Below are positions 1-64,000 of a DNA stretch of 64,000 nt, in pieces. Each line of letters opens with the position of its first letter. The first letter of the stretch is position 1. Below the pieces are notes generated by a model. That model saw only the letters and a list, made by a program, of their open reading frames with translations. It ran no database searches and was not told the origin of the DNA. Where the stretch lies: NCBI GenBank assembly GCA_965112155.1, contig OZ218099.1. One strand, given 5' to 3'. Source of the stretch: Podarcis liolepis. Taxonomy: Eukaryota. The position numbers and the translations under genes are program-made.

Positions 1-80
1 TGGCCCTCCAGATGTGGTTGGACTCCAAGTCCCCTCAGACCAGCCACCAGGCCAACAGTCAGGGATGATGGGAGTTACAA
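1..80. mobile_element. Partial palindromic hAT-type MITE (cut by window start)
   Basis: GGCCCTCCAGATGT..GGACTCCAA..CCC..CAGGGATGATGGGAGTT matches the fuller copies at 10575-10713, 26491-26621 and 28442-28576. Confidence 0.65.
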
Positions 81-99
81 TAATGATGATGATGATGAT

Positions 100-200
100 C
101 ATTTATACCCCACCCATCTGGCTGGGTTTCGCCAGACACTCTGGGCGGCTCCCAACAGAACATTAAAAACACCAAACATTAAAAACTTCCCTAAACATCC
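100..200 (-). mobile_element. L2-type LINE 3' tail fragment
   Basis: TTTATACCCCACCCATCTGGCTGGGTTTCGCCAGACACTCTGGGCGGCT is the reverse complement of the tail at 6398-6447 (and 13850-13891), preceded by a simple-repeat tail. Confidence 0.55.
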
Positions 201-862
201 GAACAACATCCAAAGGTTGCACAGGTTCCTCATACCTGGTTTGCAGTATTTAAGTTGTCCCCAATTATATCATTGCTATTATTTATTCATTTATATTGGC
301 CAATAGGCCCCTAATACATTAGAGAAGGTGTCTCCTTATTTATTTAAAAAACAGCATTCTCCACCCCCCCTTCCCTTTCCTTAGCTTCATGTAAATATGC
401 AGGCCTCTGGAATGCCCTCTTATGTAGTTAGTGTAGGAACAAACGTTTAAAAAGAAAGCCTGCACGTTAAACGTTTGACATTTTAAGGGGTTATGTTGAA
501 GCGGTGCAAAATATAAGGGATCTTGAACTTTTGGATAAATTGTGGTTGGGAACATTAATTCTTGTAAAAGGGCTGTTTGAATGACTGTTGAATAATGGAA
601 GCACTATTGGCCTGTGCTATGAACTATTCTGTAGTTTAATTTTGACAAACTTTGGTACTGCTCCAGCTCCCACTACACATTAGTATTTTTTGGTTAGGTG
701 GTAGTAAAAAAAGAAGAATCCCCTCATTCTTCTAAGATGTTTGTCTCAACAAAAGCCTGTTCGGGGTCTAAGTGGGGAAAGGGGCTATGAGTAACATCTG
801 GAAGGAAGGACAAGGAGCAAAGTATTACAGTATATTCCAGCAGGAAGTTCTTTTAATAAGTA

Positions 863-1031
863 CCGTATTTTTTGCACCATAACACTCACTTTTTTCCTCC
901 TAGAAAGTAAGGGGAAATGTCTGTGCGTGTTATGGAGGAAATGCCTACGGGTGGCATGCCTACGGATTTTCCTCCTCTAAAAACTACGTGCGTGTTATGG
1001 TCGGGTGCGTGTTATAGAGCGAAAAATACGG
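863..1031. mobile_element. Tc1/mariner-pogo family MITE
   Basis: TIRs CCGTATTTTTTGCACCATAAC / GTTATAGAGCGAAAAATACGG, TA target duplication (861-862, 1032-1033), internal repeats of GTGCGTGTTAT. Confidence 0.85.
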
Positions 1032-1982
1032 TAAATCTTGTAGTGATGACTTGTAGAGATTCAGAGAATGGTGTTGGATAAAACAATAACAACACAAAAC
1101 ATTTATTTGCAGCTTGTGACAAGCATTTGCATTTTCTTTTATATATACATATGAAACTGTAAGGTGCCTTTTCTTCTACCATTGTGTCTGTTAATTACTT
1201 TTTCTTGTTTGTTAGCATTGGGGCTGTCACCTTTTAATGGGCAGAAATTCTGTGTTTGTAATAGAGAAAGCTTTACAACAGGCGGGTAGACGAAAGAAAT
1301 GCAACTTTATTGTGGCTGCAAATTTTTGCACAACTTCCACATATCTTCCTCATAAAAATGCTGTCCTATGTTATTTCTCAATTTAATCTGGATTTACCAT
1401 TTCCGCAAAAAAAAAACAACAGTAAAAAACACCTTAAGAACACAGTAGATTAAATGGAGATGGGGTGGTGAATATGGAATGGGATTTTTATGAGAATGCT
1501 GTAGAAATACATGCATGCATGAACAGCAGCAAAACCACAATTAAATTGTTGTGTGGAAGTGTGGCCTGTGTTGGGAGAAACCAATTTTTGCCTTTCATGT
1601 AGCTGTTCATTAACTAAAATTAAACTCTTAACCAGGCAGCACTGCATTTTAGGCAGCACTCTTGGCAGGATCAGGACCTGATGGGTGAGTTTATTCTGAA
1701 CCGGAGGCTGCACAAGGCAAAGAAGCACAAAGGTGGCAGGCAAAGCTCAGAATCTGAAATCCAAGTTTGACAACTGAGTGAAGGTTTTGAGAGTGCAAAG
1801 TTGTAAGGGATTAGAAGTTGTTTGCAGGAAGAAATAGGAGCCCAGGAGGTGCAGCAAATGTAAGTGAAACAAGCATTGATAATACTGAGATATAGAAGGA
1901 TCCTGGTAGGAAGTAACAGGAAAGCCCTAAGTGGGCAGTCATAGGACCTTCATGTCATTAAGGGCTTCTAAGAAGATCCATG

Positions 1983-2341
1983 GACGCGGGTGGTGCTGTG
2001 GTCTAAACCACAGAGCCTAGGGCTTGCCGAAGATCGGCGGTTCGAATCCCTGCAGTGGGGTGAGCTCCTGTTGTTCGGTCCCAGCTCCTGCCCACCTAGC
2101 AGTTCGAAAGCACGTCAAAGTGCAAGTAGATAAATAGGTACCGCTCCGGTGGGAAGGTAAACGGTGTTTCCGTGCGCTGCTCTGGTTCGCCAGAAGCGGC
2201 TTAGTCATGCTGGCCACACGACCTGGAAGCTGTCTGTGAACAAACGTCAGCTCCCTCGGCCAGTAAAGTGAGATGAGCACCACAACCCTAGAGTCGTTCG
2301 CGACTGGACCTAACGGTCAGGGGTCCCTTTACCTTTACCTT
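1983..2341 (+). mobile_element. Full-length Sauria SINE (Squam1 type)
   Basis: tRNA-like head with A box (TGGTGCTGTGG) and B box (GGTTCGAATCC), diagnostic body, (ACCTTT)n tail, 14-bp TSD TAAGAAGATCCATG at 1969-1982 and 2342-2355. Confidence 0.92.
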
Positions 2342-3804
2342 TAAGAAGATCCATGCCACCCACAAGCAAATGTGGAATATACTCTTCTACTCCATCAATT
2401 CCTGACAAGAACCCCACATAGTCCTCACATCCTCAGTCACCTCACTCTTCTTTCAAATCCTTTCCCTGTATAACATTACCTCACTTCCTGATTTTTGTGG
2501 CTGCTTCTGTCCTTACAATAAAACTATGATCAGAATGTATACACAGCTTAATTAACATATGTGGTAGTAAGTTACACGGGTGTTATTTGAGTGTTTGGAG
2601 CTTCCTTACTATGAAAGCTGGTGTAGCTTTTATTTAGTTTTCTGTCTCCCAAAATTTCTCTGCTTTGAAGTATTTAGTGGCTCTTACATCCAGCTAACAG
2701 GGTTTGTTGCAAGCAATTATTGCAAGGTAATTTATGTTTTTTATGTATGCTGATTCAATACAGTTGTATTAATTTGCAGAAATAAAAAAAATGGGGGGTG
2801 CAATTATGATTAAATGCAAAGAAGTAAAAGTGTGAGCAGCACCTGTTCCAGCCTTCAGCAGTCTCAGTCTGCGGAATATTTATGGGAAAAGTAAGTAAGA
2901 ATCTTGCAGTTCTTGTAGAGAGCCCTCTTTAGTTACTGATTTAAGACCATATAAAACCCAATAAAAGATAAACTCTTTGTTACAAAACATCTGGTAATTC
3001 CACTTGTGTTTTCATCATGCAAAGGCTATTTCCCTTTTTTCCTTCCAGATAAGCAAATGCAAGTGGGAGTATGGTCTTAGTGAATAAAGATGGGGGGGGG
3101 GGGAAATAAAGCAGACATCATCTCCAGAGATTAAATTTCTTACGTATTAAACTGTTAAGTGCATCGTTCTGCCCTTTCAGTAGAGAGAATTCCTTTTGGG
3201 GTTCCCAGTAAAGTCTGCACAGCACAGCACAGCACCGCTACCATATACCATTCACATTATTGAACCATCTTCAGGGTTAGGATGTGGTTGTTCTTAGTGG
3301 GGCAAGGGGTCAGATTCAGCAGTGGCTGATGCTACAGGAGACCGCATCAGATTTTCACTCTACTCCATCCCCACCCCAATTTAGCAACATGGTTTTTGTT
3401 TGGGTTATTGCTTTTCCATTTATCTCAAAGAAAGTATATGGACATGGCAGGATTTGGGGGGGGGGGTTCAGTTCACGAGGGAAGGGTAAATAGAATAGCA
3501 CATTTGATTTGTCCACTCTCCACATTTGTTATGGGATGTGTGGCAAACAAAGGAAAGAGAAGTGGAGTAAAATGGGATGCACTGGAACAAATCAAAGCAT
3601 GGAATTTATCAGAACGGAACAAAGTGTTATGTGTGTATATAATATTTTCACTATTATCCCAATTCTGTAAATTGTTCAAGGATAGTTGGCCTAATCCTAT
3701 ATAAAAAAGGTAAGGGCTTTTTAAAAAAAAAGTATATGAGCATTAATATATTGAATTTATGTTTGAATTTGACACCCCTGCTTCAGAAGAGATAATATTA
3801 TGCA

Positions 3805-4063
3805 GTGAGCTCCCATTGCTTGGCCCCTGCTCCTGCCAACTTAGCAGTTCGAAAGCACGTCAAAGTGCAAGTAGATAAATAGGTACTGCTCCGGCGGAAA
3901 GGTAAACGGCGTTTCTGTGTGCTGCTCTGGTTCGCCAGAAGCGGCTTAGCCATGCTGGCCACATGACCCGGAAGCTGTCAGCCAATAAAGTGAGATGAGT
4001 GCCGCAACCCCAGCGTTGGTCATGACTGGACCTAATGGTCAGGGGTCCCTTTACCTTTACCTT
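3805..4063 (+). mobile_element. 5'-truncated Sauria SINE
   Basis: Colinear with 1983-2341 from GTGAGCTCCC onward; ends in (ACCTTT)n. Confidence 0.9.
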
Positions 4064-4329
4064 ACTACATTTATTATTATATTCATTTCTGCAGTGAGCA
4101 AACGCTTGCTGAACTCTGTATTTCCTGCCCCACTTTAAGTATTATATAAACTGTGTTTCTTATTTATTAATCCAATAATTATTTTCTAGAATGTCTAATT
4201 ATTCAATACACCAGCGTGTCTTTATGTCTCCTAGGAAGCTGAAGGAACAATACATGGAATTCCCACGTGGTCACTGAAACTGACCAGATGAAGACCTCCT
4301 TCTCAACGGTGTCGCTGCATCGTGTAGAT

Positions 4330-4405
4330 CAGAGATGGGGAACCTGCGGTTCTCCAGATGTTGTTGTATTACAGTTCCCATCAGCCCCAGCCAGCATGGC
4401 CACTG
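4330..4405. mobile_element. Half copy of the palindromic hAT-type MITE
   Basis: CAGAGATGGGGAACCTGCGG..TCCAGATGTTGTTG..TACAGTTCCCATCAGCCCCAG left arm. Confidence 0.6.
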
Positions 4406-5919
4406 GTCTTACTATTTTACAAACGCAGGACACCTGAAGAGGGTTTGTATTTCTGAAAGGGAAGCTGGTGGAAATGGGCTGGTGGGGTGAGAGGGGAATG
4501 CTGCTTATGATTGCTAAAAAGCCACGAGTAGTAGAAGACAATCTACTATTGATAAAATCTTTGGCTTTAGTAAAAACAACTCCAGTTAGTTCAAACAAGT
4601 GTGAGAGATAGAGCAAAATGGAGACTGTGATTCTGCTGTTGATGTATTCAGTTGCATACTGGAGTATGCAAAGCATATGTGCCGCAGCTAAACCATCCTG
4701 CCCATCCAGTTCTTCACCCTGTCATGACCTGCTGATGATCATGCCAATTCAGTTCACTTTGATATTTTGTTCCATATGCCAGACAGAAGGCAAACCATGC
4801 TTATGATTAGGGCTTGAAAACCCCACTGGATCCCTCCAAAATATCTAGCATATGATGAATGTTAATTGTATTACATTAATTATTCCCTTTCTCTGGCACA
4901 GGACATGAGTGTTCCAAGGGCCAAAAACAATGTGATATGTTCCATGGGATGTGGTTCTGTAGCCGGGCAGATCAGAAGGGGCTAAACACAAATGTGGGAA
5001 CAAGGTGATAAACTGACCCATTTGTCTGCCAAACTGTCTACCTAGAAACTTGTGTATGAGGCATCCCGGTGGCTTCATTGGTTCTAAAATACACCAGCAA
5101 TTTATAGCACTATCGCACTTCTAATGTACATATGCTAGAAAGTTAGTCATCAATAAATCAGAGGCAGCATGGTTTAATGAATGCAACACAGTGATCTGTA
5201 GCGACTTAGGCTTTGTGGTAATATTATCACTTAGTTTTAACTCTGTGGTAATATTATTATAAACTTTTAGACCCTGGTGCATTTCTTGGGCAGAGTATCT
5301 ATCCTCTTTTGTGTTTTCAAAGCCAAGTGGTAATATTACCACAGAGTTAAAACTAAGCACACAGTTTGAATGCTACTATGAAGGCCTCATTCATTTGGCT
5401 AAGTTCCATTTGTTCCCTGTGGAATATACCCTAATGATCACTTTTCTTAATATAATTGCTGAGGGATGTGTGTTAACTCTGGGATTTATTTATTTTAAAT
5501 CTTCACTGGGAAACACATGAATGGTTTTCCTAAAATGGCAACTCCCCTGAATCTTGCAGTGGCTCTGAGGCATCCCCAGATAGTTTGAATGTATTGGGGT
5601 TCTATTGGGGTTCAAACAGTGAACATCCGGACAGAAAGGTTGTTGAGCTTTTTTTTTTTTTTCAAAGCTGCTGACCTTATTTTGGCAAAATTATGCAGTT
5701 TTTGAGCTTTTTTTAAAAAAATAGGCAAAAACAGCACTGTGACATGGGCTTCCATATGTCTGGATTTTCCTGGACATTTGCTGCTGCTGTGAGTGCTGGA
5801 AGGAAGACCTGCTCCCTGCTGCAAGGCCCATTTCCACCTGGCCTAGGGCGTGAGGCCGACTCACCCTGAACAGGTAAAAGGCTCCTGGGAGGCCACTGGG
5901 ACATTGGTGGGGCAACTGG

Positions 5920-6447
5920 CTGAAATGTTTTTAAATGTTTTAAACGGTTCTAATTTTGGTTCCTCTGTTTTGTTTTTGTCAGGTTGGTGTTGGTTAAATG
6001 TTTAGTTGGGGTTGGCAATTATTTTAATTTTGGTACAACTGTAAACTGTTTGTTGTTGTTGTTTTCTATTGATTTATTGGTTTTCTATGTTGCTTGCCAA
6101 CCTAGCAGTTCGAAAGCATGTCAAAGAGCAAGTAGATAAATAGGTACCGCTCCAACGGGAAGGTAAACGGCGTTTCCGTGCACTGCTTTGGTTCGCCAGA
6201 AGCGGCTTAGTCATGCTGGCCACAAGACCCAGCTGTACCCCGGCTCCCTTGGCCAATAAAGCGAGATGAGCGTCGCAACCCCAGAGTCGGTCACAACTGG
6301 ACCTAATGGTCAGGGGTCCCTTTACCTTTTACTATGTTGCTTGTATACTAGGATATTTTGTTTTTTAATGTTTGATTGTGTGTTTATATATGTTGTAAGC
6401 CATCCAGAGTGGCTGGGGAAATCCAGCCAGATGGGTGGGAAATAAAT

Positions 6448-6477
<30 letters not shown>
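5920..6477 (+). mobile_element. L2-type LINE 3' UTR fragment, interrupted by a SINE
   Basis: T-rich 3' UTR followed by TGTAAGCCATCCAGAGTGGCTGGGGAAATCCAGCCAGATGGGTGGGAAATAAAT and an (ATT)n tail. The 5' boundary is approximate. Confidence 0.55.
6097..6331 (+). mobile_element. 5'-truncated Sauria SINE
   Basis: Colinear with other copies; 12-bp TSD CTATGTTGCTTG at 6085-6096 and 6332-6343. Confidence 0.9.
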
Positions 6478-6478
<1 letters not shown>

Positions 6479-6610
6479 GCCCAAATTCCGCCTGAACACT
6501 GCTAGAGACAGCTGGATTCCAGCTATGTCCGGGAAATCCGGGACATATGGAAACCCTAGAATGTATAGTTCCAATACATGAGGTAAATAAATAAAGACCT
6601 TCATATTTTA

Positions 6611-6725
6611 GGACAAGGGTGGTAGCTCAGTGATAGGGCATCTGCTTTGCTTGCAGAAGGTCCCAGGTTCCATCCCTGGCATCTCCAGGTAGCGCTGTCT
6701 GATATCTTGGAGAGATGCTGCCTGA
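6611..6725 (+). mobile_element. Squam3-like tRNA-derived SINE (partial)
   Basis: TAGCTCAGTGATAGGGCATCTGCTTTGCTTGCAGAAGGTCCCAGGTTCCATCCCTGGCATCTCCAGGT head with A/B boxes. Confidence 0.7.
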
Positions 6726-8461
6726 ATTGCAACAGCATAGCACTTTACGTTTCCCCTAAACACAATACTGCAATGTTGAGTGTTAGGAGAATGTAGCTAT
6801 CATCTCAATAAGAAACCCTATGTTGGGAGGTAAATTTTGTTTTCGTACATCCTTTAGCAAGCCTACATCTTGAACCCAGAGCTTTGAGCAGCAGCTCCTG
6901 AGGAAAATTCTACTTTTGAAAATGCACAAGGTTCTCAGTTAAGTGGGAACCACTCTAGAAAGGCAAAGCATTATTAACAAGTGGTGGTGGTGTGCGATGG
7001 TTAAGGAGGCACTTGGGGGAGGCTGCTGCCTTGAGTGGGGGACAGTTGATCAGGCAGAAGGCCTCCCCTGCGTGAAATAACTGTTATTTTATGAGAAGTA
7101 GGTGCCTGCCTCAAGCAGGCAGCGGTGGGTGTGGCCAGCTGGATGTTGGAGCTCTTCTCAGCGGCTGCTGCTGCTGCCGCCACCACAGAAAACAGACAGG
7201 CAAGAGCAACAGCAACAAACACCCTTCCAGCAACGGATTGAAGTGTATTGTTTGTGCATCACAAGGTCAAGTCGAGAACTACAGGAGGGCGGACCGGCTC
7301 CTCTTCTTCCTGTGCAAACTGGGCAAAGTTCTTTTTCCTCCTTGCCCTGTGGAAACCTTTCGGTAGTAAAAGAGGGCATTTGGAGGGATCGAAACAAACA
7401 GGCTCAATGGGGCAAAAATGTTAAGCGCCCCCCCATCTCTGTGTGTAGGGGGGTGTCGAATCCTGCCGTTCAACTCCTGCTTTCAATCTCTCCCCCCCCC
7501 CCACCCTTTGGCACGGTTGCTGAAAAGGAGCAAGTGCTTAACGTCAGCATGCTCCCGGCTGTAAGTGATCTGGATAACTATTTGAATTAAAAGCGACCCC
7601 CCCCCATGCCCGTCTCTCTCCAGAGTGGTAGTATTTCAGCACAGAGGTGGCCGCGTAACTTTTGTGACCCGGGGGGAAACGATTCTGTTGCGATCTCGAT
7701 TTGCAACCTCCCCCGCCGGCTTGCTTCACTCCCTCACCTCCCGTGCCCTCCTAGCGAATGCGAACTCCCCCCCCCAGTCCCCACGCGCGGTTTTCGCTGC
7801 GAGGGTCTCTTTCCTCCTTCCCGCGGAAGAGGTTTCTTGCTCGGTGTTCCTTTCCCCTTAATATCCCTCGCCGCCCGGCCTTGCACCTCATCTGTTATTT
7901 GCAAGAAACGTCTTTTTGACGCAGGAAGAAATGGCAAATTTGAAGTACGTCATTAATATGGCGCCAAAAGATTTTGTTAAGTATAAGCTTATTTTTTGTA
8001 AGGTTGCAGCAGCAGGCTAGTGTGTACGCCTGTGCATAGCTCCGGGGAGGTGAAAGCGGCGCGGTACGGGGGGGGGGGGGACGCTGAGAGAGAGAGGAAA
8101 AAAGAGGGGGAGTGTGTATATATGAGAAGGGGAGGAAGCAAAGAAAGTGTTGCAGCTCTGTGATCTGTGTGTGCACTGCTGCCGCCGTTGTGTGCGCGCG
8201 CGAGGCTGAAGATCATTGCGAAAGTGACCTGATCAGGCTTGTAGAGAGAGAGGGAGAGAAGGAGAGAGGGAGAAAAGGAGAGCGAGCCCGTGTATGCAAC
8301 CCGACCTCTTTCCAGCTGCCCAGGGCACAAGAGAAAAGAGATGGGGACTCAGCGCATCGGAGGGAGGTGAAGGCGAGGGAGGGGTGGTGGGTGAGCAGTG
8401 CGTTGGGGTGGGAGGCAACACATGCCGAACACAATCAGGGATGGGACCCACGTTTGCTACT

Positions 8462-8479
8462 GCCGCCGCCGCCGCCGCT
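8462..8479 (+). repeat. (GCC)5GCT trinucleotide repeat in the CpG island / putative 5' leader
   Basis: Direct reading: GCCGCCGCCGCCGCCGCT. Confidence 0.9.
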
Positions 8480-8856
8480 GCACCTGGACCTGCTGCTCGT
8501 CAGGGAGGAACAACAAACAAGAAAATAAGAAATTGAGGGAAGGGGGTGCGAGGGGGCGTGGGGGGGGGGAGGAAGAAGGTGGGGTGAAACCGCCAGCATC
8601 ACCCTAATTTATATACTACTCCTTTGAAGAAGTCCCTTCTTCGCCAGCAGGGGAAAAGGGGGGTCGGAAGAGAAAAGAAGAAAAAGGGCAGTCGCAGGAT
8701 TTCGGGCAATTGCAAAGAGATCCGAAAAGAAGTCTGGATTTAAAAAAGAAATAGGAACACGCAGGGCTCGCTGGATTTTGCACAGAGCGGCCATCTCAGC
8801 TGGAAGCAATTCTTTGGAATTGATTTTTTGTTGTTTTTGTTTTTAATTTTGCATCC

Positions 8857-8883
8857 ATGGAGTTACTTTGTATCTACTCCTAA
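8857..8883 (+). other. Upstream ORF MELLCIYS* in the JADE2 leader
   Basis: ATG GAG TTA CTT TGT ATC TAC TCC TAA within inferred exon 1. Confidence 0.6.
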
Positions 8884-8917
8884 AAGAAGGGCATCATCTT
8901 CGGATCCTACAAGGGGG

Positions 8918-9019
8918 ATGGTTTGCCCCCTGCGCAATGGTGCCGGATTAGTCTTTGCAAAGGGAGATTCCATGAGCGGTTACGTTTTTGGAGCATCTCT
9001 CCCCACACCTCTCTGGTAA
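8918..9019 (+). other. Second uORF (33 aa, MVCPLRNG...PTPLW*)
   Basis: GGGATGG strong context; stop TAA at 9017-9019; nested out-of-frame mini-uORF MVPD* at 8937-8951. Confidence 0.5.
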
Positions 9020-10574
9020 CCCGAGGGACAGTCTCAACTCTTGGAGGACGCTCTTTCCCAGGCAAGGTAAAAAGGGTGGAGAATTGCTCCATTTTTTATT
9101 TTTTTGCAGCTTCTCTCGATTCCCCCCCCCTTGCATTTGTTTTACTGCTCCCTGACTGTGCTGCCTGCAAAGGAGGATGGGGGGTGGAAGAGTGTGTAGC
9201 GTTTTTAGACATGGATTGCGCATGTTGGTCAGTCATGTTTTAAAAGGGAGGCGGCAGGAATGTAAACAACAACTTTTTAAAGGATCAGAAGCCTCAGGAA
9301 ACGTTTCCTCGAATTAATGACTGCGGCAGAGCTAACCCCAAAAGGTCTCGAAGCAAGAGGGTGGCCGGGAGAGGGGAGTTAAACACGTTTTATTGAGGTG
9401 GAAGGGGGAAGAAGGCGCTCGAGGGGCAAAAAAGGGTGGCGGGCGAAAAGTGAGCGGCGGGTGTGTGTGTTGTGCCCTGTATCCGCGAGTAAAAAGAGGT
9501 TCGCGCGGCAATTAGCAGAGACACGAGTTTCATTTTTGTTGATACGCAGCACGTTTTGGAGCCTTTGCATGTCTTGAAGCTGCACCCACATGATCCGCTC
9601 CTCTCACGTGCTAGGGTTGTGGGGTCCCTGCCAGCTCCTGCAACAGACACAAACAATGCGCCCAGGAGGCAGGCAGGCAGGCAGACGAGGAGAAGAGGCG
9701 CCTTTCCTTGGCGAGGGTGGGCGAGCCCGGGTGGGCTTGGAAGGGCGCAGGCTTTTCCGGGGTGCCGGTGGCTTTTGCAGTCGGGCTGCACAGCCCAGCG
9801 ACGGCGGTGGGCGGTTGCCCGGGCTGGGAGGGGGCAGGGCGAGAGTCGCGCCGCTGGGGGGCATGGAGAGATTTGGGAGTGGAAATGTACAGGCAACGGC
9901 TGCGACGGAGCTGCGCGGTGGGGAGAAGGACTGTAGGGGGCGTGGCTGTTGTTTACCTTCTCAAACTCTCCCGGCTCCCAACGGGCTCCTCCGGGGGCGT
10001 CTCATCTCTTCCTCCATCTCTGCCACTGAATCCCTCCCTCCCTTCCCCTGCCGCCCTCCCTGCACTTCCTTGCAGGCTTTGCACTTTGCCTGGGCTGGGC
10101 ATTCCTCCTGAGGGCGGCGCATCCTCTTTTCCTGCCCTGCTGCCCCCACCCCTCGTGCGGACACCCGATGCCCCGCTTGCGGCTGCTTTCTATACAGTGC
10201 ATTTACTGTATATGAAGTCAGAGGGACAGAGACCTGCAAGGCGCAGGTTCTGCCCTGGAAGCCCACCCCTCGTCCCAGAAGTGTGTGGGCTGGTTGTGGT
10301 TTACATGACCCTGAGGACAGATGCTACCTCCCTCACGGTTAAACCAAAAGGCCTTTTCTTCCATTATGGTTGTTTGGTCTCTAGGGCTGAGTCCTCTGTC
10401 AGCTTAACCCCTGCAGATCTTTCTTCACTCAAACATTCTTCTCTGCTACAGGTGCTGCTTATACTCTTCCCCCCCCCCCCAAGTGCTGAACACCTTTCTG
10501 TCTTTCCCGGGCTTCATCAGTTATCTTTTCCAGGCTGAGGGCAGGCATTCTGAATAGGGGGAGATACCCTTCAG

Positions 10575-10713
10575 CAGGGGTGAGGTGCCTGTGGCCCCGC
10601 AGGTGGTGTTGGACTCCAGCTCCCACCAGTCCAGGCCAGCACAATTGGCAGGTCAGGGATGATGGGAATTGTAGTTCAGCAATGTCTGTAGGGCACTATG
10701 TGAACTACCTCTG
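10575..10713. mobile_element. Palindromic hAT-type MITE
   Basis: CAGGGGT...ACCTCTG ends; 8-bp TSD CCCTTCAG/GCCTTCAG (7/8). Confidence 0.75.
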
Positions 10714-13289
10714 GCCTTCAGCCTCCTGAGCTTTTATCATGGTGGGAGGTTGAATACTGGTGAAGGAGAAAGCAAACAAATGGCTGGGAATCTTTAGGCT
10801 AATTTGGGTGTCGGAAGATGCTCAGAATCAACATGAAATGAAAATAAACACATAGCTCACCCAGTCCCTCCCAATCCTTCATTCTTGTGTTTCCCAAGGG
10901 ATTAGATTAGGTCTCATTCAACGCTTCTTTAAAATGAGTGTTAATCTTTTTTAAAACAAAAAAAACTTTCCCATACAGCTTGCCTACTACCCCATCCCAT
11001 CTCCCATTTGTTCTCTGCTCCTTTTCCAAACTCTTAGGGCTTGACTTCCTTGTACATGTGATTTTTGTAGCAGTGCCTGAGCTTCCTACTCTTACCCAAG
11101 ATTGTTCTCTTGACTCTTTAACATTCTTTGATGCATTCTGCACTTTGCTGTTACCCATGCTTCAATGGAATCTCCTTACCCTTCTGTTATGTTGTCAGTT
11201 ATTCTGTCACACACCCCCCTTGCTATTTTCCTGTGCCACTGAGACAGTCATACCTTCTTTTGATACTTTTCCATTGCTGGCACACTGGGACTGTCTCTTC
11301 TGTATAACTTTGCGCCTCCTGTAGTCCTTAATAGTATTAGCAGCCCTCAAAGATGCCCAGGTGCCCATCTTCTCTATAGCTTCAGTAAGCCCCACAGCAA
11401 CATGATCATGCTCACTCTGTATTCCTGTTCTTAATTGCAATCCTCATCCTTTTTGTCTGCTACTTGTTGATATGTGGATGCCTCCTTCCTTTGGTGGGAC
11501 TGTGAACACCTGGAAGTACCATAAATCATGAGGACTGCTTGGTAGATTCTGGATTATTGTCCAGAAACTTATAAGTAAACAGAAATGCAGGTTAGCATTT
11601 AACTGTGTTAACTGTTGGTTAATCTCCCTCCAACTCAAAGCATCTCAAAGATAGTCAGTTTCTCTTTGCCTGTTTCTCCCTCAGTCAGCTTCCTCTGTTA
11701 CTCCTCTGTTACTCTTCATTCCTCAGTAAATGATGCTTGGTGGTCCTTGCTTTTTCCACGTGTCCCTCTCATTTCTCATTTTGTCTTGCTTACTCTCCTT
11801 CATCTTCTGTGGAATTGAGTTCATAGAAGCAAACATTTTAATCTCTCCTTGCTTATGTTTGCATAAAGAAAAAACATAATCTCCAGAAGGTTGATTTCTT
11901 CAAGTAGCTTTGCAAATTGTTGGGGGCTCACAGCTGTCACTCTGGGATATAAATTAATCTCTTTGCCCTCCACCCTTGAAACTTTGAGCACATTTTTCTT
12001 ACAAATCAAATGCCCGTCTTTGATCGTGCGGCTAACAGCATTTTAATTTTAGACCTAAATTGAATATAATATCCTAATTGCCTTTTCAGATGCTAGGGAA
12101 TCTGTCAGCACCCCTCTTAGAAATTGCATTTGTAGTTTTAAGTTGAGGAAGATGAAAATGCACCTGATCATTGTAAAAAGCAACTGAATTTCAGATGCAG
12201 CTGTATAGATCCCTAGGTGCTGTGAACCTTATGCACAGCAGCAGCAGCTGTTTGCAAACAGGCAATTGATTATTCCTCCAACTGTCATTAAACGCAGTGC
12301 ACTAATTTGGTAAATCTACATGCAAAACAATATCAGAAAGACCTTTGCAAATGAGTCTTTGGCTCCTGATAGGGCAGCAGTTCACTTCCCTCATCTTCTC
12401 ACTGGGGTTAAGCAATATTGGCCTTTAAGAACTATACTTGACCTTTAAACATTTGCTGGCCCCTGAAGTTGAAGCATATTTGAGACTGAATGAAAAATAG
12501 TTTGTATAAAGGTCAAGTTTGCTGTAGGAAAATTCAGCTTGGGTTTTGACAGCCAAGGCTGCTGAAACAGGGCAGGAAGGTAAACATATTCTGTGCTTAT
12601 GGAGGCTGGCTTTACTCAAAATTTCCCTAAGGTTGTTGCCACTGAGGATATAATTGGAATAACTATAGTTGCCTGCATTAACATGGTCAGATGTTGAGGA
12701 GGACAGAACTTTTAATGTTAGGTAAAAGAGGGAGTTCTGTCAGGAAAAGCTTTTATCATGCAGAATTGAGAAAAGCTGTCCCTGCTGAAATTGCCTTGTT
12801 TATATAATTATTGAAAATATTGAAACCTTGGCTTCTTTGGACTTCTGTCATGCTAGTCCAAATAGGTATATTAAAGTCACATTAACTTCTGTTCTGTTTC
12901 CAAGAATCTTAAGGCCTGACTATGTTTACCCTGCCTTAACCTTGTTTGAATGAAGTTAAAAATGAGTAATGAAAGTTGTAACCTGTCAAATCTGGCTGTG
13001 TGAATGGAGCCCTGGGTACTTCTCTGGCACTAACGCACATTTTTCATTAACCTTCTGATCTTGTTCTATAAATAACAGTATTCCTGTTTTATAAATAACA
13101 GAAAATGGGAGGTGAGAAGTTGTGGGAACAGAAGACTGAAGTATGACTTAAGTTGTCAGTTGTCAGATACATACGTTGGAGCTGCTTCTGATTTGGGGAA
13201 GATGTTGAATAGTTTGGGACAACAGTGCACAGATAACTGTGGAGAAGATAAATTTGCTGCTAGGGTTACTACTCTTGAGTTTATTTATC

Positions 13290-13505
13290 ATGTTATTTAT
13301 TCATTCCATTTATATGCCACCTTTTTTCGAAGGAGTTCAAGGTGGCATAGCTGGTTCTCACCTCTCTTTAATCTTCAATAACCCTGTGAGTTAGGTTAAA
13401 CTGAGACTAGCCCAAGGTCATCCAGTGAGTTTCATGGCCAAGTGGAGATTTGAATGCTGGTCTCCCAGGTCCTAGTCTCACACATTAAGCACTATGACTT
13501 CACTG
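13290..13505 (-). mobile_element. Old tRNA-derived SINE remnant (MIR/Squam2-like)
   Basis: AACCCTGTGAGTTAGG..CCCAAGGTCATCCAGTGAGTTTCATGGC..GGAGATTTGAA..GGTCTCCCAGGTCCTAGTC; related pieces at ~31110-31290 (-) and ~62015-62140 (+). Confidence 0.6.
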
Positions 13506-14479
13506 GGATAGATAGCTTTCAGTTAAAAGCTGTAGACGGTAGAAGTTATTGTTCTCCCTTTGCTAGTAGTGCAGCCAGCAGCTGGCTTTGAAAGTTGGTT
13601 GCCAAATCATTTTCAAGGTGCATATTTGCCAGTTATTGTAGGATTCCAAAATCAGGGCCTGGAGCATGCATATTCTGTATTTGGCTACCCACCATCTTTC
13701 AATAATTCTGTTTAGAGTGGGCTATGCTTAGTTGTATTTTATTATTGTTATGCTTAGACATTACTATGTTGGTGATGCCCATCTCTCCTCCCTGTATCTA
13801 GATTAACATCTGCTGTCATTAACTTAATAATAATATAGCAATAATTTATTATTTATACCCCGCCCATCTGACTGGGTTTCCCCAGCCACTCTTGTCTGTC
13901 TCTGTTGCTCGTTTGTCTGGATATGTCTTTGGATAACCAAAGGGTTAGCAGAATAAAGAGAGTCAGAAAGGGAAAGTAGGATCATAAATATGTGTGATAA
14001 AAAAAAATCCTCCTAGATATGGAAAAATGCAAAGCAGATAAAGTGAACACAAGAGAGTTTTGTTTTAAATTTAAATGAGATTAGAAGTTGCTCCAGGAAC
14101 CAAGATAGTGAGCATGGCTAAAGCAAAATCAAAAATACCCAACCCTAAGAAGTATGTGTTGATCAAAGCACACAGTGCTAGTTTAACCCCTCAATCAGAG
14201 TAATTGAGCCCTTGTTGAATCTTGAAATGTCTGAATGCAACTCTTTGGTAGCTTTTTGCTGGGTGATTGCACAGACAAAAATGTAGAGTAGTTTCACTGG
14301 ATCCATCTACCAGCTGCTTTTTGGATACCAGAGACCAAGCAATTTCAAATGGAAGCTGCATGAGTCATGGGGTAGGAGAGAGAGAAAATATGTGGTGTTC
14401 GGTGACCTCTGAATATGGCCAAACAATGCTTTCAAAGTGGCATTTTTATACTGATGCTCTGCTAAATAAATAAATAAAA

Positions 14480-15400
14480 TGTTTACATGCTGTCTTCAGA
14501 CAGCAAACTCGCAGAACAGCTTGCAAGATAATAGAACAAATCCAACGCTGATATAGCTGTTGATGATTAAAGATATGTAAAGTAATACAGCAGAGCACAA
14601 AAATGCAGAGTATCCAAAACCAGCAGAGAACAGTTAAAATCACCAGGTTAAAATCATCTAGCTGACATCCTGGAAGACCTGGGCATATAAAAATGTCTTC
14701 TCTTGGCACTGGAATCGGGCTAGGTGAGCCGCCCTGGGAAGGGCGTTCCAAATGTGGGGGCACCACAGCTGAAAAGGCCCCCTCTCCAATTACCACCCTG
14801 CTACCTTCAGAAGAAGGGGGCTTGAAGAAAAGCCTCAGGTGACAAATGCCAACCGTTGGGGAGGCTCATGTGGAAGGAGGCAGCCCTTTAGGATCATAGA
14901 AAGTTGCCATTAACTGGGTCAAGCCATTGGTCCATCTAGCTCAGCTCTGTCCACACTGATAGGCAGCCGTTCACCAGGGTTTCAGACAGGAGTTTCTGGA
15001 GATGCCAGGGATTGAACCAGGGACTTTCTGCATGCAAAGTAGATTCTTTACCACTGCACTATAGCTTCATTCCCCTTAGAAACCCAGGTCCCCAGCCATT
15101 TAGAGCTTTAAAGGCCAGCACCACCACTTGTGCCCAGAAACTGACTGGCAGCCACTGTTAGCTGGACAAGCAACTTACAGTTTTCTTCATTCATTCATTC
15201 ATTCATTTAATAAAACTTAGGCACTGCTTGATTGTAAGCAACCCTCAATCTTCTTATAGCCAGTCTCAGTTAGCAGCATAGTCACTATATTTTGAAATAA
15301 CTAAAGTTTCTGAGAAGTTTGCAAAGTAGTTGCCTGTGCAGTGCAGTAGTTTAATTTAGAGACTACTGGAACATGAATAACTGTATTTGGGCCAGTAGGG
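14480..15400 (-). mobile_element. Degenerate L2 LINE 3' end, interrupted by a Squam3-like SINE
   Basis: Reverse complement reads CAGTGGCTGCCAGTCAGTTTCTGGGCACAAGTGGTGGTGCTGGCCTTTAAAGCTCTAA (the WLP region of L2 ORF2) and a GEGAFSAVVP-like segment. Boundaries approximate. Confidence 0.6.
14893..15075 (-). mobile_element. Squam3-like SINE
   Basis: CCATTGGTCCATCTAGCTCAG...GGAGATGCCAGGGATTGAACCAGGGACTTTCTGCATGCAAAG is the reverse complement of the head/body at 6611. Confidence 0.75.
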
Positions 15401-15562
15401 ATTGAAGCTGATGGCAGGAGGTGCATAGTGTGACCTCCAGCGACAACACTAGATCTATTGGCACCCTCAAAATACAAACTTGATTCTTCAGGTGGGTGTA
15501 ACCATGCCCAGAATGGGTATTTTCACAATTTGGCTTCGAGTGTATTGCTTCTTTCCTGGTCC

Positions 15563-15587
15563 ATTATTATTATTATTATTATTGTTA

Positions 15588-15637
<50 letters not shown>

Positions 15638-15646
15638 AATAATAAT
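15563..15646. repeat. (ATT)n/(AAT)n microsatellite
   Basis: Direct reading. Confidence 0.95.
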
Positions 15647-17376
15647 ATTTTGTAAAGAACAATTATAGCAACAGAAGAAAATTAAAAGATGAAAAACAAA
15701 GCGATAAAATAGGCACATAGAATGAATACAGTTTCACATGGGTTAAAACAAAGTCCAAGTAAAGACCATCAGTGTTATCAGATTATGAAGTATAGTTCCA
15801 GATTTGCCATACTTGTGACAAGGGTTGTCATGAAAATGATGGTTCTGCTGACCTAGTCCGTTATTGAGCCTTAACACTGGCCAAGTTAGCTTGTGATCCT
15901 AAACTGTGGTTTATCACTATGTACATGAGCTGCATCCAACATAATTAAACAAGCCAACTTCATAGCCAGTGTTTTGAAGTTGGTTTGTTTGGAAACTAAG
16001 CAGAGTTGGCCACTGAAGTACAGGAAAATTAGAAGGGCCTCGCTCTCCCTGTCCTTTCACTTGTGTAGGTGATCAAAGCTTTTTCAGTGTCAAAACCAAG
16101 AGTGAAGCTAGATTGAATGGATCTAGATTTTTCATATGTTGGAGCTGGCAGAGGAAGAAGCAGGAAGTAACTTTTCTCTTTGTTTAGAAAGATGACTACA
16201 ATTATTGGAGTCATCCTTTTCAACGGGACCTATTAAGTGGAAAATGTTTACAGGAGGCACACAGTCCATACTTTCCACACAGGCCAATCTCCCATTCAGT
16301 TTCTAGATAATCCAAAAGCAAGGGTAAGTGCAGGGCTTTAAATATAATGGGACTTTTCCTTCATGGTCTTTTATTAGTTGCTGCTTCCTCAGGTATTCAG
16401 GTCTGCCATATTTTTAGATGTTAAAACGTGTAGTGCATTACATATTCAGATATGTGCATAACTACTACTTTGTGTAGTTTTAAGGGAAATTGATTACTTT
16501 TTAGTGAAAGCGTTTCTGCCAGGGATGGGAAGCGCCTAGTCATGCTGGGGGAGTTGTATCTGAAGCTGGAGAAGGCAATAATTTACACATCCTTTCCACA
16601 GGATCCCCACACACAACTAATGGGAATGCTGCAGTTATTGTCTTGTATTGGTATTCTGAAGTTGTTTGCCTCACATGGGAAAAAATGAGTATAGTATTGA
16701 AGATGATTGATATGTAAACACAGGGACTGAAAAACAATTGAAGCTTTTTTGTTTGATTCTGTGTTTCTGATTCTATGGCATATTTCTCATTGAAAACTAG
16801 AAAGTAACTTAAAAATGAGAACTAGAATTCACAGGATTCTTTAAAAGAAAGAGAAAAACTGAATTATTGGACACAAAAACCAAAATTTTGTGCATACAGC
16901 ATGGAGGGGGGATGGGTCACTTTTGCTTTACAGTTATGCACCAGGAAATCCTCTCTCCCATGGTAGAGGTGCAAGGTATCACCCAGTGTGTGTGCCATGC
17001 TTGATGGTGTAAATGCAAGAGTTTCTCTTTGGATCTGTTTAGTTAGTCTACTCCCCTTCTCAACTTTGTTCTTTCCTCCAGTAGAGGGCCTTCTTATCAG
17101 TTTGGAAACTTCTCTTTCTTGGAATAAGTAGAATGCTAAAAATAAAAATTATCCAAGTGAAAACCAACTAGGATACTTAGATACGTGGAAGGGAGAGGGA
17201 ACAAAGTCCTACCATGTCTACTCAGCAGTAAATCCTACTGAGTTCAATGGCGTTTACTCCCAGATTAGGACTGTAGTTTTAAAGCATGGTTAGGATTACA
17301 TCCTAAGTGTGGTTAAGCATCTTAATACTAACAAGTACAGAACATAAACATAATGAGTGCCAAGTCAGTCTATGCA

Positions 17377-17426
17377 TTAAATAAAATATTTATTGAACCA
17401 TTTAAATAAAATATTTATTGAACCAT
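17377..17426. repeat. Perfect 25-bp tandem duplication
   Basis: TTAAATAAAATATTTATTGAACCAT x2. Confidence 0.9.
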
Positions 17427-17634
17427 ATAGATACTATAGAGGGAACTTTATCCATATTTTATTGGCTTATTGGCTTGTGTATCTCCTTCTGTTCCATGGT
17501 ATTGAACTCAGTACATAAGAATCCCAAACTTTATACTACTAAAGCTCTTTTTGGAAGGTCACTTCTTCTCTTCTTTCATAATGTGCTTCTCTTTTGTTAG
17601 CCACAGAGGGAAATGTTAAGAGTTCCCATTGGTT

Positions 17635-18215
17635 CAGTGCAGGCAAAACCAATCAAAATAGCCAGATTGTTGACCAGGGCTGGTTATAGGAAGCACATTG
17701 CTACAACACTTCCACTGGCTACCGATCTGTTTCTGGGCACAGTTCAGCATTTTGATTATAAAGGCCTACAGGGCTTAGGTCCAAGCTCTCTGAAAGACCA
17801 TATTCCCTCATAGGAACCTGCCCTTCTTTCAGTTTCTCTGCCCTCTCAGGCACAGTTGGTAGAGATGCAGGAACAGGACTTCTCGGTAGCTGCTCCCTCC
17901 CTGGAGAAGCTAGCCTGGCCTCCTCTTTGTTGGTCTTGCCGCAGCAGGTGAAGACTTTCTTGTTCCAACAGGCTTTTGGGAACTGACTGCTTTTAATGAA
18001 AGGGGTTGTGCCGTGCTTTTTAAATTGCAATTATTGATATGTTTTAAATAGATTTTATATATGTATATGGTTTTAATTCTATCCATGTTCAATTGTTTTT
18101 GTATGATTCCCCCCCTCCCCCTATGTTTCTAGCGGTTCTTATTTTATATGTAAGCTGCCTTGAGTTCTGTTAGGGGAAAAGGTGTAGTAGTAGTACAGTA
18201 GTAGTAATACTAATA
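17635..18215 (+). mobile_element. Degenerate L2 LINE 3' end
   Basis: CTTCCACTGGCTACCGATCTGTTTCTGGGCACAGTTC (HWLP region), T-rich 3' UTR, TGTAAGCTGCCTTGAG terminal motif, (TAG/TAA)n tail. Confidence 0.7.
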
Positions 18216-18364
18216 GAATGGAAAAGTTAGCTATATTATTATTTTGCCGCATCTCAAGTTTGAAAAATGCAGAGCACAAGCTAAACAAAAATGTCAGCTT
18301 GGTCAGAAAGATGATAAAATGAGATCTAGGAGCTTAGTTTTCAGATGTGCTCTGAGCCAGTCTT

Positions 18365-18530
18365 AGGAGCTTAGGAAGCAGCACAGTCAGACCACACTGG
18401 TTCTGCCTAGCTCAGTATTTTCTACACTAGCTGCCTATGGCTCTCCCAGGTTTCAAGCAAAAGCTTTCGCCAGCCCTACCTGGAAGTAACAGGGATCGGT
18501 TCTCTCGCATGCAGTGCTCCATCACTTTGA
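18365..18530 (-). mobile_element. Squam3-like SINE (degenerate)
   Basis: TAGGAAGCAGC..AGTCAGACCA..CTAGCTCAGTATTTTCTACACT..CTCTCCCAGGTTTCAAGCA..CCAGCCCTACCTGGA. Confidence 0.65.
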
Positions 18531-20149
18531 AACTTGAAGCTAGTCAAACACTAGTCGATGGAGCAGGTGTGGAGGGGCATGACTAAAAAGCTTTAAACCT
18601 CATTTGCTTTACTAGCTTCAGGCTTGAAGATGGGCTTAGAGTATTTTGAACACATCGTGGGCTCTTCTCATACACAAAAGCCCCAGAAATCTGAATTTGA
18701 TTGATAGCCTTTGAGAACCATGAGAATGACTTCTTTGCTTTTTATTGTAGAAGAGGAATTTAGAGCACCTGGCTTGGACTCATTCTTTTCAGATTCATGA
18801 GCCCTCTTGTCTGAACCTTGAGTGAGGCCTAGTTTTTACTGAGGTACTAAATGTGGGTCTTGGATCACTTTATAGTGCAAGTGAAGTTTTATACGGCTGT
18901 GAATGCTGTATGATTGCAAATAGTTCTAGCCATTCTGCCCCCCCCCCCAAAAAATTCTATAATTATTATTATTTGGTATAGAGTAGTAGTCAATCAAGTG
19001 ATGCAGCCTAGGCTTACCTAGGCCTTACATAGTTTTGATTCACAAACTGTAGAGGGGAATGTTTTACGGCACGGAGCAAAGAAAATACAAAGAAGAGAAT
19101 GAAAACCCAAGGATCAGTAAGATACTTTTTAAGGAAAAAGGTTAGCTGCATTTTCTAGAAGTTACCAAGCAGTTTCCATGAAAGCTAAAAGGCAGTGAAC
19201 TGTCCCGTGTGTTTTTAGCTGACAAAAAGAAAAGTGTCTGAAAATGGATTGCTAGAGAAGAATTACGGATTCAGAAAGAAGATTCCTAACATGCCACCGG
19301 GGGTGCTGTTTTCTTTTTTTTATTCAGGTATGTAGGAAGAACAAACAGGAATGTGGTTTCTTTCAGCCGTACCACAACTTGAGAGAACACAGAATTCAGT
19401 GTGTGCGTTTCCCTTGACCACCATAGGATAAAAAATGACTAGGGATGGGGAAATTTGAGCCCCAAATGGGACACTGTTAAGTAAGGCGTCCCAAAGGCAG
19501 ATTATCTGATGACCAAACACTTTTTTCCTTTTCTACAATTTGCTCTCCCAAGACGGCATTTGAATAAATTAGTGATATTAAAGATAGAGATTCCATTCAC
19601 ATGTTGGAGTGGTTTAGGCATTTGCACATTACGGTTGCTGTATAATTCTCGCTTTCATGTTAAAGAGTGCCACTCTGGGAGAGACTTTCCAGGCAAAAGT
19701 ACTTTAGATCTTATTAGCATCTCATTTTATTCAACTTCTTAGTGACCTGCCACAGGGGGAAGTCTCAGAAGTTGCCTCCTGCAGTTAGCATTGTCAATTT
19801 AAAGTGTGTGTGTGTGAGCGCGTATGTGTATCACTTTGAGGCAATGGCTTTGTGGATTGCAATGCTGTTGCAAAGCTTATTCCTACACTGGGTAGGCTGG
19901 CTGATTGAGCTGTGGGGAAAAGTTAATGCAGAGGTGTGCTAGTTTAGAATTTATGCCAGAATTCTGCCAGATCCTTGCAATATACGTCATACAGAATAAT
20001 GTTGTGCCTTCTGAAAAGTTGTAGAACTTGAGATACACTTCTGAGGGACAAGGCTGCTTGGCTTGCATATATGACTTGTTTATGCACGTTATCAACCTTA
20101 AAAAAAAGTGTGTGTAGAAATAATGTAAATAGAGGATTAGTTTATGAGT

Positions 20150-20310
20150 GGTTTTTAGCCATGAAAGTTAAGTGGGCTCTCCATGTTCAGGCCAAACAAA
20201 TGACTATCACCTCCTGTAACTTGCTATGAGCCTTCATAAGTATCTGGCTAGCTGAGACCGAAAACAGAGTGCTGAACTAGATGGCTTGGAATGATCCAGC
20301 AAGAAAATGC
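20150..20310 (+). mobile_element. CR1-type LINE 3' UTR remnant
   Basis: CTCCATGTTCAG..TATCTGGCTAGCT..AAACAGAGTGCTGAACTAGATGG..TGATCCAGCAAG; similar remnant at ~45145-45340. Confidence 0.45.
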
Positions 20311-20946
20311 ATATGTCCACAAGTGAAAGTTTTCAAATAAAATGAGGGAGCAGGCCATTGTAAGTCAGAATTTTCTACGCCTGAGAGAATGACACAGCTA
20401 ATGCGTAAAGCAGAGGAAGGAATGCATAGAATGTCATTTCCCCTGCTGGATAGGGTAACCTAGTAATCTCATCAGCAGGTTGTGGTTATTTAGAGACTCT
20501 GGAACCGCATGTAACATGGCAGGATTGACTCAGCTCTTCTTCCAAGGGAAAAGGGAGAGCACAATACAGCTTGCTGTTAGGAGGCTCTTTGAAGAAAACC
20601 TTTGAAAGAACATTCATCCTTAATTTCTTTTTGGAAGAATAAAGTTCTCAACCCGCATTCCTGCAGTTATCTGCCAGGCCTAATAACGTTAGCTTGCTTA
20701 CTGGTGGTCTGCTTTCTACATAAAGTAAAATTACTGCCAACACCGGGGCTTCCCTTACCATCCCTGTGTGTGGCACCTGTGCCGTGCAAGGATGTCTTTA
20801 TAAATGCCTGTGGCTCAGTTGTTCAAGAAATGTAAAAAGGTCAAACATAGTTGTCATTCTGTTGCACATAGATTTTGAGGAGTACCTTGGGACGGTTATA
20901 AAAACATTCTTAGATGCTTAATCATCTTTGGCAAACTTAGTTAGTA

Positions 20947-21068
20947 GATGTGATGAACCAGGCTCTTGCCTACGAAATCTCACTTTAACAAATGTGCTGG
21001 CATTTAAGGAGCCACAATATTTTATTGTTTTTCTGCTTCGGCAGGCTAGCATGGCTACTCTTCTAGAA
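20947..21068 (+). mobile_element. Decayed Neptune-type Penelope pLTR remnant with broken hammerhead
   Basis: GTGATGAA..AGGC-TCTT-GCCT-ACGAAA followed by TTTAAGGAGCCACAA..TTGTTTT..GCTAGCATGGCTACTCTTCTAGAA; same layout as 44189-44423. Confidence 0.5.
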
Positions 21069-24000
21069 TTTTTATATCTTTGCAGCAAACTTACTCAGTG
21101 CCATTAGGCAAGCCGTGAGCACTCAACCCCAGACCCCATTTGCTATATGAGGATAATAATGCTGGCCATCCTTACAGGGGTGTTGTATACTGAAGGAATG
21201 CATGTGGTGCACCTTAAGCACAAAAGTATTTTTAAAAAATAAATGCTGATTATTATAATGTGACTGTTTGCTAACCTAGAAGGACTTCACCATAATTTCA
21301 CATGTTATAGGAGCAGCATGAAAGAACATTAGCCTCTCAGCTTGGTGCAAAAGGGGAGGAGACAGGCTTTACTAGCATCATTTGACAACTGACAGCTTAA
21401 GTATCCTAGAAGAAGCCTGGTGATCTCTGCCAGGTAACTTGTTTACTCCTGATTCAGTGACCTAGGCTCTGGAGTGCAGTGCCTGCTCTTGGACGTCCTA
21501 CACCTACAAGCGTTTCTCCATTTCAACTCAGTGCTGAGGAACTGGGCACACAGCATCCTGTGCCATTGAAGTGGCGCAGGGGACTATGAATTGGCACAAA
21601 TAACTTTGCCACAGCTGGCAACAATATTAAGAAGTAAAAGTCTCAGTGGAACTTAGCAGAATTTTGTAGCTCTGAGTCTTGCACCCTTCAGGATATTTTT
21701 GCATTTAATTTGCCCCACAAATACTTTTTTGCAGGAGAGCTTGTGAGGGACAAATATCAAGTCCTCAAATGAATCTTTCTCTGCCCATTCTTAGTTCCAA
21801 AGAGTAGAAGCTGTTCCGTTAAGTATTTATTTTTTTAAACTGACCTGGTCAGCAAAACCCCAGTAGGAAGATGCTCAGTTGGAATTTCAGCTTCATAAAC
21901 TGTCTTCAAATCCATCTGTGGCATCTTTCTCTCTCCCTGAAATCTAATGGCCCTGAAGTGCAAGGCTGCTTTAATAACATCTGTTCCCCCTGAATTACTG
22001 GAGAAAAGTATTGATATAGCCATATTGTCAAGAAGTAATTTTAATCATGTTTTGACAGGGCAATTCTTTACCACAGCGTTGTCAGTAAAAATGTTTATGT
22101 TACTTCGCTGTTATTATCCTTCGTAGTGGCATGGTAAAACATTGCACATGTGCTGGAAATGAAGGCAGTGCTTAGGATTTTATGATTTAGTATTTATGGG
22201 AATTCCTTTGCGGATTGTCATCTTTTCCAAAGGATAATAGCATCCTGTGGTCTTGTCATCAAGTGCAATTTTCTCCTAATAGCTCTTGTGATTAAACCAC
22301 AAACAAAACTATTTTCCACAGTTTTGTTCTTTCCTTCCTCATTCCTAGAAGAAGAAAAACAGGGTGGTGGTGGTGAATGGTATCTAGTCATTGGTACCTT
22401 AGAGAACCCCTGCCCTGTATGTTATGATTTCTTATGGTGGTGGCTTGTGAGATAATGTTGTACTTGGGGATTAAAATATGCTTATACTGCTTTTGTTATG
22501 ATGAAACCAGGCGTATTTTGGAAAATCTGAAAATGCACAGAAGCAGCAGAAAAAAAGCAGGCCTTTGTTCTTAGGGTTTGCCAAATCAGGACCCAGAGGT
22601 TATGTGGGTGGTTTTAAATCCCCCATTGCCGTGAGAAAAGAGGTAGCCAGAGCTGCTTCTGCCTGTTTGTGTTCAACCAAAGGTGAACTGTCCTGGAAGA
22701 TAGTAGTCAAGATAACCCCACAATTAATTGGTAGTTGTTGCAGCAATGAGCTCATATATGTTTATACTCACTTGCATTGATACAAGTTAATGGGCTTGCT
22801 TTGATGTAATCCTTATCTGTGGGCTTGGGGTGCTGGGCTCTGAGCCAGAAAAGGGGAACTATCTGTCAGACTTGGGTAGTTGCCACCCATGCCCTCATCT
22901 GGGCAGGTGAAGCAACGGGAAGGCCTAGACAAAGTGACGTTTGCTGCTTTGTGTATAAAGAATGTATGCATGTTTGTTTGGGCATGGACAAGCCATCTCC
23001 TTTCTGTGGTGTCCATCCCACGTCTGCAAAGGCTGAGGGTGCTTACCTTTTTCCTCTCTTGAGAAGTACATAGAGCTAATGCAGGAAGTTGGAAGAGTTA
23101 TTGGAAGAGCTCAGATTAATTTTACTGGATCCAACGTTTACCGGCATTGCTTGGAAATGTAAGGCATGTGTGTGCATGTGCACGCTTTCTCTTTCTATGT
23201 CTCTGTGGGAGGGGCCCCCATCCAGGAAGGTGGGAGTGAAGGGATCGGAGGATGGTACCCATGACCCTTTCTCAAAAGTCCTAATGTCCCCATGGGCCTA
23301 GAAAGGTTTGTGATATATGACTTGTGCAATTCGGACTAGATGTAATGCCATCTGTTTCTAGATAGCAATATATAAGGGAGGAATTGAGAGTAGTTGTAGT
23401 AAGGATGAACTGCTCCATTTGTGTTGCATAGCGTATCACTGTAGTTACATCCAGCACGGTTAGCTGTGATGGTGTGTTCACAGCAGGGTTTCTGTACAAT
23501 TGGTGTGTGAATCTCTGCTGCCCTTAATATTCTTTTTCTCTCAATATACTTGGTTCAGTGGACAGTAAGAAAAATGCTTTGAATTAACCAAGGATACTGT
23601 TCTTAAAAAAAAAAAGGAAAGCACAAGAGTTCTAGGAATAAGTGTTCTTAGAAATAACTTGGGCCATGTCTGCCTTAAAGTTTATATGGAGTACAATCTG
23701 ATTTCCATGCACATCTGACCTGTGCACAGATGTGCATTCACCCTTATGCACCATAGCAGAGAGTTAATTGATGTAGATGCAATGGGTTGGTATGTAACAT
23801 GGCATCTGGCATACTGCTTCCTCTCGGGAATCATTTGTTTTGCAAACAACTTCCACACCTGCATGCAAATACTGTGAGAGGAACGCATAGGCTTTTTTTC
23901 GTGTTATGTAGAAACAATGCCACTTACCATGAGCTCTGACCATTGAGATACTTGCACACCCACCCACTTCGTATGTACCAGCGGAATTGGGTTTGTGCAA

Positions 24001-24180
24001 AAAAATAAACCTCCAGAGTGGCTTCTTGTGCTTCTGGAGTGTGCTGGGGCATATCCTGATGTGGATCCTCTAGTTTAAACAGGCAGTGGTTCATTGGTTT
24101 GGGCACTGTAATAAAAGGTCATGGGTTGAGGAGAATTGTGCCAAGGTGCCATCTTTAATCAATAGTGCCACACTCCCCTC

Positions 24181-24386
24181 AAGGTAAATGGCGTTTCCAT
24201 GTGCTCTGGCTTCTGTCACGGTGTTCTGTTGCGCCAGAAGCTGTTTAATCATGCCGGCCACATGATCTGGAAAGCTGTCTGTGGACAAATGCCGGCTCCT
24301 TTGGCCTAAAGTAAGATGACCGCTGCTTCCCATAGTTGCCTTTGACTGGACTTAACCATCCAGGGCTCCTTTACCTTTTTTTTACC
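24181..24386 (+). mobile_element. Older, 5'-truncated Sauria SINE
   Basis: AAGGTAAATGGCGTTTCCATGTGCTCTGG...GACTGGACTTAACC..CTTTACCTTT; more diverged than the other copies. Confidence 0.8.
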
Positions 24387-25192
24387 TAGTTGCAGAAGCT
24401 CAGCAGGAGGCTAGTCTTTTAACCCATTTCATACAGGAAACTTAATCAGGAGCATAAATTTCTGGGAACAGAAACTTCTCCCTCAAACCCTTCTGAATGC
24501 CAGTCCTAAAATCTTGGTGAAAACCCTTGTGAATGTTATTGACTTGGTGAAATCCGCATGATAAGCATTTTACATTTCAGTGGCTTGTTGAATGGAGCCA
24601 GCCACCGTGTGGTTCAATTTTCAAACCATTACCGTGGGGCTATTGCTTGTCCAAGACTACATCTTCCCTTAGCAAAATAATTTCCACCTTTTATTTGACA
24701 TCAAGTCAAAGATCGATGCTGTTGCTGCTATGGGCCATGGATGATTTCTAAAGGGGTTCTCCCAAACTTTTCATCAACTCATTTGCTCCAATTGGGCAAT
24801 TGGCTATAAGTAAGTGCTGACCTTGATCCAGATTTAGATGCATGGTATCCTTGAGTTCTCCACGCCACAGTGATGGACATTCCTTAAATTTGTATTTATT
24901 GTAGAATTGGTTTGAAAGTTTTGGTTTCCACAAATTCTGCATGATTAAAAATAAAATACGCCCAAGTGGCAGAGGGATTTAGAAGGAAAGTGTTACTGCA
25001 CCTTAAACTGCAGTGGTTCAGTGATGTTCTTTTTCACTCTTTAAGCCCCTGGTAATTCTCTTGTCATTAGGCTAAGTATTCACTGGTATGGTTGGGTTAA
25101 TGCGATGTGTGGATATCCTGAGATAACAGTGATTTGGTGCCATAATGAGTTTCCTGAACAGTAAGTGTAATATTCACTTTCTTTTGTTACAG

Positions 25193-25250
25193 ATGGAAGA
25201 GAAACGGCGAAAGTACTCGATCAGCAGTGATAACTCAGACACCACTGACA
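25193..25250 (+). CDS. JADE2: JADE2 (Jade family PHD finger 2 / PHF15) first coding exon
   Basis: TTTCTTTTGTTACAG|ATG; encodes MEEKRRKYSISSDNSDTTD plus 1 nt, the recognisable JADE2 N-terminus; donor A|GTAAGA; 58 nt, phase 1. Confidence 0.96.
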
Positions 25251-26377
25251 GTAAGACCTTTAATTCAAGGCTTTGAACAAGATAACTAAACGATTCACCT
25301 CCAGCAGGGAAAGCATTTGAATAATTACTTTGCAGACAGCCGGGGAAAGCTACATTTTACTGGGTAGTCCCTGAACAATAAATTGTACTTGGGGATTGCT
25401 TTTCAAAATATGCTACAAGACGTTAATATCCACTTGCATATCTGGCAGTGGGGTGCCTTTTGTCTGATCTAAGTGTCCTTCTCCTCCTGTGAGGAAGCCA
25501 TAAAATAAAACTGATTATAAAACTTTGACTCAGACAAAACCCTTGATAGACGGCACACTGCAACCTGTCTTCTCTCATAACAGCTTAGTCAAAGGACACT
25601 GGGCTTCAGGAAGGAGCAAGTGTTTGAAATAAACTTAACTTTAAAACCAAAGTAGTCTTTGGCAAGGCTGGAAGCTATCTGATGGCTACGTTACAGGAAC
25701 AAAAACTGAGGAAGACACTGAACACAAGGAAGCCAAAAAGAGGCGAAGCCTCCAAGTGGTGCTTAGAAGTACAGCATTTTAATAGAAAGATGCAACATGG
25801 TCAACACATTTTGACATACGACTTCTTCCATGTTCAATAAAGTGTTCTGTTTCCAAGCATCATTTTGAGTACTGTATGGGAACTGTTCTGGCTCAGTTTT
25901 CCATCGGTAAATTGTGTAGTTTAGGCTCTTAGCACTTCAAGGGCAGAATGTTTGTTGGCATAAAAACAAACTGTAGGTGGTTAAACTGGGCATATTGTAG
26001 GAATTAGTTTGGGATGTGCAACATGAACACAATTTACTTTAGTGTGCAAATATTATGGACTCTTCTCCGTAACTTCCCATGCTATGTTACCTTTAAACAA
26101 GCTACAAGATGTGGCATTTAAAACCGTGTGACAATGTGCAGCTACTGTCACTTCCTGGAAAAGGAAGGTCATGGCTGTGTTTACAGTTACTCTGCAGGAG
26201 AGCATTTGTCAACAGTTAAAACATCACCTACTGCATAAATACCAAAGTCCAACTGAGATAAGGTGGTGCAGTTTAATACTGTGATTAACAATGTTTTAAC
26301 CCCTCAAGAGCCCTAAAGCTCTCCTGAAAAGTTTTTTAGAGGTTTATTTTTTAGGGTTATTAAAAGCCTGGTGCTGA

Positions 26378-26700
26378 GAGGAAGGGGTGATAGTTCAGGG
26401 ATAGAGCACGTGCCAGGCAGGCAGAAGGTTAAATGGCTGGCATCTCTTGTTAAAGGATGTCCAGTAGCAGCACTACCTGGGAATTGAGTGCAGCCTTCCC
26501 CACTGGTGCTTTGCAGCTGTTGTTAGACTCCCAACTCCCACTCAGTCAGTATTGCAAATGGTCAGGGACGATGGGAGGTGTAGTCCAGAGCCTCTGGAGG
26601 CCACCAGGTGCGTAAAGGCTGATTTAAACAAGACACTGCTAATTGAGCGGACAATACTGGTCTAGATGTTCTAACTCAGTAAGAATCAGCTTCATGTGTT
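26378..26700 (+). mobile_element. Squam3-like SINE split by a hAT MITE (26491-26621)
   Basis: SINE head TAGTTCAGGGATAGAGCAC..CAGAAGG before and tail GACAATACTGGTCTAGATG..AACTCAGTA after a CAGCCTT...AAGGCTG palindromic element. Confidence 0.6.
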
Positions 26701-27959
26701 GTGCTTTGCCTCTTGAGTTGGCCATGTGAGGCTGGATGATTCCACTTTTGGTATCAGACACTTCCTGGGGATTTTCACTTGCTGACCCAAACTTCTAGGT
26801 GGAGTTTAACATTTCTTCCACGTTTAACTTTTTAATACAGGTACACATCCAGGACTTGATACATTCAAATGCAAAATGAGCACAGCATATTATTACACAT
26901 CTTTATATGCAAGTGTCTTTCTTAAAAGAATAACCAAGCACCTCTTAGAATAGAGAGAGAGTCCAAAAGCTATATGCAAGTACAGGACTATGATCTGCAG
27001 TGTTCTTTAACTCATGTAAGAGTAACAACACAGTACAAAAATTGACTTGCGTTAGGTTTTGGGGTAGGTTCCCCCCCACAGATGTTTTCAGAATAGTATG
27101 CATGGGTAGGCCTCAGCATGGCCTATATAGAACTACTTCCATAGCCTTTTACCCCTTGAGGACAGAGTATGTGCATCACTACACATGCCGGCATGCTGGC
27201 AAAGAGTTCATTTACCCATTCAGATTTATAAGTGTCAGACTCAAGGAGGAGTTGACATGTGGGAGGGAAAGTTTGCCCTCCTGACCCACAGAATAAAGCA
27301 AGTTTATTCTGAACCGAGAAAGCCAAAAGAGATAAATGGCAGCATAAGGTTCTATGTTATGATTTAATTGGAACAAGTCAAGCAACAAGGACCTTTTTAG
27401 CCTGCGGGGACTTTTACTGCAATGGCAACAGCAGCTTTCCCCCCCTCTTTTCTTTTTTTCCCTTTTTTTTTTGCAGACTCTCTGCATGGAGAGCCTTTAA
27501 AAAAATTGTAAAGGTGTGATCTCTAGCACTTGAGAGAGGATCAGAACAGAGCTCCTGCATAAACTATTAAAGCAACAGCTAAAAGAGCAAGTTTCTGTGG
27601 CCTTCCTCTAAATAGCAGAACCACATAACAATGGATGGTTTTATCAAATACCCTGGCTGGCATCTTAAATTGGATTAGAAGAGACTTAACACAATTAACA
27701 ACAGTTTGTAATCCTTGAATGTCTGCAACCTGTAAAATCCACTCATTCTGTGACTCCTTGTGTGAGTACTCAGCACCTCATGTGAAGTACACTTCAATGA
27801 CCAATAAAATTAAGGCTTGTTGATGACACTTGAGTTGCTACAAGGGCTCTTGCTGGGCTGCTTCATTGTAGACCTTACCATGTCTAAAAGCTGCCATTCT
27901 TGTCACTTGGTAAAGCACCTGAGTGGAGTTGCTCTAGCAAGAGACTCCTCCCAGGGCCA

Positions 27960-28110
27960 TAGGAAGCTGCCTTAAACTGAGTTTATCTATATTGATCCAT
28001 CTAACTCAGTATTGTCTACATTGACTGGCAGTGGCTCTCCAGGATTTCATGCAGGGCTGTCTCCCAGCCCTACCTGGAGACGCCTGTGGGGCTTGAACCT
28101 GGGAAATGCT
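27960..28110 (-). mobile_element. Squam3-like SINE
   Basis: TAGGAAGCTGCCTTA..CCATCTAACTCAGTATTGTCTACATTGACTGGCAGTGGCTCTCCAGG..CCCAGCCCTACCTGGAGA. Confidence 0.75.
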
Positions 28111-28441
28111 TGCAATGATGGAGCAATCTGCTTAGCTGTGTTGAATCCTTCACTTTGGGTCTGCATAGGTTGGCTCACAGTGACTGAGATATATGATTAG
28201 CACAGGGGGGAAAGCAGGAAGGAATCACCCAACAAAGAGCTAATTAAAAACCTCAGCTTTGTTATGAGATTTCCACTAAGGTTTGTCCACTCTTATTAGG
28301 CTTAAAGCTACTAGCCCATAACTGAAGCAGCACTTGATGCTTCACCTGGATTTGTATTTTCTTAAGACCCAGATGCTTGTCCAAATTAGAAGCATTTGAA
28401 GTACAATAGCTACACAGGATATTCAAGAGCATCATATAGGA

Positions 28442-28576
28442 CAGTGGTTCTCAACCTGTGGGTCCCCAGATGTTTTACTACAACTCCCATCATCCTTGAG
28501 CTCTGACCTTGCTAGCTAGGGGTGATGGGAGTTGTAGTTCACCAACATCTGGGGACACACAGGTTGAGAAAGGCTG
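28442..28576. mobile_element. Palindromic hAT (Buster/Charlie-type) MITE, 135 bp
   Basis: TIR CAGTGGTTCTCAACCTGTG / CACAGGTTGAGAAAGGCTG, self-complementary over most of its length, 8-bp TSD ATATAGGA/ATTTAGGA with central TA. Confidence 0.85.
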
Positions 28577-28914
28577 ATTTAGGAGAAACCTATATTTCCA
28601 ATCAAATAATGCATCTAGCAAAGAGATAATTCAAACAAGAGGCAACAGGAGCAAAACAAAGCTGCTGGCCTCACGTAGAACCAGTTTATATACCTCTGCT
28701 AAGTTTCACCCAGTCGCTTTCTCAGAAGTTCTGGTGCATTGAATTATTCTCCTCAGCAACACAGTTGGTGTTCAGATTGCAGTCCATAGGTCCTGAAGAA
28801 TCTTCAACAAATGAACTGTAAATTTCTTGTTAGACACCAGTTAGATGGTGATTAGACTTTTCTTCATGGAACTCTTGCTGTTGTTATCTTAATGAATTTT
28901 GTTTTCGTTTGAAG

Positions 28915-29000
28915 GTCAGACAACATCAGCTTCAAGATGCTCCAAAATTCCAAATACAAAATCCGGTTGGTCAAGACAGAAGGAGAAGAAACCCTCAGAG
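28915..29000 (+). CDS. JADE2: JADE2 second coding exon
   Basis: TTTTGTTTTCGTTTGAAG|GT CAG...; continues phase 1: (S)QTTSASRCSKIPNTKSGWSRQKEKKPSE; donor GAG|GTAGGT; 86 nt, ends in phase 0. Confidence 0.95.
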
Positions 29001-29047
29001 GTAGGTTGCATTTCATCTTTCTATTCAGCCTCTGTGTTTGGCATTTG

Positions 29048-29050
<3 letters not shown>

Positions 29051-29093
<43 letters not shown>
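29051..29093. repeat. (TG)n microsatellite
   Basis: Direct reading, 50 nt downstream of the exon donor. Confidence 0.95.
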
Positions 29094-29095
<2 letters not shown>

Positions 29096-31825
29096 GTTTA
29101 AATACAAAAAGTAATGTTCTCAAACCTGAAGGTAAGGGCAGCCCTTGACACACCAGCAGGGATCAGAGACACTGGAAGGAAGCCCATATCTCTCTCCTTC
29201 GAAATACATAAACAATTCTAGTGAACTCCCATCTGAAGATGCAGAAAGCACATTAGGTGACTGTCCAGCACCATTTTAGTGCAGGGCCAGAACTCTGCTT
29301 CTCATAACACCTCTCCAGCTAACAGCTGTAGCTGTGGCTAGATCTGGTCCGATGAATTACAGCTATATGATAGTTTAGTTCCCAGTTGAGCTTTGCTAGA
29401 GCTGTCTGTCTAGTTGCTGTCCTTGGTCCTGCAATACCTACTATCTGTTGGCTTTCATTGCACTATTGATCCAGGTAAACCCCTAGTTCATCCCAAACTT
29501 GATTCCAAGACAAATGAAAGCCTCTGCAGACATTCATTCACTGTCATTTGTATTCTGGTTCCACTTTTTGTCTTGATGTGGTAAAACCTTAATTACATGT
29601 TTACTCCTTGATATGCTTACATATGTATATATTTTAATTTTGCACACTGGTGTGGAGCTGTTGGGTAAGCTGTGACCAAGCAGAAGGCATCCAGAGTTGT
29701 GGTATATGACCATCCACAGAAAGACTTGGGGGACGGTCCAGTAAATGGCTTTCCATAGAGCTCACTAAAACCTAGGGCTAGCCTTGAGCATATCGTTTGT
29801 AGATGATGGAATGTTACCATCCATGCAGCACTCATGGATCAGTCTAATGTGTGAATGAGCCTGACACAGTGGGAAATGCTCCAACAGACTTCCATATGGC
29901 TTCCAGTTTCTTTAGCTATTTTAAGACAATAGCTAAATTTGCCTGGATGACGAGTATTGTCAGTAGACCACAGTTTAGAGTTATCCTACATCTCCCAACA
30001 AAAAGCAGTTTGTGTGTGCATTTGGGTGCTGCCAGTTTTAACTACAGCTAAAGATGCAGTGCTGCACTAGTGGCGTTTGGGATGAAGACTCCACATAGTG
30101 CAGGAACGAATGTATTTTATTTGTTTTTTCTAATGTTCATTGGCTGTGCTTCCACTGAAAACTTTGCTTAAGGCAATGCACAATAAAATTAAATGCGCAG
30201 AATAAAAGAAGCAAAACAGCAAACTACAACTCAGCAGAGAACGAAGATCAAATTCTATACTTCAGTTACATTTTTTAGTTTCGCTGCCTGGTACTTGTGG
30301 TGAAGAACAGCTCATTTGACAAGAAAGGTTAGTTATACATATTTCTCTAGGGCCCCAGGAAGTGTGTGACACACAGTACCCAACAGAAGAATCAGATTCC
30401 TCGGAGATGAGGTGAATCACTCATCACAAGCTGAAGGAGAAACAGCCTGGCCCTTTCAAATGACAACTCAGGGTTGGAAAACTGTTCTCTTTGGTTGCCT
30501 GAGGTGTCATTCTCCATTGCTCTAGCAAATACCATTCCTTTTCAAGATACCACGTTTCAGGAATTATGCCTTTGCACAGACTGAGAATACACATTACTGT
30601 AGACTGCAAACATGAATTTTGTTGCCATGTGGGAAGAACTGGCTGTTCATGGTGAACAGGAAAGAAGATATAATGGGTGCTTTTAACACATTTATTTATT
30701 GTGGCTACACCTGTATGTGTGGTTACTGAGATAGAAAGGAATCAAAAGCATATAGACAGGCTTGAATAAAATGGCCTTGTGGAATCTAAAAAACATTCCC
30801 TGTCATAGCGCTGGTGAATCGTCACTAGTGTAAGCATTATTAAATATTTATTTCTAAATTTTAGATTTTTTTTATAAAAAAGTACTTGGAATTAGACAGT
30901 ACTTTCAAGCACTCCACATACAGTGACTTGGATCCCAAGTTGCTCCTCCATTCACACCAGAGAGATGGCAGTTTTTGACTGCACCCCCCATCCCAAATCA
31001 CCCCCAAAGGTTTCACAGTCCCCAGGAGCATATTTTCAGGGGACATCAGAGGAAAGCTGAGACATGAAAGCCCCATGATCGTGAACGCTGTTGTGATCCA
31101 AGCCATTACAATGAAACTCTTACAACAACCCTGCAAGGTGGGTGTGCATTATCAGCCCCGTGTTGTAGATGTGAGTATTGAGGCTGTGAAGCAACCAATG
31201 ACTTGCCTAAAGCTAGACATTAACGGCAGATGTAATACTCTGGGACCTGCTGATTCATAGCTCAGTCTTTTAGCCACTCTGCCACATTGACTCTCCAAGT
31301 GAGTTAAGATGCTGTCTCTGGCACACTAAAAAGCAGCCCTGGATTCTGGAAGGTGTGAGATCCAAGATGAACGACCCTAGGACTGTTCCTCTTGAGGCCG
31401 TGTTCTAGTTCCATCTTTGAGCTGAGATGCCCTTCTTGTTTCCTCTAGATAGAAGCATAGGCAGGAAAGATAAGGAATCAAAGGCATTAGTGCAACATAG
31501 TCATTAGCTAAATCAAGAGTGGTGCTTATTATGAAAGGCTGTGTGACAAGGGATTAGCTATATGCATTTGCAGTGCAACTGGAAAAACGAGCTTCTTTGC
31601 AGAGGAAAAAAACACACCAAGCCTTTTGTCAACACTGAGGTCATTATGCAGCATTATCAGGACACCCAGCAACAAGCCTGAGGCCCGTTCCAAACAGTCA
31701 AGGTAGCTGCCATGTATCTGTGGAGATGGTGAGACTATAGAGTCCTAACATAATATAGGCTTCTGCTTACATATGCGTTAGCAATGTGGTTTACAAACGT
31801 GTGCCATAATGGCTCTCCTTTGTCA

Positions 31826-31829
<4 letters not shown>

Positions 31830-31860
<31 letters not shown>
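31830..31860. repeat. (TA)n microsatellite, left flank of Penelope insertion
   Basis: Direct reading. Confidence 0.95.
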
Positions 31861-31863
<3 letters not shown>

Positions 31864-31912
31864 GGTTTTGGTGTCTTCGGGTGTCTTCCCGTGTAAGAGT
31901 TGGGGTGTCTAG

Positions 31913-31950
31913 GCGACGTTTCGACGAGGTCTCACTCGTCATCTTCAGGC
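31913..31950 (-). ncRNA. Minimal hammerhead ribozyme motif (antisense copy)
   Basis: Exact reverse complement of 33234-33271. Confidence 0.7.
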
Positions 31951-32074
31951 TGGTGCTTTCGGCTTCTTGTTACTGGAACAGAGCAGGATCTCAGTGTTTG
32001 AGTTCCTATAAATACTGTTGAGGGGGTGTGGTGTATAGCCTCAAACGTTCTGGGCAGAGAGGAAGTTCCAGGTT

Positions 32075-32998
32075 ACTCTCATCTCCAGAACCAAACGCCT
32101 GGCTGACAAAGACCACTTGACAACTGAGTTACAGAATCTCTCAAATGTGTTAATCGCCAATGGATACCAGCAAAACAGGGTTACGAAGCTAATCCAAAAA
32201 GAAACACCCCCCAAAAACCAAGACACAGAAGAAAACAATGGCATGGCCCTCCTTCCTTATATCAAGGGTACTACAGATAAAATTAGCAAAATCCTCCATA
32301 AACACAATATCAAAACAGCCTTTTGCACCAACCAAAAAATAGCCAATATCCTCAGAAACCCCAAAGATAAAATCCAGTTGGAAAACCAAGGGGTCTATGA
32401 AATACCCTGCAAAGTCTGCCCAGCCACGTACATTGGACAAACAAACAGACGAATAAATGCACGTATCGCAGAACACAAGAATGCCGTCAAAAAAGAAGAA
32501 AAAACTTCCTCTCTTTTCCAACACATGAAAGAAACAGGACACGAAATTAATTTTGCAGATTCCAAATTGCTCTTTAACATGGAACATCACCACAAGAGAA
32601 TAATCATGGAAGCCATCGAGATAGAGAAACACCCTCACAACATGAACAAGCGTGACGACACGTCCCGCCTGCCAGACATCTGGAAATTAGCCCTCCCCAC
32701 AAAAACCGACACCAGAACCAGAGGCACACAGAACGCCATCACCAATCAACCACACCAGACCCAAACCCAGACCCTCTCCACAGATAAATTACAGACACCA
32801 TCCAGTAGCCAAACCATAGTGGCACCTCCGGATGCTGCACCCCCCTGCAATCCCTACACAGATCTGGCTGGCACAGGGCACAAAACCACAGCTCGCCCCT
32901 ATACACGAAGCCAAGCCAGAGCACAACTAAGTGCAGTACAGCCATCTTCTCAGAAAAACTCTTCACAAGCTCAAGAGGTCAAGACACGAAAGCTTTAG
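32075..32998 (+). pseudogene. Penelope ORF C-terminal part: RT thumb end, linker and GIY-YIG endonuclease (RT core missing)
   Basis: Open frame TLISRTKRLADKDHLTTELQNLSNVLIANGY..LPYIKGTTDKISKIL..GVYEIPCKVCPATYIGQTNRRINARIAEH..FQHMKETGH..RIIMEAIEI..NMN with GVY/YIG, Arg, His, Glu, Asn and CCHH residues. First in-frame ATG is at 32243. Confidence 0.92.
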
Positions 32999-33233
32999 CA
33001 ACTAATCCACACCTAATGACCCACCTAAGTGGTACTCAGAATATCACTCAAGAAATCACTCAAGATATCCCTCAAGTAATTAAGGAACAAAAGAAGAAAA
33101 GGCACACTAACCTGGGAACTTCCTCTCTGCCCAGAACGTTTGAGGCTATACACCACACCCCCTCAACAGTATTTATAGGAACTCAAACACTGAGATCCTG
33201 CTCTGTTCCAGTAACAAGAAGCCGAAAGCACCA

Positions 33234-33271
33234 GCCTGAAGATGACGAGTGAGACCTCGTCGAAACGTCGC
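33234..33271 (+). ncRNA. Minimal type I hammerhead ribozyme motif of the Penelope pLTR
   Basis: GC-CUGAAGA-U-GACGAG-ugagac-CUCGUC-GAAAC-GUC^-GC: conserved core, 6-bp stem II, palindromic ACGU in place of stem III, predicted cleavage after C33269. Stem I has only 2 clear pairs. Confidence 0.75.
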
Positions 33272-33356
33272 CTAGACACCCCAACTCTTACACGGGAAGA
33301 CACCCGAAGACACCAAAACCTGCATTCCTGTACCCGTGAAAATCTACGAAAGCATG

Positions 33357-33402
<46 letters not shown>
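33357..33402. repeat. (TA)8(CA)15 compound microsatellite, right flank of Penelope insertion
   Basis: Direct reading. Confidence 0.95.
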
Positions 33403-33405
<3 letters not shown>

Positions 33406-33622
33406 TTTGACAGCCTGAAGATGTATTTGAGTGGTGATAAAGCATAGTGAAATCGTAGTATGGATGGAATTGCAAGGCTTTTCACTGTTCACCTGTGTCT
33501 GTTCCTCTTATTCAGGGGCTGGCTAGTGACATATACCAAGGGAATATGTATGTAAAGAAGTACAACCAAAGGAATTGGGGAATACCCTTCTTTTGGCTGC
33601 CACAGCACAGGTTAGCCAGATA

Positions 33623-33844
33623 CAGTGGTACCTCGCGTTACAGACGCTTCAGGTTACAGACTCCACCAACCCAGAAATAGTACCTTGGGCTAAGAACTTT
33701 GCTTCAGGATGAGAACAGAAATTGCGCGGCGGCGGGAGGCCCCATTAGCTAAAGCGGCACCTCGGGTTAAGAACAGTTTCAGGTTAAGAACAGACCTCCA
33801 GAACGAAGTAAGTTCTTAACCCGAGTACTAAAAACAAAAGACTG
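33623..33844. mobile_element. Tigger/pogo-like MITE
   Basis: TA|CAGTGGTACCTCG left TIR; right end AACCCGAGTAC...ACTG|TA interrupted by an A-rich insert; internal GGTTAAGAAC repeats. Confidence 0.8.
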
Positions 33845-34654
33845 TACAGTATGCGGTTAAGTGATCTTAAGTGTGACAACCTCTTTTGCCCTTTTCCAAT
33901 CCTGCAAGACCTCTGTCATCACCTTCCCATTGTTCCCTGAGTTTCTGGTTCCTGGCCTCTGAACAGCATTTAGATCTGACCTTGCTGTGTTTGGGATCCA
34001 TATTAGCTGGGAGCTGCCAGAAATTGTCCACTGAAACTATCAACTTAATGTAGCCATTCAAAGGGCAAATGGCATACTAAGAACCAATAGTAAAGACTAT
34101 ATACGTAATGCCTCATTTACAATTATATTCTGCCTGCCTTTTGAATATTGAGCACCATTTTTGGTTGCTGTCGTATGGAAAGGATTTAGTAGACTTTGGA
34201 AAATAAAGCAGAATAAATTGACCAGGAACATGGACCAGGGGCCTTAGATAGCAAAAGGGAGAGATGGATGGTAGTACTATATCCGCATAGTACTGCTCTA
34301 TAGCAAAAGTGAACGAGGAGATGCTTACTTAAACACACAGGTTTTAAAACAGATGGAAGGAGATACTTTTACACAACTCACTATTAACCCAAAGAACTAA
34401 TTATATCGGGAAGGAGTGAAGGCTAACTTGCAACCAAAAAAGGTTTTTATATTTTCAAAGAAGTGCATCAGTGGTTTTGACCAAGATGGAATGTGGATTA
34501 AATTCTGCATAAGCCTTTTTGTATACCTCTTCTGAAATTGCCAATACTTGCTGCTTTCAGAAAAAGGGTTGAAAACATCAATCACTTTCTAATACATAGG
34601 ATTCAGAACAATTATTCACCATGGGGCCAGTTCTCAAACACACACTAATGAGAA

Positions 34655-34746
34655 CAACACAATCCTATAAAAGTCTACTCAGAAATATATCCTGTTGAGC
34701 TCTATGGGACCTGATCCCACATAAAGACGTGTAGGATTGTAGCCCT
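34655..34746. mobile_element. Short palindromic interspersed element (ACAATCCTA...TAGGATTGT family)
   Basis: Self-complementary ends; related copies at ~17200-17305, ~37410-37480, ~53270-53350 and ~59950-60010. Confidence 0.5.
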
Positions 34747-35799
34747 CAGTGCCTAATCTAGGTTCCAGTCCCACATCCAAGCTTAAGTGAAAGCATTAAG
34801 ATAAAAGCCAATTCATTCCCATGGCTCCAAGTCCCTATCTAGCTGCCCATGCTGGTCTTGGAACTCACATTCCCATTTCTTGCCAAAAAGGTCCTGAACT
34901 TTGAGCAAAACAAAGCATTGCAATTCAAATTAAGCATGTTTATGAAAAATGGCCTTATCTTCTAGTTAAAAGCAGTTTTATTCTTTGTTTTAGTTTTGAA
35001 GTCCAAAACAGAATCAAAAGCTTTCGATCTCAGCCAGAAGCAGATTTCACACAAACACAGAAAAGTTAACCAAAGAGGAAGGAACTCTGGTGTTTTCCAG
35101 GGACGCTTAAAGCAAGCTAGGTGTCTAGCAGCCCCAGATTTGCCAATCTGCAGCTGCTTTTAAAAGCATTGGCTGTTGGTGGAGGGTTTAAAGTGCCAGT
35201 TGAATTCTAGTGAGATTGGCTAGAGCTTTTGTACGTGAATAAAACAGCCTTGAAACGGATATAGAAAAATTAATAGGAAAGCAAGTGAAGAGGCTGATGG
35301 GAAGAGAGAAAAGTGAAGTGGTTAGATGTGAAGCAGAAGTGGTTTTGTGCCAAGCCAGTGAAAAGCAGCACATTATGGGAGATGGAGAATTTCAACAGTT
35401 GCAAAGGGGTCTGACAAAACTGCTGACCATTATCATCTTCAGGTTTCTCTTGTTTGTACGCGTCACTGGGGTAATAAAGTTGAGTCTTCAATGCAGCAAG
35501 AAAATGGCTTCTAAAATTATCTTCCTCTAGATTAGGGTCCAGTGGAAGTCTGTTTATGGTGGTGAAATCCCGCTTGTTTCAGCACTTTGCAGAGCATATA
35601 GGCACTTCTCGTGGTAGGCATGTACTTACTGTGGACTGCTAGCCACAAATATGCTTAAACTGCTTAATTGATTTGACTTCCCTGTATTTAAAGCAATTTT
35701 ATTGCTTGTAGAGTTCCTACTTGTTTGGTCCTGTTGGTCAGCTGACTGTCAGTTGGAAACCAGACAGCGGCGGTGGTGGTGGTGGTGGTGGTGGGAATC

Positions 35800-35885
35800 T
35801 TCAGAGCCCTATTGGAAGATGCTGGGGATTGAATCAGGAAACTTCTTCCTACAGAGCAGATGCTCTGCTACTGAGCTACAGTGCT
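35800..35885 (-). mobile_element. Squam3-like SINE head
   Basis: GATGCTGGGGATTGAATCAGGAAACTTC..AGCAGATGCTCTGCTACTGAGCTA. Confidence 0.65.
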
Positions 35886-36089
35886 TCATGTGTAACATCA
35901 ATTCATGGATTCCATTTGCACCCATCTTCCTTTCCACCACATGCATCCATAAGGGAATGCCTTGCAGAATGGTAGTTTCTCCCAAAGTATAAATGCAAGT
36001 AGACCTGAAAATGATCTGCCTCTACTCAAAGTTTGAGGACTGTAAATTGTAGTCCTGTAGGGCCAGTGAGTAGAGGCTGATCATTTTCA

Positions 36090-36459
36090 GGGACACGGGT
36101 GGCACTGTGGTCTAAACCACTGAGCCTAGGGCTTGCTGATCAGAAGGTCAGTGGTTCGAATCCCCGCAATGGGGTGAGCTCCCGTTGCGCGGTCCCAGCT
36201 CCTGCCAACCTAGCAGTTTGAAAGCACGTCAAAGTGCAAGTAGATAAATAGGTACCGCTCCGGCGGGAAGGTAAACGGCGTTTCTGTGCAATGCTCTGGT
36301 TTCACCAGAAGCGGCTTAGTCATGCTGGCCACATGACCCAGAAAAACTGTCTGCGGACAAACGTCGGCTCCCTCGGCCAGTAAAGTGAGATGAGCACCAC
36401 AACCCCAGAGTCATCCGTGACTGGACTTAACTGTCAGGGGTCCTTTACCTTTACCTTTT
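36090..36459 (+). mobile_element. Full-length Sauria SINE
   Basis: GGGACACGGGTGGCACTGTGG head, B box GGTTCGAATCC, (ACCTTT)n tail; TSD TAGGGCCAGTGA at 36058-36069 and 36460-36471. Confidence 0.92.
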
Positions 36460-38469
36460 TAGGGCCAGTGAACACACTTGGTGAACACACTTGATCCTGA
36501 GATGTGCTCACTACTAAGTACAGGCTATGCCCGATTTGTGCATGGTCGTGTTCTGGGTTATTGTGCATGACAGTGGAGCATGCATAAGCCCGCTCTGCCC
36601 CATTAAGCCCCATTCCACTCCCTTTCCTGGTTACCTCTGGGTTGCCGTGATGCGTGCGTGCACAGTTGTGCACATTCTAAATGTGTGTGAATTGGTCCTT
36701 GCCTGTAAACTGTTTGATTTAGTATGGAATATACTGACCACAACACCCATGGAACAAAAAAACCCATAGAGTGTGATTCACTTAAAGATCCTGCATAAGG
36801 GATTCCACTTGTGCCATGGAGTCCCCCCCACCCACAGTCCCCTTCTGAATTTGCCTCTGGGGAACACTGGGAGAACCCCCAGAACAGCATGCAGGGGGAG
36901 GAGCAATTGTTCTGTCTGGCCAGCTGAAAATTTTGTGCAGACAGACTGATCGCCTCAGCTTGACATTGAATTCCACCCATAACATTATGTTTATACTGAA
37001 GGAGTGTTATACTGACCTTCAGGGCAGATTAATCAGAACAGATGTTTCAGATTGGAGTGTTATGCTTTGGTCAGTTACTTTGGAGTAATCTCAGTGGCTT
37101 CAGTATACGTACTCTATGCTAAAGATTCTGCAAATCATAGCCGTAGGCTCATTTTAATACTCATGCAATAGCATGAACGGAGCATAAACAATTGTTCCAA
37201 CACATTAATGAGCCTTCTCAGTGTGAGAACTACACAGCCTGCATCAGTGTCAGATTGTTCCTTTATGGGCAAAGTCTACAGCTGATAAAGTATTCAAATT
37301 AAGCAAATTTATGCAAAACTGTCTGATCTGCTAATTAAAAGCGGTTCTAAGCAAGACTTCCTTCAGTTTACTTAAGATGTCTAAAATGAAAATGATCACT
37401 TCTCCTAAACATAGTTGCTTGGAAAGTAAATCTCACTGTTTCAGTAGAACTTTCAAGTAAGTGTGTTTTGGATCAGGGCTTAGAGTCTCATTTCAGAATA
37501 TGGCAGTGCCATGGATTGGCTAGAAATAATGATACTTTGAGAAGTGGCTGATTGGTTCTGCATTGATTGATTATACAGTTTCTTTTAGATTCTGCCAGCC
37601 TTCAAACCATTCATGAAGTTAGTGCCCAGTTGACTTACTCTTGCTTGGTAATTCCAGAGCACAGTCCATTAGGGTCTAACCTCATTGGATTTTAATATTC
37701 TAGATTGCATTTTCTATGTCTCATAAAAATAATATAACATCTAGTTGAACTTTTTTTTAAAAAGAGCACTTCATATTTGGGCAGGTATAGCCATAGGACG
37801 GCTTCCAACTCTATGACTCTATAAGTTGCTTATGAAAAGCTAGACGGCAGCCTTTATGATATTTGTTTATGATTATTCTTGTGATCTCAGGTTCACACAA
37901 TCAAAGTATTTCCTTGGCCTTGAACCGAAACCTGTGATTGGTTGTTTGAGCTCTGAGAAGTAAAAGAGTCATGCTGGTTGGGTTATCTTTTGTTATGGCT
38001 GTGGCTAATATATGGGGCTATTGCTTCCTATTGATTCAAGGCTTTTAATTCTTCAGAAGTGTTTAAAAAGAATACCAACCCACTTTCCTAAGTAGGCAAT
38101 AAATAAGAACCTTTGCAAATAGCATGTTGAAACACACTTGTGGTGATTTGATTCAGCCTCTGCCAGTCTCGGGAGCTCAGAGGAGTGGAAATGACATATA
38201 TTTCCATTGAGCTGATTTTTAATGACAGTATTTATCATGTTAAAGCAGTAGCCGATGCAGAACCAATAACTCAGAAGGACAGATTGCCAGTCCAGCACCT
38301 GCAGCACTTCCTAATGCAGGGTTTCTTACTGGCTTTGGAAGTTATAGATGTTTGCTGTAGGTTCTTTGGGAGCGGGAACTTTTCTCTGGGTGAATGAATT
38401 CTCCATTCACAAACTGTGTGAGGCAAGAAGAGTTCCGAATGGATGACACAGAGCTGATGAATGGCACCA

Positions 38470-38746
38470 CAGGGGCACCACGTATGGGGTGCTCTGGGTG
38501 CCTGAGCACCCACCCAAATTTTGTTGTGGGTGCTCTGCACCCACACCACAGGGCCCCCACACAACTTTTGAGATTGTGCAAGGCCTTGGACAGCATCTCT
38601 GAGGCCTCAGAGATGCTTTCTAAGGCCTTCTGAGGTTTCAGAACCTGACTTCCGGGGGTACTAGAAGTCAGGTTCCAAGGCTGGGGGGGGCGGGTGTGAT
38701 GTCATACACTGGGCACGCATAACCTGGGCCCAAGTTGGCTCCCCTG
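38470..38746. mobile_element. Probable non-autonomous DNA transposon remnant
   Basis: CAGGGGCACCA / TGGCTCCCCTG ends; internal palindromes (GGGTGC..GCACCC; GAACCTGACTTC..GAAGTCAGGTTC). TSD is weak. Confidence 0.45.
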
Positions 38747-40854
38747 GTACACCATAGGCTTTATTAGAGCAACCAGTTGGCAATTCACCCATCAGTCAGT
38801 ACAATGGCCAGTTAAAGTTGGTGGTGCCAAAGTCCCATTGAAACCAGTGGATAAAACACATGGACTAACTTAAGTCCAGTTCCTTTCAGTAGAACCTAAG
38901 GTCAAAGGGTTATATCCAATGGAATCCCCTCAAAGACAAAAGGCTTATTGATCCAGTGGCAGCAAAACACAGAAGGGAAGTGGTTTAAGCTGATTCCTCA
39001 TCTCGCTGACAGTTCCGCCTGCCTTTGGGAGTGGTAGTGCAAGGAAGCTGCGGGATTGAGGGTGAATTGGCAAAATAGACACTCCCTTCTCATTGCACTA
39101 ATGGGAACTTCCACTGCATCAAACAGTTATCAGCTGCTATCTTGGCAGCTGTCACCAACTGAGTTTACTATTAGCAGAATCTGCACATTGGAACTCCCTG
39201 ATTATTGACACCAGGAGAAAATATACATAAATAAGAAAATCAGGGGAAACATAAATAAAATACAGCATCTTCACAGACAGGGAAAGAAAGGTAATACAAT
39301 ACAGTGTTGTGCGAACAATTAGTCTATCAAACTTAAATTTATATGTGCGTTCACAGGCTTGTCAGATAAATAAAAAAGATAATAGCATTGCTTCCTATAC
39401 TCTCTTTTCTCAGTTTTTTTCTAACCAAAACTGTTTTCTGTTAAGACTAATACCTCAGACCAGAACATGTTCACACTATCCAGACCTTAGTTTCTGGCCA
39501 CGTGTCTCCTAGTTTAGAAATGAAATGAAATCATACTGCTCAGCAAGGAATTTTTCCTTTGTACTTCTTTGTCCCCTTGGATACTTTATTTATAGGAAAT
39601 TTCTCCCAGGAGAGCAATTTGCCACACAGGTAACTCTCAACTTACACACATATAACTTGTGCGCATTCAGCTTGATGTGCTTGACAATTAGGGGGAGGGG
39701 GGAGGAAAGGGGGTGGGTGTCCATGGAAAAAGACTTTGGCAATCCCACCTGCCATTGAACCCAGTGTGTATTGGCTTTACACGCTGTCCCCATGTAAGTT
39801 GAGAGTCGCCTATCCTATTCTAAGCTGATCAAGGGTCTTTCAGAATTTTACTACATATGACCATGCCAGTGCTAACAAATACAAAATGATCCCTTTGTTT
39901 AAGTCTGCCGCCTCCTATGCGTATAAAAATCAGCAGAGCTAAATAAAGAGGAATGACGGTCTATTTAATTAGAACGCTCTCATTTGTGCTGACAAAAAGG
40001 TGGTTTAGACCCCTGCCCATTCCATTGTTCCTCCTCTAGTGGCGGCCCAATTAAGTTCTCACCAGAGTCTCTGACTCGTGAGTGGAACCAAAAGAGGCAT
40101 CAAATCAATATTTCACATGATAAAGAGACCAAGCCCTTTACAGGCACGTTTGCATCTTTATTTATTTGGCTAAATTGGATTAATTACATAGTGGTGCTCC
40201 CCTTTTTTGTCTATGAACCTAACAGAAAAGACCTCAGTTGGCAACCCAAGAGCCAAGTGTGTCTTAATATTGGTTGTAGATAATGTTTTGCATAGAAGTC
40301 CAATAGAGTGTATAACTGATGAGACTGTATAACTGATGAGGCTATATATTAAATGGTCTGCTATTATATTTGAACAAGAAATGCCACTGCAGTCGGATAA
40401 CTGGGGCCATTCCTGATGCCAAGTGTCTCACCCATTTGGTCCATATTTTAAATGTTGTCGATGTATAAGCATTTTCGAAGAACTGTAAAGAACCAAATTT
40501 TTGTTTCCAGAATGGGAGGGTGCTGTGCTGTGTGTCCTCTAACTACATCCCTCATCCATACCCGTTGTTCATTCTCATTCTCTATTAGCAAAGGAACCAT
40601 ATGGTTTAGTTGACATGTTTCCAGTTCATAAGTTTATTTTTCTAGGCAAAAGCCATGACAAACTTTTATTAGGCAATAGTATTAATAAAATAATACAGAA
40701 CATACATTCATAATATACTAAAATTCTTTTATTTTGCCTTTTAAAAATCCAGCTTGCCAACACCCATGATGTAAGAGAGCAGTTTCCAGAGACACCAGCA
40801 AACTGAAATCCAGCTTGATTTCAGATTAAACCTCGGAATCACCACAACAATTTA

Positions 40855-41107
40855 CAGTGGTGCCCCGCAAGACAAATGCCTCGCAAGACGAAAAACTCGC
40901 TAGGCGAAAGGGTTTTTTGGTTTTGCGTTGCTTCGCTAGACGAATTTCCCTATGGGCTTGCTTCGCAAGACGAAAACATCTTGCGCTTTTTTCTTAAAGC
41001 CGCTTGAAGAGGCGCAGTTGCGACGGACCGTGCTTCGCAAGACGAAAAACATCGCAAGACGAAAAAACTCGCGGAACGAATTCTTTTCGTCTTGCGAGGC
41101 ACCACTG
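40855..41107. mobile_element. Tigger/pogo-like MITE, CpG-rich (likely young)
   Basis: TA|CAGTGGTGCCCCGCAAGAC ... GTCTTGCGAGGCACCACTG|TA; multiple internal CGCAAGACGAAAA repeats. Confidence 0.9.
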
Positions 41108-41109
41108 TA

Positions 41110-41470
41110 TAGTGATTTTCCTGATGCTTTTGCAGCCAGTGCATAGATGGCCACGCTCTGTGTTACGAAGCTATTATTTTCCTTCAGAAGAAACCAGATC
41201 GTTTCTGCTGGGGTGTGCCTGCTTGCTTGTGTGAACAAGGGTTTCAGAAAGTGATCTCTTGGATCTCTATATGAGGGGCAGTCTAACAGATAATGAGTGA
41301 TGTATTTTACCTGAGGTTGACCACAAATACAAAGTCTGTCTGAGTATGTTATAGCGGCCATCCAATACTGCAGTGGGTGTCGCTTGGAAATGCAGCTCAG
41401 TAAAGGCATTTCTTAAGGAAACTGGTGAGAGTTCGGTCAGATAATGAGCTCTGAAATGCTCTGTTCTCAA
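41110..41470 (-). mobile_element. LINE ORF2 C-terminal fragment with CCHC knuckle (RTE-X-like), frameshifted
   Basis: Minus-strand frames read LRNAFTELHFQATPTAVLDGRY and RLCICGQPQVKYITHYLLDCPSYRDPR (CxC..HxxxxC). Confidence 0.7.
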
Positions 41471-43901
41471 GAGTGGATACCAAGGGGGGAAATTGGTGTT
41501 TCTAATTAATTGTAGGTTCCTTTTGGATTCTATCTAGAAGAGCCAGTCCTTTAGTTGACACTTATTCAAGGTCAAAATAGAGCTCATTTCTGAAAAATAA
41601 TAATACAAACATCTTGACAAGCTGCTTTCCAGAGTTGGTTATCGCCCGATTCTATATAGCACAGTACAGGAAAATGCTCAATAGACACAGTAGCAATTTT
41701 AAAAATGTTCTTCAACTGAGTACAGTCCACTTTTGCCTTAATTGTTGGACTGGACCCTGTGCAAAGAAGAACTGCTCATATCCCTGATGGTAGAGAGTAA
41801 AGCTTCTGAAAAAAAGGAGTGCCAGGACTGCCTCAAGCAAAGCCAAAATAATGCAGCCCAACTCTCGTTGGGGTAAAATTTCCAAAGGTGTTCGTGGCAC
41901 TATCCAGACACTTAATTCCTGCCCTCTTCTGTTCCATCCTTTCCCCTCATGGTGCCAACATCTGAAGCTGATCTCTTTGCCCAAATACATGGCAGAAGCA
42001 GTCATGGCTTCAAATGCTATTACCTTCCATCTTTCATACTCTGCTTTCTTCTCCAGAAATTTGTTACATAGAGAAGGCCCGCCTGAGCAACTAATTTCTG
42101 CTTGGGGGTGTCCTGATTGTCTTTTGCCCAGTGGCTACGGAAAGGCCAAATAAACTAGAGCCATAAAGCTGATTAACCTATCATATTCCTGACCAGTTTA
42201 TCATTCTATTAAATTAGAGGTGTATCCCTTTAAACATTTCTCATTGTTTGGAGAAGCAATTAACATCTTCCAAGCAGATCAGTGGAACTGGTGTTGCTAA
42301 GCAGCAGAACTTTAAAGATAATTTGTCAATTTCTGCAGAAGGAAGAAAATAATAAACAGTCCTATTGAGAGAAAATTGCTCATTTTCCAGTATGCAACTT
42401 TCCCTCCACCACCAGGTCTTCAGTTCACCATTGCTCAATTTATTCTTTATTTAGCTTCTATAAATAATTCGGAATTGAGTGGAATGATTGAGTCTTTTCC
42501 CAAACGCTAATCCTAGATAATTTGAAACAAAAGGGGGGAAATGTTCAGATTACAGTCTGAGTATATTAGCTGTTGGTAGCTTTCCAGGCCACTTCTGTGG
42601 TTTCTTTTAGGCCTTTTCTGCAGCATTCCATCACTTCTAAAGGGCCCTACTTTGAACATTCATAATTTTGTGCGTTTCCAGCTCCACATCAGAAGAAGTA
42701 TCATCACTAGAGTGCTGGCACACTTCCTTGTCTTTGAATGTGGGAAGCTTATCTCTTCAGAGGGGCACTAAACAAGTGAGGTAGCAATATTACAAATCAA
42801 GGCTGTGCATGCCTTTCCATTTTCAAGGAAGTAGATGCAGTCATCTGGCATAATGACCTGCTGTCTCGGTCCTGATATGAAAAGCCAGAAGAGACAGCTT
42901 TGGGAGTAGGGGATGCTGGGAAAGGGTAAGTTAGTGAAGGAAAAAGCAGAAGCTTGCAACCTGTGTAGATGTTCAGGTAAGATATTTGCCCCAAACATCC
43001 ATTCTAGATTCTACAAGCTCTCTTGAGCTTTGATACCCTGTGACTGTTGCGTGTTTTCCATTCAGTCCTGGCTCACCAGGTAGCCAAAGCCTCACACATA
43101 GCTCAGTATATGTAAGCTTCTCAGCAAGGATGCTGCTGCCGGAGGCTGCAGCAGGTGAGAACATGTGTTCAGATGCAGAGAAGCCATGACCCCCATTAAA
43201 GCCATCCTGGTGACATAGAATGAACTAAATAAGTGGAGCCAGGTAGCTGCTGGAAATCAGTCAAACAAACAAACAAACAAACAAACAAACATTCAAACCA
43301 ACCAACCACCACCTCATTTCATTTTTATGGTAAGGAGCTTGCTTGCAAAACAAGATTCCTTTCTCATCCAGGCGCATGTCAAGGAGAAGGTGTGTCCACC
43401 TGCTGCTGCAAAAGAACCCCAAAGTGATTGATTTTTAATGCTTGATCTTTAATGCTTGATCTTCACTGCCTGTGTGCCTGCGGCATGGAAGTTGGGGGTG
43501 GGGAGGGAGAGTGTGAGTGAGTGAAAAGGGAGGGGGGACTGCAATGAAAGCAGCAAACTGTCAGGTAGCTGACTGTCAATTAAGCAAACTGCTCTTCATT
43601 CATGACCTTCCGTTAGCCCACCCTCTGCCGAAAAGGCCTCCAGATGGTGGGGAGGGCAAGGAGGAAAAGCACTTTACTGCAACAATAACAGATTACGGAG
43701 GCACGCTTAACTCTGCTGACATTTGGTCTGTGAATGAGATCTTCCCCTTTGTAGGGGTTCATTGGGTGGGAGTTCAGACGCTGCTTGGATGGGACAATAT
43801 AAGCAGATAGACAGCCAGATTAGATGGAGTTAGCTTTTATCTCCTGATCCCCTATTAAAACTATTTGGGTGATTCACGCCATTGAAGATTCCCATCTGTG
43901 G

Positions 43902-43960
<59 letters not shown>

Positions 43961-43961
43961 T
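43902..43961. repeat. (CTTT)n microsatellite
   Basis: Direct reading. Confidence 0.95.
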
Positions 43962-44188
43962 TGCATGGACTCTGCAAACAGTATCAGCCCCCAAGCGCTA
44001 ATGCATTATATAGTGCCCAACAGCTTGCCATTTAGTTCTGTTGAGAAATTTTCATTTTTGTAGTGCAAACCTCTGCAGTCATGCCTGCAAGTGAAAACAT
44101 AGTACTGGTTGTATGGATTTCTGGTTTCCATTTCCAATTTCCTTCTACCACATCTTAGAACAAGACAGTGTTTCTCTCTTGTAACAAT

Positions 44189-44423
44189 TTCCAGAGGGGT
44201 TAGCTGTGTTAGTTTCTTACAGCAAAAACCGAAATGAGGGGGGAAAAAACAATTTCCCTCTGACCTTGCTGTTTACAATTCCTAACCACCACCAGCCTCC
44301 AACCAAGCGTACAGATAGATAGATACCTGTAACTCAGGACAACACTTCATGCATCTGATAATGTGGACTGTATTCCATAAAAAATCTTTGTCTTTAAGGT
44401 ACCACAGGTTTCTTTGTTGTTTT
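44189..44423. mobile_element. Decayed Neptune-type Penelope remnant with inverted pLTR pieces
   Basis: Left TTCCAGAGGGGTTAGCTGTGTTAG..CAGCAAAAAC is the inverted pLTR end; right ATGCATCTGATAATGTGGAC..CTTTAAGGTACCACAGG..TTTGTTGTTTT; direct repeat TTTCTCTCTTGT at 44171-44182 and 44421-44432. Confidence 0.6.
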
Positions 44424-47400
44424 CTCTCTTGTGCTCCAGTACTTCCATTTCACCAGCAAATATTGATAAAAAGGTCCCAGCCGTTGCATACCCAGATTTA
44501 CTAATATCTCTGTTCATAGACACCTATAACTTAGCCTGACATGAAGCCCTAAACTATCCACATGAGAATACACTGGGTGCAAATTCTCTGTTTTATCGAT
44601 GGTAGGTAGAAATGGGTTAGGGTTGGTTAGGCAAGTGAAGAGTTGAAGCTATCTGGGATGCTGCTGTTAAGGGCTTGGCAGAGCTAGGAACTCAAAAGCT
44701 TTGCATCAGCAGGACTATCTGGGATGGTTTCAGGACCATGGCTAGAGTGCCTATAATATTCTCTGACAGGCAGGTAACACCGACCATGTTTGCACAATCA
44801 GATCTTTGTTTAATAAACCAAAATGCTCACGAGCCCGTGGTTTAGTGTGAAGTTTGAAAGTGTCCCATGTAACATGAGAGCAGAGAGCAAGAGCGTACTT
44901 GCACAGGATGCAGAGCTCAAGGGAACAACGCATTTAAGCAAAGCAAAAGCCATTCCAGATTCCTGCAGGCAATCCCTTGCTTGGACGCAGGGGGAGGCAG
45001 AGCTGAAGTATCACTACAACTTAAACCATAGGATACTTGAAATGTCATTCCTTCCTATTGTTTAAGTTGTAGCATGTGATTCTCAGTTAGCATGCTTTAA
45101 AAATGGGAATAAACAGATTCATAGATGATAAGTATGTCAGTTCCTCTTAGGCATAATAGCTATAAATGGAACCTCCATGGCCAGAGGCATCCATCTATTG
45201 ATTATTGGATGCTGGGAATTTTCATCCGGGGGGCGGTGAGGGGGCTTTGCTTCCAAGTCTTCCTCGGGGTATCTGATTGGCTGCTGTTGCAGACAAAAAG
45301 GTAGACCAGACCTCGTCACATTGCTTTGCTCAAGCATTGCTGCTTGCTGCTTGTTTTCTGTACCAGTTTTGCACTGATGGGGAGCTTCCAATGTTAACTT
45401 TTTAAACTGACGCTGTTGGCTAAACCTGCTGCGATAAATCCCTGCCCTGTTCCACAGTTGTTTTTGCCTGTGTCACTTACTGAAGAAGCTGCTCTTGCCA
45501 AGGTTTCAAAATGCCTATTTTCTGGACAAAGCTAAGAGCTTCTCCTGTGTCTTCTTTCTTCTTGGTCTCTCTGCTACTTCCGGACGCTATCAGTCACGTC
45601 ACCCTCTGATTCTTCTCTTCTTCAGGCTGTCCTCTTCCAAAACTCTTCCTGTCTCTCCAGCTGCCTTTTATTTGGTCAATTCTGTTTGGTTCTTTCATTC
45701 CCCATGGGAGCTCTAGAGAACTTAGCCTTTATTTCCCTCCTCTTCTGACTCTGTATGCTTGTCTTCAGATGTTTTCTTTTTCTCCCTTTATGTTGAGGAG
45801 TCTCCAGTCTGCATTTCCACCCCTGCCTCTCTCCGTTGTCACTATGGCTGGAATCCAGACATGTCCACAATGGACCGAGAGGGACAGCTCTTTGCCTCCT
45901 GTTTTCAATGTGCAAGTTCCCACTGCAGAAGAGGCAAGCTACTTTTTAACATTGAATAGCAGCTTGTTTCTTGGACAGTGGGAATTTCTGGTGCTTTTGC
46001 CCTGAAGTCAACTCTTCCATTGTGAACCACCCTGGGATGTTCAGATGAAGGATGGTATACAAATTTAATAAATAACAACAACCCCCACCTTTCTTCATGT
46101 CATGCTGCCCATTGAAATTCAACATAGCAAAGACAACATTCCCAATCTTTTTAGCAAATCTGTTTCCTCTCCTTGGGTTTTTTTTTGGGGGGGGGGCGTT
46201 AGTTATTGTCAGAGATACTTTGTAGTCTCCTTCAAGCAGCCCTGGTTCTCTCGCCACCCTTCACTTTCAATATTGATGCTGTTTTTCGTTTCTTTGTTAA
46301 ATCCTGAAGCATTTAAAGGAGGCTTTTCAGAGATGGAGAGAAAAAGAGCAAGGTTTAAAATGGGCATAAAATGCTGTCATTAAACCACATCCAATATATG
46401 GGCAGGCAGATTGTCATGGTCACCAATCCTAATAGATATGCAGCGCTTAGCAGACTAGGCATCTGGTGGAGGCTTTGCTTTATCTTGTTTGCTCTGTCCC
46501 TTTAGGAGATAGTCACTTGGCAATACTCAGTAACTTAAAACCATCTCTAGCCTGATATAGTGACAGAGAACAGCAAACACATGGAATGTATTTCGAAAAG
46601 GGCAACAGTGTTCATTATGTTTTAGAAAAAAGTCCTAGATTAGCACTGGGCTTCCTTTCCTTTTTTATTAGCTGTCTTATTGCCTGATAACTAGATATGC
46701 AAAACTGCAAGGATTCTGACATCTTTTGCAAATCCTGCCTTGTGTTTAATTAGCATTTATCTTAATCTCATTTTAATTTTTTTTTTCACACCCAGCAGCG
46801 CAATCAAATGCTACTGCGGCATTTTTTAACAATTATGTTATGTTGGCAGATAGAGACTTCAAGGAAGCTGACCTTTCTCAAGCCCAGACTTATAAAAGAG
46901 TAGGCTGTTAATTATGTTTTTATTGGAAGATGCATCCCGACTGCGTCTGGGCAGTCCAGCTTTGCTCTGTTTAGATGGGGTTGGAAATGTTCTCCAAACA
47001 AATGTGGAGGACAGAAAGAGCTGCTGGTGTGGAAAGAGGGGGCCCTGACTTTAGAAGCAAAGGTTGCTTATGTTTTTGTACTTTAGCTTTAATTGGGTTA
47101 TCAGCTGCAGCTTCAAGGCTTAAACGAACTGACCTAAATATTAGATCTCTGTTGGGGTTAAATGTTCCCCCTTCCTATAAAGATTTGGTTTCCAAAGTAA
47201 CTTCTGGAGCGTTTTAGCTCTGTGTTGAAAGTATAAAACTGCCTTTGAATCATTTATTACTGTTCACGCTGAGCAGTAGTTAGCTTGTCGAGAATAAGCA
47301 CTCAAAACAAATTAAAAGGCATCTGAAGAAAACACCTGATCCATCTCTGTCCTCATGTAAGATCAGAGAATTCGCTAGAGAGAGACTGATTAGAGCTGGT

Positions 47401-50239
47401 GGTATTTGAGTATTATTGCCAGTTTTGTAGATTATCATTTCAGATAATAACATATAGCAGAAGGAAGGCAAAATTATCCATTTTCATTTACAAATGACCC
47501 TGAGAAGCGGGACGGCTGTAGTTAAATCAAAGGCTAATTCTTGGCAGAAAAGCATTATTTGCCATGATGGAATTGTTGTTCTTGTTGCTGTTAGGATGTT
47601 ATTTCTTTTACCCTCGCAGTGTACATTAGGGGAATCTATAGAAGGAAAATAGGAAGGAGATGGGGGTTGAAATATTCTCATGAGAGCAAGACTCAGCATA
47701 GATCTTGGTGTTGCAGTTTCATGTGTCACTGAGAATCTGGTTAGGTTTGGCTGCAGACATTGTCAAGAAAGACAATGGCTACAATTTTGTTTACTATTTT
47801 TCTGAATAACCTTTCCCCTTTCTACCCCCCCCCCCCGATGATAACCCCCCATTCTTCTAAGAGAAAACGAAACAATAAAATACATGTATATTTTGTAAGC
47901 CACTTTGAATTACTTTTGAGTTATTGTAAAAGAAAAGTGACTAATAAGTACTAATATTATATCTTAAGTCAAGATGGTGATCTGATTTCAGGGAGGTATA
48001 TTTTGTGGCAAACAGGAGTCCTCTCAGTTTGGGCCATTTCAGAAGTGAAGATAAAATCTGCAGTCAACAAAGAGCTGCAGAACATCACAGCTTTGTGACA
48101 AGTGTAGTTGCATGAGTCACCTACAAAAAGGCAATGTGTGAAGTGGTCTTTCTTCAAAACAAGGTCTGCTGTAAAAGAAAAAAACGTTTAAGCTTGTAGA
48201 CAGGTAAGAGCACTTCCTTTGTGTCCAGCAGCTGCAGAATGTTCCTAGGTATTATTACTTGGAACGAGGAGCATTCTTTCCAGCTTGCTGAGAGACCTCA
48301 CTTCTGGGAGAAGAAACAAAGACCTTTCATTAGCTCAACAGATACAGTGTTGATTCATACAAATACCAGCCAGGAAATCCCCTACTCATAGTGGAGGTAG
48401 ACTCCATGCACATGCTTACCACCACAGTACACACATACATCTAGTTCCCTGTGAGCCTTCTAGCTTGAAAACAGTGTACTGTACAGTATAAAGTTTGAAT
48501 AAATTGGGTGGTATGTATACTTACCTTTTATTGGTTCGCAAGTACACCTGGTGCAGATGTTATGGATGCCCTGTGCATGTTGTTGGGGTCTTGTAACCCA
48601 CCACTTACAAGGGGTTCCCAAGGCTGATAAATATATGAACAAAATTGCCTTCAGGACCACGCTAAAATGTGGGCTTTCAAAATTTCCACTGGCACACTTC
48701 TGTCTCAATCAGGTCATGCAGAAAAGTTAAGATGGGAGAAGTCAGAAAGCGAAGAAGCTTCCACCACTTCTAGCAACCATCTGCACCACCTTAGTTTAAA
48801 GACAGAGGGTGGTATTCACCTGCTCACCCCCCATGTGCCCCCTGAACCTCCAGAACAGCAGGGGAGGGGAAGAGTGGGATGTTTTGCCAGGCAGGCTGAT
48901 ATGCTTGTACAGGCACCAGCATGGCATTGAATTCTGCTCAGAGTATTTATGTAAACCTGGGACACTTTCTTTCAGAGGGATTATTCTGTATTTACTAGTA
49001 ATGTACTAGAGTGCCATGGATTTGTAGTATTCATAAATAAAAATACAAGCTGAGTCCTCACCAGCTTGTAAGAACCACCCTAATTATTATAAGTGGTATA
49101 TGATCTCTCATGAACTTCCTCAAGGCATAGTCTAAAAAAGTAAAAGGTGACCTGAGTTACCCAGGCTAGAAAGATTTGCCTGGTTCTGTGGCAGCATTCA
49201 AGTGCCACACTCTACTTAACATGTGGGTGAAACACAATCATCTCAGCTGAAAGACATCCAGCAAGAACTGATAATGACTTTCTGCTAGCCTTTTGTAGGC
49301 TGTACAACAGTTGTGCCATGAGAGTTAAACTGGTCAGTTTTTTGTGTTTCTGATCATTAGTAGATTATATGGTTGGGGTCTTTGGCTGCTGTAAACTAAT
49401 TAATGGCATTTTTCTTAACAATGCTACAATTAGCCTAGTCCTTTTCCAGTTTGCTTTTGGCATAAACTCAGTGGAGACTCAAGAAGCATGCTTGTAGTCA
49501 TGCTTACTTCTGATAACAAGGCAATGCAACCTTTAGTTTTGTGGGGTTGCTGCTGTGTTTTAATCCTTATGTTTAACAGTCTTGATGGTTGCTGAATTGG
49601 GCTCTGATTTGAAAAGAATGCTTTCTAAAGATCCAGGTGTGGAAGGGTGGTGGTTTTTTTTTCTTCCCCTGCTCTGCCTGCAATAATATATAAAAGAGTA
49701 ACATGTATGAGAATCAGGTGACTGCAGTTGCACTGCTGCATTTATCTGGACCAGCCATTCAATTACAAGAAAGAAAACATCAACATGCCCTAGGAAAGGC
49801 TAGCACAGTGGAAAACCTGAGTCATTTCAGTTGCTAAATTAGTTTTAAATTAAATGTTTCTGAGGCCGCTGTACTAAGTTCACCCATTGTCTGGAAAAAG
49901 GACAACGTTTGGACTTTTGCTCAAGCAACCGGTGGCTTCCATATTAATGTGGAGTGCCATATGAAATTTGGATCACCTATTCATCCTCTGATTTACACAG
50001 AAGTAAGATGGGGCAACTTTTCATTTGATACATGCCAATTTCAAATCATGCTCAGAGTTCTGTTTATTTTTATTTTCCTTGATACAGTCGAGGAATAAAG
50101 GCAATGACAATAAAGAGAAAGATCAGCAATGGAGCATAGCAATTTGCAGTGCAGTATTATACAGTTAAAGTAAATACAACCAGAACAAAACTAAAAGAAG
50201 GAAGCAGTGTGTGGTGGGAGGAAGAAAAGCGGGAGGAGA

Positions 50240-50910
50240 ATAGGTCCTGGCAGAACCTGATGGGCGTGTGCTTCCTTCAAACAGTTTCCAGTACAACTCC
50301 CAAATGTTCAAGTGTGTATTCTCTTTGTGCCACCAACTGAAGGTAGCTTTCCCCCCATATGGTGCCAGAGTAGATGAGCCCTCTGAGCGATTGTGCGTGT
50401 GGTAGGAGTGGAGAGATATATGCTCTTTCCACTAGTCTTTGGACCAGCAACAGGGCACGCAAAGTCTAATTACTTTGCTCCTCTGTCAGGACCCACAGCA
50501 CTGCAGGATAACTGAACATAGCGTGAGCATCCAAGAATTTTGGGGATTTTCCCAGGACCAAGGCAATATGGATAATCCCCTCAGGACAGAGATCAGTCTG
50601 GGTGGCATGTTCATTTTTATCACAGGAACCTTGCGCCACAGACTCTGGGGTAAACATTTCCACCATTCCTAGTCACGCTGTATTTCCTTGATTATATGCA
50701 TAAGTTTGCAGTTGACCACGTTGCCACTATCTCTGGGAACTAGAATTCCCAGATATGCTAGTTTAGCGGGACACAAACCGAAATTCCAAGCCTTGTAAAA
50801 ACTGTGGGGCAGCACATCATCAAGGGATACAACTTCTGGTTTGGACCAGTTCATGCTGTATCCTGAGAGGTGTCCAAAATAATGGATGTGAGTTGTCAGT
50901 AAGTGACAGA
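50240..50910 (-). mobile_element. Degenerate L1-clade LINE ORF2 fragment (post-RT region)
   Basis: FGHLSGYSMNWSK..LAYLGILV..IQRD*EWWKCLPQSLWRKVPVIKMNMPPR, typical L1 motifs with stops. Confidence 0.75.
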
Positions 50911-52652
50911 GGCTCAGTGCCATTCGTTTGAACCGGAAATGCTGTCTACCTCACCATAGAGGACATGGGCACTAGCTTTTTAGATTTCTTCCTCTGGCAT
51001 CTCACTGCTGCTTTTTGTTCCCTTGTGTCAAGGAGGAAGGGATTGGGTGACATTCAGCTGAATATTTTTTCCTCCCCTCTCCCCCCGTGGAGACCCATTT
51101 GATGAGCAGTGTGGCAGCCTTAGTTAGGGCATTATTCATTCTTCAGTAATATCAGAACCTATCTTCCCCTCTTTGCCTTTCTTTCTTGTCAAGCTTCTTC
51201 CGTTATTGGGAGCGGATTGGATAGGCCCAACTGTTGGCTCAGTTTCGCTCTTGTGTGTCCATTTTAGAGCATTTTGTTATACTGTAGAAGTGTGTCGCTG
51301 TGCATTAGTCTGGCTGGGACACTGGAAATCCACACTTGGCCAAGAAGCCCTCTGGTTGGCCCTGAGGAAGTCACTATCAACGCAGACTTCTTAATAAGGT
51401 CCTTATGAGGCTAAAACATCTCTCTGAACTCCCTAGAGAGCACAGGGGTGGGGCACATTCACTCATAGGCAACCTTCTGGGTTGCACTGCAGCAGTAGGT
51501 AGTGCCAGAGGCAAAAGTGGGAAGAGCAAAGGAAGCAGCGCACCTCCGTACAGTGACTCTATTCCAGCTGTGTAAAGGCCACAGAGTTCTGTGCAAGCAA
51601 GAGGCATTATTGCAGTTCAAGACATATTGCAGGCAAATGAAGGCACTTGAGAAAGACATGGAGTTGGGTATATGTTAATGAATTTGCAACAAGTAACTAT
51701 GGATTATTCTCATAATGGATGTTGGAGGGTTTTTTTTGAGATAAAGTCTTCATACTGGGCTGGAGGAAGACTATTCTTGACATTTAGTGATAATAACAAC
51801 TGGAGACCCCCTTTTAGACTTTTTGTGTGGAAATGAAAATGAATGAACTTGGGGTCTCTGGGGTTGAAAATTGGAAAATAATGTGATAACAATAATTATG
51901 TGTCAAAATATTTACAATATTTCAGCTGCTAGTAGCACCACCAGTATTACTACTGCTACTACTGTTAGCAAGAAGTCAAAATCCTTTATGCGTCCAAGCT
52001 AAGTGTATGCATCTTTTGAGGAGTAACTCTGCTATTATTTGACTTTAAAAAAAAATTCCCTGGAACAGTTCACAGCATGTATATGCTAAAGGAGATGACT
52101 CATCAGAGAAAACAGTTTCAGTCAGTCAATCTTTGTGGGTTAGAGTGAATTGCTGGGAAATTTCAAGAAACTACAGAGACAAGAAAACAAACAGAAAGTA
52201 GGGTTCAGTGAAGCTACCCTGCAGTACTAATTCCAGTAGTTATCTCCATGAGTGAGATTGTGCTGACAAATGAATTCCTAGTGAAGCAAGTACCCATAAG
52301 TCCTCCTGGGATACAGAGACATTCCCTTCAAAAATTATTTGTTTTGCACTTCCAACTCTTCCTTCAGAGTAACTTGCACATAATTGGTTCCAAGTTTCCT
52401 TGACAGGGGTTCCTTTTCACAATGTTCAGTACTGATGTAAGATCTCAGCATGTATATAGGAGCTAACTTATTAGCCACATTTGCTTTTGTGTATCTAATA
52501 ACTTCCCTTAATTATCCAAGGCCTGAAGAGGTTTCCCCCATATATACATGGTACAGCCAGGTGGTAGACATGAATTTCTACTCCCAAAGGCCAAGTAGAG
52601 TGCCAAGGATGTGTCCTGCCTCTCACTGTCCCACTCTCATCTTCTTCTCCAG

Positions 52653-52810
52653 GTTTTTCGTACCGATCTGATAACAGCTATGAAAATCCCAGATTCTTAC
52701 CAACTGAGCCCAGATGAGTACTACATCCTTGCTGATCCCTGGAGGCAAGAGTGGGAGAAAGGTGTTCAGGTGCCAGCAAATACAGAAACAATCCCTGAAC
52801 CAGTGGTTAG
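52653..52810 (+). CDS. JADE2: JADE2 third coding exon (start of the conserved EPL1/EPC-N-like region)
   Basis: CTCATCTTCTTCTCCAG|GTT; [52 protein letters not shown](R); donor AG|GTAAGC; 158 nt, phase 0 to 2. Confidence 0.97.
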
Positions 52811-53667
52811 GTAAGCCTGATGTTCTTCTGTTTGTGAGATACCTTCAGCTGGTTTTCCCCCCTCAGAGAGTGCCATGTTCTGCCTCCTATGATTCAATGA
52901 GGAATCTTTACATGATCCCAGTTGTATAGGGTAACTTTACGGGGTTAACTTTTCCTGTGAGGGAGTTAAGAGTCAGGCCCAGTGTCACCATGTGGCATCC
53001 TCCAATAGCTGTTATGGTATCAACAAACTGCTTTCTGATTTAGGGCTGTTTGATATCCCCGAGAGAATCTCATTTCTTATTTGACTCACTTGGGTTCTGA
53101 GCTAGAAGGCAGAAACAGCATTAACTTAGCTGTGCTGATGTTGGAATAGGATCAGTCCCAGCTTTAACCACTGCACCAGCAGAAAATCGGATTGCAAGCA
53201 TGAAATGGTTCAAAGGAGTTAGTGGTTAATGAGAGGGTTTATGTGCACCTGAAAATCTTCCCTGAGGTGGCAATCCAAAACCTGCTTGCCTGGGTTAAGC
53301 CCAATTGAATTCAGTAGGACTTGCTTGTTACTAGACATGATTAGAATTGTGCTGTTACTCCAGATAATTCGAGTGGATTTTGGCTGCCAAAAGCCTACTG
53401 CAGGTTGCATTATATGGAATGCTGTTGGGGGATAATAAATCCCAGACTATTGCTATGCTTTCCACCCTCCTGATCTTTCCTATTCTGATGGCTTTGCAAA
53501 GTCACAGGACAACTATGGTAAGTTAAAGTCAAGTGTGTTTGAACATATGTGATAAATGTCCCCCCGTCTCACCAAATTCTGTTTTCAAAGATTTTCATAA
53601 ATCCAAACTGGACAGAACTGCATTCTATCTCCCTGTTTTCAGTTTCTTTCACTGATACATTACATAG

Positions 53668-53817
53668 CAGGGATGTCCAACAGGTCGATTGCGATGTGTC
53701 GCTGGTCAATCCCGGGACCCCGATGCCCCCCCCAAAAAAAGCTCAACAACTTCGGCTCATCCTCATTTTTTTAATAGTGGGAGTAGATCGCAGTCTCTTG
53801 GAAGTTGGACGTACCTG
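53668..53817. mobile_element. hAT-type MITE, 150 bp
   Basis: TIR CAGGGATGTCCAAC / GTTGGACGTACCTG (12/14); 8-bp TSD TTACATAG/TTATATAG. Confidence 0.8.
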
Positions 53818-56800
53818 TTATATAGGGTCACTTGAAACTCTGAAATTGTTCTCCATGTATTGCACATTTGACCATCCCCAGGAATGCATTCTTATAGAAA
53901 CCATAATGCGGTCCAGGCTGCCTGTACATGCAGCTTCAGGGAAGTAATTGCCACAAGGACACAAATTTCCACTGGTTATCTGGCTTTTTCCTTGGGCATC
54001 CTGTGACTCCTCATGGATGAGGCTGACTGTGAGACACCCCATGATTTTGAGAAGTATTGTTATTGTTGGGACATATTGGCACAACATACCTAAGTGAGTG
54101 GCTGGTGCTGAGAAGTTAATGGTGTTGAATAGGCTTTTGTCTTTCCTTTTTCATGGTATATCTTGTAGATCAGATGTTTATGGCTTGGTGCTGCGATAAC
54201 CCGGATTAAGACTTTATGATAGAATACAACTCTTAAGTAAGTAATTGTTCAAGATTCTGCAAAAGAATTCTGGCAGAAAACAGTTCCAAACCCAAATCTC
54301 CCATCTCCTGGCATCCTTATTAGCTTCTTATTAAACGCTGAAGCCCAAATGGAAAAGGTCCTATTTAAATGAATTCAAGGCTGCTCTTGCACACGATGTA
54401 CTGCAACAGCAACTGACTAGCATTTGAGCAGGCTTTGGCCAATAACGTCCCTGCCTCTGCATTTTGCCATTTCTTTTTTCTTCCCTGTGTCTTTTCAAGT
54501 CAACTTTGATATTGATATCAAAGACCCTGGGGCTTTCTGCACTTAAAAGATGTTACATGTAATTCTGAAGCCCACTGTTAATCTGTGAAAATCAGTGTGT
54601 TGAAAGAGCTCAAGAGGATTTTAAGCGCATTAAGGTGTTTTCAGATTTCATGCAGGAAATTCCTCCCCTTCCCCCCCAAAAAGGATGGAAATATTTCAGT
54701 AAAGTCAATAACTGCCTGAAGCACAGCTTGTCCAGCAGTGACAGCAGCAACAGCTGTTGGTAGAGGAAAGTTATGAAATAAACTTTTGTGCACTCATCTC
54801 CTTCCATAAGGATTTGGGGAAGGTTGGGGGATGAATGACACGACTGGAAAACAACCAAACTTCAATGAGGAATCTAAACACGTCCAAAATGGAAGCCATA
54901 AAAATGGAATTTGAAGTTTATTTAATCCTTAAAGAAATGTTGGGTGGAATATCTATTTTTACCAACTTTGATATACAACCACAGTCTGTAGTTGTAAATG
55001 TCCTGCTCTAGAGCTGAAGGTTGATTTTGGTGCTGTGTCAAGATGAAAAGTGATAGCCTGACGTTGCCTGGGCCGGAGGTGCCTATTTAAAGACAGACTA
55101 AACGGATTCACTTTTTTTTTTTTTGCAAGTATACTTTGCAGGCAAGCAGTTTGTTTAATGTGATCTGCTCTTTCACCCCAGTGAGGAGGTAGCCAAAGAC
55201 TCTGGACACAGCCCAGCACAGAGGTGGACACCCATAAAGCCTTTGAAATCAGGGCTTAAATGTTACTAACTCCACGTTGGACTGAGGACTCTGAATGATA
55301 TACCGAGACCAAGGGATTGCATATGGAAGCTGTGTTGTACAGTGTTTCAAAGGGGGAGAAAAATGCTTTTGCATAAACCAAAAGCATTTTTCTTGAGTAA
55401 GGAAGTGTGTCCAGTCCTAGGGCTGTTGTGCTTCAGTCTTCATTATTCCACCATCTTTTCTGAACTAATTGAATCATCTGCCACACACTATCAAGCCATT
55501 GTTGGCATTTCACAATACCATCTGAAGAACTCTTGGCAAAGGTTATACTGAACCCATTTGTTCTGCCCTATCAGATTTCCAAGGTTCAAGCAGTGGTTTC
55601 TGTAAACCAGGCACTGATTTCCTACACCAGTCATGGGTAGACTTAAGATTTGCAGGATCTACTTTTGATTGTTGTAACTAGAACCCCATGATCCATCAAC
55701 CAGAACTAGGTGCAATATTGTGGCTCAGAGGCCAGAGCCAGAAGCAAAGTGGTGATTAAGAGGTAGCCTCAATTAACTATTGCTCTCAATGAACTATACA
55801 CTTGAATAATCTCCATACGCAAGTATAAATCTATATCCAAGGTACTACAAAAGAGAGATTTCAATGTATTTGAGGGGATTACCTATTAGGGGCATTAGAA
55901 ATGCAATTTTACTACAAATTACCCTACAACATACTAGTAGATCCTGATGTACTTTTTAGCCACTCTTGCAAGGGTCAGTGGTCTGAGACGATGAAATAAG
56001 TTTGATGTGGGATACCAGCAGCGCAGCCTGGAAGTGTCCTGCACTTGGGAATCAGGTGATCTCAGATAGCCAGTCACATGCTATTACCTGCTGCAGTCAT
56101 TCAGTGTGTTCAACCCATCACTTAGGGAGGCCACCTGAATCCCTTTCCTGCTCCAGAATGTCTGCCGCTGGTAGACCTGACCATCTCAAACTACACAGGA
56201 GCACCTTTCACAGTTCTGCAGGACGTGGCCCTTCTCTGTTGGCTGTGGGTAGGGTGCCACCCAGCCGAGTTCATCTGTACTTCTATCCCTTTCCTGCATC
56301 CATCCTTGCTCAGCCATCTGCACATCATTCTAAATTAGTGAGTCGAGATGGAAACCACAGCTTCCTGTGCCAGTAATGCAGGTGCATCTAAAGTGCCCAT
56401 TATTTCCTGTCAAGTGGCCATTTCAGTTTGCAACTTCTTACATTTTCTCATAGGCTAAAAACAAGAGTCCCACTTCCATAGGAACATATCAAGGCAGCTT
56501 TTATCTCCTAAGCTAAGTTTCAAAATAAGGAGTGACTTTTCAGGAGTGTTGCTACCACCTTGCAAGTCTGTTGTATCTCAGTTGTGACCACATTTTAAGA
56601 ATGGGTAGCATAGCCACTTGCTATAAATGACTGTAGTTAGTGCAGGCAATAGAGAGAACCAGGAGTGTGGAATATAAATAGTGACACTGACGGCTGTCTT
56701 TATGGCAGCAAACAGGAAGGAGGGACAGGGGATGTATGCATGTATTGTTCCTTCTCTGAATACCCCAGGGGCATAATCACTTGTCCAGGTGTTTTCCACT

Positions 56801-58276
56801 TTCTGTCATATGCTAGATGATAGTCCCATTCAAAAGAGGAAGGCGGATTTCAAACACAGAGTTTATGACTTCGGGCTATAAACAACACTTTGCACGTTTC
56901 GCTTTATGACAAAAACATGCGCCCTCAACATTCTGTACATGTGAGACCCTGGAAATATGTTTTCTGTTTTGTTCAAAAGCAGGCTTCAAATAAAAGCTGA
57001 ATTTATGGAGGGGTTTCAGACTCTTCGGAAATTTTCTTTCAGATGTTACAAAGTCAGTCCTGGTTAGCTGATGTTAGAACTGCTGTAGGGAGACTTTGTG
57101 ATGTCTGAAACCACGTTTCCCCCATAAAGATGAAGTAGCTACATAGTTGGCCCTTGAACAGTCTCTCTAATCTTCTTTTTTTCCAGAGTGACTACCCTGG
57201 ACCAGTTGAATAAGGAGCAGGTGCTTCAAGGCTTTACAAAGCTGCCCGTGTCTCATAAATGAGTAGATTATTTGGATTGATTTTGTGCCATCTGAAAAGA
57301 GTCACAAAACCCTCATGCCAAAGAAGCCTTGGAAAATCCCACACCTTACTTACAAGAGGGATTTGGCTACTCATTAGAGAGGGATGGCTCTGCCATGCAA
57401 CTTAGCAACTACTCCCCTTTTTTCTGCAGTGTCCCCATTCCTACAGTATACACACCTGGGGAGGGCCGTAAAGCTGTTGAGTTGACATGTGGGGAATGAG
57501 GTAAGAATATGTGACTTACAGAACCTGTACATGAACAAAGTAGCAACTTTCTTCTTCTTTTTTACCAGTTATACCACATCCTTCCACTGCAACATTTGGA
57601 ATCTCAGACCTTAGTGGTTGTCTTCCTCTTGATGTTTTCTTTTCAATTTGCTCAAATAAACAGCACTGATGACCTAATGCTTGCTCAAACAAAAATGGGC
57701 AATTGCCCCCTCTTTAAGGTCTCTTCATAATGGGACAGCGTAAATGCCTCTCTGAAAGTGAAAATGAAGGCCGTGGGGTTTTAAGCCAGCAAGGAGACAA
57801 ATGCCCTGTGTTCTGTTGTGCTAATGCTGTCATTCTTGACAGTGATTTACACTGGAAATTCCTAGAGGGGAAAAGAGCCATACCAAGGTCTGGAAGCCAC
57901 AAACACAGGCAATAGCATGTCATGACACATTTAGGAAATAATTCCACTACATGCCATAGACAAATAATCTTCCTTCGTTAGCAAATGTTTAGATGATGCA
58001 CAGATAATTTTTTTCCCCTGGGAGGGAAAGACGGAAGCAAGATAATTTCTCTGCCTGTTCCTCCTCCTCTCCCAGCAATGAAGTCATTGGCTTCTGAAGG
58101 GAAATATCTTTTTTGCTTTTCTTTTCATCTTTAAGCTTGGGTATCTATAAACTGACAGCCTACTTCCTCATTGCCTCTAGGTGTGCATGCCCCAGACTGA
58201 AAAATAGGTTGTGGGACATATTTCTAGTACTCCTGAATTCTGAAGCTTGGGGTAGGGAAGGCAAGAAGGATTTATT

Positions 58277-58280
<4 letters not shown>

Positions 58281-58325
<45 letters not shown>
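58281..58325. repeat. (TA)n microsatellite
   Basis: Direct reading. Confidence 0.95.
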
Positions 58326-58327
<2 letters not shown>

Positions 58328-59127
58328 ATAGTGAAAGCCCCCTTGAAACCACTTGTTCAAGAAGTAAGAGTGCTCCCATTACTGTTACTGAATACAAAGG
58401 AAGAAGTGATTTCTTGATGGTTTTCTTGGGTCTGAGCCTGTTTGATCCAACCACAGACCTCTCTCTTGTTCCCATTTAAAGTCTGCTTCATACCATGTAT
58501 TAATTTCTTTGCTCTCCATTATCATTGTGTCTCTTACCTGGCAAACTTTTGGCACAGGTGTCTTGCATCATGAATTTGGGAAGGCAGGCTCCCAGTGCCT
58601 TACTCTTTGCACCATTGTTCTGGCATTCCAGAGAAGATACCCACTGACCCGCTCTCCACCGCCATTCAGCATCATCACTGTGAAACCTGTCTTGCTTGAA
58701 TCCATTTGCCTCCAGATTGTCTTCCCTTTCAGCTATATTGCTCATGCTAGGCAATTGTTTCTTCATCATGCTTTTCTGTTAAAGTTCTGTTATCTCTTTA
58801 TTTTTTTTGCAGAGAAGTTCACGACAATTTTTTAAGAGACCAAATGGCTGCAACAATTTGAATTGATAGTCCCCTTCAATAGTTTCTCCAAATCGTGTCG
58901 GGGAGAAAGAGTCAGACAGAGTAGGGCCCACAACATGGCTCTGCCCCCAGAGCCACATCTCCTGCTAATCCTAACCCTCACCACTCCACACCTCCATTAG
59001 GGCTGAAGATCTGAAGTGGGGATCCTGGCTCCCCATGTGATTGAGATCCCTGATCATGCAGGGTTCCCAGGCATGCAGGGAACCTGCACTTGTTGAATGC
59101 CACTTGTGAATCAGCTGAATAAAATGG

Positions 59128-59310
59128 TAGAGGCTTTAGTTCAGTGGTAGAAACCACAGCGTGGAAACATTAAGTTCCAGTTTCAATTCCTGGCACTTCC
59201 AGTTAAAAAAGGATATCCATAGCAGGGTACCTCCATAGCAGAGAACCTCTGCTTAAGGTTCTAGAGAACTAGATGGACCCCTGGTCTAACTGAGCTGAAG
59301 CAGTGTTCTT
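59128..59310 (+). mobile_element. Squam3-like SINE (degenerate)
   Basis: TAGTTCAGTGGTAGA..CCAGTTTCAATTCCTGGCACTTCCAGTT..CTAGATGGACCCCTGGTCTAACT. Confidence 0.6.
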
Positions 59311-59842
59311 ACTCTTTATATAGCGACTTTTTATTAATGCAATAACTTTCTGTTAAAAAGGAATTGGAACTGCTTATGGTTAAGCAGTTGATGATAGCTA
59401 TATCCCCCTTTTTGCAGTACTGTACTGAAAGACCTCAAAATGCTTTGCAAACAGTCACAACTTTCTGGCAGTGCCTTTTCTGTATATACTCCCTGTGTAA
59501 TATGAATCTGTTTGTAAGTACATTCTGGGTCACTGAGCAACTGTTCTTGATTAGTGTTTTCACTAGACAGTGTATTACAACAGCATCAAGGTCTGGTGTG
59601 TTAATCCTTTCGAAACAGGGATGCTTGATGAGGACTTTTTTTCTGGGTGTGACAGGTTGTGAAATCAGTATCCTCTATAATTCTTGGATTTTACCTTAGT
59701 AACTGGTGAGGTGGTTCAAGTATCAAGATGAACCATTGTTTATCGTGATGACCACAATCTGCAACAAACCTTGGGCTTGTGTACTCTCCCTCCTCTCTCC
59801 TCAGACATGGCTGCAATGAGCAGATTATAAGGTTTTGCTTTT

Positions 59843-59889
59843 GGTTGTTGTTGTTGCTGTTATTGCTGTTGTTATTGTTATTATTATTA
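59843..59889. repeat. Imperfect (TTG/TTA)n microsatellite
   Basis: Direct reading. Confidence 0.85.
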
Positions 59890-62800
59890 CAAACTAAAAC
59901 TTCAGCCAGTTTGCCAATCTTAGCTATGGTTTGTTTGAAACAGGCCAGCTTCAAACCATTGAATTCATTGGGGTTTGTTCCCAAGTAAATGTGTACTTAG
60001 GACTGCAGCTTTCATGTATGCACTGGCCTCGGGTGTAGCTTCCCTCTCCTACCCTGTAAACATGTAAGATTGAATTATTGTTTCTACTCATTCCCATTCT
60101 GTATAAAGCTGTGCAAATGATACCATATTTTTAAAATGGCAATGTACATTTCTTGCCTGAATTCATCTCTGTGAGTAGCCTCGTTAATATTTTTATAGGT
60201 CAGATTTCATAGAATTCTAATCAGCTGTACAGGATTTGAAGCACATAGCAGATGCATGAGTGCACCCACCCACCAAATACAGTTCCTCTTGTCTTTTAAT
60301 AGGTGGTTGCAAATGCATGCATTTTTAATTGAAACACTTCTGGAAACTTTCTGTTGCTTCGATAATCAATCCTAGTCCTTTTAATGTTAGTAACTCTGGT
60401 CTAGCTCAGACCTACACAACGTTTGACACCCCCACCCCAAAAACCACTCAGAGTCCACAAGCCATACATGTCAGGCCACCAGGATCTCAGTAACAACAGA
60501 CAGGCTAGGACTGTAAAAAACAGATTTGGATTTAGCTTCTGTCGGCAGTATACACTATCTCCGAGAAGTTCCATCCCACAAATTTTTACACTTCCCTCCT
60601 ATCACATATGCAGAAACGTGCCCCTTACTCCACACTCACACTGTCTGCAACAGAGAGGGGGCATAGATCATGACTGGCATCCAGTGCCCCCTTAAAACTC
60701 CATTCTGTTTTCAAGAACTGATTTACATATGCAGTATCTCCTTGGTCCCAAAGCCTGACAAGTGAGTATTCAGTTCCCCCTACTGCCCAATCCATTTCTA
60801 CCACTCAGAAGGGCCTTTCTCATTAATGGTTTCTCTGAAGAATAGGCATTAACAGCTGGTGCATCAAGCAGCAAATATGCAACTAATATCACTGAACATT
60901 GCTGATATTTACAATACAGCAAAATTGCTTTTTGTCATCCAATCCCCTCACCCCAAAAATCTGTCCCTTTGTTTTTGTTGGAATGGAACCAAATCTTTAC
61001 TTGTTGCTCAGTGTCTTGATTCGATTTGTATCCATAAGCCATTCCATAAAACCCTGAAAATGTTCCCCTTAATTTCTTGTGTTTTAATAATAGACTCCCG
61101 ATTATCCCTCGGAGACATTGCTGTAGGTCGCAATGCTTTTATTCTCAAGGACTCTGCATGGCAGTTATCTTCTGGATGATGGACTGGAGTTCAGACTTAA
61201 ATAATTCATTTGTTCAGCCTGTCAATTTTTTCTAGAAATGTTAAAAGTGGGAAGGCATGAACACCAACACTTTTTGGACTTAACTAGTCGGCTGAGTGTC
61301 AGGCTATTTTAATACACCAATAACAGCTTGGGATCTATTTTAGGAATGCTGTCTACTGGATGGCAGCTTAGTCTTCCTGTTTGTTTATTTATTTTTAACC
61401 TGTTAAAAATGTATCTTCAGACACCTCCCCCGGAACAGATTTCCTGTGGAATTTTCAGAGCTGCATAGGAATGTGGCCAAGCTGCATGCATATTCATATT
61501 TGTTGTGAAGGCTCAATGCATAATGGGATTTGTAGTGTTCATTTTTGTGGATCAAAATGAGTGGGGGGGGGCACATGCTGTCACTTAGTACAGTTGGAAT
61601 AGGTTGCAATGAAGTCAGCTTTGCAAGTGACATGGTCTGCAGCTTGCTGAGAACCTCCTGCGTTTCTTATTCAGAAGAGAATTGTGGCACGTATTAGTAG
61701 TGTTGTTGCTTGATGCGTTGAAATTTCAATGAGTTAAAACAACCACGTGCGCATATGCAAATAGGCACATGTGATTTTAAAATAGGATAATATAGCTATC
61801 GCAAGAATAAATCATTCCCATTGCTGCGCATGTGATAACAAGAAAAACTTTCCCGGTCCATGGCGAGCCTGTGGTGGACTTGCAGAAAGTAACAGAGCAG
61901 CTTAGAATTGAATCCAGGCAAATCAAAAGAGAAAACCTGTTTTCTGACTCACTTCTACAGGCATTGTTCGCTGTGGCTAGGATGGATAGTAAACAATCAT
62001 GGTAGGGGTTTTAAGTTTCATTCCTGTGATGAAGTGGATAAAGTGCTGGGACTGAATGTGAGAGATGCAGACTGAAATCCCTGCTGAGCCACAAAGCTCA
62101 CTGGGTGGCCTTGAGCCAAGTCAGTGTCTCTCAGCTTAAGATTCTTGGGCCATTACTGTAGTCCTGTGAATTCTTTTGACCCAAAGTCTTAAAGGAGGGA
62201 GACACAGGCAGGACTGTTTGCACAATACTTTTCCACGCCTCTTCCCCACCCTCATCACAATGCATAGAAAGCACACGTGCATTAGCTAATATAGGTTATG
62301 ATTCCTGTGTGGCTCGGGGAGGATGGGAACAGGGCAGGAAAGGGAGCACATAAGCCTAAGCCCAGCTCCTAATCTCATAGGGCACAGAGATGAGTTCAGA
62401 TATGCATCACATTTTAACTCTCTCAAACATGCCACCAGCTGAGATATTCCATTCTAGACAGTGTTCTTGGTAGAGCTGGAAGTGTTCCAAACCAAAGGTA
62501 TTTCTCTGGTAGTAGACTTTAGATGCCAGCGCTCTCTTTCTCTCTCTCAAGCTCTTTTAAAAACGAGGGATAAGGTTTCTAACACATTGTTAATTTCAAT
62601 TTAATGAGCCAGCTCGTGTTTGAGAATTGGTATCAGTGTTGCCAAAAGTGTATGAAAATAAGCTTTGAAAGGGGGAAGGATGGAGCAATACATTAACTGG
62701 AGCCAAATTACTAATACAAAAGCATCTGGAATTATTTATCTAATTATCAAGGCAGCAATATTTTCAGAATTCTTTCAGCAATGAAACAGACTATTCATTT

Positions 62801-64000
62801 GCACTCCTCGGTTAAAAAGTGTGGAAAGTGTTGCTGTCCTCCCACACCCACCAATAAACTATAATAATTCACTTTCTGATAACAAATATCACAATGGCAC
62901 TGATTCTCACTAATAACGGAGAGATGGTGAGATGTCTACCAAAGAGGGATCATAGTGTCCTTGGTGTATACATGGCAGCTGGAGCCCATATGTAATTTGG
63001 TTGCAATGTAAACAGACCAGTGGCTATTGATGCCCAGTGAAAAGTTGGAAGACTTCATGGGAAAGTTTATTAAAGTTTAAAATCCCATATTGCTCCCTGC
63101 TACAACACTTGATTTTAAGGGTCATAGTCATGGCGGCTTAGTACATGCCATTCATACACAGAGATGGGTTCTGTGTGTGGATTGCCCTTTTGTCTACCTT
63201 GCACAGAAGAGTTTTCGGGGCGGGAGTGGGAGAAGAATGCTTCCAATAGTTGAGGGAGCTATGATGCAGAGATGTTTGTTTCCAGACATTTTGGGATCTC
63301 TATTGACTTCAGTGGGAGTTTCTAAACTTCTGTCACCTCGTCTGCAGATTTTATATACCATTCCATACCTTTGTCTCTCAGGGTGAGAAATGATATCAGA
63401 GTGAGTGTGGGATTCATTCTCTCTCTGTCCCCTCCCCCCGCTGCTCTGTCTATTTTTGCTTCTTGTGCAACAGCACACCAGCACACCTGCTGCATTGTCA
63501 TGCCTTCAGACCCCACCAGTTTCAAGGGGACTTACTAGCATGCTTGTTTTTATCCATAGAGTGTTACTTGTAGATAGGATTACAGCTTTTACTTTCATTG
63601 AATGGTATTTTGTTGGTTTACCAGTAGGTATGATTTCGGAAAACTTTTCATTCTTTCCTAGGATTTCTCCCCCCCCCCCCCCAAATAACATCACTAGCCC
63701 CTTTCCATGTCTGTGAAAGTCATAAGATTTGGCAAAGCTCTAAATCATTTTGCCAGATACATTTAATAAGCTGCTATAATTATCAGAAAATGAAAAACAT
63801 CCCTTTTACAGTGTGTTTCATTATTATTTTTTGAGTTGTGCTATTTTTGAAAATAATTCCTGAGTGAATCAAGGTGGCAGTAAATAACAATGTGAGATTT
63901 CATTGAAGACTGCTAGCAGAACTATCTTTCCACTTTAATAAACTGATTTGTTTATGGGCATTGGCCACGAAGGCTTTTTACTAGAATGTAGGTAGAGAGA

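Follow-up and report, generated by a model that had tools for sequence, protein, structure and literature searches.

A minimal hammerhead motif of a young Penelope/Poseidon-type retroelement, predicted to pair with an inverted copy of itself, in a JADE-family intron of Podarcis liolepis

Results

The host gene

The window, meaning the whole stretch of 64,000 nucleotides of Podarcis liolepis DNA analyzed here (contig OZ218099.1 of assembly GCA_965112155.1), carries on its plus strand coding exon 1 of the host gene at 25193-25250 and the second and third coding exons at 28915-29000 and 52653-52810, the latter two being the 5' and 3' neighbours of the host intron (29001-52652). These exons were located by short peptide motifs and their phases are consistent. 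Taken by itself, the third coding exon had no relevant match among solved structures or Pfam families, so gene identity was taken from downstream exons, which match the PZP domain of the JADE1 and JADE3 structures (E 4.5e-33 and 1.9e-16) and at the level of sequence show the host gene to be of the JADE family. In an EPL1 family search of the genome the window was not matched. The site had been described in preliminary form as intron 3 of JADE2. The family is borne out by the PZP matches, and JADE2 in particular is our assumption from the N-terminal peptide. The ATG lies directly 3' of a splice acceptor, which requires at least one non-coding exon before it, and the host intron is intron 3 if there is exactly one. 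A CpG-rich stretch lies at about 7.5-10 kb of the window.

Elsewhere in the window, a tRNA-like Rfam match at 6616-6687 (41.1 bits), to which a copy in opposite orientation near 14961-15061 is related, is probably a tRNA-derived SINE head. Dispersed SINE-like repeats at 1979-2345, 3805-4067, 6066-6338, 24272-24379, 36088-36462 and 33620-33825 are ones that we take to resemble squamate Sauria SINEs.

The insertion and its inverted arm

The host intron holds a truncated retroelement insertion (31860-33355) between a (TA)n run at its left end (31830-31860) and a (TA)n(CA)n run at its right end (33356-33403), with no separate target-site duplication visible at these TA-run ends. Its direct, 5'-truncated part (32075-33355, plus strand) comprises the 3' end of an ORF, a 3' UTR and a pLTR and is identical to a full-length copy (L032) at all but 2 of 1,280 nt, so the insertion is very recent. 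The ORF remnant (32075-32998, plus strand) is the 3' third of the ORF and retains a GIY-YIG domain (PF01541, E 4.6e-4, 20.9 bits, below the 22.6 cut-off), the RT core and start being missing. At the opposite end lies an inverted 5' arm (31859-32075, minus strand), the reverse complement of 33115-33325, with 211 nt (31859-32069) that are 100% complementary to the pLTR and a match that extends to 33108 with one gap. A tail of 29-30 nt (33326-33355, plus strand; +85 to +113/114 from the AUG described below) is present at the direct end only and absent from the inverted arm.

Within the 211-nt arm there is a second, identical hammerhead on the minus strand (31913-31950, core span 31948-31915), antisense in the JADE pre-mRNA. 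Neither the arm nor this second motif appeared in the preliminary description, which had treated the sense orientation of the plus-strand motif as significant. Since both strands carry a copy, sense orientation in the host intron is nearly automatic and thus uninformative; both strands were likewise represented in 33 of 44 insertion clusters sampled among the 100 first-listed exact copies.

Contigs over the insertion site provided no joint across it, X15 ending at the TA runs and X17 and X19 being without left flank. A cryptic exon (32954-33075, AG...GT, 122 nt, in frame) is mechanically possible inside the insertion.

The hammerhead motif

The plus-strand motif at 33234-33271 is a minimal type I hammerhead motif whose letters and layout agree with those first described. 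Conserved boxes were read at 33236-33242 (CUGAAGA, C3-A9), 33262-33265 (GAAA) and 33266-33269 (C-G-U-C17), with 33268-33269 as the UH of the core, and the layout agrees with the earlier prediction of a scissile position after C33269. Stem II has 6 bp (GACGAG 33244-33249 with CUCGUC 33256-33261) and a 6-nt loop, and includes the G10.1-C11.1 pair (G33244-C33261). Stem I consists of 2 contiguous bp (GC 33234-33235 with GC 33270-33271), the third position being an A.C mismatch. Stem III is the loop-less ACGU palindrome at 33265-33268, whose closure within one strand is impossible; the earlier assignment to the minimal type I hammerheads of Penelope pLTRs, with a palindrome needing a dimer, agrees with the family traits and the pLTR location. 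The extra U noted previously is present (U33243, between positions 9 and 10.1) and acquires a different reading: together with A9 and G10.1 it forms an AUG (33242-33244, plus strand) that, from tandem copies and the PAc layout considered below, is the start codon of a 906-aa ORF. In the window copy this AUG opens just an ORF stub that continues into the TA tail.

Local folding of the motif recovered the 6-bp stem II; stems I and III were absent. The folding z of the 38-mer was -0.72, so its stability alone is not unusual, and closing stem I costs energy (-7.5 vs -8.6 kcal/mol). In the local fold, a small GUC/GAC hairpin (33267-33277) spans the cut site together with the 3' strand of stem I, and in this model it might be an off state that protein could open. 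By eye, stem I might be lengthened by two pairs (AG/CU) on the far side of an AC-rich bulge of 5 nt (33226-33235 with 33270-33274). An AC-rich stem-loop is predicted 3' of the hammerhead (33291-33337, plus strand) and by analogy appears to match the described region of reverse transcription start in PAc (PMC11167929). Rfam hammerhead models, proposed earlier as a check, gave zero matches at gathering score in the window and zero at E<=10 in 32800-33700; these models likely miss the motif because helix III is absent.

Genomic copies and the carrier family

The exact 44-mer of the motif has 5,674 copies in the 1.57-Gb genome against 0 for its reversed control, and a loose minimal-hammerhead pattern gave 20,977 matches against 200 for the reversed control; with both counts far above their controls, the motif is not a product of chance. 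When the core was left free and flanks only were specified, 5,450 copies matched, and an identical 34-nt core was found in 98 of the 100 first-listed copies chosen by flanks alone, in keeping with the earlier claim that the core is conserved among family copies. This uniformity reflects the youth of the family, not selection at the JADE locus.

The AUG inside the core opens a 906-aa ORF in three of four fetched regions (L031:2428-5148, L032:2166-4886 and L034:1761-4481), with RVT_1 at residues 358-536 (E 2.8e-15) and GIY-YIG at 705-744 (E 0.0011, under the cut-off). The linker joining RT to EN, inspected by eye, holds at most one Cys and has no Zn-finger-like motif, a trait separating Penelope/Poseidon from Neptune and Nematis. 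Two of these regions (L031 and L032) show a tandem period of 2,964 nt, a pLTR-forming arrangement. Judged by its predicted protein, the carrier is a Penelope/Poseidon-type EN+ retrotransposon with one ORF encoding an RT and, at the C terminus, a GIY-YIG domain, and the three intact ORFs and 5,674 identical hammerheads point to a recent or ongoing burst. A non-LTR retrozyme was also considered and rejected, the unit being 2,964 nt long and coding; non-LTR retrozymes are, in the available text of their description, short non-coding tandem units with hammerheads (10.64898/2026.07.22.740005).

An opposite-strand copy lay no more than 6 kb away for 87 of the 100 first-listed exact copies, a sample that is the head of a list of 5,674 and comes wholly from the beginning of one contig. 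In a tally made by eye with a query that favoured long ends, 48 distinct copies (L001-L030) ended at +113/114 (30 copies), +84 (14), near +75 (one) or in the ORF (three). Reverse transcription would thus begin immediately 3' of the hammerhead (+84, +113), and nearly every insertion would carry the hammerhead as a result. Covariation among genomic copies had been suggested as a means of defining stem I. Three patterns for diverged ACGU-type hammerheads returned 2, 5 and 19 matches in the genome. As most of these were chance matches or carried point mutations of this same family, covariation within the family cannot define stem I.

A second very abundant minimal-hammerhead family, family B (L039-L046, L049-L056, L061-L062; L095, L100), was observed, with a 4-bp stem I (GUAU/AUAC), a palindromic stem II and an AGCU palindrome. 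Just 5' of the motif, several of its copies show a TATA-like box together with a TTTCAG that resembles an intron acceptor. When the 906-aa ORF was compared by tblastn with 18 family-B loci zero matches were obtained, and family B probably represents the terminus of a different PLE family.

Comparison with described PLE hammerheads and insertions

The motif was compared with PAc (Poseidon_Ac) of Anolis carolinensis (Frangieh et al. 2024), read by eye from the template printed in the Methods of PMC11167929; statements on PAc here refer to the available sections of that paper. In PAc the ORF begins at stem II and the cut falls 26 nt after the start codon. The two families have in common an AUG at A9, the extra U and G10.1, a 6-bp stem II, an identical GAAACGUC, the lack of a loop III, a short stem I in the same register and a cut, predicted for the window family, about 25-26 nt past the AUG, as well as the AC-rich stem-loop, ends near +113, AT-rich targets and, among the pile-ups listed here, the lack of RNA-seq ends at the cut. 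The end positions +84 and +113/114 match the PAc scheme, where reverse transcription starts within the AC-rich stem-loop and two start sites define the tail (PMC11167929). Stem I has 2 contiguous pairs here and 3 (CCU/AGG) in PAc, the third pair being A.C here, and compensatory changes are found at both pairs of the window motif relative to PAc (C-G vs U-A, G-C vs C-G). Unlike in PAc, stem II and its loop have a different sequence and the window copy is truncated, with an inverted arm. In PAc too, read by eye, a distal CUC/GAG helix is preceded by an AC-rich gap of a similar kind, which may be compared with the possible stem I extension noted above.

Minimal hammerheads (min-HHRs) of metazoan PLEs are characterized, in the available text of Cervera and De la Pena 2014 (PMC4209133), by an extra nucleotide, a G10.1-C11.1 pair and a palindrome. 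The window motif shares with them the core (CUGANGA, GAAA, UH), the extra nucleotide between 9 and 10.1, G10.1-C11.1, the palindromic 15.2-16.2, the lack of a loop III where min-HHRs have none or a tiny one, a long helix II (more than 4 bp) beside a short helix I, the pLTR location, mostly truncated copies and opposite-strand pairs. Its family is nearly invariant, like that of D. virilis and unlike the variable families printed in the same text. The 2-bp helix I stands at the lower limit of the lengths printed there, 4-5 bp being typical of min-HHRs, and a 2-bp helix I is printed for D. virilis Penelope (PMC4209133). Stem I had been regarded as so weak that it might define a variant or a dead fold. 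With 2 bp known in D. virilis and 3 bp in the same register with compensatory changes in PAc, the sequence places it at the short end of the known range, not in a new fold, and the motif is a real, ordinary PLE hammerhead of a known kind.

The layout of the insertion also has described counterparts. As in EN+ PLE insertions (Craig et al. 2021; PMC8557442, available sections), there is 5' truncation, an adjacent inverted 5'-truncated copy, a tail at one end only and a microsatellite target with no clear duplication. The tail of 29-30 nt is at the low end of the 30-40 given there for EN+ PLEs, with no substantive difference.

Predicted folding of the host pre-mRNA

In an equilibrium model of the whole insert (31800-33450), the MFE structure contained 210 of 211 arm pairs. 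Sampled hammerhead bases were paired to the arm at p>0.997, with stem II at p about 0, and freeing stem II and the core would cost 60.9 kcal/mol, subject to the caveats that stem II may form before arm invasion and that editing could loosen the duplex. The intermolecular ACGU helix contributes only 3.1 kcal/mol, and unconstrained cofolding of two copies did not yield the double-hammerhead fold. When 204 kb around the site were scanned, a second plus-strand copy of the hammerhead family was absent, so no cis dimer is on offer; two family-B motifs were found far off, one on the minus strand inside the gene and one on the plus strand past the last exon identified.

RNA reads and editing

Four RNA runs (X21-X24) from a related organism, with most reads 95-99% alike, were searched, 6-12% of each run being read. 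One element unit (L032:1000-3950) drew 557-756 reads per run, showing that the family is transcribed in the related organism, and the reads include joints of an element's end to its start, and ends bearing a TA tail at +84, +113 and +118. Unique flanks of the window locus drew zero RNA reads, and the locus's own transcript was not observed. Among the six listed of nine end pile-ups on the element in the four runs, none was at the cut. RNA-seq ends thus give cleavage no support and cannot exclude it; the PAc hammerhead cuts only with protein and likewise yields no RNA-seq ends at the cut (PMC11167929). A pile-up of 6 molecules on the window locus in X24, ending at 31912 and mapping to 33272, 3 nt from the cut, was rejected as a cleavage product because the molecules run 3 nt past the scissile bond. 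Depth in the same direction at 31897 was only 3, so these molecules lie above 31912 and are not the 5' product.

Changes of the A>G and T>C types exceeded G>A and C>T on the element in all four runs (58:17, 69:20, 34:22 and 51:22), the excess on the element alone being mainly T>C and the X23 rate of A>G per A lying below that of G>A per G (20/1109 vs 13/430). On the window stretch, which includes the high-copy SINE-like repeat at 33620-33825, the same ratio was 136:41 in X24 RNA and 19:32, 11:28 and 8:23 in three genome-sized contig sets (X24 vs X19, Fisher p 3e-7), a comparison of RNA and DNA from different individuals. One X24 loose end, examined by eye, differs from the element by T>C only, given a fixed variant at 2211. 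The excess suggests A-to-I (ADAR) editing of PLE hairpins. In the available text of two reports, Penelope is massively edited in a lizard (PMC5625713) and PLE hairpins undergo ADAR editing in X. tropicalis (PMC10636886).

Discussion

Taken on equilibrium-fold and analogy arguments, the intron copy is very probably a passenger locked by its own inverted arm, with cutting of host RNA unlikely. During transcription of the JADE pre-mRNA the antisense arm would be made about 1 kb ahead of the sense hammerhead and would then bury it in duplex. The insert hairpin would be a likely ADAR substrate and would be removed with the spliced intron. Any activity of the ribozyme would be confined to transcripts of tandem source elements, where it would work in dimers joined by ACGU, probably assisted by the element protein as in PAc, the cut falling 28 nt into the ORF.

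The preliminary description had proposed instead that the hammerhead could be activated in trans in the host pre-mRNA. In its fuller form, family transcripts or the element protein would activate the intronic hammerhead, the JADE pre-mRNA would be cut and output lowered where the element is expressed. The core is indeed intact and identical to that of source elements, the family is transcribed in the related organism at the read numbers given above, and a single-hammerhead PAc RNA underwent cutting at 500 nM upon addition of protein (PMC11167929). Yet the predicted 210-bp duplex lock, at 60.9 kcal/mol, is set against a dimer interface of about 3 kcal/mol, and no end pile-up was seen at the cut among those listed. 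Ending at +113, the copy also falls short of the 172 nt at the start of the ORF that PAc required as template and in which its authors suppose a protein-binding site (PMC11167929), and editing that opened the duplex would presumably strike core adenosines as well, so that activation in trans appears very unlikely. A related scheme would have the element protein, wherever this very active family is expressed, bind nascent intronic copies before arm closure, bridge them to family RNA via ACGU and cut host pre-mRNAs such as that of JADE2 at many loci, the inverted arm and ADAR serving to switch it off; we regard it as highly improbable. Domesticated intronic ribozymes, such as CPEB3 and the amniote intronic hammerhead motifs HH9/HH10 in regulatory genes, are old, single-locus and conserved. 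That the window motif is another of these, with a host role at JADE2, is scarcely conceivable: the sole point for it is the location in an intron of a chromatin gene, the CPEB3 ribozyme too lying in an intron of a regulatory gene (PMC10919898, available text), and against it the copy departs from a full-length one at only 2 of 1,280 nt and is hence very recent, and is one of 5,674 identical motifs instead of a single locus. Unlike CPEB3 and HH9/HH10, it is a new, multicopy insertion that is predicted to be locked.

The hammerhead of the whole family might be degenerate, its 2-bp stem I too weak and its core kept by overlap with the ORF start and first codons. The energy cost of closing just 2 contiguous stem I pairs and the GUC/GAC hairpin that may cover the cut site locally would fit this, as would the finding that the PAc hammerhead is dispensable for insertion in vitro, HHR mutants being without effect (PMC11167929). 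It nevertheless seems unlikely, because the intact CUGAAG sits 5' of the AUG and is no part of the ORF, because stem I pairs, stem II and palindrome vary together across the window family, family B and PAc as far as its printed template shows, and because the 2-bp helix I of D. virilis, in the available text, cut when helix III was extended (PMC4209133). A degenerate hammerhead would in any case be compatible with the claim that the intron copy is a locked passenger.

For that locked passenger the consequences are modest, since it is one of thousands, its motif and its insertion layout have both been described before, and it has little significance alone. Of wider relevance is the position of the predicted cut, which, lying 28 nt inside the ORF, would detach the start codon and suggests a protein-triggered feedback on translation; no such proposal was found in those parts of the PLE hammerhead literature that were examined. 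The very young family with its intact 906-aa ORFs offers a second reptile Poseidon-type system for PLE hammerhead function, and, because an antisense arm is part of most insertions, PLE hammerheads in introns probably do no harm.
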